64,000 bases of DNA from Theionarchaea archaeon (GCA_018992565.1 JACVGW010000004.1:1-64000), one strand, 5' to 3'; positions 1 to 64,000 are shown, counted from the stretch's first letter. The notes: a model not told the origin generated them from the sequence alone. Made by a program: numbers and translations.

Positions 1-519
1 GTTGACCTGGCTTATTCTTCCGTTCTCTTTGATTCAGAAGCTATTGCAGATGAAGTATCTGCCCTGGAGGAAACCATGGACGAATTACACTACCAGTTGA
101 CCATCAGGGCCTTACTCGCTTCCCGAACCCGGGAAGACGCTGAACAAATCTCAGAAATTCTGAACGTCGCAACAGCCATAAAAGATATCTCGAACCACGC
201 ACAGAATATTGCAGAAACTGTCGCCCGAGATCTGGACATCCACTCTGTCATACAGGAATCCCTCAAGTACACTGATGAGAAAATCTTCAGGGTGGAAGTG
301 GAAGAGCAGTCCCAGCTCATTGGAATTCCCCTCAGAGAGTCAGAACTAGCTTCCCGCATTGGTGTTACTGTCATTGCCGTCAGGAGGGGAAAACGATGGG
401 TGTACAACCCCCCCAAACGATTCATATTCAGCAACAACGATATCTTGATGGCCCGTGGAACAGAAGAGGGCCACCTGATTCTCAAGGAAATTGCCAAGGG
501 CAGGAGGAGCAAGTGGTAA
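1..519 (+). CDS. PhoU-like + TrkA-C (RCK_C) domain protein, 5'-truncated by window edge
   Basis: Frame open from base 1 (VDLAYSSVLFD...); helical PhoU-like N-half, C-terminal RCK_C signature (LIGIPLRESEL..IGVTVIAVRRG..NP...NDILMARG). Confidence 0.8.
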   Translation, partial: VDLAYSSVLFDSEAIADEVSALEETMDELHYQLTIRALLASRTREDAEQISEILNVATAIKDISNHAQNIAETVARDLDIHSVIQESLKYTDEKIFRVEVEEQSQLIGIPLRESELASRIGVTVIAVRRGKRWVYNPPKRFIFSNNDILMARGTEEGHLILKEIAKGRRSKW

Positions 520-520
520 C

Positions 521-1060
521 ATGCTCAGAGAAACCATCCAGGAAATGAAGGATACGTCAGAACTAATGATTGACCTGGCCTTTGCCGCCCTCCTCTTTAG
601 AGACACGGAAATAGCAGAAGATGTTGAAGAATTAGAAGAAAAGATGGATACCCTGAACTACCAGGCCAAAATGACTGTCCTAGACATGGTGAGGGACATC
701 AGTAAAGAACGGTTTCTCTCCGTCCTTGAGGTAATCAATGCCACGGAGAGTATTGCAGATGCTGCGCTTGAAATTGCATTGAACGTCTTCAGGGGAGAAA
801 TCCACCCCATATTCCGAGAGGCAATGCAGGAAACTGAAGAAGTGGTGGCTCGACTTCATATCTCTCAGGACTCTGTACTCGCAGATCAAACGCTGGGGGA
901 ATTGAAAGTTGCCACCAAGACCGGCATGCATATCTTCCTAGTCAAACGAGGGAGGGAATATTTACTGAATCCCCAGAGAGATTTTCGCCTCATGCAGAAT
1001 GATATCATCTTTGCTGAGGGTCCCTCCGATGGCAAGGTACAGCTCGAAAGCCTGTTGTAG
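521..1060 (+). CDS. PhoU-like + TrkA-C domain protein (paralogue of upstream gene)
   Basis: ATG 521 right after upstream stop; MKDTSELMIDLAFAA...; LADQTLGELKV..TGMHIFLVKRG..NP...NDIIFAEG. Confidence 0.8.
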   Translation: MLRETIQEMKDTSELMIDLAFAALLFRDTEIAEDVEELEEKMDTLNYQAKMTVLDMVRDISKERFLSVLEVINATESIADAALEIALNVFRGEIHPIFREAMQETEEVVARLHISQDSVLADQTLGELKVATKTGMHIFLVKRGREYLLNPQRDFRLMQNDIIFAEGPSDGKVQLESLL

Positions 1061-1104
1061 AAACCACAGAAAACCTTAAAAGTTTACATTCACCAGTGTC
1101 CATC

Positions 1105-1692
1105 ATGGACATTCCCAAGGGAGAGATAATCGAAGCCAGAGCCGGAGGCCACAATGCTCTGAGGGAATTGCTGGAAAACCTTGAAAATGACTTTTCAGGA
1201 TACGTAGAAGTGGTAGGTGTAGATAACTCCCTAGGACAGATACTGTTTTTTGATGGCCGGCCCCGCCTGGCTCTTTTTGAGGGCGATTCTAGATCCGAGG
1301 GTCGGGAGGCCGTTTCATTGATGATTGAAGTCTCCAATGATTATAATACTGAGATTAAGGTGCACAGATATCCCTTGGTAGCCCTCCTGCTTGATCGATT
1401 CCCTGAGGCTGAAGTGACGGAAGAAACCCTGGGAATGCCCAAGAAAAGGGCAGAAAAGAAGGGAGAAATAGAGACAGAAATGGATGAAGGGCTGTTTAAT
1501 CGCCGTGAAGAGCTGGCAGCTGTTTTGGGCGCAGACGCTGCTCCCAGAAAATCCACTCTTCAGGTTGAACCCAGAAAAGAGGAAATTGAAACCCTCAACA
1601 AGCTTGGATCAGGTGATCTGGAAGAGCTGCGTGAGGGACTGATGAAGAGGCTCAACCTAGAAGGGTTCTACCCGAAGAAAAAAGAGGCTTAA
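1105..1692 (+). CDS. DUF2226-like domain protein
   Basis: MDIPKG...FSGYVEV...GQILFFDG...EGREA pattern; TATA-like CTTAAAAA upstream near 1075. Confidence 0.6.
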   Translation: MDIPKGEIIEARAGGHNALRELLENLENDFSGYVEVVGVDNSLGQILFFDGRPRLALFEGDSRSEGREAVSLMIEVSNDYNTEIKVHRYPLVALLLDRFPEAEVTEETLGMPKKRAEKKGEIETEMDEGLFNRREELAAVLGADAAPRKSTLQVEPRKEEIETLNKLGSGDLEELREGLMKRLNLEGFYPKKKEA

Positions 1693-1695
1693 TCC

Positions 1696-2856
1696 ATGCG
1701 ATTACCTGCAGCAGAGGAATTTGATCTTCGAAAAGGGGTATACCCCCAGGAAGTGTTGGATGCCGTTGAAACTGGCTATGTGCGACTTACCGTAGAGGAC
1801 AATGGGCTCCACGATCACTTTGTCCTCTTCAGGAATCGGGAGATTGTGGGTGCATTCTCCGAATTTGCTGATGGGAGAAAGCTGTACAGCAGGCAGGCAC
1901 TTGACCACATCCTATCTCTGAACCAGGAAGCTCTGGCTGAGGTAGCTACGTATCGGGAAGAAACCCTGGAGAACATAAAGAAGGACTATCCTGAGACGTT
2001 CCTCGACCCTGGAACCACAGAGAAATTCAAGATCGGGACTTCAGTGTTTACCGGTGTCCTGTCCGGAGTGAAGAGCGGAGACCTCCTTGATGTACTTGTT
2101 CAGCTTGAACGTCAATCCCTGGTGGGGTGCTTGCGGGTCACCAGAGAAGTTGAAGATTTTGTCCAGGAGGGTGCTATTCTGTTCAAGGAAACCCCTGTGG
2201 CAGCGGTGCTTGAATCAGCAGACTCTGTGAGGCTGGGAGATGAAGCTTTAAGAGAGATTGCTTTATTTTTCACAGAAGGAAAGGCTTACAAACAGGAAAA
2301 TAAATTTGTGGAGGACTATCTCTTTTTTAATAACGCATCACGGCTGAAATCTCCAGTGGAGGAAACTATATCTTCAGAAAAGGCTTCAGAGGATTTGCAG
2401 CGCTTTATGGCCTTAAAGATGGTGGGGCTGGAGCGAGGGACCTTGGTTCTCAATGCCCCATGTAACGGCACATTTTCTTTTGAAGCCCTTCTCCGGAGCG
2501 CAGCTTCCAGGAATTTTGACGGGTACCTGTGGGTACGCTCTGAAGATGCCAGAGGACTGATGGTTCTGGGCCAGGGTAAGATCCAGGCAGCACTGGTCAT
2601 GGATTCCTCAGGAGAACTCATGGGGAGAGAAGCACTCAGGAAAATCTATGCTGACATGGAGTCATCAGGGATCGTGGACTTTTATCAACTGCCTTCTCCA
2701 CCGCACATTTCTCAGCCCTTCGAGCCTGAGGAAACAGATGATGTTCTTGTGAAGCGGTTGCTGGGTGAGATGGGACAGGATCTCATGAAAGAAGTCTCTT
2801 TGGCCAAAGAGTTTAAGAAAAGGTGGAAGTCGAGGCGAAAGGATCAGGGTGAGTAA
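1696..2856 (+). CDS. Protein with three tandem DUF2226-like domains
   Basis: Three copies of (F/T/V)xG(Y/C)(V/L)x(L/V)...G....G.I..A.......G.EAL..I: ETGYVRL, LVGCLRV, FDGYLWV. Confidence 0.6.
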   Translation: MRLPAAEEFDLRKGVYPQEVLDAVETGYVRLTVEDNGLHDHFVLFRNREIVGAFSEFADGRKLYSRQALDHILSLNQEALAEVATYREETLENIKKDYPETFLDPGTTEKFKIGTSVFTGVLSGVKSGDLLDVLVQLERQSLVGCLRVTREVEDFVQEGAILFKETPVAAVLESADSVRLGDEALREIALFFTEGKAYKQENKFVEDYLFFNNASRLKSPVEETISSEKASEDLQRFMALKMVGLERGTLVLNAPCNGTFSFEALLRSAASRNFDGYLWVRSEDARGLMVLGQGKIQAALVMDSSGELMGREALRKIYADMESSGIVDFYQLPSPPHISQPFEPEETDDVLVKRLLGEMGQDLMKEVSLAKEFKKRWKSRRKDQGE

Positions 2857-3543
2857 ATGGATTTTCCAACAGGCGCATTGCAGAGAGAGGCAGAGGTCAG
2901 AGAACTGGATACACTACTACGAGAGCTGGGCGAGATTGAGTTCACCGGCGTCATCAAATATATAGACCATGAAACAGGCAGCTTGCTGATGATTGATGGG
3001 AAAGTGCGGGCTGCCACCTATGAAAAAAGTGGCGGAGAGGAGGCTCTGGAGAAAATCTGGAACGCTGTTGACGGTACCCTCTCTGTGTATTCTCTGGAAA
3101 AGGAACGGGCAGAATTCGCCCTCAAGTGGTATACTGATATCCACGGATTCCCTTCTGTTTCTTCTGATGTTCTCACGCACGAAGTGACTGTTCCTGTTCC
3201 AAATGTCGACGACCTGGTGAAGATGCTGGAGCGGGAAGGCATCTCGCACCTGATGACTAAGAAACCTTCAGGAATCCCTATTGAAAAGCGGGCCCATGAG
3301 AAGCCCTATGAGATCTTAAAGGATATTGAGGCTTTCCTGGCCGATTTGTTTGGTGATTTCATGTCAGAGACTATCGTCAGGAGTCACCTCATGAAGCTCA
3401 ATATCAATGAAAGGCACATAACCACAGGAGAACTGGATACCCTGGTATCAGAAATATGCAGAAATGTCCTGGAGAGAGTGATGGACGAAAAAATCGCTGG
3501 AGAAGAATCCAGGAAGCTGAGAGAGCTGCTTCAGCAGAAGTGA
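2857..3543 (+). CDS. DUF2226-like domain + C-terminal helical domain protein
   Basis: MDFPTG...FTGVIKY...GSLLMIDGKVRAA...GEEALEKI; abuts the upstream stop. Confidence 0.6.
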   Translation: MDFPTGALQREAEVRELDTLLRELGEIEFTGVIKYIDHETGSLLMIDGKVRAATYEKSGGEEALEKIWNAVDGTLSVYSLEKERAEFALKWYTDIHGFPSVSSDVLTHEVTVPVPNVDDLVKMLEREGISHLMTKKPSGIPIEKRAHEKPYEILKDIEAFLADLFGDFMSETIVRSHLMKLNINERHITTGELDTLVSEICRNVLERVMDEKIAGEESRKLRELLQQK

Positions 3544-3657
3544 ATAGCCCTCAGCCACCTGTAACCCACTCATTTTCTTCACGTATATCGAAGTGCCACT
3601 GAAAATCCATGTGTTGAATCGAAATCTTTATATAGTATTGATAAGTAATAATGATTT

Positions 3658-6183
3658 ATGAGAATGAAGATTGCTCTCATTTTTCTGCTGCTGACGCTGA
3701 GTGCAGTAAAAGCAGACATACAGTTCTCCCTGCTGTGGCAGGCGCCGGGGACACTTACTGACATTGAGGTCTCAGATCTAGATGCAAATGGATACAGTGA
3801 AATCCTGCTGGCTACAGGTTCTTCCCGCGAACAAATAATCACTACTCCTTCTGGGTCTGCAACTGCCATGGTATGTGAGGGAGCTGTGAGCCAGTACAAG
3901 GCAGACAGTACCTTAGTATGGGAGAAGAAGCTCTGTCTGAATGATAATGCTGCAGAACCCTGTTATTCTAATGGATGTATTTCCGCCATCGCAGCTGACA
4001 GTATCTGCACTACAACGCGGAAACTCATTTTTACCAGCTGCTGCTATTGTGGCACCTCCTCCATTATTCGGGTGCATAATAGCGAAGGAGTACTGCTCCA
4101 GGAATTGTATAATGATGATGGAATGGGGAACCCTGTCAATATAACAGGATGTGTACGGAAGATCTTGATTTCAGATATTGATGCAGATAATTGTAAAGAG
4201 ATCATTGCAGTTACCAATCTGGATATTCTCATTTATGATACAGACTGCAACAATTGTACAATACCCATGCTCCCTACATACAGGGCACGAGATCTCCCGC
4301 TGGCAGACAGGCCTTCTGGCATGATCTATGATGTCATTGTGGTGAGTTTTGACGATGATGCTGACCCTGCCAAAGAGATTGTGGTGGCAGCAGATGACCT
4401 GACAGTGTATGAAGATGACCTTACCCTGAAGTGGAAGTACGAGATTGATCCTGCCCGTCCTGTGAGAACAGTGTTCGCCTATGATGTTGACAGTGATACT
4501 GCAGCCCACGAAATTGACCAGGACCCTGACCTGGAGCCTGAATTGATAGTGGGAGAAAGCTGGTATCTGTACGTTCTGGATAATATTGAACATGGTGATA
4601 CTGATCCCACCAATGATGAGCCCAACCTCAAGTGGGAGTATTCTACGTCACCCTACGACGTTAATTGTGTGTATGCGGGGAAATTTGTAGGCCCACGAAA
4701 TGTCATGTGTGGTGCAGCCTCAATGGTGTATGTCCTTGATTATAATGGTACCATGGTGAAGACATTCAATGCGTCAGGCGAAGTCCGGAACCTGATATGT
4801 GCTGATTTTGACAAAGATTCACAGAATGAACTCACCGTGTTTTCAAATGGTTATATTTCAGTATTCTCCACAGCAGGGCTCATATGGAATTCCGAGAATC
4901 TCCAGGGCAACTATATCAAGGGCATTGTAGGAGACATAAATCTGGACCAGTATCCCGAAATTGTGGCTGGATACGGACTGGGATTGTATGTGGTGGGAGT
5001 AGGAGAGCTCAAGAAACAGACAGATTCAGAGGCAGACCAGCTCTATGACCTTGGGGAAACCCTCATGGAAAAGGAGGAATACATCAAAGCTGTGGTGTAC
5101 TTTGAACAGGCCCGCACAAAGTATGAAGAAGCGGGGAACACGTTCATGAACGTGCAATGTCAGAAAAAGATAACAGAATGTGAAAAATTCATGGATTCAG
5201 ACCGGACAGTAGCTACTGCCATGGAACAATTGCGTAACTACGGATATGAGGAAGCAGGCTACTTGTTCGGGGAAGCGGGAGATTTGTATGCCAAGATGGG
5301 AGATAGTGCCAAGATGTCTCAGATGAGAGTGCTGAAGGAGACCTCAGAGAAGCTCTTCCAGGCTCATAACACCTTGAGAGAGGCACATTTCCTGCTACTG
5401 GATAAAAAGTACAGTGAAGCTCGTGTGGAAGCCACCTGGGCACGTAACATGTTTGAGGATGTCTCCAGTCTGTTTCTGACAATGTCTATGGATTCTTTGT
5501 ATGAAACACTTCGTCTTGACATTTATGCCCGGGTACGAGAATGTGATGAGATACTTGGTCTCTGTGAGCAGCTTATCCAAGTGGATTCTCAGGTCAGCCA
5601 GGCGGAACAGTACCAGGGAGAAGGAGAGCGATACTTCCGGAATCAGCAGTATTCGGAGGCCAGAAATGCCTATGAGCAGTCAGAGATGACCTTTACGTCT
5701 GTGGCTGCAGCCCTTGATGACATCCAGATTGCCCTGGGAAAGAGGGCTGACGGTTTTCGGAAGGACATTGAAGACATTGAAGGAAAAATCAAGACTCTCA
5801 AGACGAGCGAACTCTACAAGTCATACGAGGATATTAGCACAGGAGATATTATTGCCGATCTGGAGGAGAAAAAGTCCTCTTTGGAAGACCTCATTGATGA
5901 ATATGGAGATTTTGCAGAATCTGTGGGAAGAAAGGCCCGAGAATACAGGTCCAAGGCATCCGCTGTCGCAGCACAGGCTGACCAGTGCTATTCTTTTGAA
6001 GATCAGTTTGTTGAAAGCGCCCGGCAGGTCCTGCAGCCGCCCGCCAGTCTGGCACTGGGATTGGGGTGCTTGATTGTGGCTCTCATTGGATTGGCTGTGG
6101 GGAAGGGGCGATACGTTGCTCTTGTATTCTTGATTCTGGTGTTAATTTTCCTAGGTATTTCAGCACTTCGCGTTATACAGTAG
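3658..6183 (+). CDS. Secreted/membrane FG-GAP(VCBS)-repeat beta-propeller protein with TPR-like helical stalk and two C-terminal TM helices
   Basis: Signal peptide; repeated D-x-D-x-D-G/N-x-x-E-I motifs; A..LY..GE....EEY.KA...FE.A..KY TPR-like repeats; hydrophobic C-terminus. Confidence 0.75.
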   Translation: MRMKIALIFLLLTLSAVKADIQFSLLWQAPGTLTDIEVSDLDANGYSEILLATGSSREQIITTPSGSATAMVCEGAVSQYKADSTLVWEKKLCLNDNAAEPCYSNGCISAIAADSICTTTRKLIFTSCCYCGTSSIIRVHNSEGVLLQELYNDDGMGNPVNITGCVRKILISDIDADNCKEIIAVTNLDILIYDTDCNNCTIPMLPTYRARDLPLADRPSGMIYDVIVVSFDDDADPAKEIVVAADDLTVYEDDLTLKWKYEIDPARPVRTVFAYDVDSDTAAHEIDQDPDLEPELIVGESWYLYVLDNIEHGDTDPTNDEPNLKWEYSTSPYDVNCVYAGKFVGPRNVMCGAASMVYVLDYNGTMVKTFNASGEVRNLICADFDKDSQNELTVFSNGYISVFSTAGLIWNSENLQGNYIKGIVGDINLDQYPEIVAGYGLGLYVVGVGELKKQTDSEADQLYDLGETLMEKEEYIKAVVYFEQARTKYEEAGNTFMNVQCQKKITECEKFMDSDRTVATAMEQLRNYGYEEAGYLFGEAGDLYAKMGDSAKMSQMRVLKETSEKLFQAHNTLREAHFLLLDKKYSEARVEATWARNMFEDVSSLFLTMSMDSLYETLRLDIYARVRECDEILGLCEQLIQVDSQVSQAEQYQGEGERYFRNQQYSEARNAYEQSEMTFTSVAAALDDIQIALGKRADGFRKDIEDIEGKIKTLKTSELYKSYEDISTGDIIADLEEKKSSLEDLIDEYGDFAESVGRKAREYRSKASAVAAQADQCYSFEDQFVESARQVLQPPASLALGLGCLIVALIGLAVGKGRYVALVFLILVLIFLGISALRVIQ

Positions 6184-6348
6184 TGCTCAAGACAGGAAAC
6201 GAGAGTAGCCATGCACCATCACCATGTCAGAACAAGTTGAAAAAAGGTGCAGAGTGACTATGCCTTTGAAAGATTCAATAAACCTCCAGAACAAGGGAGG
6301 GATCGGTGCTCGAAACACCGATCCCGATTAGGGGGGGTGAAAGATCGG

Positions 6349-6431
6349 CCGAAAGATTTTTAAGTATGTGCTTAGATTCCAATGAGGTAAGCTTCCGGCA
6401 CATTACCAAATTTGCCGGAACGGTATATAAC
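6349..6431 (+). promoter_or_regulatory. Two BRE/TATA promoter candidates plus inverted repeat upstream of HTH gene
   Basis: CCGAAAGATTTTTAAG (6349-6364), TATATAA (6424-6430); TTCCGGCA-N12-TGCCGGAA (6393-6420). Confidence 0.5.
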
Positions 6432-6447
6432 TGTTGGGTGTTTTTAG

Positions 6448-7383
6448 ATGCCCTCTCTCTCCGATGTGGAAAAAAAGAAAAGGTTCTACCAAATATTCTG
6501 CCAGATATACGACAATCCCCGGGCACAGATATACGAAATCTCAAAAGCACTGGGTATTTACAGAAAATCTGTGTCCAAAGCGTTGCAGGAGATGCTCGAT
6601 CAGCAGATCATGGTAGGACCTGGTCTCAGATTGAAACCCATGCGAAGGAACCCTAGGATATACTATGTACTAGATTTTGATGACCCTTTCAGAGCCTTTG
6701 AACGTCTCAGGCAGAACAGGAGACTGACCTACTTGGCCGTGGTCTTCGGAGATTTTCCCATAATTGCAGCAGGAGATCCTGGGATGCAGTTTGATGAATA
6801 TCCTGGATTCAAAAAGATTATTCTCTCAGGAGAGAGGGGGGAATTTCTCACTCCCAAACCAACCTCTCTGGAGTGGAGTGAGTGTGCCGATCGACTGCTG
6901 GAAGAAATAGAAAAAAGTGATTCCTGGAAAAAATCCACGTGGATCTCAAACCCTGTGGACATTCCCTGGGATCACCAAGAATGGGACTTCTTTTTTGACT
7001 TCGGAGGAGACATCAGGCGCAAGATCGCACCCCTGGTAAGAGAGCAAGATGTAAGCTTCCGCAAGTTTTACGAATGGCTCGACACTGTAGACCAATTTGC
7101 CACCACGCACACCTGGTTCTATCCTGAAGGATACGCCAATTACACCACCTATGTGTTCTTGTTCAAGACTGACTATGAAAGGGCTCTTACAGAGCTTTTC
7201 AGCCTGCTGCCAACAACGCCTATGTTTTTCAAAGTGGGAAGCTATCTTGTCACATGGGTCTACATTCGCACTGACCCCTTGATAATCTCTCTTTCCAAGG
7301 CCGTATATGCCCTCAAAGAGAGGTCCATCCTTTCGGATTTCTACAAGGGGATCGTTGTCATGTACCACACGGAAGGATACTAG
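6448..7383 (+). CDS. Winged-HTH (Lrp/AsnC-like, internally duplicated) transcription regulator
   Basis: IYDNPRAQIYEISKALGIYRKSVSKALQEM HTH; second degenerate HTH-like segment (IRRKIAPLVREQDVSFRKFYEWL). Confidence 0.6.
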   Translation: MPSLSDVEKKKRFYQIFCQIYDNPRAQIYEISKALGIYRKSVSKALQEMLDQQIMVGPGLRLKPMRRNPRIYYVLDFDDPFRAFERLRQNRRLTYLAVVFGDFPIIAAGDPGMQFDEYPGFKKIILSGERGEFLTPKPTSLEWSECADRLLEEIEKSDSWKKSTWISNPVDIPWDHQEWDFFFDFGGDIRRKIAPLVREQDVSFRKFYEWLDTVDQFATTHTWFYPEGYANYTTYVFLFKTDYERALTELFSLLPTTPMFFKVGSYLVTWVYIRTDPLIISLSKAVYALKERSILSDFYKGIVVMYHTEGY

Positions 7384-7565
7384 CCTCCGCCGCCACCATT
7401 TGGCCATCCTCCTCCCCCACCGTCTCCGTTGATGGGTGAGATTTCATCCTGTAGTGAGATCAAGGTCTGCTCAAAAGAATCAGTAATCTCAGTCAAAACA
7501 GGCGAAACTCCCGCCACAACGATGACGGCAAAAAGGAGTAGCACAGCCATCTTTCTTGATTTCAC
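7380..7565 (-). CDS. Small secreted peptide with Gly-rich C-terminus
   Basis: GAGGTG RBS 6 nt before GTG 7565; own BRE/TATA CCGAAAGATTTAAAT (7601-7615, - strand); basic N-terminus + hydrophobic core; ends INGDGGGGGWPNGGGGG. Confidence 0.7.
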   Translation of the reverse strand: MKSRKMAVLLLFAVIVVAGVSPVLTEITDSFEQTLISLQDEISPINGDGGGGGWPNGGGGG

Positions 7566-7731
7566 ATCTTTCACCTCTTTCTTTTCTTACACGTTCTACC
7601 ATTTAAATCTTTCGGAGAGGCCATGGAAATTTTCGCATTATCATGCGGGAAACCCGTCCTGCCCTTGACTTTCTTGGTTGGATCTTATTGCTTACCGAAA
7701 ACTATTTATAGTATTGATTAACATTAAAAGT

Positions 7732-10248
7732 ATGCAGAATGGAATGGTTGTCAATGAAGAATTCAGAGCATTACAAGATGCAACCAACATTTTTGTGGGC
7801 AGAAAGAAGAGTGTATATGAGGAATACAAGACAAAAGCAGCCATGAATATCGGATTAATGGCAGAAGAACGTTCTGATTCTGCAGGATTTTACGGTAAAA
7901 AAGTATTGATGGATAGTATCTCACCTCACGCTATTTTTATTTGTGGGATGCGCGGATCAGGTAAATCCTACACACTGGGAGTTATTGCAGAGGAACTGGC
8001 CCTCACAAATGACGCAGTGGGTGTTATAATCATTGATCCTATGGGCATTTTCTGGAGCATGAAGAGCCCTAATACTGTGGAAAGAGAGCAGGAGCTGCTT
8101 GGGACATGGAATCTGAGTCCTAAAGGTATCAAGAGCGTGAAGGTTTTCATTCCTGCAGGATATGCTAAGGATGCTCCCAAAGCAACCTGGGACAAAATCT
8201 TCACCATCAGGCCTTCCGAGCTGACAACAGACGACTGGTGCCTGACCTTCGGATTTGATCGATTCGACACCATGGGGCTCCTGATTGACAGGGTGCTTGA
8301 AAAGATCAGAGAGGGGTACTTGACTGAAGAAGGAAGGACAGTAAAAGGGCTGCAGGATTCATACGGTATTCCGGACATGATTGCGTGCATTGAAAGCGAA
8401 GAAGGGATTCAGTCTCGACACCATGGGTTCAAGACCTCCACCCGGAGAGCCCTGATTGCACGGTTGAAAGGGGCTGTAGAATGGGGGATTTTTGACAAAG
8501 AGGGAACTCAGCTCCGGGATCTATCAAAAAGAGGACATATTTCCGTTATTGATGTCAGCTTCCTGCAGGACAATGTGCGTGCATTGGTGGTAGGTATTCT
8601 GGGAAGGAATATTTTGAATACTCGCAAGAGGCTCAGCAGGAAAGAAGCTGCAGGGTTTGCAGGATTGCTGGAGAGCATTCCCGTGACCTGGCTGATGATT
8701 GACGAGGCACATATTCTGGTACCTGGATCCGGGAGGAAAACAGCAGCCACTGATGCATTGATTGAATACGTGAGACAGGGAAGACAGCCAGGATGTTCCA
8801 TTGTGCTGGCTACCCAGCAGCCATCAGCCATTGATTCCAGAATTCTTTCCCAGGTGGACATGGTGGCATGCCATAAACTGGTGTATGAAGATGATATCAA
8901 AGCAGTGGTACGGAGGATGCCCTCTGAAGTCCCCGGAAGATTTCAAGAAGACCGGTTTATCAAGAACCTACCCATAGGGATGGCCATCATAGGAGACAAA
9001 CAGGAGGAGACTTCCCGCTGTTTTCTGGCCAGCATCAGACCTCGTATTTCCCAGCATGAAGGAAGAGAAAGACAACCCATCCTGGATGTAGATCCAGATG
9101 AGATGCGTAAGAACGTAAAACAACTGATAAGGGAAAAATGGGGAAAAGAGACCACAGATGGTCTTGAAAAACTCATCAAAAGCATTAATCAGGAATACAA
9201 GTTACACTTCTCGTTGTCAGAGCTTCTGGATGAACTGGCAGAGGAAGGATTGATTGAGACAGAGCTGGAAGAGGCAGAAGCCCCTGTATCACGAGAAGAG
9301 GAAGAGAAAAAGAAAGAGGAAGAGGGAGAGAGAGAACCCATAGCAGGGGGCAAGAACATCCCTCACAGGAAGTCTGGAGACCGCCCTTCCCTTTTCGATC
9401 TTGTGAATGTGGAGGTAACTCCGCCCGTGAGACCAGAACCTTCACAAAGGGCCGCAGCCATTACCTCGCCTGGCGCTCTTGACGTTCCTGACTCTGTAAA
9501 AGATCTCAGTCTCAAGAAAGCCAGGGTTATCCTCTCAGTGGTGGACGAGAACATCGAGAGTATTGCCATGAAGAAAGCCCGTAAGATGTTGTTCAAGAAA
9601 GACATCATCCACGGGATCTTCAAGATTTATTACCCTGTCTACCAGATCTTCTTCGATTACTATCCGCCAAAAGGGAAGTATCAAAGTCTTTCCTGCTTTG
9701 TGGATGGCATCACTGGTGAAGTAATGATGGGAAGAGGGCGAAGAACGAGAGGAGTACGAGATCTCATGGATCTGTCTCCTGACCAGAGAGCAGTAATGAT
9801 AGCCCTCATGAAGAAAGGGTCTGCAGCATTGACTGACATCATGAAAGCCACACACTTTGACAAGAAAAAAGTGAAGAGAATCATGAACTCTCTCATCCAG
9901 AAAGGACTGGTAGAGATAAAGAAACACAAGAAGCTGGAAAACAAGAGTTATGAGATTTTTCGATCCAGAATAGAGCACTGTATCATTGATGATCCCAGAA
10001 AGAAAATCATGAGGTATTTCCAGACAGATGAGGAATACCTGGACAGGGAATCAATGATACATCCCACTATCACGGAAAAGGAAGCAAAAAAGGCAGCTGA
10101 GGTCTGGGAAAGGTCCTCAGTGTGGGATACGGGATTAGTATATTATCCATATTTCCTGGTCTCGTATGAGGATAGGTACGAGATCATAGATGGAGTAACT
10201 GGCAAGGAAGATGGATACGTCAAGTCCATGCTGACTTTCAGACTCTAG
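7732..10248 (+). CDS. HerA/DUF87-family ATPase with acidic linker and C-terminal winged-helix-containing region
   Basis: Walker A GMRGSGKS, IIIDPMG, Walker B LMIDEAH, RQGRQPG, ATQQP; BRE/TATA at 7695-7711 favours ATG 7732. Confidence 0.8.
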   Translation: MQNGMVVNEEFRALQDATNIFVGRKKSVYEEYKTKAAMNIGLMAEERSDSAGFYGKKVLMDSISPHAIFICGMRGSGKSYTLGVIAEELALTNDAVGVIIIDPMGIFWSMKSPNTVEREQELLGTWNLSPKGIKSVKVFIPAGYAKDAPKATWDKIFTIRPSELTTDDWCLTFGFDRFDTMGLLIDRVLEKIREGYLTEEGRTVKGLQDSYGIPDMIACIESEEGIQSRHHGFKTSTRRALIARLKGAVEWGIFDKEGTQLRDLSKRGHISVIDVSFLQDNVRALVVGILGRNILNTRKRLSRKEAAGFAGLLESIPVTWLMIDEAHILVPGSGRKTAATDALIEYVRQGRQPGCSIVLATQQPSAIDSRILSQVDMVACHKLVYEDDIKAVVRRMPSEVPGRFQEDRFIKNLPIGMAIIGDKQEETSRCFLASIRPRISQHEGRERQPILDVDPDEMRKNVKQLIREKWGKETTDGLEKLIKSINQEYKLHFSLSELLDELAEEGLIETELEEAEAPVSREEEEKKKEEEGEREPIAGGKNIPHRKSGDRPSLFDLVNVEVTPPVRPEPSQRAAAITSPGALDVPDSVKDLSLKKARVILSVVDENIESIAMKKARKMLFKKDIIHGIFKIYYPVYQIFFDYYPPKGKYQSLSCFVDGITGEVMMGRGRRTRGVRDLMDLSPDQRAVMIALMKKGSAALTDIMKATHFDKKKVKRIMNSLIQKGLVEIKKHKKLENKSYEIFRSRIEHCIIDDPRKKIMRYFQTDEEYLDRESMIHPTITEKEAKKAAEVWERSSVWDTGLVYYPYFLVSYEDRYEIIDGVTGKEDGYVKSMLTFRL

Positions 10249-10457
10249 TGAAAGAAACAGAGTGGTTTGCCGCAGAAGAATACGATTCCTCGGGTAGAAT
10301 CCTGACACCGATCTGGAAGGCCTATTCACTGGAGTGAGACCATATCCACCTGAATCTGGGTATCATTCCAGGTACAGTCATTATTCAATACATACTGCAG
10401 AATTCATGATGTCCTCACTTGCCCTGCTCCCGTCCAGGAAAGACTCAGCATGCTGAC

Positions 10458-10760
10458 TCACACTGCAGGTTCTCTTCCTTTGGCAAACATGCCCACTTTC
10501 TTTATCTTCCTAGGCACCCGTCGGGCATCCACCACGATGAAATCTCTTATCGCCCGTAGAGCGGTAAAAGGTATCAGCACAAGCCCTTCACGGTCTGTCA
10601 GGAGCATCTCCCGCATTTCCTCTGTTGTGGGCTCCACCACCAGAGCCACCAGCTTGCCTGTCTTCTCATCGGCCACCACGTCAAACAGTAGCCCCAATTC
10701 GTGGCCCTGACTGGTGACCACCATTCGATCCCGAATTCTGGAGGCTGCAATTTTCGCCAT
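10458..10760 (-). CDS. PRC-barrel domain protein
   Basis: ASRIRDRMVVTSQGHELGLLFDVVADEKTGKLVALVV...IPFTALRAIRDFIVV; GGTGAC RBS; follows cdc48. Confidence 0.8.
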   Translation of the reverse strand: MAKIAASRIRDRMVVTSQGHELGLLFDVVADEKTGKLVALVVEPTTEEMREMLLTDREGLVLIPFTALRAIRDFIVVDARRVPRKIKKVGMFAKGREPAV

Positions 10761-10768
10761 AGTGTCAC

Positions 10769-13249
<2,481 letters not shown>

Positions 13250-13286
13250 TCAAACCATGGAAATTACAAGGCTTATCGATACCAAA

Positions 13287-13970
13287 ATGAAAAAAGCGCT
13301 ATGGATCGTGGGTATCGTTCTGATCATTTCCGCATCTCTTCTCAGCCAGGAAGCAACGGTAGGTCCGGGTGACATAGTGGTTATAGAGTATGTTCTCAGC
13401 ATCAACGGGACTATTGCAGACACATCCAATGAGCTAATAGCCCAGAAGGCCAACATTTACGACACGGAGAGAACCTATGAGCCTCTGACCATTATTATTG
13501 GGGGAAACCCTGGAGAGGCTGCAGTGGCTCCTTCTGCTGTGGAACGGGCACTCCTGGGCATGAAGGTGGGGGAGGAGAAGATTCTGCGATTGTATCCTCT
13601 GGACGCCTATGGATACTGGAAGGAGGAGAACGTTGTCAAGATGAACAGAGAAGAGTTTGAGACAAATAGCGGAATTGAGCCTCAGCTCAACGAAACGTAT
13701 CAGTGGGGAAATCGCCGGTTCACAGTATATCAACTCACGGATGAGTTCGTCTGGTTGGACTTCAACCACAGGTTTTCAGTCATTCCAACCAAGGCAACAG
13801 TTCTCCTCGAGGAGTTCGAGAAGAGTGCAGAAGCCCGGGTGGGGAATGTTGTCTCCTATCAGGGGCAGTACGCAGTCGTCATGGAAGTGACTGATACTGA
13901 TGTTGTGCTGGACCTCAACCCTGCCGTATTTGAGTTCAAAGTGGAGATTATTCAGATCAAAAAAGCATAA
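13287..13970 (+). CDS. FKBP-type (SlyD-like) peptidyl-prolyl isomerase with N-terminal signal/anchor
   Basis: GDIVVIEYVLSINGTIADTS...YEPL...ERALLGMKVGEEK...P.DAYG; DFNH; hydrophobic N-terminus MKKALWIVGIVLII. Confidence 0.8.
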   Translation: MKKALWIVGIVLIISASLLSQEATVGPGDIVVIEYVLSINGTIADTSNELIAQKANIYDTERTYEPLTIIIGGNPGEAAVAPSAVERALLGMKVGEEKILRLYPLDAYGYWKEENVVKMNREEFETNSGIEPQLNETYQWGNRRFTVYQLTDEFVWLDFNHRFSVIPTKATVLLEEFEKSAEARVGNVVSYQGQYAVVMEVTDTDVVLDLNPAVFEFKVEIIQIKKA

Positions 13971-14105
13971 AACCCTATCCTCCCGCAACTCCTTCTCTTC
14001 TTTTTAGAGGCAGTGAAGTGATGGAACAGAGGATTCAGGTCTGCCGGTTGAAGGAGATGGCTGGAGGCAGCCAACGTATTTATGGACTGCCGGCACACAC
14101 AGCAT

Positions 14106-14801
14106 ATGATTATTTGGAAGATGCTGCCTCTGTTGATTGTTGTCCTGAGTCTCAGTTCCTGTATGAGCCAGTCCGATCCTGTGACTGTGGTGGAAGAGAA
14201 ATCTGAAATTAGCCTTCCTGCCCCCCATTTCAAAGGTGACGTGTCTGTAGAAGAAGCAATAAAGAACAGAAGGTCTATGCGTGACTTTCGAGACACTTCC
14301 TTATCTCTAGAGCATGTCTCTCAGCTTTTATGGGCGGGCCAGGGAATCACAGAAGGATTCAAGAGAGCTGCACCCTCTGCTGGAGCTACATACCCTCTTA
14401 CACTCTTTGTTGTGGTGGGTGGTTCGGGCGTTGAAGAGCTGAATGCTGGCATCTACCAGTATATCCCCGAATCACATGAACTTCTCTTGGTGAGGGAAGG
14501 AGACTACCGGGAAAGGCTGGCTGCTGCCTGTTTGAGCCAGCTGTTCATACGTGAAGCTCCCATCAGCATTGTTGTCGTTGCCCTCTATGAGAAGACGACA
14601 GCACGATATGGAGAACGGGGTATACGATATGTGCACATGGAAGCAGGTCACGCGGGGGAGAACATCTATCTACAGGCAGAGGGACTCAACCTGGGGACTG
14701 TAGTGGTGGGAGCGTTCGTAGATGCAGAGGTTCAGTCTGTTCTCGGCTTACCTGAAGAGCTGATCCCCTTGTACGTAATGCCTGTTGGATTCCCCAGATG
14801 A
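14106..14801 (+). CDS. SagB/ThcOx-family nitroreductase-like protein, possible lipoprotein
   Basis: EEAIKNRRSMRDF, LLWAGQG, RAAPSAGATYPL, EAGHAGEN; lipobox-like LSSC. Confidence 0.85.
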   Translation: MIIWKMLPLLIVVLSLSSCMSQSDPVTVVEEKSEISLPAPHFKGDVSVEEAIKNRRSMRDFRDTSLSLEHVSQLLWAGQGITEGFKRAAPSAGATYPLTLFVVVGGSGVEELNAGIYQYIPESHELLLVREGDYRERLAAACLSQLFIREAPISIVVVALYEKTTARYGERGIRYVHMEAGHAGENIYLQAEGLNLGTVVVGAFVDAEVQSVLGLPEELIPLYVMPVGFPR

Positions 14802-14887
14802 CTCTGTTGCAGTTCGTAGCCTGAGTACTCCACAGCCCCTGTAGCTTTACTATCCTTTCGGGATCCGCGTAAACGATACTGCTCCTT

Positions 14888-16204
14888 TCACAGCCTTCTC
14901 AGCGCAAAGTCACATGCCGAGTGCAGTGCATCGTGTGAGGTGGATAGTGGCGGTGTATAGGCGAGTTCCATGGTGGAGAATTCATCCACAGTCATTCGGG
15001 CCTTCAGGGCAAGAGAAATAACATTCACCCTCCAGAATGCACCCACACCAAAGGCCTGGCCTCCCAGAAGGTGGTGATCCTTCTTGTCTACTATTAATTT
15101 GACCTTGACTGTTTCTTCTCCCGGGTAGTAGTCTGCAGTTACTCTTCCTGAACCCTTTCCTACAGCAATATCATATCCAAATCGTGACGCCTGGGCTTCT
15201 GTAAATCCACAGGATGCAATTTCCTTTCCTTCCAGCTCTGAAGCAAAAGTATTGAGGCATCCCTGATAGGCAGCACTCCCTCCCATGGCATTGATGGCAG
15301 CTATCTGCCCCATCTGCAGGGCGGATGTAGCCAGCTGCATCATCCAGGGCTCACCATTGATATAGGAAAATGTCTCTATGCAATCTCCACACGCATACAC
15401 ATCTGGGGCAGAAGTTTTCATCTTTGGGTTGACCTTAATCCCCCATGTTCCCATTGTAATACCTGCTTTCTCCGCTAGAGCAACGTTTGCTCTCACTCCC
15501 GCAGCAATCACAGCAAAATCTGCAGCATACTCCCTGTCTGCTGTGATTAGCACTCCCCCCTCCTGCGTAATAGATTCTACTCTCGCATTTACCACGACGG
15601 GGATTCCACTGTCCTCCAGGTGGTTCTTCACATCTGAGGCCATATCTTCGTCAATAGCCTGGGGAAACACCTGAGGAAGCATTTCCACCACAGTGACCTC
15701 TAATCCTCTGTTGTGAAGGGTGCAGGCAGTCTCCAACCCAATTGCCCCTGCTCCGATAACGACACAGGAATGAGAGACGTCCGCTTTCTTCTTGAGCTGG
15801 CCTGTGTCATCAATTCCAGAGACCACAAATGTTCCCTTCCCCAAGAGCTCTCTCGCTCCTTTGATTGGAGGTATCACAGGGGAAGTGCCTGTGGCAATGA
15901 TCAACCTGTCGTAGGAGATGGTCCTGCAGTCTCCTGACACACAATCGCACGCTTTGACTGTCTTTTTCTTGGTATCAATGGATTCCACAGTGTGAGAGAG
16001 CAATTTTTCTGTATTCCGCAATCTGATAGAATGTTTCAGATCTTCGAAAGATGGAATAGATTCATCAATGACATACGGGAGTCCACAGGGAGAAAATGTA
16101 TCAAAATCCCTCTTCTCAATGACAGTCAGGTGGGCACCACGCTTTGCAGCCTCCATGGCAGCAGCATATCCTGCAGTACCCATCCCAATGATAACTACGT
16201 TCAT
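14888..16204 (-). CDS. FAD-dependent NADH oxidase / CoA-disulfide reductase family
   Basis: IIGMGTAG, FSPCGLPY redox Cys, IGAGAIGLE, YACGD, LAYTPP. Confidence 0.9.
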   Translation of the reverse strand: MNVVIIGMGTAGYAAAMEAAKRGAHLTVIEKRDFDTFSPCGLPYVIDESIPSFEDLKHSIRLRNTEKLLSHTVESIDTKKKTVKACDCVSGDCRTISYDRLIIATGTSPVIPPIKGARELLGKGTFVVSGIDDTGQLKKKADVSHSCVVIGAGAIGLETACTLHNRGLEVTVVEMLPQVFPQAIDEDMASDVKNHLEDSGIPVVVNARVESITQEGGVLITADREYAADFAVIAAGVRANVALAEKAGITMGTWGIKVNPKMKTSAPDVYACGDCIETFSYINGEPWMMQLATSALQMGQIAAINAMGGSAAYQGCLNTFASELEGKEIASCGFTEAQASRFGYDIAVGKGSGRVTADYYPGEETVKVKLIVDKKDHHLLGGQAFGVGAFWRVNVISLALKARMTVDEFSTMELAYTPPLSTSHDALHSACDFALRRL

Positions 16205-16370
16205 AGTCTTGCCTTGAAGCAGAGTTTATATACATTGCGAGCACGCCTGCTGCTCTACACGCAGCAATCCAGAATCTGCTGCAATCCCAGTATCGTATCC
16301 TCTGAGGGCTGCCCATGACATGACTGTCAGTATCTGAATCTTTATAAATGCACTTCCCCCCTGTACCACA

Positions 16371-17045
16371 ATGAAAGAAGAAGTGACCCTGGGACAGACC
16401 ACGTTTATCCTGGTGGGAACGGGTCACGTCTTTCAAGAAAGCGTTGACCTCGTCAGAACCACCATTCTGGATACTGGTCCCGATTACGTGGCCCTGGAGT
16501 TGGATTCCAACAGACTGCGGGCCCTGCAATCAGAATCCAGGGAATCACCTGGATTTTTTCAGATAATGGGAATGGGCCTTCGAATGGCTATTGTAGGGAG
16601 CCTTCTCTCGTACCTCCAGAACAAAGTCGGGCAAGAAACGGGTGTCTTTCCTGGAGCTGAAATGCTTGAAGCAGCAGAAGCAGCCCACGCAGTGGGGGCA
16701 TCTGTCGTGCTGATTGATCAAGACATTGTGGCAACACTCAATAGACTGATTTCCAGTTTCTCTCTCAAAGACATAGTGAGAATACTCTTCTACCTGCTGA
16801 CTCCAACCAAGATGGAACTGGGCCACATTGATTCAGTAATGGTCGATTCATTGACAGAAGAACTGCGCAGAGTGAGTCCTTCGGCACATAGGGTGCTCAT
16901 ACAAGAAAGGGACCGCATAATGGCCAGGAACCTGTTATCCCTCTCAGGGACAGTGGTGGTAGTTGTAGGAGCAGGCCACCTCAGGGGGATCAAACACAAC
17001 CTCATCGAAAATTATAAAAGCTCGCAAAATGAGGAAATGCAATGA
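16371..17045 (+). CDS. TraB/PrgY family protein
   Basis: LVGTGHV, VALELD..R, PGAEM, LIDQD, LIQERDRIMA, VVGAGH. Confidence 0.85.
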   Translation: MKEEVTLGQTTFILVGTGHVFQESVDLVRTTILDTGPDYVALELDSNRLRALQSESRESPGFFQIMGMGLRMAIVGSLLSYLQNKVGQETGVFPGAEMLEAAEAAHAVGASVVLIDQDIVATLNRLISSFSLKDIVRILFYLLTPTKMELGHIDSVMVDSLTEELRRVSPSAHRVLIQERDRIMARNLLSLSGTVVVVVGAGHLRGIKHNLIENYKSSQNEEMQ

Positions 17046-17614
17046 AATTCAGTGAAAAAGAACTAGAAGACCTGGTGGTATCCTGGATTGTCCTGGGTAT
17101 TTCCTTTGCCGTATTCAGACTGGGGGTAAGCAGTCTGGTGCGAAATCCCATACTGATTGTGCAGATGCTCATCATAGTCGGAAGCGCCTTTGTCCTGCAT
17201 GAGCTATCTCACAAGTATGTGGCACAGAAATATGGCCTCTGGGCAGAGTATAGAAAATACACCTGGGGATTGGTGCTTGCTTTCTTTTTGGGGGTGACCC
17301 GATTCATTTTCTTCGCAGCTCCAGGAGCTGTGGTGATCATGAGCACGGGATGGGTTACCCGTGAAATAGAAGGTAAGACCTCACTGGCTGGACCTGTCTG
17401 TAATATTGCGGTGGGAGTCACAGCACTGCTGCTGAGATATGCAGGAATGTACCCTGGGTTCCTCACAGAATTGGCCATGATCAACCTGTTCCTTGCAGTC
17501 TTCAATTTGCTCCCAGTACCTCCCATGGATGGTTCAAAGATAATACGCTACAACCCTCTCCTGTGGACAGGTGTCTTCATATCAGCAGGACTATTGCTGT
17601 TCATCAGCTTCTAG
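17042..17614 (+). CDS. Site-2 protease (peptidase M50) family
   Basis: HELSH, AGP..N, FNLLPVPPMDG; ATGA overlap with the TraB gene. Confidence 0.9.
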   Translation: MKFSEKELEDLVVSWIVLGISFAVFRLGVSSLVRNPILIVQMLIIVGSAFVLHELSHKYVAQKYGLWAEYRKYTWGLVLAFFLGVTRFIFFAAPGAVVIMSTGWVTREIEGKTSLAGPVCNIAVGVTALLLRYAGMYPGFLTELAMINLFLAVFNLLPVPPMDGSKIIRYNPLLWTGVFISAGLLLFISF

Positions 17615-17709
17615 GACGCAGGATCTCTCTGCCTCCTCTTTTTCTCATCATCCTGCTACTCCTATCTCCACATTGCCAATGCTTAAGAACGCTCCATCAT
17701 AGTAAGGGC

Positions 17710-18579
17710 ATGGACGTCTTCTGTATTGGAAACCTGAACTATGATATCAGCTTTCACGTTTCCCGCTTGCCTGATATGCATGAGAAAATACGGTGCGATG
17801 ATGCTTTTTTTTCGTGCGGCGGTTCTGCTGGTAATACTGCATGCTGGCTGGGTTCATTGGGATTTGAAACAGGAATGGTGGGTGCTGTGGGGGAAGATCC
17901 TCTTGGCTACCTGCAACTTCAGGACCTTGCCTCTTATCACGTGAAAACAGAAACCGTAAGAAGAACCGGCGCAACAGGGATCGCAGTGATACTGGTAGAG
18001 GGAGAGGCAAAACGAATGATTAAATTCACCGGGGCAAACCAGTGGATTAGTGTTGATGAATCCATACGATGTGCCAGGCATATTCACGTATCCAGTTGCC
18101 CACTGACGATAGTCAAGGAGATCATAGCCATTTGCAGAGATGTCCCTCTTACTCTATCGTGGGATCCACAGGAGCTGCTGTTCACAGAACTCGTGCCTCA
18201 CGTTACGTATCTCTTTATTAATGAAGACGACCTCAGGAGAAAAATAGGAACAACTCCATTGAAAGAAGCTCGTGATGTTCTGCCTGCTCAATGTCTGGTG
18301 GTGACCAGGAATGGAGGAGGCTGTTCTATTCTCACACATGATACTATTGATATTCCTCCTTTCGGGTATGCTGCTGTAGATTCCACAGGTGCAGGAGATG
18401 CCTTCGATGCAGGGTTTATTTCCGGGCTGCTAACCCAGCACACACTGAAAGAATGTGGCATTCTGGGAACTGCCGCATCCACCATGAAAGTACAGCACCG
18501 GGGGGCACGGGGAGGTATTTGCCGCAGAGATGACTTCAATGCCTTCCTCAGAAAGCATGACCTCACCATTACTCTGTAA
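17710..18579 (+). CDS. PfkB/ribokinase family kinase
   Basis: GGSAGNTA, GAVGEDPLG, NEDD, DSTGAGDAFDAG. Confidence 0.9.
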   Translation: MDVFCIGNLNYDISFHVSRLPDMHEKIRCDDAFFSCGGSAGNTACWLGSLGFETGMVGAVGEDPLGYLQLQDLASYHVKTETVRRTGATGIAVILVEGEAKRMIKFTGANQWISVDESIRCARHIHVSSCPLTIVKEIIAICRDVPLTLSWDPQELLFTELVPHVTYLFINEDDLRRKIGTTPLKEARDVLPAQCLVVTRNGGGCSILTHDTIDIPPFGYAAVDSTGAGDAFDAGFISGLLTQHTLKECGILGTAASTMKVQHRGARGGICRRDDFNAFLRKHDLTITL

Positions 18580-18605
18580 TAGTACTGCTTTCAATCTCCT
18601 CACGT

Positions 18606-19115
18606 TCAGGAAAGCCTGTCCAGTATTTCACGGAGAAGAATCAGAAGAACCTCTTTCACGCTGTCTCTCTCGGTTGCCACACAGGGAATAACTGGAACAT
18701 CATCCAGCCTCATCTGCTGACTCAAGGTTTCCATAGGAAGAGCATGTATGTGATCTCTTTTTGTACAGGCAATAACAAATGGAACATCTGAATGTGAAAC
18801 AAGAAAGTCAAGTATCTTCCGGGCGGTGGGAATCTCCGGGGTGACACTGTCCACCAGAAGAATGAATCCAATAATATCCTCTTTCAAGATTTCCCACATG
18901 AAATCAAACCGTTCCTGTCCGGGAGTTCCAAATAAGTAGAGTGCCAGGTCATCATCTATTGTTATTCTCCCAAAATCCATGGCTACGGTGGTTAATTCCT
19001 CAGTATCGAGCATTTTCTTGTCTGTGTAAACAGGTTGTATCTCGGAAATACTGTGGATAAATGTAGTCTTTCCTGCATTAAAAGCGCCCGTTACCAATAT
19101 TTTCGCTTTCATCAT
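18606..19115 (-). CDS. MglA-like small GTPase
   Basis: GAFNAGKTT, TTVAMDFG, GTPGQERF, TKRD. Confidence 0.9.
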   Translation of the reverse strand: MMKAKILVTGAFNAGKTTFIHSISEIQPVYTDKKMLDTEELTTVAMDFGRITIDDDLALYLFGTPGQERFDFMWEILKEDIIGFILLVDSVTPEIPTARKILDFLVSHSDVPFVIACTKRDHIHALPMETLSQQMRLDDVPVIPCVATERDSVKEVLLILLREILDRLS

Positions 19116-19702
19116 AACCGCTCCACTCTTCTAATAATTCTTATCAACTGATCTCGTGTTATTCGTTCCAGAAGTGTCTGTTTCTCAACTACAACAGTCA
19201 CTTTGTTCTTGATGAAATATGGAAGCTGTTTGTCCAGGAACCTCGAAACAAGATCGCGGACTGCTTCAGATCTCCCTCCTCTTGCAGACACCCGTATTCT
19301 ACCAGTAAGACAGTCAGTCTCCACAGAGAGGTCCATCTCCTTCACTGATGCGGCAATTCCCTGCATGAGAAATAGCTCGGCAATATCGTGTTGAAAGTGC
19401 TTGATCTTCTGCTTGATCTGGCGGTGCTTATCAAGGAATTTTGCTGTTCTCTCCAGTGCAGCCACTATGAGGACTTCACTGACATCACTGTCTGTTGTCA
19501 CTCCCACCCATCCATTGTTAGAAAATCGGGCACAGAACCGTCCATTTTCACCTTCAATCAACAAATAATCGGCAATCTGAGAAGCTAGCATTTCATGCAG
19601 ATTTTCCATAATATTCCCAAAGATTGGAGTAGCTTCTTCTGGAGTGAATATTTCCCGGATTCCTCTGACCTGACGAAAGGCCATGGTTATGAGCTCTTTC
19701 AT
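19112..19702 (-). CDS. Hypothetical protein with degenerate Roadblock-like N-terminal half
   Basis: LLIEGENGRF...ALERTAKFL aligns by eye with VYVKGENGYV...DMKRTAEEI of adjacent MglB. Confidence 0.5.
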   Translation of the reverse strand: MKELITMAFRQVRGIREIFTPEEATPIFGNIMENLHEMLASQIADYLLIEGENGRFCARFSNNGWVGVTTDSDVSEVLIVAALERTAKFLDKHRQIKQKIKHFQHDIAELFLMQGIAASVKEMDLSVETDCLTGRIRVSARGGRSEAVRDLVSRFLDKQLPYFIKNKVTVVVEKQTLLERITRDQLIRIIRRVERL

Positions 19703-19749
19703 AGTGTCTCCTCTGGCTCACTTGACGGATGCTTCATTTTAAAAGGTTG

Positions 19750-20121
19750 CTACACATTCTCCTTGATCTCTTCTGCTGTTCTCTTCATGTCAAGAAATAC
19801 CAATCCAAGCTTAGCATCTTTACGAGCCAGAGCAGTAAGTACTGCGTTTTCCCCTGCGGCCATCAAGATTACGTATCCGTTTTCTCCTTTGACATACACC
19901 TCCGAGAGTTCACCCCGAGTCAGCTCACCAGCTGTCCTCTCTCCCAGCGACAGCATGGCTGCTGACATGGCAGCTACCCTGTCCTCCTCCACATCCCTGG
20001 GTAGAGCCGACGCAATCATCAACCCATCTACAGAAACGATGGCTGAAGCTTCAATGTCTGGTGTGGTGGCTTCCAGATCCTTCAACACCTGAGTGAGTTT
20101 TTCTCTTTTTGACAGTGCCAT
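19750..20121 (-). CDS. Roadblock/LC7 (MglB-like) protein
   Basis: SAIVSVDGLMIASALP...DRVAAMSAAMLSLGER...KGENG; GGAGGTGA RBS before ATG 20121. Confidence 0.9.
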   Translation of the reverse strand: MALSKREKLTQVLKDLEATTPDIEASAIVSVDGLMIASALPRDVEEDRVAAMSAAMLSLGERTAGELTRGELSEVYVKGENGYVILMAAGENAVLTALARKDAKLGLVFLDMKRTAEEIKENV

Positions 20122-20518
20122 TTTGTCACCTCCCTTGAAATGGTCACTACATCCTGCACGGTTTTGACCCGAAGGGGCAAAGATTACATAGATGTGCAGG
20201 CGCACTCCATCAGATTTCTTTCGAATATCAGCTTAAATAGGTTGTGCCCCTTCTGATAGTGTCATATCCTGACTGGCCGAGCTACCATACATAGCAATAC
20301 ATCAGTAACTATACAACTACAGGAAAAATGTTGCTGTTCTCTACCAATCTCTTCTCTTTCTTTTCTTTTTACCTTCTTCTCTCTTCCTTGTGACATCTCA
20401 ACTGGAACAACTCTCAGAATATGGAGGGTAACCGGTCTGCCACGTGAACGTTATCCTGACCAGCGCTCTCGTGGGCAAGAAATATAAGCATACCTCCACA
20501 ATGATACCAGGTGTACCT

Positions 20519-21823
20519 ATGAATGTCGAATCACTTCCAGAAGCCCTCCCGGAGGGCGTAGATGATGAAGCTTACGTTATTGCAACCTACTTCGTATGCG
20601 CTAATCCCCGGTACAATGTGTACAAGATTGCTCCTGCAATAGCTGTGGAACAGAGCACTGGTACATGGGTTACTGTACCCGGAGAAACAGAAGAAGTGAG
20701 AAGAACCCACGTTGCCAAAGTCATTGGCATCTACGAAATTCCCCATTATGAGTTCGAACTCCCTGAGGTCACTGAAAGAACCTATCTCGTTCAGATCGCC
20801 TTTCCCTGGGTGAATTTTGGGGCTCAGATTCCCATGATGCTCACCACTGTGGTGGGAAATATCTCCATGGGAGGGAAGATCAAATTGATGGACCTCAAGT
20901 TTCCAAAAAGCTTTACCAAGGGATTCAAAGGAGCTAAATTCGGAATAAAAGGAATCAGGAAAATCTTGAATGTGCCAGAGAGGCCGCTGCTCAATAACAT
21001 GATCAAACCCTGTACTGGATACCCCCCTCAGGCAGGAAAAGAGCTTTTCTATGAGGCAGCCAGAGGGGGCGCAGATATTATAAAAGATGATGAACTTCTG
21101 GCCAACGCTCCTTTCAATACGCTGGAGGAAAGGATACCCCTGTATATGGAAGCTGCTGATAGGGCAGAAGAGGAAAAAGGTGAGAAAACACTGTATGCAG
21201 CAAATGTAACTGATCGCATTCCTCATGTGCTTGAAAATGCTGAGAAAGCAATCGAGCTGGGCACGAACTGCATCATGATCAACTACCTGACAGCAGGTAT
21301 CTCTGTATTGAGGGCCCTTGCAGATGATCCTTCTATTACAGTACCCATCCTGGCTCACATGGACTTCGCAGGAGCCCTGTACGAGTCGCCTTTTTCAGGG
21401 ATTGCATCCCCCATTGTTCTGGGTAAGCTGCCCAGACTGGCCGGAGCTGATATTATCGTGTTTCCTGCCCCTTACGGGAAGGCTCCATACCTCAAGGAGC
21501 GATACATCCAGACCGCCAAAACTATGACATATCCCTTCCACGCTGTAGCTCCCGTATTCCCCATGCCTTCTGGAGGAATCGCCCAGCCTATGGTGGACGA
21601 ACTCATCAAGGACCTGGGATATGATATCGTCATTGGAGCTGGAGGAGCCATCCATGCACATCCCATGGGGCCTGCTGCAGGTTCTCGTGCCTTCAGACAG
21701 GCTATTGATGCGGTCATGGAAGGGAGAAGTATAGACGATGCGGCAGAAGAACATGAAGAACTTGCCCAATCTATAGAAGCTTCCCTGAAGGCAATCAAAG
21801 AAATGAGAGATTTGATGGGATAA
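20519..21823 (+). CDS. RuBisCO-like protein (form IV RLP)
   Basis: EQSTGTW, IKPCTG, GGADIIKDDE, PMPSGG, GGAIHAHPMG; HMDFAG replaces HRAMH and loop 6 is divergent. Confidence 0.85.
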   Translation: MNVESLPEALPEGVDDEAYVIATYFVCANPRYNVYKIAPAIAVEQSTGTWVTVPGETEEVRRTHVAKVIGIYEIPHYEFELPEVTERTYLVQIAFPWVNFGAQIPMMLTTVVGNISMGGKIKLMDLKFPKSFTKGFKGAKFGIKGIRKILNVPERPLLNNMIKPCTGYPPQAGKELFYEAARGGADIIKDDELLANAPFNTLEERIPLYMEAADRAEEEKGEKTLYAANVTDRIPHVLENAEKAIELGTNCIMINYLTAGISVLRALADDPSITVPILAHMDFAGALYESPFSGIASPIVLGKLPRLAGADIIVFPAPYGKAPYLKERYIQTAKTMTYPFHAVAPVFPMPSGGIAQPMVDELIKDLGYDIVIGAGGAIHAHPMGPAAGSRAFRQAIDAVMEGRSIDDAAEEHEELAQSIEASLKAIKEMRDLMG

Positions 21824-21836
21824 AAGAGGTGATACT

Positions 21837-22193
21837 ATGAAAGTTCCTTCTTTCATGCTGAAAAAGCTGTATCAGAAAGGAAGTCTGAAGAACACTGAGA
21901 GTGGATTTGAACTTGCCATAAAGAATAACCTGATGGACGCTACTGTGACCACGATGAGCCTGACCGTGGACAGCAAGCCTGTGCCTGGAGACAGAATAAC
22001 AGTGGCTGCAGGAAATGCCCCTGTACCCGCCACACAGATATCTGAATCAAATACGATCCCCCTGAAAGTGGGAGTGACAGTGACGCTTTCGGTACAGGAC
22101 AAGAGCTTATCTTCAGGAGAACATACCATTGAAATTGGTGCCGCCACCAAGGAATTTGGAGATATCAACTTCTCAGTAAGTGACACGCTGTAG
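21837..22193 (+). CDS. Small beta-rich conserved hypothetical protein
   Basis: GAGGTGAT RBS, 13 nt after RLP stop; KLYQKGSLKNTESGFELAIKN. Confidence 0.7.
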   Translation: MKVPSFMLKKLYQKGSLKNTESGFELAIKNNLMDATVTTMSLTVDSKPVPGDRITVAAGNAPVPATQISESNTIPLKVGVTVTLSVQDKSLSSGEHTIEIGAATKEFGDINFSVSDTL

Positions 22194-22342
22194 CAAATAG
22201 GTTTTTATGGTAGGGGCACGTACAGTGAATGGATGCAACGAGCCACGTTATGTGCCCCGATTACCACCGGAAACCTGAATGCACTGCTGATACATCAGGT
22301 AGGTATGGACAGAGCCAGTTCCGGACCCAGGGGGTTCTGTTG

Positions 22343-23086
22343 ATGGCAGGCACGTTTCTTCGAATCAAGCTTCCCTTGTCCCTGGACACTGATGCACCTC
22401 CTGATGCACGATGTGGTGCTATGTGTTCCCGATGTTGGTCTTACAGGAAAGGCCACTGTCCCAGCTGCCCATTAGGGGATGAGAAAACGCGGTCATCCTG
22501 CCCGTTGTTCCAGTGTGCCCAGGAAAGAGACACAATATGTACAGAATGTCCCGACATTTTGCACTGCGCGACCTATCGCACCCATTCACATCAATGTCCC
22601 TTCATTACTCCTGTGGTCTTGAAGGATAGTCTCCCCGAAGGACAGGGATTTCTGGTGAAGGAAAGAACACTGGAAGAGAGTCTCAGTTTATTTACAGATA
22701 GGATTATACGGGGAGATTTTGGCCTGATTATCATGAGACAACCTCCTGAGATTCTCTCAGGAGTTTCTCCTTTGAGAAGAGTTCCTGTGGTTCAGCTCAA
22801 CCAAACAGCCACTGAGGATAGCTGCCTTGATCCAACGAACCTGGCCCGGCTGCACCTGACAATTCAGGAGTTTTTTGAAGCCGCACCTCGTGCTACTGTC
22901 TTGCTGGAGGGAATGGAGTACTTGATTGTACACAATGGTATTGATCGTATGCTGAGATTCGTCCATTCTATTATTGAATTTGTAAAAATCCATAAATCAC
23001 GCTTTATTACGCTAGTAGACCCACGAATTCTTGAAAAAGAAGAACTGGCACTCCTTGAGAGAGAGCTGATTTCCATATCTCCATAG
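22343..23086 (+). CDS. DUF835 domain protein with N-terminal Cys-rich metal-binding domain
   Basis: CGAMCSRC...CPSC...CPLFQC...CTEC...C; C-terminal LDPTNL...VLLEGMEYLIVHNG...LVDP..L...ELALLEREL. Confidence 0.75.
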   Translation: MAGTFLRIKLPLSLDTDAPPDARCGAMCSRCWSYRKGHCPSCPLGDEKTRSSCPLFQCAQERDTICTECPDILHCATYRTHSHQCPFITPVVLKDSLPEGQGFLVKERTLEESLSLFTDRIIRGDFGLIIMRQPPEILSGVSPLRRVPVVQLNQTATEDSCLDPTNLARLHLTIQEFFEAAPRATVLLEGMEYLIVHNGIDRMLRFVHSIIEFVKIHKSRFITLVDPRILEKEELALLERELISISP

Positions 23087-23195
23087 AGCCGGATAGTCAT
23101 CCGTTGCAGATTGTCATTATGAATGAACCTGGATTCTGGAACCTCATTTCGTCACAAGAAAAAAGACACAAAACAGAAAAAGAGAAAAAGAGAGA

Positions 23196-24836
<1,641 letters not shown>

Positions 24837-25114
24837 ATTATCACCTTAGAACTTGATATTGCTTACTTATTTCAGTCTGCACTGAGGGCTTTGTCAAGGA
24901 CGTTTATAAACTTAACGGTTGGTAAAGGTATTAATTTAATATCTTAACGTGGAGTGAGAAGCAGGAAGTGAATTTGCCTCACCTCTTGACATGAGATCTA
25001 CAGAAAAGGCCTCAGAGAAAGACCCTATCCACTGTACCGCACCCACGAGGTTCTATCAAATCTTCCAACAATCCAGCAAAGAAACATTTTTAAACCAGTA
25101 ATCCAGGGCTGAAC

Positions 25115-26221
25115 ATGGAATGGCGACTCTTAACCCTGGATCAGAAAGACGGGTATTACATACAGAGCGTGTATGAAGCTGTGGCCAAGGCAGTTTCTGA
25201 GAAACACGTTCCCAACACCATCATTCTCATATGTCCTGAATCTCCCTACGTATGTATTGGAATCCACCAGGAACTGGAAAAAGAAGTAGATACCACATAC
25301 TGTAACCAGCACAATATCCCCATGGTGAGAAGGCAGACCGGAGGAGGAGCAGTCTATCTTGATTCCAACCAACAGTTCTACCAGATTATCATTCACAAAG
25401 ATGACCCTGCAGTTCCCCTGGGGGTGGAACCCTTTTACAGCAAGTTTCTGCAGCCTACAGTCAATGTCTACCGACGATTCGGCCTCCCTGCAGAATATAG
25501 ACCTGTAAATGATGTGTTAATACAGGGGAAAAAAGCCTCTGGCAATGGAGCTGTAACCCTAGATGATGCTATCGTTCTCATCGGAAACGTGATCTTTGAT
25601 GTCAATGTCGAAGTCATGGTAAATGTCCTCAAGGTTCCCTCAGAAAAATTCAGAGACAAAATGGTGCAATCTCTGGAGAAGTACATGACCTCTTTCAAGA
25701 GAGAACTGGGCAGTGTTCCTGACAGCGAGACTGTTGTCCACCACCTGGTAGAGGAATACCAGAAGCTCCTCAACGTAACTCTGACCCCTGGTGAATTGAC
25801 TGCTGAAGAGGAGGAGTACCTTTCCGAGGTTATAGCACGCCTTGAATCTGACCAGTGGCTGCACAAGACTTCCCGGAGAAGGGAAAAGCTCCTGTCACTG
25901 GTGAAGGCCAAGTGCACAAAAGTGGCGGGTGGTGTTATGGTATGCGAGGCTTCCCACAAAGCAGACAAGCTCATACGAATCACCATAGAAACAGCTCACG
26001 GACGAATCAATGATATACTGATCTCAGGCGACTTCTTCTATGAGCCTGCAGAGTCCCTGGAAAAGCTGGAAAATGAACTAATAGGCATGAAAATACGAAA
26101 AAAAGCCCTAACAGAGAAAATTGACACCTTTTTTGAGAAAGAGGGAATCAAGTTAGCCGGAGTCACAGCAAAGGACTTTGTTGAGGCCATATTGCGGGCC
26201 CAGTCTCAAGTGAAACGATAG
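25115..26221 (+). CDS. lplA: Lipoate-protein ligase A with C-terminal domain
   Basis: VRRQTGGGAVYLD, NDV..GKKASGNG, I.ISGDFF. Confidence 0.88.
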   Translation: MEWRLLTLDQKDGYYIQSVYEAVAKAVSEKHVPNTIILICPESPYVCIGIHQELEKEVDTTYCNQHNIPMVRRQTGGGAVYLDSNQQFYQIIIHKDDPAVPLGVEPFYSKFLQPTVNVYRRFGLPAEYRPVNDVLIQGKKASGNGAVTLDDAIVLIGNVIFDVNVEVMVNVLKVPSEKFRDKMVQSLEKYMTSFKRELGSVPDSETVVHHLVEEYQKLLNVTLTPGELTAEEEEYLSEVIARLESDQWLHKTSRRREKLLSLVKAKCTKVAGGVMVCEASHKADKLIRITIETAHGRINDILISGDFFYEPAESLEKLENELIGMKIRKKALTEKIDTFFEKEGIKLAGVTAKDFVEAILRAQSQVKR

Positions 26222-26261
26222 TCTTACAAGAACCACAAAAAAAGAAACAAGAAGGAAAAGA

Positions 26262-27059
26262 CTACTCCGAGGTACTACCTGGTTCAGTCCCTGCCTCTGT
26301 TTCTGGCAAAGATTCTGTTTCTTCACCTGGGGGAGTCTTCCTAGAAATAGCCCAGAAGACCAGTATGAGCACTGCTGTTGAAATTGGGATGAGAACCCAT
26401 AACCATCTCAGATGATATTCTTCCCATAATGAGCGTGGAGTTCGCTCCATGCGTACAACCCTTCCCTGTTCACCGTTCACTCGTATTTCCACAGTACCTT
26501 TATCAGTGAGAAACACAACCTCAGCTCCTTCTCCTGAAGATGAGATTTTTCTCAGCAAAGGTGTACCAAAGGCCTGAACTGGTACTTCTCTTTCTGCAAG
26601 ATGTATCAAAGTAACGACATCAGTAGGAGGGAGAATTCCCTTATTCAATGTTACTGCAACAACTTCACGTTCTTCAAGATCAACAGTCACCTGGGCAACC
26701 CATTCCTCTGAAGAATACCTGAGGATTGCCACTTTTCCTGAAGGTCCTCCAAATACCTCAGGCGCCTGCTCTCCAAACTGCTGTAGGATAGCAGCCACCA
26801 TCGCATCCGATTGTGCAATGTCCTGCGCCTGGTCCATTTCTTCCTGAGAGAGCTCAGCAAAAATCCTGAATCCAATTTCCTTTCTCACCTGTTCGTTTGT
26901 CTCTCTCATCACTGAGAAATTCCACAGGTTCAGGGCGAGTTCTGAAGGTGGTTCAGGTGCAGGCTCCAGTGGTTCTGTATGGGTATACCCGTAGTACGCT
27001 ACAACAGAGGCTGAACCTACCACCAGCACGCAAATGAGCACATAGATCCAACGATTCAT
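26262..27059 (-). CDS. Hypothetical membrane protein (N- and C-terminal TM)
   Basis: MNRWIYVLICVLVVG...; WLWVLIPISTAVLILVFWAI. Confidence 0.65.
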   Translation of the reverse strand: MNRWIYVLICVLVVGSASVVAYYGYTHTEPLEPAPEPPSELALNLWNFSVMRETNEQVRKEIGFRIFAELSQEEMDQAQDIAQSDAMVAAILQQFGEQAPEVFGGPSGKVAILRYSSEEWVAQVTVDLEEREVVAVTLNKGILPPTDVVTLIHLAEREVPVQAFGTPLLRKISSSGEGAEVVFLTDKGTVEIRVNGEQGRVVRMERTPRSLWEEYHLRWLWVLIPISTAVLILVFWAISRKTPPGEETESLPETEAGTEPGSTSE

Positions 27060-27160
27060 AGTATGTTGATTCGGCAATATAATATAAGACTTGAGGTGGA
27101 CACTTGTACCCCAACCCTGTTCCACCGGAACCTTTATCTTTGCACCTGTGAAACCGTGGT

Positions 27161-28093
27161 ATGATCCTGTATGCCGGACTCGCATTTGTTACTACCTTGA
27201 TTACGACACCCTGGGTTGCTCGCTTCATGAAGGCCCACAATATCACAGGAAGAGATGTCCACAAACCTATCGCTCTTGACATACCCGAGATGGGAGGAAT
27301 CTCATATGTCGTGAGCCTCACCCTGGTCTGGGTAGCAGCTTTCTTTCTGCTGGGCAATCTGGAGTATGCAGCAGTAACCTGCGTTCTTCTTCTCTCTGCA
27401 GCACTGGGAGCGTATGATGACCTGAAGGGTATGTCCCAGATGAAAAAGCTGGCTGTCTCAATGGTGCTGGGTGTACCATTGCTCTTTCTCGTTACAGATA
27501 CTACCATAAATTTAGTGGTGGTTACCGTGGATTTCTCGTGGGTGTACTACATCCTCGTCATAGCGGGAGTCTCTGCCTGCTCCAACGCTACCAACATTCT
27601 GGCAGGATTCAATGGAGAAGAAGCTGGAATGGGAGCTATTGCTGCTTTTTCTCTGGCAGTGTGCTGTCTCATTCTTGGGATTGAACAGTCCCAGCTTATC
27701 CTGGCCACCTTGTGTTTCTCACTTCTGGCCTTTCTCCTCTTCAATATGTATCCAGCACACATTTTTCCAGGGGACACTGGCACCCTTCCTATCGGGGCTG
27801 TGATTGCGAGCTCAGTCATCCTGGGAAAGATGGAACTCCTTGGAGTGATCGCCCTCCTCCCCGCCATTACTGAGTTTTTCCTCAAACTCAAAATACGGTT
27901 CAGTGGAAAATCTTATGGACCCACCAGGGTTGTCAGAGGCCGACTGCATCCTCCACCCTACCTATCTGTTGCCAATGTCCTCAGCAGGACGTTTTCTCTC
28001 ACTGAAAAGACCCTGGTGACTATGCTGTGGATCCTGGGAGGCACATGTGGACTCATATCAGTATTGATGTCACTATTAATGAGATGGAATTGA
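27161..28093 (+). CDS. MraY/GPT family polyprenyl-phosphate GlcNAc-1-P transferase (AglH-like)
   Basis: DVHKP, PEMGG, GAYDD, NATNILAGFNGEE, FNMYPAHIFPGDTG. Confidence 0.88.
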   Translation: MILYAGLAFVTTLITTPWVARFMKAHNITGRDVHKPIALDIPEMGGISYVVSLTLVWVAAFFLLGNLEYAAVTCVLLLSAALGAYDDLKGMSQMKKLAVSMVLGVPLLFLVTDTTINLVVVTVDFSWVYYILVIAGVSACSNATNILAGFNGEEAGMGAIAAFSLAVCCLILGIEQSQLILATLCFSLLAFLLFNMYPAHIFPGDTGTLPIGAVIASSVILGKMELLGVIALLPAITEFFLKLKIRFSGKSYGPTRVVRGRLHPPPYLSVANVLSRTFSLTEKTLVTMLWILGGTCGLISVLMSLLMRWN

Positions 28094-28207
28094 TTGGAAG
28101 GGTTATCTCGCAGTTTGAGCACGGTGTATCTCACAGTAATTCTCACAATATCAGGGGGATAACTGTTTGTGAGAAACGTTCAAATAGGAGGAAATACTCG
28201 GTAAGCC

Positions 28208-29935
28208 ATGTGTGGAATTGTCGGAATGATTTCCCAGGAAGAGTTCACAACGATAGAGCTGCTCAAGGCATTGAAACGACTGGAGTACAGGGGTTATGAT
28301 TCTGTTGGATATGCAACTGTGGAAGGGATCCTGCAGAAGGATACAGGGGAAATTGATGGCTTTCTCAAGACAGTGCCAGAACACAGGACAAGAGCTGCCA
28401 TTTCCCACACCCGCTGGGCTACTCACGGTGGCGTAACCAAGGAGAATGCCCATCCTCATGCAGCATGTGGCAATCTGTTTTTTATCGTCCATAATGGTAT
28501 TATTGAGAATTATGAACGACTGAGAGATCAATTACATGGTCACAACTACGTATCTGAAACAGATACGGAGATCATAGCTCATTTTATTGAAGAAAAGATC
28601 AGGAATGGGCTCACTGTAAGGGAAAGTATTGAAACATTCATAGCAGAGGCCAAAGGTACCTACGCTGTACTCCTGCTTCCCCGTGGAGAGGAAAAGATCT
28701 ACGCCTTCAAGAAAGATTCCCCTTTGGTCCTGGGTATCGTGCCTGAAGGATTCGTTGTGTCCTCAGATATATATGCCTTCAGTGATAGATCCCAGAAAGC
28801 AATTTTCTTTGAAGACTATGAGATGGCTGAAGTCACGGCCACGGATTATATGTTTTTTAAACATGGGATGCCCATTGCAAAGGAAATCAAAGAATTCAAG
28901 GTCACCTACACAGAAATTAAAAAGGATTTCCCCCACTACATGATAAAAGAAATCCATGAACAGCCGGCGGTGGCAGAACGACTGGTTACTTCCTTGAAAA
29001 CTGACCAGAAACACAAGCTGGACAGACTCTCTGATCTGGTGCGACAGGCGAGAAAAGTTGTTTTTGTGGCTGCAGGCACCAGTTACCATGCATCGCTTCT
29101 GGGAGTGCATTTCTTCCATGAAACGGGGGTAGAAACACAGACTATTATCGCATCTGAATTCAGAAATTATGTAACCTGTGATGAAGACACATTGGTAGTA
29201 GCTATTTCTCAAAGTGGAGAGACCATGGATGTGCTCAAAGCATTAAAGTATGCCAGGGAGCAGGGAGCCAGAATCGCTTCCATTGTCAATGTTCCATATT
29301 CTACCATACAGAGAATGTCTGAATTGTCCCTTGAGATATTGACAGGACAGGAGATTTGTGTGGCCTCTACCAAGACGTATACCAATCAGGTTATTGCCCT
29401 GCTGGCTCTGGCCCAGAAATTCGGGTATGACGTGAACCTGGACACTATCTCCCAGAGAATTAAGGAGTGCATTGACACTCATGAAGGACAGGTGAAAATT
29501 CTGGCCAGAGAACTCCGCGATTGCCAGGACATCTACCTGATTGGCAGGGGACTGTCCTATCCAGTAGCACGGGAATCTGCCCTAAAACTGAAAGAGATCG
29601 CCTACGTACATGCTGAAGGGATGATGGGAGGAGAATTAAAACACGGGACCATAGCCCTTATTGAGGATGGGACTCCCGTCGTATGCTTGATCCCTGACGA
29701 AGACTACGAAATGGAGTCCAATACCAGAGAAGTTCAGGCCCGCGGTGCACGGGCCATCATTATATCAAACAATTCGGAGTTTTCTCCCGACTTTCTGCTG
29801 GAGACCTCCAGTGATGGCAAGTTCGCCATACTGGCCACTGTTGTGGGTCAGATGCTGGCGTACTACATTGCAAAGGAAAGAGGCCTGCCCATTGATAAAC
29901 CGCGAAACCTCGCCAAGAGTGTCACAGTAGAGTAG
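28208..29935 (+). CDS. glmS: Glutamine-fructose-6-phosphate transaminase (isomerizing)
   Basis: MCGIVG, LEYRGYDS, HTRWATHG, SQSGET, ELKHG, PRNLAKSVTVE. Confidence 0.97.
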   Translation: MCGIVGMISQEEFTTIELLKALKRLEYRGYDSVGYATVEGILQKDTGEIDGFLKTVPEHRTRAAISHTRWATHGGVTKENAHPHAACGNLFFIVHNGIIENYERLRDQLHGHNYVSETDTEIIAHFIEEKIRNGLTVRESIETFIAEAKGTYAVLLLPRGEEKIYAFKKDSPLVLGIVPEGFVVSSDIYAFSDRSQKAIFFEDYEMAEVTATDYMFFKHGMPIAKEIKEFKVTYTEIKKDFPHYMIKEIHEQPAVAERLVTSLKTDQKHKLDRLSDLVRQARKVVFVAAGTSYHASLLGVHFFHETGVETQTIIASEFRNYVTCDEDTLVVAISQSGETMDVLKALKYAREQGARIASIVNVPYSTIQRMSELSLEILTGQEICVASTKTYTNQVIALLALAQKFGYDVNLDTISQRIKECIDTHEGQVKILARELRDCQDIYLIGRGLSYPVARESALKLKEIAYVHAEGMMGGELKHGTIALIEDGTPVVCLIPDEDYEMESNTREVQARGARAIIISNNSEFSPDFLLETSSDGKFAILATVVGQMLAYYIAKERGLPIDKPRNLAKSVTVE

Positions 29936-30000
29936 GCACAGGGGCGTTATGTTCCTGGACAATGAGACCATGAAGTTACCTTACCCTGCCCTACCTAACC

Positions 30001-31554
30001 CTACCCTCCACAGCCACAGCCACCCCCTTCTTGAGAGCTCTGTGTAGGAGGTTCAAGATCAGTTACAGCAGTCCATATAAGAGGAGTGGTGATACCTGAA
30101 TGTGCGTTGACATCCAATTCCTGGGCCACCTTAAACGATTCCATTAAGAGGAGTATGTACCAGCTGAAATCCCTGGAAGCTGCCTGGACCTTCCATTGAG
30201 ATATTCTGCTTTCCGTTCTTGCCAGTTCCTTGATAGTAATTACCAGGCCGCTGGTGAATTCACTCCCCGAATCACTGGGATTCATGTCATCCGCAGGATC
30301 ACAATCGCCATAGGCTGCATCTTTTTCGCCTGCTGCAGCTATCACCAGCTCTGCTTCTGATTTCAACGTGGAGAGTGAGTATCCAGCATGGCAGGTGTCA
30401 AGAATGATATGGATGTGGACTCCGCTGTCAAAAGGTGTGAGAAAGGCAACAAGATCAGTAATGGTGAAAACTTCTTTCTGCACCAAAAACATTCCCTTGT
30501 CCCCATGAGCTGTAATGTAGATTAAGAGAGTCTCGTCAGGGCGCATTATCCGAGACCACGCAACTAAAACCTGTTTGATTTCAGAACTCGTAGAGGCGGA
30601 TTCAGTTGTGAACCCTACAGATACCAGGGCTTCTTGCATCCCCCGCTCATCCTCAGCCATGTCGCTGCCCAGAGGCTGTCCTGAACCCCATCCATTAATG
30701 AGAAGTGCCCTATCCTTCACGTCAGAGTGCCCAACATCGGAACTGACAGAGCCCGCAGGAGATGCGTGAGGCTGCTCGATCCCCGGGTTGTGGACCCAGT
30801 AGGAGGTATCCCAGTAAGATGAAGAATCTACCCAGAGAGGAATCCCATTGAGTACAGGCCACCACCTCTCGCTGTACACATTGCATGCGCCTGTGGCAAT
30901 ACTGTAGAAGATGAACCGGGTTGGATGGGCGAATTTAGCTGCGGGACAATCATCAACCCAGAAAAACCAGGTTTCCTCATTCAAGGAATGGGGAATGAGA
31001 TACGGGAGTTCGGTGACCTTGAGAGGCAGAGCAAGGGGAGCAAAAGGAGCTATCTGATCAGATGGACGAAGAGGAGAAGGCCATAGAAACACCAGGGACG
31101 GTGATGATTCCACAATGGTAGAGACAACCTGTACAGCATCCAGGAGAGAGAGTACATGTTGAAAGTGGTTCTCACAGGCCTCTCTGGTACCCTCTCTATC
31201 TGAACCTGCAAGGACTATGACAACCTGGTCATTCTTCCACGCGTTGAGAGTGACCACCATGGACTGAGAGGTACCCGTTTCACGTGAAGGGAAGATACTC
31301 TCTGTAATAGTCCCCGTATCTGGAGCTTTCACCCCTCCCAGAATAATAATGTAAGCAGCATATCTGTACGCCTGAAATTCTGCAGGACCTACCACAATCA
31401 CCTCTCTCGTTTCCCTCAAATTCTGTATGAAATCACCATTGAGTTCCTTATCAATAGAATTGGCGAGAACAACTACTCTTGAAAGAGAGTCTTCTGCTGT
31501 GAAACCATGTATCAAACTCATGAGCAGGAGCATGACAATAATGAGCGTCTTCAT
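30001..31554 (-). CDS. Secreted clan CD (caspase/legumain-like) cysteine peptidase with S-layer-like N-terminal domain
   Basis: Signal peptide; IIILGG..AP and LAGSDREGT; His-Gly (YITAHG) and Cys (ILDTCHAG) dyad; SEFT; ends GGGCGCGG. Confidence 0.65.
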   Translation of the reverse strand: MKTLIIVMLLLMSLIHGFTAEDSLSRVVVLANSIDKELNGDFIQNLRETREVIVVGPAEFQAYRYAAYIIILGGVKAPDTGTITESIFPSRETGTSQSMVVTLNAWKNDQVVIVLAGSDREGTREACENHFQHVLSLLDAVQVVSTIVESSPSLVFLWPSPLRPSDQIAPFAPLALPLKVTELPYLIPHSLNEETWFFWVDDCPAAKFAHPTRFIFYSIATGACNVYSERWWPVLNGIPLWVDSSSYWDTSYWVHNPGIEQPHASPAGSVSSDVGHSDVKDRALLINGWGSGQPLGSDMAEDERGMQEALVSVGFTTESASTSSEIKQVLVAWSRIMRPDETLLIYITAHGDKGMFLVQKEVFTITDLVAFLTPFDSGVHIHIILDTCHAGYSLSTLKSEAELVIAAAGEKDAAYGDCDPADDMNPSDSGSEFTSGLVITIKELARTESRISQWKVQAASRDFSWYILLLMESFKVAQELDVNAHSGITTPLIWTAVTDLEPPTQSSQEGGGCGCGG

Positions 31555-31636
31555 CTAAAATGGATGGGAGATTCCACATTTAAAGTTAACGAATACAATG
31601 AAACATCAATAGTCCGGGAGAAGAGTACTCCTCAAC

Positions 31637-33883
31637 TCAAATTACATCCTCCAATCCCAGGGTTTCTTCCTCTCTCTCTTCCTCTTCTTCCCCTGACTTC
31701 CTGAATTTCCAGAAGGATTTCTTCTTTGGCTTTTCTTCTGTGAGTTCTTCCTTCCCTTTTTCTACTTTTTCTTCTTTTACTTCTTTTTCTGCCTCTTCTA
31801 CTTTTTCCTTTTTCCAGAACTGCAGTAATCCTTTCTCCTCTTTTTCCTCAAAGGGGAATTCTTCTTTTATTTCCTTTTCTCCTTCTTCTTTCTCCTTCCT
31901 GAATTTCCAGAAAGGTCTTACCTTTTCCTCAGTAAGAGGTTTTTCAGGGGGAGGTCCTACCTCTTCGCGAATACTGGTCTTCTTCCGTCTGTAGTAGAAG
32001 AATCCACCAAGGGCAATGAGTACCCCACAGATCACTCCCAGAACCAAAATCCTGTACTGCATAAACATGTCAATCAGGTCTGTAATACCAATTCCTCTCT
32101 TGCACGACTCACTCTGTTCACATTGAGGGTCATCGCAGTCTATGAGCCCATTACAATTATTATCCCATCCATCCTCGCAGGTTTCACGTGCTCCAGGGTT
32201 TACATCAGAGCGTCCATCATTACAGTCCGTGGCCAGGGGATACCCATCCCCGTCTGCATCTATCTTGTCTGCACCTATCCCTTCATCTATCTCCCCATCG
32301 CAGTCATTGTCTTTGCCATCATATATCTCTTCTGCTCCCGGGTATACCTTTGGATCTGTGTCATCGCAGTCTGTTCCTCCACACTGGCTAGATACAACAC
32401 CATCTCTATCATTATCAGGGAAGTCCACCAGGCCGTCGCAGTCATTATCCTTTTGATCACACAGCTCCGGAGCACCTCCATATACTGTGGGATCAGCATC
32501 ATCACAATCATCTCCTCCAGCCAGATCAGAATCATGGCCATCCCCATCGCTATCGGGCTTCATGCAGTTAACCACATAAAACCCACAGTCATTTACAGCT
32601 GTTATGGTCACCCCCTCCACCTTAAGAACAGCAGTGATGGCCAGCCTCTCCAGACCTGCACACTTCGCTACCACTGTCAGTCGGTACACCTTGTTGCAGG
32701 CCACCTCCTTGCTTGCAGCCAGAACATATGGTCTCCCACGTGGTGCATAGTCTGTAATAGTCACTATAGCAGTGGGAGCGAAAGAATGAACTACAAAGTA
32801 AACCTGCACAGGCTCTCTATCATTATAGGTGCTGCCACATTTTTTTTCCACCCATATTTCAACATAATCGCAGTCAGTCCCTTCATCTACCAGCCCATTA
32901 CAATCATTGTCCTTCCCGTCACAGATCTCCTGTGCCCCGGAGTGAATACCAGGATCAGTATCATCGCAGTCATCACCACCAACCAGGAGGGAATCATATC
33001 CGTCGCCGTCTGCATCTCTAAGGGTGCAGCTCATGACATGGAAAGCACAATCATCATACAGCGTTGTGGGGGGGTTGCCTGGAAGAGCTGCGGTAATCAC
33101 CAGGAGAACGAGCCCTGCAGGGCACGTTGCATGGGTTCGGGTCTGATATACCTCATTGGGGGCGATCACTCCATCTTTGACCAGCGTTGTAGGGGCTCCC
33201 TGAGTGGGATAGCTCATGAGCGTAACAGTGCAACTCTTCGCAGAGGTACGAACCCGGTAGAAGACCTCCACTGGCTCGCCCTGGGTGTAGAACCCATTGC
33301 ACGTCCTATCCACCCAGACCTCAACATAATCACACCATGATCCCTCATCAATGACCCCATCACAGTCATTGTCCTTCCCGTCACACACCTCAACAGCTCC
33401 AGGGTAGACTGTGGGGTCAGTATCATCACAATCATTGCAATCAGAATACGTATCCCTGTCGTTGTCATTATAACACACACAGCACCCTTCATCCACCAGC
33501 CCATCACAATCATTGTCCTTCCCGTCACACAGCTCCATAGCCCGTGGGTATATGGACCGATCATTATCGTTGCAGTCGTTGCATTCCGGAAAGCTGTCTC
33601 CATCCCTGTCAATACTACACGTGTAACACCCTTCATCTATCTGACCATCACAGTCATTGTCCTTCCCGTCGCACACCTCTTCTGCACCGGGATACACCTG
33701 AGGATCAGTATCGTCACACTCGTTGGCTGCTGAAAATCCGTCACCATCAGAATCTGCATCCGAACCGTCTGCCAGTGAGTATCCCTCCAGTCTTACAGGA
33801 TTGCCTCCGTTAACAGCAGAGACTAGTGCCACAATGAAGAAGAGAATAATCACTGTTCTCAGTGGTGCGTTCCTGGTCATCAT
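31637..33883 (-). CDS. Surface protein with seven MopE-type putative metal-binding repeats, two Cys-bounded beta domains, TM and acidic tail
   Basis: 7x (D/E)C.D....(Y/H/N)PGA.E.CDG.DNDC.G..D; signal peptide; TM ILVLGVICGVLIALGGFFYY-RRKK. Confidence 0.85.
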   Translation of the reverse strand: MMTRNAPLRTVIILFFIVALVSAVNGGNPVRLEGYSLADGSDADSDGDGFSAANECDDTDPQVYPGAEEVCDGKDNDCDGQIDEGCYTCSIDRDGDSFPECNDCNDNDRSIYPRAMELCDGKDNDCDGLVDEGCCVCYNDNDRDTYSDCNDCDDTDPTVYPGAVEVCDGKDNDCDGVIDEGSWCDYVEVWVDRTCNGFYTQGEPVEVFYRVRTSAKSCTVTLMSYPTQGAPTTLVKDGVIAPNEVYQTRTHATCPAGLVLLVITAALPGNPPTTLYDDCAFHVMSCTLRDADGDGYDSLLVGGDDCDDTDPGIHSGAQEICDGKDNDCNGLVDEGTDCDYVEIWVEKKCGSTYNDREPVQVYFVVHSFAPTAIVTITDYAPRGRPYVLAASKEVACNKVYRLTVVAKCAGLERLAITAVLKVEGVTITAVNDCGFYVVNCMKPDSDGDGHDSDLAGGDDCDDADPTVYGGAPELCDQKDNDCDGLVDFPDNDRDGVVSSQCGGTDCDDTDPKVYPGAEEIYDGKDNDCDGEIDEGIGADKIDADGDGYPLATDCNDGRSDVNPGARETCEDGWDNNCNGLIDCDDPQCEQSESCKRGIGITDLIDMFMQYRILVLGVICGVLIALGGFFYYRRKKTSIREEVGPPPEKPLTEEKVRPFWKFRKEKEEGEKEIKEEFPFEEKEEKGLLQFWKKEKVEEAEKEVKEEKVEKGKEELTEEKPKKKSFWKFRKSGEEEEEREEETLGLEDVI

Positions 33884-33969
33884 GTCAATCTCTCCACGTC
33901 AGCTGTGGTCTCTCTTATGAATAATGAAGTATTTAAAGGTTTTGCAACTTTTTCATTAGGACTAACAGG

Positions 33970-34839
33970 TCAGAGTCCCCTGAGATACTCACTCTTCAGG
34001 TTCCCCGTTTTGAGGGCTGTCTTGATCTCCTGGAGTAATCTGGACTTGTCCTGGGGCAGGTCTCCTCCGAGAGGAATGTAGTTTGACGCATGGTTCGACC
34101 TGAACATAGTTGTGCATTCCAGGGACTCTATGAGCCAGTACAGCTCTCTGAGGGTTTCTTCAGGAGCCAGGAGGTGAAATTGACCGTTCCCGTATTCAGT
34201 GTAGAGGTCTGTCCCTTCCACAAGCATGAGGGTGAGTGCTCCCACATAATCGGGACTCATGCTGTTGAGAAGTGATGCTGTCTCTCTCGCATGAGATTCA
34301 GATAGGTCTGGTCCCCCCAGGCCGATGATAATGGTGACTGATAACGGGATTCCTGCTGTAACCACCTTGCTGCCTGCTTCTCGCATTTCATTTCTGGTTA
34401 CACCCTTCCGCACTTTTTCAAGAAGTGACTCCAGTCCTGTTTCCACTCCCAGGTAGATAATTCCCAGTCCGTGATCCTGCAGCATCTGTAACTCATCAAC
34501 AGACTTCTGAAGAAGGTTTTGAGGACATGCATATGCCCCCACCCGTTCCAGGTTAGGAAACTCCTCATAAAGATAATCAAGGGTTTCTATGAACTGACTG
34601 GTTTTCATCACGAGGGCATCACCATCCGCCAGGAAGATACGCCTAACGTTCCTATAGTATGCCTTTGCCACGGCCACATCTTCCTTCAGATTTGCCAGGG
34701 ATTTGATCCTGAATTTCTTGCTCTTGTAGGAACCGCAGAACGTACAGGTGTTGTTCGAGCACCCTATAGTAGCCTGTAAAATGAGACTTCTGGCTTCTGA
34801 TGGAGGTCTCCAGATTGAACCCTCGTACATGGGAACCAT
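33970..34839 (-). CDS. Radical SAM protein
   Basis: YEGSIWRPPSEARSLILQATIGCSNNTCTFC, FLADGDAL, YLGVETG, FRSNHASNY. Confidence 0.9.
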   Translation of the reverse strand: MVPMYEGSIWRPPSEARSLILQATIGCSNNTCTFCGSYKSKKFRIKSLANLKEDVAVAKAYYRNVRRIFLADGDALVMKTSQFIETLDYLYEEFPNLERVGAYACPQNLLQKSVDELQMLQDHGLGIIYLGVETGLESLLEKVRKGVTRNEMREAGSKVVTAGIPLSVTIIIGLGGPDLSESHARETASLLNSMSPDYVGALTLMLVEGTDLYTEYGNGQFHLLAPEETLRELYWLIESLECTTMFRSNHASNYIPLGGDLPQDKSRLLQEIKTALKTGNLKSEYLRGL

Positions 34840-34935
34840 ACTATCAGTACAGAATCGTCCTTTATAGAGATTGCTGCAAGAGCCCTGAAAAGCTGGAAAG
34901 GAAACGCATTTAAGCATCCATGGGAATACATCTTC

Positions 34936-35472
34936 ATGTACAAAGGAACCAAGGTCAGCTTGCAGTCCCTGGAAAGGAAACACCTTTCCAAGTGTGTAGA
35001 ATGGCTCAATGATCCTGAAGTGACAGAGACACTTTCCATGTCAGAGCCTGTCAGTGCAGAGTCTGAGCAGAGGTGGTTTGACAGCCATCTCAAAGATGAA
35101 CACTCCAAGATCTTGGCCATTGAGACTATGGACGGGGAATACATTGGGAACATCGGACTGCATGATATTGATTTGCACAACAGAAAAGCTGAACTGGGTA
35201 TCTTTATTGGTGAAAAGGAATACTGGGGGAAGGGGTACGGAACAGAAGCAGTTCTTCTGGGGTTGAAATTTGCATTTGAAGCACTGAATCTCAACAGAGT
35301 CTATCTGAGAACATTTCTTGATAATAAAAGAGCCCAAAAGTGCTATGAGAAGGCTGGGTTCAAGAAAGAAGGAATCTTGAGGCAGGATATGTTTAAGAAC
35401 GGTGACTACCTGGATTGTATAGTTTATTCTGTCCTGGTAAAAGAGTACTTCCAAAGAGTGTCTACTGGTTGA
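34936..35472 (+). CDS. GNAT N-acetyltransferase (RimJ/RimL type)
   Basis: AELGIFIGEKEYWGKGYGTEA; N.RA..CYEKAGFKKEG. Confidence 0.9.
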   Translation: MYKGTKVSLQSLERKHLSKCVEWLNDPEVTETLSMSEPVSAESEQRWFDSHLKDEHSKILAIETMDGEYIGNIGLHDIDLHNRKAELGIFIGEKEYWGKGYGTEAVLLGLKFAFEALNLNRVYLRTFLDNKRAQKCYEKAGFKKEGILRQDMFKNGDYLDCIVYSVLVKEYFQRVSTG

Positions 35473-36514
35473 GGGCAGCTATTCTTTTCAGAGCGTGCAA
35501 CTTATCTTTCTTACCCAGGGCAGCCTCCTGGACCACCTGCTTGAGTATTTCTGTGACTTCATCCATGGCCTTCCTTTCTACCGGGAAGGGGACGCCATCT
35601 TTCCCTCCAAATGCAAAGGAGAACTTCACTGGGTCCTTGTGTGAGGGAGATTCACCGAAGGTGAATTCAGAGACCATGGCCAGCCCGCGAATGGTCTTGG
35701 GTCCCATCCCCTTGATGGCGATGAGTTCTTCAAAGGTTTCAGGCTGGGTTTCATATGCTTTCCTGAGGGCATTCCAGTTTATGGACTTGGGCATAACGTA
35801 ACTCTTGATGCCTACGTAGTGGTCCAGTGTTTCCTGATTTTCATGAGCGTAGCGTCTGATTCTCATGGGATTTTCTTTTGCCACATCCAGGGAGACCTTC
35901 CTGCACTCTCTGCTTTCTCTGGCTGTCAAGTCCGTGACTTTGTATGCTTTTTCTCCTGTAATGCCCTTGTGAGGCTCTTCAACAAACTGAGACGGGTTGG
36001 ACCATTGATAGCGGCGGGCATACTTAGTAGCAGGGTTCATTCCCTGCTGTACTACAGTCCAGGACCCTGATTCAGAGAAGAAGAGTGATTGATGGTAGAG
36101 CTGGTGACCATCCTGGACCAGGCAGTTGTCTACCTTTGCTGTCATCTTGGAAGCATGCACCAGGGAGTTGATTTTCCTAGTGGAGAGGTTTAGCTCTTCT
36201 CCTTTCTTGGTGATCTCCTGAGGTATTTTCCGGGATGTCTTCCCTTTTCCTCCCACCACGTTCACTCCTGGAATATCCGCCGATTTGAGGACACCGCATA
36301 GGACAGTCGTCGTGCCGGAACTGTGCCAGTCATATCCCAGGAGACAGCACAGACATTGAAACCACACGGGATCTGCCATCTTCTGTAGAATCCATTCTGC
36401 ATCATACTCTTCACTGAGAATGGCGAATATCTGACTGGCCAGAGCTTTCATTCGAGTGGTCAGCCAGGAGGGTGCCTTCCCATGGTGCAGAGGTAAATCA
36501 GTTGTAGATCTCAT
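35462..36514 (-). CDS. DUF763 family protein
   Basis: DLPLHHGKAPSWL, GYDWHSSGTTT, AKVDN..VQDG..LYH, DPVKFSFAFGGKDGVPFPV. Confidence 0.85.
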   Translation of the reverse strand: MRSTTDLPLHHGKAPSWLTTRMKALASQIFAILSEEYDAEWILQKMADPVWFQCLCCLLGYDWHSSGTTTVLCGVLKSADIPGVNVVGGKGKTSRKIPQEITKKGEELNLSTRKINSLVHASKMTAKVDNCLVQDGHQLYHQSLFFSESGSWTVVQQGMNPATKYARRYQWSNPSQFVEEPHKGITGEKAYKVTDLTARESRECRKVSLDVAKENPMRIRRYAHENQETLDHYVGIKSYVMPKSINWNALRKAYETQPETFEELIAIKGMGPKTIRGLAMVSEFTFGESPSHKDPVKFSFAFGGKDGVPFPVERKAMDEVTEILKQVVQEAALGKKDKLHALKRIAALNQ

Positions 36515-36515
36515 G

Positions 36516-37190
36516 TTATACTCCATACGTAGCGATGTACTCATCAAAGGCTTTAACAGTGTGCTGATCGACACACATCTTTCCATTGATGGGATGGGTT
36601 TTCAGATGTGACATGATCTCGGTGATTGTCAGGATGCTGTAGAGGGTGAATCCTTTTTTCTGAAGAACCTGGGATGCTGATTCCCCACTCTCCTCTTTTT
36701 CCTGCCTGTCAACAGCAATGAGAATGCCTCTTGGAACCAAATCTCTTTTGAAATTCGTCAATTTCCCCCAGTTCTCAATTTTGGTTTCTCCTGTGGTTAT
36801 GACGTCATCAATGATAAGGACAGAGTCACCATCTCTGAGATCTCCCACAATAGTCTTCTCTGCCAGATCACCGTAGGTTTTCTCCTGTTTCCGGTCGTAT
36901 CCCCATCTTTTGTTGAGATTATGGGTAGTATAAAGGTAACCGGCAACTAAAGCAGCCAGGGGGATCCCCTTGTATGCAGGTCCATGGAGATAGTCAAAGT
37001 CGAAATTGAGAGTTGAAATCTCCTGCACGTAGGATTGTGCTGTTCTTGCAGCAAATGCGCCTGTATTCAGCGCTCTCCCCATGTTGATAAAATAGGGGGA
37101 TATTCGTCCACTCTTTAGTTTGAAGGTTCCGAACTCTAAAGCTCTTGACTCCACAAGAACTGCTATCAGTTCTTCCTTATGCGGGTCGAT
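36516..37190 (-). CDS. pyrE: Orotate phosphoribosyltransferase (start probably ATC 37190; first canonical start GTG 37154)
   Basis: FGTFKLKSGRISPYF, GPAYKGIPL, DRKQEKTYG, IIDDVITTG, VDRQE. Confidence 0.92.
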   Translation of the reverse strand: MDPHKEELIAVLVESRALEFGTFKLKSGRISPYFINMGRALNTGAFAARTAQSYVQEISTLNFDFDYLHGPAYKGIPLAALVAGYLYTTHNLNKRWGYDRKQEKTYGDLAEKTIVGDLRDGDSVLIIDDVITTGETKIENWGKLTNFKRDLVPRGILIAVDRQEKEESGESASQVLQKKGFTLYSILTITEIMSHLKTHPINGKMCVDQHTVKAFDEYIATYGV

Positions 37191-37378
37191 AGGATCACCA
37201 GAGGGAAGTTAGGTTGAAAGGATAAATACTTTTGGTTTCTCCGTACATTGACCAGTATAGTAAACCTGTTCTATTGGGAGTTTGGCTCATTTCCTCGCTG
37301 TATCTTCTAGTATACCCCTGGCAAAGGTTGAGGATGTGAGCAAAGATTTATAAACCTGTAGTAGAGATGACACAGTAT

Positions 37379-37457
37379 GTCCGGGATAGGCTAGTTCGGT
37401 CTAGACTGTAGGACTGTGGATCCTACGACCCCGGTTCAAATCCGGGTCCCGGACCCA
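37379..37457 (+). tRNA. tRNA-His(GUG) with encoded G-1 and CCA
   Basis: Cloverleaf: G-1/TCCGGGA..TCCCGGA-C-CCA; anticodon arm TAGGA CT GTG GA TCCTA; T arm CCCGG TTCAAAT CCGGG; TTTATAAA box at 37347-37354. Confidence 0.95.
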
Positions 37458-37609
37458 TGGTTCTATCTGGCACGCTTCTCTGCATTTCAAACAACCACCG
37501 CAAGATGCCACGGGCTTCTTTTGGGCTGCGAAGGTTTTATAAATCGTCAATTCTGAAGATTTTATGGTTCGACCACCTAGAAAATCCCAGAATAGAGAGG
37601 CAACCGAGT

Positions 37610-37822
37610 ATGTACCACTATAAATTCGTGAAAATTGAGTTGGGAGGATTCTGGATATCCACCAAAAAACCGAAAGGAGATTACCACCAGCTGATTGAGG
37701 AGCATGCAAGAGAAGGATGGAGATTGGTCCAGATATTTGCTCCATCAGTTTCAGTCATGGGGGGTGGTATCCCTGAATATTTCGAACTCATCTTCGAAAG
37801 AGAAATGGATAGTTCATGGTAG
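37610..37822 (+). CDS. DUF4177-like small protein
   Basis: MYHYKFVKI...YHQLIEEHAREGWRLVQIF...ELIFER. Confidence 0.75.
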   Translation: MYHYKFVKIELGGFWISTKKPKGDYHQLIEEHAREGWRLVQIFAPSVSVMGGGIPEYFELIFEREMDSSW

Positions 37823-38050
37823 CCATTGACTCTTCTGGTCTACCCCTGGAATTCCCCCTCTAGCAGAACTGACCACAGTGCAGGTGAATCCTGAAATGAA
37901 TATAGCACAAACACTTATAAGATGACCCAGGAACCAAAGCATGGATTGACAACTTGTCATAGCAATCCAGGAAATGTCTTTCGGACACTCAATAGAGAAA
38001 AACTGTGTGCCAAGATTGCGAGGAGAAGCTCCTCAAGAGGAGGCAAGAAA

Positions 38051-38848
38051 ATGAAGATACTCTCAAACCGATTCAATCTCGTTTTATACTGTGCCCTATT
38101 CAACCTTCTTTTTGAATATTCTGCCCGGGGGATCAGGCAATTTTTCACCAGGCCTTTATTCATGCTGGCTCTACTCGGAATTTATGTTACCTACTTTGCC
38201 ATGCTTGAGGACCTTATCGTACGGTTCAGACTCAGGAATTATCAGATTCTCCTATGTGCTTTTCTGTACGGGCTATTCCCCATAGCCTTCCTCACAGGTA
38301 ACCTGTTTAACACCAGAGTATATACTGGAATCATGGTAGCGGGGGTCAACATTGGCACCCTGTTCATTGTTGGAATTCTCGCCTGGGGTGTTGTACAGGG
38401 TGTAGTGACACTCTATCTGGCCAATCGCCTTCAGCCTCGCGACTGGAATCACCCTCGAATGGGAAAAGTGGGCTGGGCTTCAGCTGGACTCTATCAACTA
38501 GTTGTAATGATTTATGCTCATCAAAATCCTGTTACTCCCAGGGGTACTCCAGCAGGGTATCTCTCTCTTGTCATACTTGTCGTTGTCGTTGCTGTTCTGG
38601 TTATCAGGAGTCTAAAGACACCTGGACCTTCTCCAAGACCTTTCCAACCGGTGAAGATCATGGATTTTCTTTCCTTTGGTTCAATTGCCATCTTTCTTAT
38701 TCTGGGCACTTTTTTTTCTGGGGAGAAGATAGTCACATCTCAACCTCTCAATCTGCTCGCCGTTACTCTCGAGAACATCTGGGTACTCTTCTGCGGAGGG
38801 GTCTTCTTTCTCTATAGATTGCAGAAGAAGTCTGACATAGTAGTGTGA
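38051..38848 (+). CDS. Hypothetical polytopic membrane protein
   Basis: Multiple hydrophobic segments; GGAGG RBS before ATG 38051. Confidence 0.7.
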   Translation: MKILSNRFNLVLYCALFNLLFEYSARGIRQFFTRPLFMLALLGIYVTYFAMLEDLIVRFRLRNYQILLCAFLYGLFPIAFLTGNLFNTRVYTGIMVAGVNIGTLFIVGILAWGVVQGVVTLYLANRLQPRDWNHPRMGKVGWASAGLYQLVVMIYAHQNPVTPRGTPAGYLSLVILVVVVAVLVIRSLKTPGPSPRPFQPVKIMDFLSFGSIAIFLILGTFFSGEKIVTSQPLNLLAVTLENIWVLFCGGVFFLYRLQKKSDIVV

Positions 38849-39043
38849 TAGTACACTGCAGTATCTTTGAGATTCAGTACCAGATGAATGTGTGATAGTC
38901 CCACTCATTCAGTACCGAAACCTATTTGACTGTCTCCAGTTCTATAGTGGAACAGTGCTCACAAAAAACGGATCTCCAAGAAGATGTCATGTCTATTGGA
39001 ATCGGTGCACCAACCTGAGAACCCAACTCATCCGGTGTTTTTC

Positions 39044-41353
39044 ATGATGGTGAAACCCCTTATCCTTGTGGCCTTCCTCTTGCTGGCTGCCACTTCCCTT
39101 TCTGGCCAGTGTGGGTTCAGCCTTGCCTGGGAGAAAGAAATCAAGCACGAAGGCGTGCAGGTGACTGATCTAGATGGCGACGGATATTCTGAAATTCTGT
39201 TTTTCACCTCTGTCAGCAAGGGAGAAAAGGATTACATTCTCACAGCTTTGAACGTATTTGGGGAAACCATCTGGCAAACGTGGGTAGATGAAGAGTCTGA
39301 TGCCCTCTATTGTGAGGATGTGGACAATGATGGATTGAAAGAGATCTTTTTTACCCAGGATCTCGGTCCCTATTACCAGGAACCCGGAATAAGGAGAATG
39401 AGAATTACCTGCGCCAGCAATACTGGCAATCTTTTGTGGAGCCATGAGTTCTGTATACACCTAGGGCCCAACGAGCTATCCCGAAGGTATGAATACTTCT
39501 TTTCAGACATAACCCATGACGGGTACAAGGAAATACTAGTGGCAGACTACATACTTGACAGAAAGGGATTCACCGTCCATGAATATGAAGAAGATTTCGC
39601 AGTTGTGAATATCCTGGATATTGATGAAGATGGCCAGGAGGAATTGGTTCTCAAGAAGAGCTCTCATGATTTCTTCAGGACTCTCTCCGGGTACAGCTTC
39701 ATTTACAGGATCATTGAATGTGATGGAACTCCAATCTGGGAAAAGGAATTCCTGGAACCTTCATTCCTGCATGTGCTAGATGTCAATGGAGAGAAGAGGC
39801 TCTTCCTTCTGCAGCTGGACAATGTATCCGAGATAACGCTCGAAGATACCGTGAAATGGAGTATATCCTTTGATGCGAATCCTGGTGGATTGCTGGTGGA
39901 ACCTGAGATTTTTGTTTGCGATTTAAACTGCGATTCTCGTATAGAATACGTCATTATAGCCATGGACAGCCCACGTGAGTATGGGAAAAGCCACGTCTAT
40001 GTCTATGATGATCAACTCAACCGACTCTGGGACCACGAGGACCCTGTGTTCTGGGCAGATGTATATGATCTTGATCAGGACAACCATTACGAGGTTCTAA
40101 CAAGGAACTGGTTCTATGACCATCCTCCTTTCTACAGAGTGTTTGATGATAAGGGAGATGAGATATGGAACATTGTTTTCGAGACTTCCGCTTCTGGGCC
40201 TGATATCATTGACATTGATGCAGATGGAGATAATGAAGTTGTCTTCCATGTTACCCCTCCGCAAGACAAGAAGAAGTCAGATGACCTCTCTCTCGAAGAA
40301 GCCCTTGAGAGACTGAAAGCTCTGACTCTGGATGCTGGAGATGCATGGTCAGAGTATCTGTACGTATTCAATAGCAAAGGAATTCTTGAAGCTCAATTTG
40401 AGGTTCCGGGTTCCTCCACGACGAACTTCGGTGATTTTGACAGTGACGGTGATCTGGACTTGCTGTGTTACTCAGACTTCCTCGGGAGGAAAATGGTGTT
40501 GTGTGCTAATACGACATGCCACGGTGTCCTGGATGAAATGTGCACAGAGCAAGAGACGCTTAGGAACGTCGATCTGGGAGGAAAATGGTTCAAGAGAAAT
40601 GCATACATCCACGCACGATTATGGTTTGAGTATGAGAACCTCAAGCACATTCTCGATAATACCTATCTCCTGTATACGCGGTACAGGACAGAATTTTCCA
40701 TTCTTCTCGTGATAGGGACTCTCTGTTGCTTTGGAGGAGCTTTCCTAGTGATACGTATCCTGAGGAAGAATGAATCTGAATGGGACGTACAGTGGGGAGT
40801 GAAAAAAGCAATTCTTTATCTTGTCTTCTCAGTGATGGTACCCCCAGTAGCACTGGTCTTTTTCATATACAAGATCATAAAATCCCCTCCAGACTACAGG
40901 AAGATTCTGGGGTTTGTGAGGCCCACCAGAACCCAGACTCTCATTTCAGGAATTGCAGGTACTCTCCTTTTCCTGGGCAGCTATGCCATGCTCATACTCC
41001 TTGCACTGTACCGGGTCCCGCTGCCAAGCAGCTCAGAAAATGAGTACCTTGTAGAAAACTACCTTGTGGTGGCGATTTTTCTCTGGCTTGTGACTGCCCC
41101 CATTGTAGAAGAAATTGTATTCTCAGGCTATGTGTACCCTATATTGAGAAAAAAGTGGGGGGTGAGGCCCGGTATCCTGCTGATTTCCCTTTTATTTTCA
41201 CTGCTGCACTTAAATCCTACCATAATCCCTGTATACTTTATGGGAACTGTGCCGAAAGTATACGCTTACGAAAGGACCCATTGTATTTACATTCCAATGG
41301 TAATCCATTTCTTCTATAATTTCATCGTCCTGATGCTGAGTTCGCTCCTATGA
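39044..41353 (+). CDS. FG-GAP-repeat beta-propeller fused to CPBP (CAAX/Abi) intramembrane protease
   Basis: Signal peptide; DLDGDG.SEI repeats; C-terminal TMs with APIVEEIVFSG, FSLLH, HFFYN. Confidence 0.8.
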   Translation: MMVKPLILVAFLLLAATSLSGQCGFSLAWEKEIKHEGVQVTDLDGDGYSEILFFTSVSKGEKDYILTALNVFGETIWQTWVDEESDALYCEDVDNDGLKEIFFTQDLGPYYQEPGIRRMRITCASNTGNLLWSHEFCIHLGPNELSRRYEYFFSDITHDGYKEILVADYILDRKGFTVHEYEEDFAVVNILDIDEDGQEELVLKKSSHDFFRTLSGYSFIYRIIECDGTPIWEKEFLEPSFLHVLDVNGEKRLFLLQLDNVSEITLEDTVKWSISFDANPGGLLVEPEIFVCDLNCDSRIEYVIIAMDSPREYGKSHVYVYDDQLNRLWDHEDPVFWADVYDLDQDNHYEVLTRNWFYDHPPFYRVFDDKGDEIWNIVFETSASGPDIIDIDADGDNEVVFHVTPPQDKKKSDDLSLEEALERLKALTLDAGDAWSEYLYVFNSKGILEAQFEVPGSSTTNFGDFDSDGDLDLLCYSDFLGRKMVLCANTTCHGVLDEMCTEQETLRNVDLGGKWFKRNAYIHARLWFEYENLKHILDNTYLLYTRYRTEFSILLVIGTLCCFGGAFLVIRILRKNESEWDVQWGVKKAILYLVFSVMVPPVALVFFIYKIIKSPPDYRKILGFVRPTRTQTLISGIAGTLLFLGSYAMLILLALYRVPLPSSSENEYLVENYLVVAIFLWLVTAPIVEEIVFSGYVYPILRKKWGVRPGILLISLLFSLLHLNPTIIPVYFMGTVPKVYAYERTHCIYIPMVIHFFYNFIVLMLSSLL

Positions 41354-41665
41354 GGGTGCGGTTGCCCCGATTCTATTCAGTTTGAGCAGGCGGATGATGT
41401 GATGTAAGAGACACCGGGTTCCATATCATGAATCCAGCATGGAAAGACTGCCATGCTGATTGTGACAACCATCATGTGTCCCTGCCGTGGCGATCACCTC
41501 CTCCACATCTATCAAGTCGCAGCCTGACTTCTGGTTGTGTCAACATGTTTAGAAGAAGAGTATCCTCATGGATGGGAAATAGAATTCTCCTGGAATCCCG
41601 AACATGTCCGAAAAAAATTTAACAAAAAGAGTAAGACTCATAAGGACGGAAAGCGTACCCTTACC

Positions 41666-42271
41666 ATGAGAAGGAGCTTGACCATGATCATTGTCCTAGA
41701 GACTGCTGTAGTTGTAGTGCTAATAGCCATTAATGCATATCTTAGGATAATGTATCTGAGCGTGTTTATGATTCTGCTTGGACTCCTATATTGGGCAGGG
41801 GTATTCTATACGGTAATGCTGGCTGACAAATATTACCAAGTGGGTGAGAAGCTTTTCACTCAAAGGTTTGGCGTGAAGCCAGATAAAACTGAAATGACTT
41901 CCAGACGTCTCAGTAGGTATGATCAATTGGAGGAAGGAACATCTGGTAAAGCAGTATGGATGAAATTCTGGCTGAAAGGAGAATTCTATAAAGGAATCGT
42001 AGATATTCAGAATGAGGCCTTGTACATGAAAACTCCCACGGCGCTCCCTGCCTATCCTGGAGTCTTAATACCTGTCTGGAAAGAGACTGTGGAAACTTAC
42101 AGAAGTCGAACGCCGAAAAGGGTGGAGTATCGTGATCGCAAAGACTTACCTCACAGAGTGGATTACCTGGATAGGAAGGGCAACCTGACCGGGGACAGCT
42201 GGAGGAGACGTGAAGGAGCTGAAGAATACTGGAACCCGAAGAAGAGAATCTATGAAAGACTGACGTTATAG
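41666..42271 (+). CDS. Hypothetical membrane-anchored protein (paralogue A)
   Basis: Two N-terminal TMs; clear similarity to 42485-43087. Confidence 0.7.
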   Translation: MRRSLTMIIVLETAVVVVLIAINAYLRIMYLSVFMILLGLLYWAGVFYTVMLADKYYQVGEKLFTQRFGVKPDKTEMTSRRLSRYDQLEEGTSGKAVWMKFWLKGEFYKGIVDIQNEALYMKTPTALPAYPGVLIPVWKETVETYRSRTPKRVEYRDRKDLPHRVDYLDRKGNLTGDSWRRREGAEEYWNPKKRIYERLTL

Positions 42272-42484
42272 AATCCATGCAGACGAATACCTTGCAGAAG
42301 GCCATCATAATGACAATTTCTCTCTGGCTAGGGACTGTTCTCTGTGTGGAAGAAAGAGTGGTTCCAGCTAATCTTAGGAAGATTATCACAGCATGTCTTG
42401 GAGAGGGCTATGAGATTCTGAGAGATGAGAAGTTTCAGAAATATCAATAGAAACACTTAAGAAGTCAGAAGATGTCCAGAGTCT

Positions 42485-43087
42485 GTGAGAAGAGAGCAGA
42501 AAATTCTGGCTGCAGCAAGTATTCTGCTTTACATTGCAGTGCCTGTTCTGCTGGTGTCTCGGGACTTCACGTATTGGACTCTACTCATGGTTCTCTCGCT
42601 GGCTGCAAATATTGCTTTTCATTTACATTCAAAAAGTCTCTTTGAAAAGTGTCACAGGATAGGCGAATCTCTTTTCACTCAACAATTCGGTACGAAACCT
42701 GATAGAGTCGAGTATATTCAAACACCTCCGGGAAAGTATGATTGTCTGGAGGTTGGGATAACTGGCAGGGGACTACAGATAGGGTTTTGGCTGAATGGAA
42801 AAGCTCTGAAGGGAATTGTAGATATAGATGAGAAAATTCTGTATATGAAACCGTTAATTTGGATGCCTGTCTATACCCACGATCTTATGGCAGTGTGGAG
42901 AAATACTCCCGAGATGCATGGAAATGGTATGCCCAAGAAAGTGGAATTTCGTGATAGCAATGAAGTGCTCCAGAGGATAGACTACCTCGACCAGAAGGGA
43001 ATCTTGAAAAGGGGGACCTGGAGGAGATACAAAGGGATTGAGCAGTACTGGAACCCAGGAAATGAGACTTGGGAACCTGTCCCTTGA
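42485..43087 (+). CDS. Hypothetical membrane-anchored protein (paralogue B)
   Basis: Two N-terminal TMs; shared GE.LFTQ.FG.KPD, FWL.G...KGIVDI, YWNP motifs. Confidence 0.7.
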   Translation: MRREQKILAAASILLYIAVPVLLVSRDFTYWTLLMVLSLAANIAFHLHSKSLFEKCHRIGESLFTQQFGTKPDRVEYIQTPPGKYDCLEVGITGRGLQIGFWLNGKALKGIVDIDEKILYMKPLIWMPVYTHDLMAVWRNTPEMHGNGMPKKVEFRDSNEVLQRIDYLDQKGILKRGTWRRYKGIEQYWNPGNETWEPVP

Positions 43088-43146
43088 TCACCAATCTGCC
43101 CGCCGAGTCATTAATTGCAGACGATGAGCTATGGCAGCTAACCAAT

Positions 43147-44745
43147 TCAGATAGGTTGGTGAGGAAAATCTGAAGGCATCACCACGTACAAAGGCCATTT
43201 CGTCAGAGCACCTTTGGGAAGCTCTCCATTCCTCACCTTTGTGAGCAGCGTAGAGCGTGGCATTTCTGACACCATGGGTTCTTCTACCAGTCTGATTCTC
43301 AAATCTCTTCGAGAAAGTGCCTCATCAATCACGTCTCCCCCCGGACACAATGGCAGGAGTCTCTCAATTTCCTGAGAACACGGTTTCTTTCCTGCTGGAA
43401 CTACCATCTCCCACCTGTTATCTACAACTCTGATCACGACAGCACCTTTGACTCCTACTCTCTGAGAAAGGCATTCCACTAGCAGCCGTGGGTTTCTTAT
43501 CTTCATTTCTCCGAGATCAAAATACGAACCCACAAAGATATTGAGATCCTCACCCATTTCAGGAGATACAATGACATCTCTCTTCAACTCAAAAGAATCG
43601 CGCAAGATCTCACCTCCAATCACCGGCAGTCCGTCTTGATCCTGCACATGTATGACATCTCCTGTATCAACGTTGATCACAGGTTTACCATTGTGCATTC
43701 TGGAAACCAGAAGCCTCCCTTCTGTATGATCTGTCTGTGAAATGAGCTCTCTTACCCCTCTATACTCTATCACAGGAATAGTAAGGGGAAAGACATGCAT
43801 GCGCTTCCAGTCTCTTTCAAGATTGGCTGCGAAGGGACCCACCTCGCTTCCCACGTACAGATTCGTTACCTTCTCCTCCCCTCTTTCCCAGCTAAGAAAC
43901 TGGCGAATAACCTCCCATTCTTTTTCAGTTATAGCGGTTGCACTGAAGATCAGTGTAGCATCAGATAGTACCTGGGAAAGCTCTTCCCGCAACTTCAGGG
44001 TCGCAGCCTCAACCCCGAGTGCTTCAATCCTCTGCCTGAGCTGTTCACCTTCCACAGTAGTGACAGGTTCTCGCAGTGACTTCTCCAGGCCCCAGCGTAA
44101 CCTTTCAGGATCTGCCCATCCCAGAACAGTCAAAAAAGGTGCAGAAACCACTGATATTCTGTCCAGGGTCAAGAGCTCAGCCAAGACCTCAATTGTGCGC
44201 GAATCCTTGTACTCGTGTATGAGATACGAGCCAGGATGCATGATGGATAGGACCAGCCGCTGAGAAACCTCAGCAGAATACAGCTTAACCACTTTCTTGC
44301 CAGATGTGTGGAATAGTCCATCATCACTCCCGCGAGACGGCACAAAGACAACAGCTGCAGACTGAGGCGAAAGCCCACTCTTCTGGAAGATAGCCTGCAT
44401 TCCAGGGGCCCATAAGAGAGATACCAGTTCTCTTGACATATAAAACCATTTCAGATCCTTGATACTCCCACCTGATGTCCCCGACGTGTGACAGAACACC
44501 AAGACAGAATCCTCATGAGAGGTTATGAAGGTGTCAACATTCACAGAAAAGGATCGGGGATCTGTTTTTTCTGTCTCAATCTGTGACAGACTCTCCTCTG
44601 GCAGTCCTGATTGTTTGATTGCTGAATCCTCATATTCTTCTCTATCAGAGAGAGAAAGCCATGATTCCCAGTCACTCAGAGGAATGTCCCCAAATTGGGA
44701 AGAAAATACCTGCTGGATTTCTGGATCAAAATCATAATACGTCAT
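43147..44745 (-). CDS. Divergent adenylate-forming enzyme (PaaK/LuxE/GH3-like)
   Basis: HTSGTSGG P-loop-like motif, YVGSEVG, DTGD. Confidence 0.55.
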   Translation of the reverse strand: MTYYDFDPEIQQVFSSQFGDIPLSDWESWLSLSDREEYEDSAIKQSGLPEESLSQIETEKTDPRSFSVNVDTFITSHEDSVLVFCHTSGTSGGSIKDLKWFYMSRELVSLLWAPGMQAIFQKSGLSPQSAAVVFVPSRGSDDGLFHTSGKKVVKLYSAEVSQRLVLSIMHPGSYLIHEYKDSRTIEVLAELLTLDRISVVSAPFLTVLGWADPERLRWGLEKSLREPVTTVEGEQLRQRIEALGVEAATLKLREELSQVLSDATLIFSATAITEKEWEVIRQFLSWERGEEKVTNLYVGSEVGPFAANLERDWKRMHVFPLTIPVIEYRGVRELISQTDHTEGRLLVSRMHNGKPVINVDTGDVIHVQDQDGLPVIGGEILRDSFELKRDVIVSPEMGEDLNIFVGSYFDLGEMKIRNPRLLVECLSQRVGVKGAVVIRVVDNRWEMVVPAGKKPCSQEIERLLPLCPGGDVIDEALSRRDLRIRLVEEPMVSEMPRSTLLTKVRNGELPKGALTKWPLYVVMPSDFPHQPI

Positions 44746-44763
44746 AAGGTTTCCCTGCTATTC

Positions 44764-44964
44764 CTACGTCTTATTCTGAAACTGCTTCTTTTTTTCTTCA
44801 AGATCCTCAAGGTATTTCTTGAATTCTTCTACATGCCTGCATTTTTTCCGGGTGCTGAAACTGATGCAATCACATGCATATTCCTGGGTGTCTTTATTGT
44901 AGGAAAGGTTGTAGATGTGTTTGGCAAACAACATATGCCTGGTCTCTCTCAAATCCTCAATCAT
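44764..44964 (-). CDS. Small SWIM zinc-finger protein
   Basis: YACDCISFSTRKKCRHV = CxC-x8-CxH. Confidence 0.6.
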   Translation of the reverse strand: MIEDLRETRHMLFAKHIYNLSYNKDTQEYACDCISFSTRKKCRHVEEFKKYLEDLEEKKKQFQNKT

Positions 44965-45120
44965 CAGGTGAAGTTGTCACCACATTATAAAACCCTTTCC
45001 ATGCCGTATGAGAAGCTCTGTCAATTCCTGAGAGATAGATCACGAGTTCCTACAGGTGGAGAACCAGGGGAGTAGATTGGTTTTCAGACATAACAATCTT
45101 TTTTAACACAGCCCCCCTAT

Positions 45121-46684
45121 ATGGAACGAGATGCGATGATACACCCTGAGAGAATCCAATATCTAAATGCGAATCAGATAGAGCCCGGAAAGTATGTCAT
45201 GTACTGGATGCAGTCATCCCATCGCACAGNNNNNNNNNNNNNNNNNNNNNNNNNNNNNNNNNNNNNNNNNNNNNNNNNNNNNNNNNNNNNNNNNNNNNNN
45301 NNNNNNNNNNNNNNNNNNNNNNNNNNNNNATGCGATGATACACCCTGAGAGAATCCAATATCTAAATGCGAATCAGATAGAGCCCGGAAAGTATGTCATG
45401 TACTGGATGCAGTCATCCCATCGCACAGGATACAATCATGCCCTGGAATATGCTATCCTCATGGCAAATGAACTCCACCTCCCTGTGGTTGTCTACTTCT
45501 GCCTGACAGATGAGTACCGGGCTGAAGAAAGACACTACCGGTTTATGCTGGAGGGATTACGAGAGGTGAAGGCCTCATTAGAAGAACGAAATATCCAGTT
45601 CGTTCTCCAGCACGGCTCTCCGCCAGCTATGGTAGCTGAATTTTCTCGAGATGCTTCCCTCCTGGTGGTGGACAGAGGATACATGAGGAGAGAGCGAGAA
45701 TGGCGAACCCGTGTTGCTTCCCATGTCACGTGCCCCGTGATCCAGGTGGAGACGAACGTTGTGGTCCCGGTGGAAGCTGCCTCACCGAAAGAAGAGTACT
45801 CTGCAGCCACGTTCCGTCCAAAAATCGAAAGAAAGAAGGAGTACTACCTTGTTCCGCTGACAGAAACACATCCTGAACTAAGTTCAGTGACTATGGAATT
45901 CGACTCATTGCAGCTGGAAACCACCAGCGACATAAATTCTATTCTCCGCCGTCTGAATATAGGCAGAAAGGTACAGACATCAGCGTTCCACGGAGGCACT
46001 GAGCTCGCCAAGTCACACCTCCACCGGTTTATAGAGGAAAAGATTGACCTCTACCCTGAGCTCCGAAACGACCCCACTACAGACTGTCTTTCTAATTTGA
46101 GCCCGTATCTTCATTTTGGACACATATCTCCTGTATACATTGCATTGAAAGTCTCTGAGAAAGAAAGCCCGGGAAAGGACGCCTATCTGGAGCAGTTGAT
46201 AGTACGAAGAGAATTGAGCATGAATTTCGTTTTCTACAACAACCAGTATGACAGGATTGAAGGACTGCCCCAGTGGGCCCAGAAGACACTGAAAATCCAT
46301 GAGAAGGACCCCAGGGAGTATCTCTATACCGTTGAGGAACTGGAAGCTGCAAAGACCCACGATCCCTGCTGGAATGCTGCCCAGAGCCACATGGTCAAAA
46401 CGGGAAAAATGCATGGATACATGCGCATGTACTGGGGAAAGAAAATCCTGGAATGGAGCCCAACACCCGAGTCTGCGTATCAGACTGCTTTAGTTCTGAA
46501 CGATAGATATGAACTTGATGGCAGAGATCCCAATGGGGTTACTGGAGTAGCCTGGTGTTTTGGGAAACATGACAGGCCCTGGAGGGAACGACCCATTTTT
46601 GGCACGGTGAGGTTCATGACTGCTGAAGGATTGAAAAGGAAGTTCGATGTTGATGCCTATATAGAAAAAACTGCCGCATGGTAG
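45121..46684 (+). CDS. phrB: Class II CPD photolyase (interrupted by a probably spurious assembly gap)
   Basis: YWMQSSHR..YNHAL, SNLSPYLHFG, VRREL, HGYMRMYWGKKILEW, DGRDPNG, HDRPW.ERPIFG. Confidence 0.9.
45131..45428. other. 100-N gap flanked by a 99-bp exact duplication (45131-45229 = 45330-45428)
   Basis: Identical sequence on both sides of the N run. Confidence 0.9.
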
Positions 46685-46842
46685 CCTGATACTGCCCGGA
46701 CTCTTCTTCCATGCGACCTTTCTAATTCTCAGAGAAGTCTCAGTTCTTTCAACTCCCGGAAAATAGAAACGCTTAAATAATCGTGAATGGTATCCTCTTT
46801 GATAAGCCCTTACGCGCCAGGGCAGGAAAGGAGGTATAAGAA

Positions 46843-47913
46843 ATGAACCATTCCTGGAAAGTAGAGGTACTACTCTTGGCACTTGCTCTGATACTGCTTC
46901 AGTGCCACTCTATTAGAGGTGCTGCTGAGTTTGCCATAACAACTGACGTGAAAGACCAGTGGGAACCTGCAGTCTATGGTAATATTGTTGTCTGGACNNN
47001 NNNNNNNNNNNNNNNNNNNNNNNNNNNNNNNNNNNNNNNNNNNNNNNNNNNNNNNNNNNNNNNNNNNNNNNNNNNNNNNNNNNNNNNNNNNNNNNNNGAT
47101 GAGAGACATGGTAATATGGATATCTACGGGTATGACCTCTCCACAAAGAAGGAATTCCAGATTACAGCCAATGTGAAGGACCAGTGGGAACCTGCAGTCT
47201 ATGGTAATATTGTTGTCTGGACTGATGAGAGACATGGTAATATGGATATCTACGGGTATGACCTCTCCACAAAGAAGGAATTCCAGATTACAGCCAATGT
47301 GAAGGACCAGTGGGAGCCGGCCATTTATCAGGACTGGATAGCATGGACTGACAACAGACAGGAGAACTACGATATATACCTGTACAGCCTGGTCACCAGA
47401 GAAGAGACCCAGCTCACCACAAGCCAAGAAGACCAGTACAGTCCAGCAATTAATGGCGACATAATCACATATACAGACTACACTGGATCAAGCGAGGACA
47501 TTATTGCATACAATCATACAAAAAAGACCGTGACTGCTGTAGCTTCGGGTCCATATGCACAGTGGTATCCTGCAGTGTATGGGACTACAATAGCATGGAC
47601 ACAGGAGAAGGAGGATTCCCAAATTGGAACTCTCAACACTGATATTTACATGTACAGCCTGGACACCTCACAGGAGACACGTATAACATATGATCCCTCT
47701 GATCAGTGGGCACCTGATGTCCACGGAGACTACATTGTGTGGACAGACAACAGAGATGGTAACCTGAACATTTATGGGATCATTCTTTCTTCAGGAGAAG
47801 CGACACCATCTGAGCCAGAGTCTCAGAAGGGAGGAACTTGCCTGGGAACGGGACTTGTGGCTCTTGCTGTGACTCTTGTGGCCATCATGAGATACGGTTC
47901 CTGTTCACGCTGA
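46843..47913 (+). CDS. Surface protein with 42-aa beta-propeller repeats (Methanosarcina/TolB-like) and C-terminal sorting-like TM
   Basis: Repeats DQWEPAVYGNIVVWTDERHGNMDIYGYDL; signal peptide; GGTCLGT + hydrophobic + R tail; contains 100-N gap 46998-47097. Confidence 0.8.
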   Translation: MNHSWKVEVLLLALALILLQCHSIRGAAEFAITTDVKDQWEPAVYGNIVVWXXXXXXXXXXXXXXXXXXXXXXXXXXXXXXXXXXDERHGNMDIYGYDLSTKKEFQITANVKDQWEPAVYGNIVVWTDERHGNMDIYGYDLSTKKEFQITANVKDQWEPAIYQDWIAWTDNRQENYDIYLYSLVTREETQLTTSQEDQYSPAINGDIITYTDYTGSSEDIIAYNHTKKTVTAVASGPYAQWYPAVYGTTIAWTQEKEDSQIGTLNTDIYMYSLDTSQETRITYDPSDQWAPDVHGDYIVWTDNRDGNLNIYGIILSSGEATPSEPESQKGGTCLGTGLVALAVTLVAIMRYGSCSR

Positions 47914-47992
47914 GGTCAGTAGTCGAGACAGCTGCGTGCTGAGATCTACCCCAGATCAGCACAGAATGTACATAATGTATTTAAAGACTGAG

Positions 47993-48007
47993 TATAACTC
48001 AGTTATA
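47993..48007. promoter_or_regulatory. Palindromic operator TATAAC-TCA-GTTATA
   Basis: Between TATTTAAA box (47978-47985) and ATG 48008. Confidence 0.7.
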
Positions 48008-48817
48008 ATGTATCCTCCGTGCCTCATAGTTGTGGAGACCCTCCTGTACGATCTCAGGATGAGGGTCGCCCACATACTCAGGGATTCAGGGTTGACCCAG
48101 ACAGAGATTGCCCATACTCTCCATGTTTCACAGGCAATGATTTCCAAGTACCTCTCTTCAGATGTTGAACCTGCTTCTGAAAAAGATGAAGTATCGCAGG
48201 AGATTGCACGCATGATCATTCAGGGTAGGGACGAGAGGGACATCCTCCTGTATCTGTGCCAGACCTGTTTCAGATGGCGAGAAGGAGGTTCAACCTGCAG
48301 CCTCCATGACCTACCTGGATGCACAGTCTGTTATCAGCTTCGGAGTCCTGAGGTACTGGACGAAAAGCACAGAGTCATCCAGAATGTGAGAGAAGCGCTT
48401 TCAGTTCTTGAATCATGTCCGGGTGTGGCGAATCTCATGCCACAGGTCCATATGAACATCGCCATGAGTCTGGAACATGCGAAGAATCCCATGGAAGTGG
48501 CTGCTTTTCCTGGAAGGCTGGCACCAGTTCATGGAGTCGTCACAGCAGTCTCAGATCCTGAATTTGGCGCATCCCACCACTTGGCTTCTCTTCTGCTGAA
48601 GACAGGAAAACGAGCAGTGATCAACATCAGGTATACTGATATGCTCGCCTCTGCCCTCGAGAACCTGGGTATTACATTCTCGTATTCAACAGATGAATGT
48701 GGAGATGTCCTCATTGACACAGGAGGGTTTGGAATTGAACCCTGTGCGTATATATTCGGAAAAGACGCAGTGAATGCAGCTTTCACTCTTCGAAGGATTT
48801 CTCAAATTCTTGAATAG
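48008..48817 (+). CDS. thiR: ThiR-like regulator: HTH + thiamine-phosphate synthase (ThiN) domain
   Basis: MYPPC...GLTQTEIAHTLHVSQAMISKYL; LMPQVHMNIA, VAAFPGRL, PEFGASHHLA, INIRY, GGFGIEP. Confidence 0.8.
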   Translation: MYPPCLIVVETLLYDLRMRVAHILRDSGLTQTEIAHTLHVSQAMISKYLSSDVEPASEKDEVSQEIARMIIQGRDERDILLYLCQTCFRWREGGSTCSLHDLPGCTVCYQLRSPEVLDEKHRVIQNVREALSVLESCPGVANLMPQVHMNIAMSLEHAKNPMEVAAFPGRLAPVHGVVTAVSDPEFGASHHLASLLLKTGKRAVINIRYTDMLASALENLGITFSYSTDECGDVLIDTGGFGIEPCAYIFGKDAVNAAFTLRRISQILE

Positions 48818-49388
48818 TCTCAACCAGCCGGGTAACCAATAGCCGTGTCTCCTCAGTGGGCATTTCATCGCATGGTTTGTACTTGAACGCTTTTCTCATG
48901 AGGAGTGGAATCTCAATCTGAACCCCTTTGTCTCTGGTCAGGTTAACAACGTTCTTGGGATTCTTGGCAGAAAGATTTCTGCAGATTCCTCCGTCCTCGA
49001 TAGCATCTACCACATCAAAGTCTTCTCTGAGGGACTGCACAATGCTGCGCCTCAGCGCCTGATTCAGGCCGCCCACGCAGATGACGTTGCGTTTTATGAC
49101 ATGACCATGTATGGAAATTGCTGTAGACACGTGCTCAAGGAACTGTGCGAGCTTCTCTGAGTCCCTGGGGCTGATTTTGTTGGAGGAGATGTGAAACTTC
49201 CAGTCTCGCTTCTGGGTTCGGGGGGAGATGACATACAATGATGAATTGCTGTTCTGAGCGATGCAGACAGCAATCTGCTCTGTACCTCGCTCTATATTTC
49301 CCCCGTGAACAGCCATAACTCCCACTTTTCCCTGGAGGATACTGTATTCAATGACGTCCTGGTGGGTCAGAAGCTTCGCCAATTTCAT
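48783..49388 (-). CDS. Poly-gamma-glutamate hydrolase (PghP/DUF867-like) family protein
   Basis: AVHGGNIERGT..IA, FHISS, ISIHG, GGLN, NPKNVVN, GVQIEI. Confidence 0.7.
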   Translation of the reverse strand: MKLAKLLTHQDVIEYSILQGKVGVMAVHGGNIERGTEQIAVCIAQNSNSSLYVISPRTQKRDWKFHISSNKISPRDSEKLAQFLEHVSTAISIHGHVIKRNVICVGGLNQALRRSIVQSLREDFDVVDAIEDGGICRNLSAKNPKNVVNLTRDKGVQIEIPLLMRKAFKYKPCDEMPTEETRLLVTRLVETIQEFEKSFEE

Positions 49389-49487
49389 CGACGTCCCTAT
49401 GAAGAATTCTATATAAAGGTTTACGATTCTCTTTCTACATACGTACAGGGAGTACTGATAACGTCCGGTGCAGAAGTAAAAAGGGTA

Positions 49488-50474
49488 CTACCCACGACAT
49501 CTCTCTCTCAGCGTAGAAATCTTCTGGATGCGGAAGATGACGCTGTACAACTCCCTGTAAAATGAAGGTTGTTCCTGAAGCAGAAAAGAGCACAGATCAT
49601 GATACGCAGCGTCAGCATTCCTGGTGAGGGCGGTGGCAATAAAATCGGCTATTTCTTTCTTCAGGCTGACCTCTCTTAGGGAGGTGTGCTCACAGAGATC
49701 CTTGACTGCTGCTTCAAGAAGTGAGAGATGTTGGGCCAGAGAGAGGAGAACCAGCCCTCCCTTGTGAGAGACTATGAAGTTCATTGCCTGCTTTTTGAGA
49801 GAAAAAGACCCAAAATCATGAGATGGTTGATCCCAGAAGCTGCAGATGTGCCCTGCAAGGTTCAGATGGTCCAGGCATGATTTTTCTTCTGAGGTAACTG
49901 CGGGAGGATTGGAGTCCTGGCAGCTACTCGCTTCTGAAATGCACTCCATCCTGGTGGACAGGCACGTGCAGATGACTGCGCCTTCTACAATCCGCGAAAG
50001 CAGCTCCCTCGTCCTGGTAATGTCCTCTTCACTTTCAGCATGCCTGATGATAGTTTTTCCACTTACAGAAAGCAAGATCTCTTTCTGCTGAAAGTCAATG
50101 CGGGCGATACCCAGTTGCTTGGAGCACCGTACTGGCTCTGTCCAGGCTGGGAGGATGTCACATACTAGAGGGTCTAACCATCCATACTCCACCTCGCGGT
50201 GAGCCAGGTACAGTTCTGCCATCACCATACCTGACTCTGTAGAGCAGGGTTCAATGAGGGAAGTGGGTTTTACTTTTGTAGGTAAGGGCTGTATGGTCTG
50301 TATCAGCGTCTGCATTGACGCGATATCCAGTGAATAACCACTCTTCAACCAATGACACTTTTCCAGAGGTTCCCGGTTGAAAATGACATTGCGTAAAAAG
50401 GTAGAACAGCTTTGATATCCGCAGATCCCACAATCCTTCTGGGGCATTGCCTGATATGCACTGCAGAGGTCCAT
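49488..50474 (-). CDS. Fe-S-binding (PF04060-like) domain protein
   Basis: MPQKDCGICGYQSCSTF...LEKC N-terminal cluster; further IEPC and ICTC; downstream of sufS. Confidence 0.6.
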   Translation of the reverse strand: MDLCSAYQAMPQKDCGICGYQSCSTFLRNVIFNREPLEKCHWLKSGYSLDIASMQTLIQTIQPLPTKVKPTSLIEPCSTESGMVMAELYLAHREVEYGWLDPLVCDILPAWTEPVRCSKQLGIARIDFQQKEILLSVSGKTIIRHAESEEDITRTRELLSRIVEGAVICTCLSTRMECISEASSCQDSNPPAVTSEEKSCLDHLNLAGHICSFWDQPSHDFGSFSLKKQAMNFIVSHKGGLVLLSLAQHLSLLEAAVKDLCEHTSLREVSLKKEIADFIATALTRNADAAYHDLCSFLLQEQPSFYRELYSVIFRIQKISTLRERCRG

Positions 50475-50478
50475 GGCG

Positions 50479-51669
50479 TCACCCCGCAAGAGTCCTGGCA
50501 ATCTCTTTCACAACATCAACCATCTGTTCCACTTCCTGTGCAGTGTTATAACAGTGATATGACGCCCTGACTGTTCCTGGAACATGCAGTTTCTTCATGA
50601 TCGGGAGAGCACAGTGATGGCCTGAACGAACCATGATCCCCTGGGTGTCCAGTATGGATGCCACGTCATGAGGGTTCATGCCTTCCATGGTGAAAGAAAC
50701 TACACCTGCGTGGGTTTCCATCTCCTGAGAGCCGTACCAGGTTACCTCAGGGATTTCAGACAGTCCATCCAGGGTCAGTCTGGTGAGCAGCGCTTCCTGC
50801 CTCTGTATCTCGGAGAACCCAATTTCTTGAATATACTCCACAGCAGCTCCCAACCCAATGGCACCTGCAATATTGGGAGTCCCTGGTTCAAATCCATAAG
50901 GAGCATCTGCCAGGTCATAGCCTGTAAGGGAGACGTCCCGAACTGCCCCTCCTCCCAGAAAGCAGGGATCCATCTGATCCTGAACGCTCTTTCTCATGAA
51001 CAGCACTCCAATACCTGTTGGACCCATGGGGCCTTTGTGACCTGAAAAGGCAAGGAAGTCACATCCCAGCTTTTCTACATCCAAAGGGACATGTCCTGCA
51101 GCCTGAGCTGCATCCACACAGAATAATGCTCCTTCCTTTCTGGCCACTGCCCCGATTTTCTGCACGGGAAGAACAGTGCCCACTGCATTGGATATGATGC
51201 TGCAGGTGACCAGGTGAGCTCCCTCAATTTTCCCCAGCTCCTCCTCTTCCAGGATGCCAGGAGGTGAAGCCTCCATGATCTTCAGTGTAACGTCCCTGTC
51301 CTGTAATCTGAAAAAAGGCAGGAAGTTTGAATGGTGTTCCAGTTCTGTGGACACCACGATATCACCTGCATGAAAGGCCATCCCCAGGGCCACACGATTC
51401 AGTGCCTCCGTGGTGTTTGCAACAAAAATGACTTCTTCAGAAGATGCATTGATGAAATCAGCCACGTTCTCACGTGCCTCACTGAAGGCCCGGGAAGCTT
51501 CTTCAGAAAGAGAATGCACGCCTCTATGCACATTTCCCCGGTATTCCATGTAGTACCTTGTGACAGCCTCCACCACATGCCGGGGAGTCAAACTAGTAGC
51601 CGCGTTGTCAAAGTAAACGACCTTGCTGGTCAATGGAATATCGGCTCGGACCTCATCCGGAACCCTCAT
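50479..51669 (-). CDS. sufS: Cysteine desulfurase, SufS type
   Basis: YFDNAATS, EHHSN, DAAQ, FSGHK, RSGHHCA, RAS. Confidence 0.92.
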   Translation of the reverse strand: MRVPDEVRADIPLTSKVVYFDNAATSLTPRHVVEAVTRYYMEYRGNVHRGVHSLSEEASRAFSEARENVADFINASSEEVIFVANTTEALNRVALGMAFHAGDIVVSTELEHHSNFLPFFRLQDRDVTLKIMEASPPGILEEEELGKIEGAHLVTCSIISNAVGTVLPVQKIGAVARKEGALFCVDAAQAAGHVPLDVEKLGCDFLAFSGHKGPMGPTGIGVLFMRKSVQDQMDPCFLGGGAVRDVSLTGYDLADAPYGFEPGTPNIAGAIGLGAAVEYIQEIGFSEIQRQEALLTRLTLDGLSEIPEVTWYGSQEMETHAGVVSFTMEGMNPHDVASILDTQGIMVRSGHHCALPIMKKLHVPGTVRASYHCYNTAQEVEQMVDVVKEIARTLAG

Positions 51670-52541
51670 TCCATCAACTCAAACATTGCGTCAATAGCCT
51701 TCTTTGCTTTTCGAGCCACCTCTGGATCAACCATAACCATGTTTTCTACAGGTTTTTCTCTGAGAACGTATTCCACACTCTCACGTGTTATCATCTTCAT
51801 ATTGGGACAGACAGTGTAGGCAGAAAGGGCATGAACGATCTTTCCTGGGCACTCGTTTCTGATTTTGTGCAACATTCCATTTTCAGTTCCAATAATAACT
51901 TCTTTGGAATCAGTATTCTTCACGTAGTTGAGAATTCCCTCTGTTCCTCCCACGTAGTCTGCCAGATCGATGACCTCAGGTCTGCATTCAGGATGAACAG
52001 CCACCGTAGCCTGAGGATGGTTCTCCTTCATGAGGAGAACGTCTTCAGCCATCAACTGATGGTGTGTGGGACAGTTACCTCCTTCAGGGACTATTATAAC
52101 CTCCTTGTCCACAAACCGTTTGACATAGCTGCCCAGGTTCCTATCAGGGGTAAAGAGTATGGTATCTGTGTCCAATCGGGAAACGATGGAAACTGCGTTG
52201 GCTGAAGTGCAGATAGTATCTGAGACTGCTTTTACTGCGGCCGTGGTATTGACATACGCCACTACAAGAGCCCCGGGATACACCTTCTTGGCCTGGAGGA
52301 TATCCTCTGATGTGACTTGATGGGCCATGGGACATTGACTCAGAGGCTCTGGCATAAAGACCCGTTTCTCAGGATTGAGGATGGCTGCAGTCTCTGCCAT
52401 GAAATCGACTCCACAGAAGATAATGTCATTACATTCTGTTTCACGGGCGATCTGACATAACTTTAGAGAATCACCTGTAAGATCAGCTCTATCCTGCACG
52501 TCAGGTCGCTGATAATTGTGAGCCAGGATTATAGTATCCAT
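51666..52541 (-). CDS. nadA: Quinolinate synthase
   Basis: ILAHNYQ, GDS, FCGVDFMAE, CPMA, YVNT, CTSANA, PD.NLG, HPEC, GTE.G, CPNMK. Confidence 0.96.
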   Translation of the reverse strand: MDTIILAHNYQRPDVQDRADLTGDSLKLCQIARETECNDIIFCGVDFMAETAAILNPEKRVFMPEPLSQCPMAHQVTSEDILQAKKVYPGALVVAYVNTTAAVKAVSDTICTSANAVSIVSRLDTDTILFTPDRNLGSYVKRFVDKEVIIVPEGGNCPTHHQLMAEDVLLMKENHPQATVAVHPECRPEVIDLADYVGGTEGILNYVKNTDSKEVIIGTENGMLHKIRNECPGKIVHALSAYTVCPNMKMITRESVEYVLREKPVENMVMVDPEVARKAKKAIDAMFELME

Positions 52542-52542
52542 G

Positions 52543-52569
52543 GTATAACACCGTTATACTTATATATAA
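52543..52569. promoter_or_regulatory. Palindromic operator GTATAAC-ACC-GTTATAC plus bidirectional TATA box
   Basis: 52543-52559 directly upstream of nadA ATG; TTATATATAA at 52560-52569. Confidence 0.7.
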
Positions 52570-52588
52570 GCATTTCCGAAGGGGAGAT

Positions 52589-52981
52589 ATGAAGCCTCCC
52601 TGTGAACTGGCAGTGAAGGAGCTTCTTCCTTCCTTGCGAGCCGCTATCGTCAAAGAACTGTCTGAAAAATATCATATGAAACAGATAGATATTGCTGAAG
52701 CTGTTGGGATAACCCAGGCCTCAGTAAGCCAGTATCTGCACGTGGAGAGGGCGAAAGAGGATAGAATTACTCTCATAGAGGGGTTTGATGAAGGAGTGAA
52801 GACAATTGCAGAAAAGATAGCTCTCAATCGCATGTCAAAAACTGCTGTGCTTCACGCAGTGTGTGAGCTGTGTACAAGGATCCGAGAGTCAGAGGCATTC
52901 TGTCAGATCCACCAGGATATGGTAATGCTTGAAGGCTGCGATATCTGTAAACCCGCCCAGTGCAAGGAAGAACGAGGTTGA
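52589..52981 (+). CDS. Cys-rich HTH regulator, homologous to ThiR N-terminal domain only
   Basis: MKPPCE...MKQIDIAEAVGITQASVSQYL; C..C, C..H, C..C as in 48008-48817. Confidence 0.8.
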   Translation: MKPPCELAVKELLPSLRAAIVKELSEKYHMKQIDIAEAVGITQASVSQYLHVERAKEDRITLIEGFDEGVKTIAEKIALNRMSKTAVLHAVCELCTRIRESEAFCQIHQDMVMLEGCDICKPAQCKEERG

Positions 52982-53004
52982 GTGGGATAGAAGCCAGATA
53001 AGCA

Positions 53005-53679
53005 TCAATGGAAGATACTGTAGATTTTTCCAGCTTTTTTCTTACCAATACCTTCTACCTGCTGCAGTCGCTTCTCAGTGGCATTTGCCACTGCAGCAAT
53101 TGAACCAAAGTGATCCAGCAAATTCCTGGCCAGAACATCCCCCACAGAAGGGACCGATGCCAGCACGTACCGTCTGAGATCCATTTCTGGCAAGTGGGGA
53201 GACAGGTGTTTTCTGAACCAACGTGAACTGGGAAGCACGTCATTTTTCCCCTGGGTTTCCCGCTGGATCAGAATCCTGAGACACTGGTACAGCGCCTCGT
53301 CATCCTCACAGACAACGAGAGGAATATCATACACGAAGAGGATTTCCATGTATGCTCCCATGATCTGCGGCCAGGGTATGGATAGGTCCTGGTCAAAGGC
53401 ACCATGGACTATGAGCAGTTTTCTCTTCAGTGGATACCCCAGTAAGGTATCAGCCTTCATGAGACGCAGCAGTTGATCCCACAGCCTGTTAGACCTCAGA
53501 GAAGAGAGAAAGTCTGATGTGGACTTACGCTCAATGAGTACCCCCGTATCGCTGGAGACCAGGAAAAAATCACCCAAAGGCAGATGCGTCACATCAATGT
53601 GGACAGGTGGGGTCTGGCTACCTAAGGGCATGAGCAGCGACTGAACAGCACTCTCACGGTGATCTATGAGTATATGCAT
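53005..53679 (-). CDS. ERCC4 (XPF/Mus81-type) nuclease domain + (HhH)2 protein
   Basis: IDHRE, LPLGDF, IERKS..DF, VPSVG, VEGIG. Confidence 0.85.
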   Translation of the reverse strand: MHILIDHRESAVQSLLMPLGSQTPPVHIDVTHLPLGDFFLVSSDTGVLIERKSTSDFLSSLRSNRLWDQLLRLMKADTLLGYPLKRKLLIVHGAFDQDLSIPWPQIMGAYMEILFVYDIPLVVCEDDEALYQCLRILIQRETQGKNDVLPSSRWFRKHLSPHLPEMDLRRYVLASVPSVGDVLARNLLDHFGSIAAVANATEKRLQQVEGIGKKKAGKIYSIFH

Positions 53680-53780
53680 CAATGTCAGGTGGGGGTTCAA
53701 CTATAAAATATTGTGTGCTCGCTGCAATATGTAGAAGGTTCTCGTGCAACACTGATGTTCCTACCTCTCCGTCATGAGGG

Positions 53781-54827
53781 TCACGTGAGCCGTTCCAGCA
53801 CTGTCTTCATTCTGTTGATAGCCTCCTCCATTCTATCACTTACCAGTGAAAGCCTGAAATGGTTCCGGTAATCACCAAAGAAAACTCCCGGAATAACTGA
53901 CACACCTTCTTTAAGAAGTTCCTCGCCAAATAATTCACTGTTCACAGGTATTTTCGGAAACAGGTAAAATGCACCCTGACATGGGACAAAAGGTATCCCA
54001 TTGTCTGCAAGCCCTTTCTCTACGACTTTCTTTCTCTTCAGATAGATTTCCTTCGCCTTTCTATCAGTTTCATCTCTGAGGGTGAGTGCCTTCAATGCAG
54101 CCCATTGAGCAAATTCTACAGAACACGTGATTGTGTGCACCTGGAAATCCTCGAGTCTCCGAATCCATTCAGAACTGGAAATCACATATCCTAACCTGTA
54201 GCCAGTCATGGAGAATCTCTTGGAGAAGCTTCCTATGTAGATGAGGTCTTCACAGTCAAATTCTGTGAAAGAGACAAAATCATCATAGACCAGGAAGGAG
54301 TAGATTTCGTCTGCCAGCAGGGTGATATGATAGTCATTGCACAAATCCACCAGTTCTTTCATCTTGGACGGGGCGAGAATAGTCCCTGTGGGGTTGTTGG
54401 GGTAATTGGTGAACATGAGGTCAAATGTGCTGTCCAGTGATTCAAAGGAAGGAGAAAACTTGTCCTCGAAGGTGGTGTGAATGGTATGGTAGGGTTTCTT
54501 GAGGAATTCCAGGTTCTCTTCATACGCAGGCCAGCCAGGATGAATGACTGCTGCTTTGTTACAGAGGTAGGTTGCAGCGTAGATGGGCAACTTCCCTCCA
54601 ACAGTAATGAGAACCTGATCAGTTGAAACGTTGTGAATTTCAGCCAGAGCCTCCCGCAGCGGGGTAATACCATATGCAGAGGTATACCTGGTTTTGCCAG
54701 CTCGCAACGCTTCCACTGTGGCTTCAATAACGCGCTGATCCACAGCGAGATCGGGCTGGCCAATGTCCAGACGTATTTCTGGGTTATACTGCCTTATTTT
54801 CTCAATATAGTCATACATGGTACGCAT
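53781..54827 (-). CDS. PLP-dependent class I/II aminotransferase
   Basis: IGQPD, NYPNNPTG, DEIY, SFSKRFSMTGYRLG. Confidence 0.92.
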   Translation of the reverse strand: MRTMYDYIEKIRQYNPEIRLDIGQPDLAVDQRVIEATVEALRAGKTRYTSAYGITPLREALAEIHNVSTDQVLITVGGKLPIYAATYLCNKAAVIHPGWPAYEENLEFLKKPYHTIHTTFEDKFSPSFESLDSTFDLMFTNYPNNPTGTILAPSKMKELVDLCNDYHITLLADEIYSFLVYDDFVSFTEFDCEDLIYIGSFSKRFSMTGYRLGYVISSSEWIRRLEDFQVHTITCSVEFAQWAALKALTLRDETDRKAKEIYLKRKKVVEKGLADNGIPFVPCQGAFYLFPKIPVNSELFGEELLKEGVSVIPGVFFGDYRNHFRLSLVSDRMEEAINRMKTVLERLT

Positions 54828-55046
54828 GAATATCTCCTCATTTTCTAGGATTTATATCAACTTAAAAAGATTATGTGTAGATGTGGGGTAAGCCTTGAGA
54901 AGTAGGGAAAAGAGGAATACTCAGACTATAGAAAGAGCTCCAACATACACTGGTCGTGATAGTCTCAATGAGATTACACTGCATCAACTCACGTTCGTTA
55001 GAAACAGAAAATAAAAGTGAAAGTGAAGGATCATGCACACGTTGCT

Positions 55047-58098
<3,052 letters not shown>

Positions 58099-58171
58099 TC
58101 ACAACGTGTGCACGACGTCACCATCACATGTGTGATTCAGTCCTTCATATGGAGTATACTGGTACTCCATA

Positions 58172-58245
58172 TGGACTCGGCGGGATTTGAACCCGCGGCC
58201 TCTGGCTTGCAAAGCCAGCGCTCATACCAACTGAGCTACGAGCCC
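58172..58245 (-). tRNA. tRNA-Ala(UGC) in rRNA spacer, CCA not encoded
   Basis: GGGCTCG..CGAGTCC-A with G3:U70; anticodon arm CTGGC TT TGC AA GCCAG. Confidence 0.96.
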
Positions 58246-58260
58246 TCACGATAAACGTGA

Positions 58261-59810
<1,550 letters not shown>

Positions 59811-59971
59811 CCTACATCAAATCCAGCCTCTGCTGGACTCTCATCTCGTATGTCCCACGAGGAGAGCGACTTCTCATCTGAAGAGCATCTGCTCAATAAA
59901 GGATATAAAATACAATCCTTCTCGAAGTCGACGCCATGGTAATGGGACTATTCTATCTTTGTGAAAACGCG

Positions 59972-60023
59972 CTTTTAAACGTTTCGGTGCCTAGGTGTAA
60001 GGCTCCCTTTTAAACGTTTCGGT
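59972..60023 (-). promoter_or_regulatory. Tandem rRNA promoters (17-bp direct repeat)
   Basis: ACCGAAACGTTTAAAAG (BRE+TATA) at 59972-59988 and 60007-60023. Confidence 0.8.
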
Positions 60024-60195
60024 TGCCAACGCGCTCTTCAGACACAGGTGCGTGGATTACTCCCCTGCAAGTATCTCATGAGGTGTGCCTCATGGTGTTG
60101 ATGAGCCTTCAAGATGAACCCTGCACACCCCACACCCTCTCCTTCCCCCCTGGACCTACAACCACCTTTTAAAACATGGAGTGAAATACCTGTCC

Positions 60196-63100
60196 ATGGA
60201 TAGTGACGCTTCCATCATCTCACTGTTTCACCCTGCAGTCCAGGCATGGATTTCCTCCACCTTTCATTCCCTGACAGAACCCCAGAGGCTGGCCTTCCCC
60301 ATGGTCAAGGAAGACCAGAACATCCTCTTACTCTCTCCCACGGGGAGTGGAAAAACACTGGCTGGATTCCTGGCGTCTATTGACCATCTGGTCTCCCGGG
60401 CAGAGCAGAATCAGCTGGATGATATGGTCTATATCATATATGTCTCCCCGTTACGGGCTTTATCCAATGATATAAAGAAAAACTTGATGGTTCCTCTGGA
60501 AGGTATCAAGAAGGAAGCTCCCTTCGCAGACATCCGGGTATTCGTGCGGACAGGGGATACCTCCTCCTACAGAAGATCACGGATGCTCAAGAACCCCCCT
60601 CATATTCTCATTACCACTCCTGAAACCCTGCAAATCATTTTAAATGCTCCCAAGTTCAGGGAAAAACTGACCAAGGTTAAGTACGTTATCATAGACGAAA
60701 TCCACGACTTATGCAATACCAAGAGGGGAGTGTCCCTCTCCTTATCACTGGAACGCCTCCAGAATGTGGCTGGGCCCTTTGTGAGGATTGGGCTTTCAGC
60801 TACACAGGCCCCGGTGGAGGAAATTGGAAAATTTCTTGTAGGCACCAACCGCCACTGCCATATCCTCATCGCTGAAAAAGAGAAGAAGTATGACCTTTCC
60901 ATAGTGAAACCAGCATCACTCTCGTCTCTATCTCTGGAGAAATCCATAGAAGAAAGCTATGATATCCTCAAGGAACTCATTGAATCGCATAATGTTACCA
61001 TTGTCTTCACCAATACACGTTCCCGAACAGAAAGAATTGTCTACCAGTTGAAGAACCGCGAGTTGTACTCTGTGGCAGCTCACCATGGGAGTATGGGCAA
61101 GGAAACCCGCCATGAGATTGAACACCTGTTGAAGAAAGGTTCCATCCAGTCTGTCATCACTTCCACCTCACTGGAATTGGGCATAGATGTGGGGGATGTG
61201 GATCTAGTGGTCCAGCTGGGTTCTCCCAAGAACACTGCCAAGCTCATGCAGCGGGTAGGGAGAGCAGGACATGGGAGAGATGCAGTCTCAAAGGGAGTGC
61301 TCATAGCTCAGGACAGGGATGAACTGGTAGAACTGGAGATTCTCAAAAGAAAAGCCCTGTCCTACAGGCTGGAACCCGTTGAGATCCCTCACAATTGTCT
61401 CGATGTCATGGCCCAGCATCTCATCGGCATGAGCCTGGAACAGGTATGGAACGTCAATGAAGCATACAGGATGATCCGGGGTTCATATTGCTTCTGTGAT
61501 CTGCCCTATGAGGATTTTCTCACTGTCCTGGAGTACCTGGGAGGATACTACGCAGATTTGGAAGAGAAGCATGTGTACAGGAAATTATGGTTTGATGGAG
61601 AGAATTTCGGGAGGATAAAGAGTGCTCTGTACCTTTACTTCCTGAACTGTGGGACCATACCCTCGCAGGCCACATTTACCGTGGCGCTTGACGGCATCCC
61701 TCTGGGCACCCTGTCAGAGTCCTTTGTATCTCATTTAAAAGCGAAGGATGTTTTTGTCCTTGGAGGACGCTCTCTGGAATTCGTGAGAACTGAAGGAATG
61801 TACGTTGTGGTCAAAGATGCCCTGGGTGGGAAACCCACTGTCCCCTCCTGGAGGGGAGAGGCTCTGTCACGCTCATACGAATTCGGAGTTGACCTTTCAG
61901 ACTTTAGAAAAGAGGTGGAACTCCACGGAGGAGCTGATCCTGATATTCAGCAGTACATAGAAGAACAGAAAAAAGCCACCGGAATTGTGCCCACAGCAGA
62001 CATCCTCTTTGTGGAAAGATACATAGACGGAGACCACACCTACCACCTGATCTTTCACAGCCCCTTTGGCAGACGAGTTAATGAAGCCCTGGCAAGAGGA
62101 TATGGACAGAAATTGGCCTGCCCGGACTTCACCGTGACAGACAATGGGTTCATGCTCAATTCAGCAAGAGCCCTCAATTTCACCACAGGCATCCTGTCCA
62201 GTGAGGAGTTCCTTGAAGTCATACGAGCCTCAGTATGGGGAACGGAGCTCTTCTGCCAGCGGTTCAGACACTGTGCAGAACGAGGGTTCCTCCTTTTGAA
62301 GCGATACAAAGGGAAGTCTGTCACTCCCCGCACCCAGTACTTCAGGGCCCGTTCATTGCTCAAAGAGCTGCCTTTTGACTTTCCCCTGGTGAAGGAGACC
62401 TTTAACGAAGTACTGTATTCTGCTCTGGATTGTAACCATGCACTGGAGATTCTCAAGAAAATTGAGAATGAAGACATCAAGGTAGTCATATCCGACTATA
62501 CTACTATTCCCTCCCCCTTTGCTCTCTCCATTGTCATGGCAGGAGCCCAGGATGTCATCACCCTGAAAGACCGCAGTGAATTCCTGCAGCATATGCAGAA
62601 GGCAGTCACAGAGAGGATTATTGAGAAGACTCCTGCTTTTTCTCCTGCAGCAGTGGAAGAGTATTTTGCAGGACGCGCAAGAGAACCATATTCCACAGGG
62701 GAGTCCTCATCAGATGAAGCGCTGAAAGATGCTGTCCTGAAGATACTGTTCACAGGGATACGAACTGCAGCCCAGTTGCAGTCCGAGCTGGGCTGTGACT
62801 TAAAGAGAACTGAGAGAATTCTTGATACTCTCATCGAAGAAAATACAGTCTCCTGCGGGTATTTCACCGCTCCTGTCCTGCAGTACATGCTGATTAAGGA
62901 CAGAAGATACCTTGAATATGGAGAAGGAATAGAAATAACTACTGTTAATCAATTTTTGACCCGGAAACACTTCACTTATCCTTCTGTAGAAGCAGTATTC
63001 CACGCTTATGGGTACATGAGGTCCCGGAGGGCAATCTATGATCGGGTAGGATTCTTTCATGAGCCTCTCATGAGGATCAAGGTCAGGGGGAGGCTGGTAT

Positions 63101-64000
63101 ATATTCTCCCAGAATCCAAATCCCTTTTTGTCTCAGCCTACAGACAGGAACTACCTTCGGAAGAAGTCCACATACTGAAGTTCATCCGTGAAAATCCAGG
63201 ATTGAAGAAAAAAGACATTGTCAAGGTGTGTGGATCGTATTTCAATGGGCTAGAGGAAGCTTTATACCTCTACCGCGATGAACACAACAGGTTCTATCCA
63301 CTGGAGGCAGAAATCACCTCTCCTGAAGAAGCAAGGAGAGAAATCGTCAGAAAGTATGTGACCTCCTGTGGTCCTGTATCCAAAGAAGAAGTCATGTACC
63401 ATACAGGAACCTCGAATGGTATTGATCCACTCCTGGAAGAGTTCAGAAAGGTCACCATCTTCTCCCGCATAGTCCAGGAGATGTACTGTACGGAAGAAGA
63501 TTTCCAGGCAATGAAAGCGCAGTCTGCTGCAGGAATCAGAATCATCGATCATACTGATCCTCTCTATGACAAGATTCGACATGAATGCTGTTCAGTTCTG
63601 GGGGAGTCGGTTTCACCCATACTGGCTGATGGGCGCCTGGCAGGAGGTATTCTCTTCACGGCGGGTGACACCTTCTGTATTGAAGAATTCATCATGCGAG
63701 AACCAGTGTCTGCACAGGATTTACTGGAAGAGATTCTCAGGGTCTACAGGTTTTACAGATGGCAGGGAGCCAGGTCTGTGACAGTAAAGCCAGAGCTCCT
63801 GAAAACCGTGATTGAAACCACAGGAGTCTCCGTTGTAGATGAAGTCCTGGTGGAAGCTCCACCTCTCACTGTCGAATCACCAGATATCCACAGGTCCCAG
63901 CTGAAGCTGCAGTCGCTGCTTGACATGAACCCTGCTGCAACGGTATTGCAGCTACCTTTTCTTGACCTCAAATCTGCCCAGAAGAGAACCACAGAAGACA
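60196..64000 (+). CDS. lhr: Lhr-family SF2 helicase with long C-terminal extension, 3'-truncated by window edge
   Basis: Translated by hand: FHPAVQAW, SPTGSGKT, SPLRALSND, TTPE, IDEIH, GLSAT, HHGS, SLELGID, QRVGRAGH; frame appears open to the window end. Confidence 0.9.
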   Translation, partial: MDSDASIISLFHPAVQAWISSTFHSLTEPQRLAFPMVKEDQNILLLSPTGSGKTLAGFLASIDHLVSRAEQNQLDDMVYIIYVSPLRALSNDIKKNLMVPLEGIKKEAPFADIRVFVRTGDTSSYRRSRMLKNPPHILITTPETLQIILNAPKFREKLTKVKYVIIDEIHDLCNTKRGVSLSLSLERLQNVAGPFVRIGLSATQAPVEEIGKFLVGTNRHCHILIAEKEKKYDLSIVKPASLSSLSLEKSIEESYDILKELIESHNVTIVFTNTRSRTERIVYQLKNRELYSVAAHHGSMGKETRHEIEHLLKKGSIQSVITSTSLELGIDVGDVDLVVQLGSPKNTAKLMQRVGRAGHGRDAVSKGVLIAQDRDELVELEILKRKALSYRLEPVEIPHNCLDVMAQHLIGMSLEQVWNVNEAYRMIRGSYCFCDLPYEDFLTVLEYLGGYYADLEEKHVYRKLWFDGENFGRIKSALYLYFLNCGTIPSQATFTVALDGIPLGTLSESFVSHLKAKDVFVLGGRSLEFVRTEGMYVVVKDALGGKPTVPSWRGEALSRSYEFGVDLSDFRKEVELHGGADPDIQQYIEEQKKATGIVPTADILFVERYIDGDHTYHLIFHSPFGRRVNEALARGYGQKLACPDFTVTDNGFMLNSARALNFTTGILSSEEFLEVIRASVWGTELFCQRFRHCAERGFLLLKRYKGKSVTPRTQYFRARSLLKELPFDFPLVKETFNEVLYSALDCNHALEILKKIENEDIKVVISDYTTIPSPFALSIVMAGAQDVITLKDRSEFLQHMQKAVTERIIEKTPAFSPAAVEEYFAGRAREPYSTGESSSDEALKDAVLKILFTGIRTAAQLQSELGCDLKRTERILDTLIEENTVSCGYFTAPVLQYMLIKDRRYLEYGEGIEITTVNQFLTRKHFTYPSVEAVFHAYGYMRSRRAIYDRVGFFHEPLMRIKVRGRLVYILPESKSLFVSAYRQELPSEEVHILKFIRENPGLKKKDIVKVCGSYFNGLEEALYLYRDEHNRFYPLEAEITSPEEARREIVRKYVTSCGPVSKEEVMYHTGTSNGIDPLLEEFRKVTIFSRIVQEMYCTEEDFQAMKAQSAAGIRIIDHTDPLYDKIRHECCSVLGESVSPILADGRLAGGILFTAGDTFCIEEFIMREPVSAQDLLEEILRVYRFYRWQGARSVTVKPELLKTVIETTGVSVVDEVLVEAPPLTVESPDIHRSQLKLQSLLDMNPAATVLQLPFLDLKSAQKRTTED

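Follow-up and report, generated by a model that had tools for sequence, protein, structure and literature searches.

A candidate HTH repressor and its proposed palindromic operator in a predicted archaeal regulon for Fe-S assembly and cysteine supply

IscR, a member of the bacterial Rrf2 family, is a [2Fe-2S]-sensing repressor of iscRSUA. CymR, another Rrf2 protein, is the master repressor of cysteine metabolism in Bacillus and Staphylococcus; it is devoid of a cluster and acts together with CysK and O-acetylserine. Further sensors of this functional kind are SufR of cyanobacteria and actinobacteria and the Fe-S-based NsrR, which use Cys ligands and control suf/isc or hcp. In archaea, ThiR is reportedly a thiamine regulator of HTH-ThiN architecture. 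The regulation of archaeal Fe-S assembly (ISC/MIS, SUF/SMS) and of cysteine synthesis was not covered in the literature searched. The cluster-sensing regulators named in the accessible part of a 2026 review are bacterial only, and a paper on the ISC system of M. acetivorans names no regulator.

Here, a stretch of 64,000 nt (the window) from the genome of a Theionarchaea archaeon was analysed. The organism is known from its assembly alone, which is 2.8 Mb long and 88% complete. Reading of the sequence and a pattern search located two exact copies of the 15-base palindrome TATAAC-N3-GTTATA in the window (Table 1). This palindrome probably serves as operator in a regulon for Fe-S assembly and cysteine/sulfur supply that is conserved among archaea. 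On the sequence evidence set out below, its regulator would be an autoregulated HTH repressor of 110-130 aa, encoded beside copy 2, with an Fe-S signal as the most likely input. No description of this short regulator was found in the literature searched.

Table 1. Coordinates of operators, promoter elements and genes, counted from the first base of the window
Feature	Position	Strand	Evidence
TATA-box-like TTTAAAG, thiR-like promoter	47980..47986	+	read from sequence
Operator copy 1, TATAAC-TCA-GTTATA	47993..48007	.	exact match TATAACTCAGTTATA
ThiR-like gene, 269 aa: HTH and Cys/His module fused to ThiN domain	48008..48817	+	PF10120 E = 2e-35, 122 bits, cut-off 25
Gamma-PGA-hydrolase-like gene, 201 aa, last on nadA strand	48783..49388	-	PF05908 E = 1.8e-29
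Protein with N-terminal PF04060 "putative Fe-S cluster" domain, 337 aa, downstream of sufS	49488..50501	-	PF04060 E = 7e-7
SufS-type cysteine desulfurase, 396 aa	50479..51669	-	PF00266 E = 1.6e-128
Quinolinate synthase NadA, 291 aa, first operon gene behind copy 2	51666..52541	-	PF02445 E = 2.4e-107
Operator copy 2, TATAAC-ACC-GTTATA	52544..52558	.	exact match TATAACACCGTTATA
Symmetric TATA element common to divergent nadA and regulator promoters	52560..52569	.	TTATATATAA, read from sequence
Short regulator, 130 aa: HTH and C-terminal helical Cys/His domain; proposed palindrome binder	52589..52981	+	alignments, context

Both copies occupy promoter positions. Copy 1 directly adjoins the ATG (48008) of the ThiR-like gene and begins 6 nt after the TTTAAAG element, which lies 21 nt 5' of that ATG; this geometry would fit a leaderless transcript. 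The counterparts of TTTAAAG in relatives are gtatttaagg (genome G001) and ctatttatat (G002), and the palindrome is replaced there by TATAATCCAGTTATA with 1 mismatch in G001 and by the exact TATAACATAGTTATA in G002. Copy 2 is 2 nt from the nadA ATG (52541) and is separated by 1 base from the symmetric TATA element. The latter lies 19 nt 5' of the divergent regulator gene (ATG 52589), and its centre is about 24 nt from each of the two start codons; leaderless transcription in both directions is plausible. Copy 2 lies between the common TATA element and the nadA ATG, and takes the BRE position for the regulator gene. It is kept beside the regulator gene as the same 15-mer in G001 and as TATAACGCCGTTATA in G003. 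The original prediction had placed one palindrome between TATA element and start codon at both thiR and nadA, and had asked for its conservation at the orthologous promoters; both points were borne out.

In the whole genome, the exact palindrome occurs 4 times, compared with about 0.05-0.3 expected copies (about 0.05 from the half-site, with 762 occurrences on both strands, and about 0.28 from base composition). The pattern read backwards, used as a control, gave 0 copies. For the 384 hexamers containing one G/C, hexamer-N3-reverse-complement palindromes averaged 0.28, and only 2 hexamers reached 4. When up to 2 mismatches were allowed in the window, 4 matches were found against a shuffle mean of 0.97, and 5 of 100 shuffles reached 4. 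Near-miss copies were not enriched genome-wide relative to the reversed control (5 vs 12 with 1 mismatch, 52 vs 133 with 2), so only the perfect 15-mer stands out. The core TAAC-N3-GTTA was likewise not enriched genome-wide, with 15 seen vs about 55 expected from composition. A third exact copy in the genome comes after the TATA box in the promoter of an iscU-iscS operon.

A scan of relatives, as had been suggested for this locus, led to 10 related palindrome-carrying genomes in two families (f1 and f2). They hold 30 exact copies in total, whereas the reversed control occurs 0-1 times in each genome. Of the 30 copies, 28 stand beside a TATA box and no more than about 45 nt from the start codon that follows, and 2 are intragenic. 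The genes behind them, named by Pfam and NCBIfam, belong to Fe-S and cysteine metabolism: iscU-iscS in 10/10 genomes, nadA divergent from the regulator in 7/10, and a cysK/M-type cysteine synthase in 3. In G003, sufS is the gene divergent from the regulator, and nfu and a tusA-like gene also have palindromes. In G004, palindromes precede aconitase-citrate lyase genes and genes for a YHS protein and an HMA P-type ATPase. The short regulator is present in 9 of the 10 genomes, and in 8 the palindrome is physically linked to its gene or its own promoter; in f2, it adjoins the regulator's own ATG, an autoregulatory geometry. In G007 (94% complete), the iscU-iscS site is present and the regulator was not found even by profile search. 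Outside these families, a single exact copy occurs in 2/7 genomes of family f5.

The core site TAAC-N3-GTTA also accompanies more distant relatives of the regulator. Across archaeal phyla, 35 of 80 loci have it in the 120 nt before the regulator gene, where chance would give about 0.002 per locus; no core site was found within 120 nt of the gene in the other 45. The loci with a core site hold cysK, cysE, NifS/SufS-type desulfurases, iscU, SufC- and SmsB-like genes, and further gshA-like genes, sulfite reductase and an HMA ATPase. The regulator, its proposed operator, and the predicted regulon are kept in lineages that range from Methanofastidiosia/Theionarchaea-like genomes to Thermoplasmata, Methanocella, Methanosphaera, Hadarchaeota, Bathyarchaeota, Aenigmatarchaeota, and one Heimdallarchaeota MAG.

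The pattern alone cannot name its binder, because the same 15-mer precedes a PadR operon in f3 genomes without the regulator. The identical TATAACAATGTTATA stands before a PadR-cupin-ArsP operon in 5 f3 genomes; in 4 of them no relative of the short regulator is present, and the fifth (G014) has a third paralogue type alone. Reading of the palindrome by such an unrelated factor, with an incidental linkage to the short HTH gene, is nevertheless highly improbable. Close PadR orthologues (at least 89% identity) are confined to those 5 genomes, the relatives in G004 and G013 (55-58%) lie on contigs without an exact site, and f1 genomes have paralogues of at most 44% identity only. These figures contrast with the linkage of the site to the short regulator gene in f1/f2 and in the distant loci.

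In the operon behind copy 2, NadA exceeds the cut-off of its NCBIfam model (NF006878, 366 bits against 294), and the sufS subfamily model TIGR01979 gave 418 bits with the desulfurase, under its cut-off of 475. Proteins with PF04060 are encoded directly after the regulator and before iscU or cysteine desulfurase genes at four distant loci (L112, L113, L125, L128). The gamma-PGA-hydrolase-like gene follows behind a 99-nt gap, which makes its operon membership uncertain; the gene order is the same in G001.

In Pfam and NCBIfam, the product of the short regulator gene gave weak HTH matches alone, all below the cut-offs, and no family there covers the protein. The Rrf2-type winged HTH (PF02082) was not matched in either collection at E <= 0.01, no Rrf2 protein was among the matches listed in fold searches, and these returned no informative match for the sensor domain among solved structures. 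An AF2 model of the protein has pLDDT 85 and pTM 0.80. Relatives number 246 in the protein collection (E <= 1e-3) and 240 in genome_contigs. In an alignment of 72 sequences, C5, C92, C95, H108, C117, and C120 are invariant together with the helix residues T42, Q43, S47, and Y49, and C105 is nearly so. The family signature, which the protein fits, is an MK(P/T)PCE N-terminus, a helix (G)ITQASVSQY, and then CxxC...C..H...CxxC in about 110-135 aa. The protein had been described as a sensor-less paralogue of ThiR; instead, it is a member of a stand-alone family that is widespread and has an invariant Cys/His set of its own. Paralogues with an altered helix have different palindromes at their own promoters, and a Thermococcales paralogue adjoins hcp or hemerythrin genes.

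The same operator and regulator could also serve a signal other than a cluster. The thiols would then sense cysteine, sulfide/persulfide, redox state, or a metal ion (Zn, Cu, Fe2+), and the logic would be nearer to CymR or a metalloregulator. A regulon with cysK, cysE, gshA-like genes, and a metal ATPase would equally fit cysteine, sulfide, or metal sensing; cysK/M, sulfite reductase, and tusA-like genes point the same way, as does the YHS protein with HMA P-type ATPase, which recurs in two unrelated lineages. CxxC pairs are typical of zinc sites, and the Cys/His residues could be structural zinc holders. Moreover, f2 regulators are shorter at the C-terminus and keep C5, C92, and C95 only (C105 in one), although neither their operator nor their regulon differs. 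Recognition of DNA would therefore not require the complete Cys/His set, and the position of the ligand site is uncertain. We consider a non-cluster signal unlikely all the same, since scaffold and desulfurase genes of Fe-S assembly are the targets that recur most consistently, and the regulon includes the labile-cluster enzymes NadA and aconitase. The Thermococcales gene neighbourhood also speaks for a cluster, as pairing with hcp or hemerythrin is typical of bacterial cluster-based NO/redox sensors and recalls NsrR.

A thiamine-centred explanation has to be weighed at copy 1. The gene behind it has ThiR architecture, with a C-terminal ThiN domain of the ThiR family (PF10120, with two aligned segments at model positions 1-106 and 132-162 of 165) and a homologous N-terminal HTH, for which Pfam HTH_3 matched below the cut-off only. 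As predicted, the genes at the two ends of the block share an N-terminal domain and one alone has ThiN. The short regulator aligns with the N-terminal 125 aa of the ThiR-like protein by BLASTP (E = 7e-11, 29% identity over 125 aa), and the alignment spans MxPPC, the HTH, CxxC, CxxH, and CxxC; used as a query, it also matches the N-termini of HTH-ThiN ORFs of about 300 aa in families f4 and f5. If the HTH-ThiN protein were the main binder, nadA-sufS (and iscSU) would be tied to thiamine phosphate levels. The perfect copy adjoining the ATG of its gene is what autoregulation predicts, and the recognition helices are alike (VSQAMISKYL in the fusion, ITQASVSQYL in the short regulator). Furthermore, a 2-mismatch palindrome with the same TCA spacer, one of the 52 two-mismatch copies genome-wide, lies between the TATA box and ATG of a thiW-permease-ThiD/ThiN salvage operon, and is found at the same place in G001. 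This copy suggests that the ThiN fusion reads a closely related site.

As the account of the palindrome in general, however, the thiamine explanation is quite improbable. The ThiN fusion is present in 4 of the 10 genomes with the palindrome at iscSU and nadA, whereas 6/7 genomes of f4 have the fusion and 0/7 an exact palindrome. Fe-S and cysteine genes are the targets in every genome, and in other phyla the core site stands at the short regulator's own gene. A regulon tying NAD synthesis and sulfur mobilisation to thiamine status, as originally envisaged, is thus not supported. Searches of the 88%-complete genome returned neither ThiC nor a true Thi4, so the proposed Thi4 link has no basis here. 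The other suggestion, a Cys-rich paralogue that senses Fe-S or metal and keeps a ThiR-like DNA specificity, agrees with the evidence. Cross-talk is possible, because the palindromic operator is shared by the ThiR-like gene and, in degenerate form, by the thiW operon.

In the preferred reading, with the short regulator as binder and an Fe-S signal, a regulator dimer would probably cover the transcription start immediately 3' of the TATA box and would thereby keep the initiation complex from being recruited. At copy 2, one site would repress nadA-sufS-PF04060 and the regulator's own divergent gene; the ThiR-like gene would be repressed through copy 1, and iscU-iscS elsewhere in the genome. The signal would most likely be read via the conserved Cys/His set of the C-terminal domain. 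Its probable ligand is an Fe-S cluster, and the occupancy of that cluster would signal whether Fe-S and sulfur are in sufficient supply, much as for IscR in bacteria. The paralogue with the ThiN fusion has the same DNA-binding module, and its probable targets are near-identical sites in its own promoter and before the thiW operon, which leaves room for cross-talk.

For archaeal Fe-S/cysteine control, which the literature searched does not describe, the analysis puts forward a protein as candidate regulator, the exact sequence of its proposed operator, and a set of predicted target genes; the hypothesis is directly testable in cultivated species. The DNA-binding domain of ThiR is placed within a larger family, and the ThiR-like/short-regulator pair suggests a route by which a sensor-swapped paralogue could keep its parent's operator. 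More tentatively, and with somewhat less than an even chance of being right, an archaeal family of small HTH proteins with a Cys/His sensor may fill the roles of bacterial Rrf2 proteins. The branch in the window would act, like IscR/CymR, as master repressor for Fe-S assembly and the supply of cysteine, and its TAAC-N3-GTTA operator would be near-universal, with occurrences in Asgard archaea through to methanogens; the Thermococcales branch would be an NsrR-like regulator of hcp/hemerythrin, and ThiR would have arisen by fusion of this module with ThiN. The regulons for Fe-S and for thiamine salvage would be interconnected in this genus, as the two paralogues would recognise nearly identical operators.

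Among similar known systems, IscR has the regulon logic that is predicted for the short regulator: control of iscS/iscU, autoregulation, and a palindrome that overlaps the promoter. By comparative genomics, the operators stand at isc/suf genes and at the regulator's own promoter, as for IscR. Conserved Cys and one His are possible ligands in both, and cluster binding is predicted for the archaeal protein. In contrast to IscR, the short regulator has no sequence relation to it, is all-helical with a C-terminal domain of no clear match among solved structures, is predicted to act on archaeal TATA/BRE promoters, and adds cysteine synthesis and nadA to the regulon. CymR is similar in its control of a cysK-type synthase and sulfur-supply genes, but belongs to an unrelated protein family. 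SufR and NsrR are of the same functional kind as the predicted Cys-ligated sensor, and the Thermococcales paralogue has hcp as a neighbour; they differ in fold and domain of life, and all resemblance to them is in regulon content. ThiR has a homologous N-terminal DNA-binding module and palindromic promoter operators; the short regulator, however, has no ThiN domain, carries its own invariant Cys/His domain, and has an Fe-S and cysteine regulon rather than a thiamine one. Thermococcales-type HTH-ThiN proteins lack the N-terminal Cys (PPC) and the CxxC, CxxH, and CxxC motifs that the ThiR-like copy in the window keeps. On the best reading, the short regulator would be functionally analogous to IscR/CymR, with a fold that is apparently unrelated to theirs.

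The palindrome TATAAC-N3-GTTATA, reported as a shared operator of the ThiR-like gene and nadA in the window, was confirmed as an exact sequence at both promoters. The genome to which the window belongs (G000; 2.8 Mb, 46.7% G+C) contains four exact copies, and the pattern read backwards, used as a reversed control, has no match there. The half-site occurs 762 times on both strands, which gives an expectation of approximately 0.05 palindromes, or 0.28 from base composition. Palindromes built from the 384 hexamers that contain a single G/C likewise average 0.28 copies, and only two hexamers reach four. Imperfect copies are not enriched in G000 (one mismatch, 5 versus 12 in the control; two mismatches, 52 versus 133), and neither is the core TAAC-N3-GTTA (15 observed versus about 55 expected). 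Since enrichment is confined to perfect copies, the signal is the perfect 15-mer in promoters. That the palindrome is a mere pair of divergent TATA boxes was rejected, as almost all copies have a canonical TATA box of their own beside them and the bases outside the TATA sequence, AAC/GTT, do not vary.

Features of the window around the two operator copies; gene content was assigned with Pfam and NCBIfam
Feature	Position	Strand	Remark
Two ORFs with masked (N) stretches	45194-47913
356-aa ORF	46843-47913		Near-identical repeats of roughly 40 residues, then a hydrophobic tail
TTTAAAG	47980-47986		6 nt before operator copy 1
Operator copy 1, TATAACTCAGTTATA	47993-48007		3' end abuts ATG (48008)
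HTH + ThiN (ThiR-like, 269 aa)	48008-48817	+	PF10120, 122 bits
Gamma-PGA-hydrolase-like	48783-49388	-
PF04060 'Fe-S' domain protein	49488-50501	-
SufS-type cysteine desulfurase	50479-51669	-
NadA	51666-52541	-	ATG at 52541
Operator copy 2, TATAACACCGTTATA	52544-52558		2 nt from nadA ATG
Symmetric TATA element, TTATATATAA	52560-52569		1 base from operator copy 2
HTH protein (short regulator, 130 aa)	52589-52981	+	ATG at 52589; HTH matches all sub-threshold

Promoters in the window are of the archaeal type. The centre of TTATATATAA lies about 24 nt from the start codons of both nadA and the divergent 130-aa gene, a geometry in which this single element plausibly serves two leaderless transcripts. 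Operator copy 2 therefore lies between the TATA element and the start codon of nadA, whereas for the 130-aa gene it falls on the BRE position. The third exact copy (C8:13823) is located directly 3' of TTTATAAAG and 16 nt upstream of the ATG of iscU, in a gene pair identified by Pfam as IscU (NifU_N) and IscS (class-V aminotransferase), and the fourth (C32:1284) is within an unannotated 371-aa ORF. A search of core and mismatched sites for more targets in G000 yielded nothing convincing except a site at thiW, and the hits were mostly intragenic. Two-mismatch palindromes were also seen shortly 3' of a TATA box at C113:20969 and C79:30022, each at an unannotated ORF, and these ORFs are alike in length (424 and 432 aa).

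Forty related genomes, grouped in families f1 to f5, were searched for the palindrome. Exact copies number two to five per genome in f1 (3/3 besides G000) and f2 (6/6), with 0-1 for the reversed control. A single exact copy is present in 7 of 17 f3 and 2 of 7 f5 genomes, and none of the seven f4 genomes has one. All 30 exact copies of the ten f1/f2 genomes, G000 included, were mapped with their flanks. Twenty-eight adjoin a TATA box, usually without a gap, at most about 45 nt upstream of a start codon; the other two are intragenic (the C32 copy in G000, and G007:C18 in an Rpo7-like ORF).

The palindrome occurs at iscU-iscS in 10/10 f1/f2 genomes, where the iscU start in G002 was read from the sequence with Pfam covering the iscS part only, and iscU in G013 is cut by a contig end. 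Seven genomes (G000, G001, G004, G010, G013, G016, and G019) have it where nadA and the short regulator diverge, G003 has it at a SufS-type desulfurase in the same arrangement, and in G004, G010, and G013 it lies at a gene for a cysteine synthase of the cysK/M type. Further targets in G003 are an nfu-like gene (NifU C-terminal domain) and a TusA/YedF-like gene, which scores under the NCBIfam cut-off and is cut by a contig end. In G004 they include genes for aconitate hydratase and citrate lyase as well as a gene for a small YHS-motif protein with an HMA P-type ATPase gene downstream of it, and G010 contributes an ABC-2 permease/DUF763 pair. At the ThiR-like gene the site is exact in G000 and G002 and reads TATAATCCAGTTATA in G001.

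The short regulator, a protein with an HTH and a Cys/His set, was found in nine of the ten palindrome-bearing f1/f2 genomes. In the tenth, G007, it was not found even by profile search, and the nadA-side palindrome is missing too, so this locus may be unassembled. The ThiN fusion is present in only 4/10 of these genomes (G000-G002 and G016) and in 6/7 genomes of f4, a family without the exact palindrome. In f2, the palindrome abuts the ATG of the short regulator itself with a TATA box approximately 10 nt upstream, which is classic autoregulatory geometry. In f3, an identical 15-mer, TATAACAATGTTATA, precedes a PadR-cupin-ArsP-permease operon in five genomes (L085-L088 and L090). Four of these five lack any short-regulator relative, and G014 has a third paralogue type only. 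PadR was rejected as an alternative binder for f1 and f2 because its close orthologues are confined to those five f3 genomes; the f3 sites do show that a binder is not identified by the pattern alone. The exact motif was searched for at the iscS-iscU promoters of f4 and not found. These promoters (L184-L188) carry ATAAC immediately 5' of the TATA box, and G021 has GTTAT 3' of it, giving ATAAC-N8-GTTAT, perhaps a re-spaced operator. The genomes concerned contain Cys-bearing HTH-ThiN proteins and no short regulator.

The ThiR-like protein and the short regulator are homologous over their first ~125 residues (BLASTP E = 7e-11, 29% identity), and the alignment spans MxPPC, HTH, CxxC, CxxH, and CxxC. 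Invariant in 72 sequences are M1, P4, C5, E6, the helix residues T42, Q43, S47, and Y49, and C92, C95, H108, C117, and C120; C105 is nearly so. The short regulators of f2 are truncated and retain no more of the Cys/His set than C5, C92, and C95, with C105 in addition in one protein. A confident AF2 model (pLDDT 85, pTM 0.80) predicts the 130-aa protein to be all-helical. The whole protein has no match among solved structures, as sequence search gave a single chance-level HTH match (E = 0.53) and Foldseek against the PDB gave none at E <= 1e-3. In a wide VIA-align search the best hits were Bcl-2-like helical bundles (Z 5.8), a score that carries no weight when the query is helical, and the HTH part alone (residues 8-57) resembles DNA-binding domains of the DeoR/SorC type (Z 5.3, rmsd 1.6 over 50 residues). 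The homodimer prediction (score 0.07, mark 0.42) weighs neither for nor against. No Pfam or NCBIfam family covers the protein, and the protein atlas offers unnamed archaeal HTH clusters only.

A profile search beyond the order, based on the alignment of short-regulator relatives, recovered 240 relatives and 80 loci. According to record titles, these belong to Theionarchaea/Methanofastidiosia-type MAGs, Thermoplasmata/Thermoplasmatota, Methanomassiliicoccales, Methanocella, Hadarchaeota, Bathyarchaeota, Heimdallarchaeota, Aenigmatarchaeota, Nanoarchaeota, and Methanosphaera/Methanobacteriaceae. Of the 80 loci, 35 have the core TAAC-N3-GTTA no more than 120 nt before the regulator gene, against a chance of about 0.002 per locus; the other 45 have none in this interval. 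Genes at distant core sites encode CysK, CysE, NifS/SufS-type desulfurases, IscU, SufC, SmsB/SufB-like proteins, gshA-like ligases, sulfite reductase, ThiF, and once more an HMA ATPase; in some distant loci a PF04060 protein directly follows the regulator. These sites and their neighbours indicate that the link between regulator, operator, and Fe-S/cysteine genes is old and wide. A protein of 330-430 aa whose N-terminal part is a PF04060 domain ('putative Fe-S cluster') is encoded in the window and at L112, L113, L125, and L128. Across distant lineages it turns up together with the regulator and with genes for IscU and cysteine desulfurase, and it is possibly a factor of Fe-S assembly that has escaped recognition.

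The proposed coupling of NAD synthesis and sulfur mobilisation to thiamine status was not supported. In G000 (88% completeness), ThiC was not found, and the search for Thi4 gave FAD-motif matches only. The operon at C8:48103-51096 (L191) encodes ThiW, a protein of 171 aa that matches no Pfam family, an NCS1-type permease, and ThiD/ThiN. Thiamine is apparently salvaged in G000, not synthesised. The promoter of this operon contains TATTACTCAGTTTTA between TATA box and ATG, with two mismatches and the TCA spacer of the thiR-like operator, and a degenerate palindrome occupies the same place in G001. With 52 two-mismatch copies in G000, this site is suggestive of an operator but falls short of proof. 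The ThiN fusion might recognise a somewhat relaxed form of the site, both in its own promoter and in that of the salvage operon, and the perfect copy at the ThiR-like gene would then be open to the short regulator too. The ThiR-like protein combines a full Cys/His module with ThiN, whereas HTH-ThiN proteins of the Thermococcales type lack the N-terminal Cys and CxxC.

The other original prediction, a Cys-rich paralogue sensing Fe-S or metal, gained support and was considerably widened. The short regulator would occupy the DNA between TATA box and transcription start and thereby repress; at its own f1 promoter it would sit on the BRE position instead. The Cys/His set would serve as sensor, with an Fe-S cluster as the most likely form of the signal, because the most constant targets are scaffold and desulfurase genes, labile-cluster enzymes (NadA and aconitase) are among the targets, and a Thermococcales paralogue adjoins hcp or DUF438-hemerythrin genes. 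A serious alternative is that cysteine, sulfide or a metal is sensed, which is favoured by cysK, cysE, gshA, and a metal ATPase among the genes and by the shortened f2 proteins. We infer that the system, whether it senses a cluster, as we prefer, or a thiol, is a repressor of Fe-S and cysteine genes. Its protein family has no characterised member except the fusion derivative ThiR. A literature search, with most subscription journals outside its coverage, gave no account of the short regulator or of an archaeal ISC/MIS/SMS regulator, where 'no account' has the sense of none found in the literature covered. Portions of PMC7585200, PMC13066941, PMC10746257, and PMC8305020 were among the texts consulted.

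Two other paralogue types were observed. The third type, with the helix VTESA(V/I)SQYL (L017 in G014, L034 at G013:C46, and L141, L143, L147, L151, L159, and L166), carries ACTTAACAATTGTTAAGT (TAAC-N4-GTTA) 3' of its own TATA box, and Methanocella-type loci have N4-type and N3-type palindromes side by side upstream of the regulator. In the Thermococcales paralogue (128-131 aa; L025-L032, f5 genomes G034-G040), the helix reads HITQSAVSRYL and nothing but C..H and CxxC is left of the Cys/His set. Its gene is divergent from the Prismane/hybrid-cluster-protein gene (hcp) in L028, L029, and L031 and from the DUF438-hemerythrin gene in L027, and follows thiC in L025. TATGACA-N2-TGTCATA palindromes are located in the promoter common to this paralogue and the divergent gene. 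In bacteria, the hcp/hemerythrin gene set is the domain of the cluster-based sensor NsrR, and the gene arrangement of the Thermococcales paralogue looks NsrR-type.
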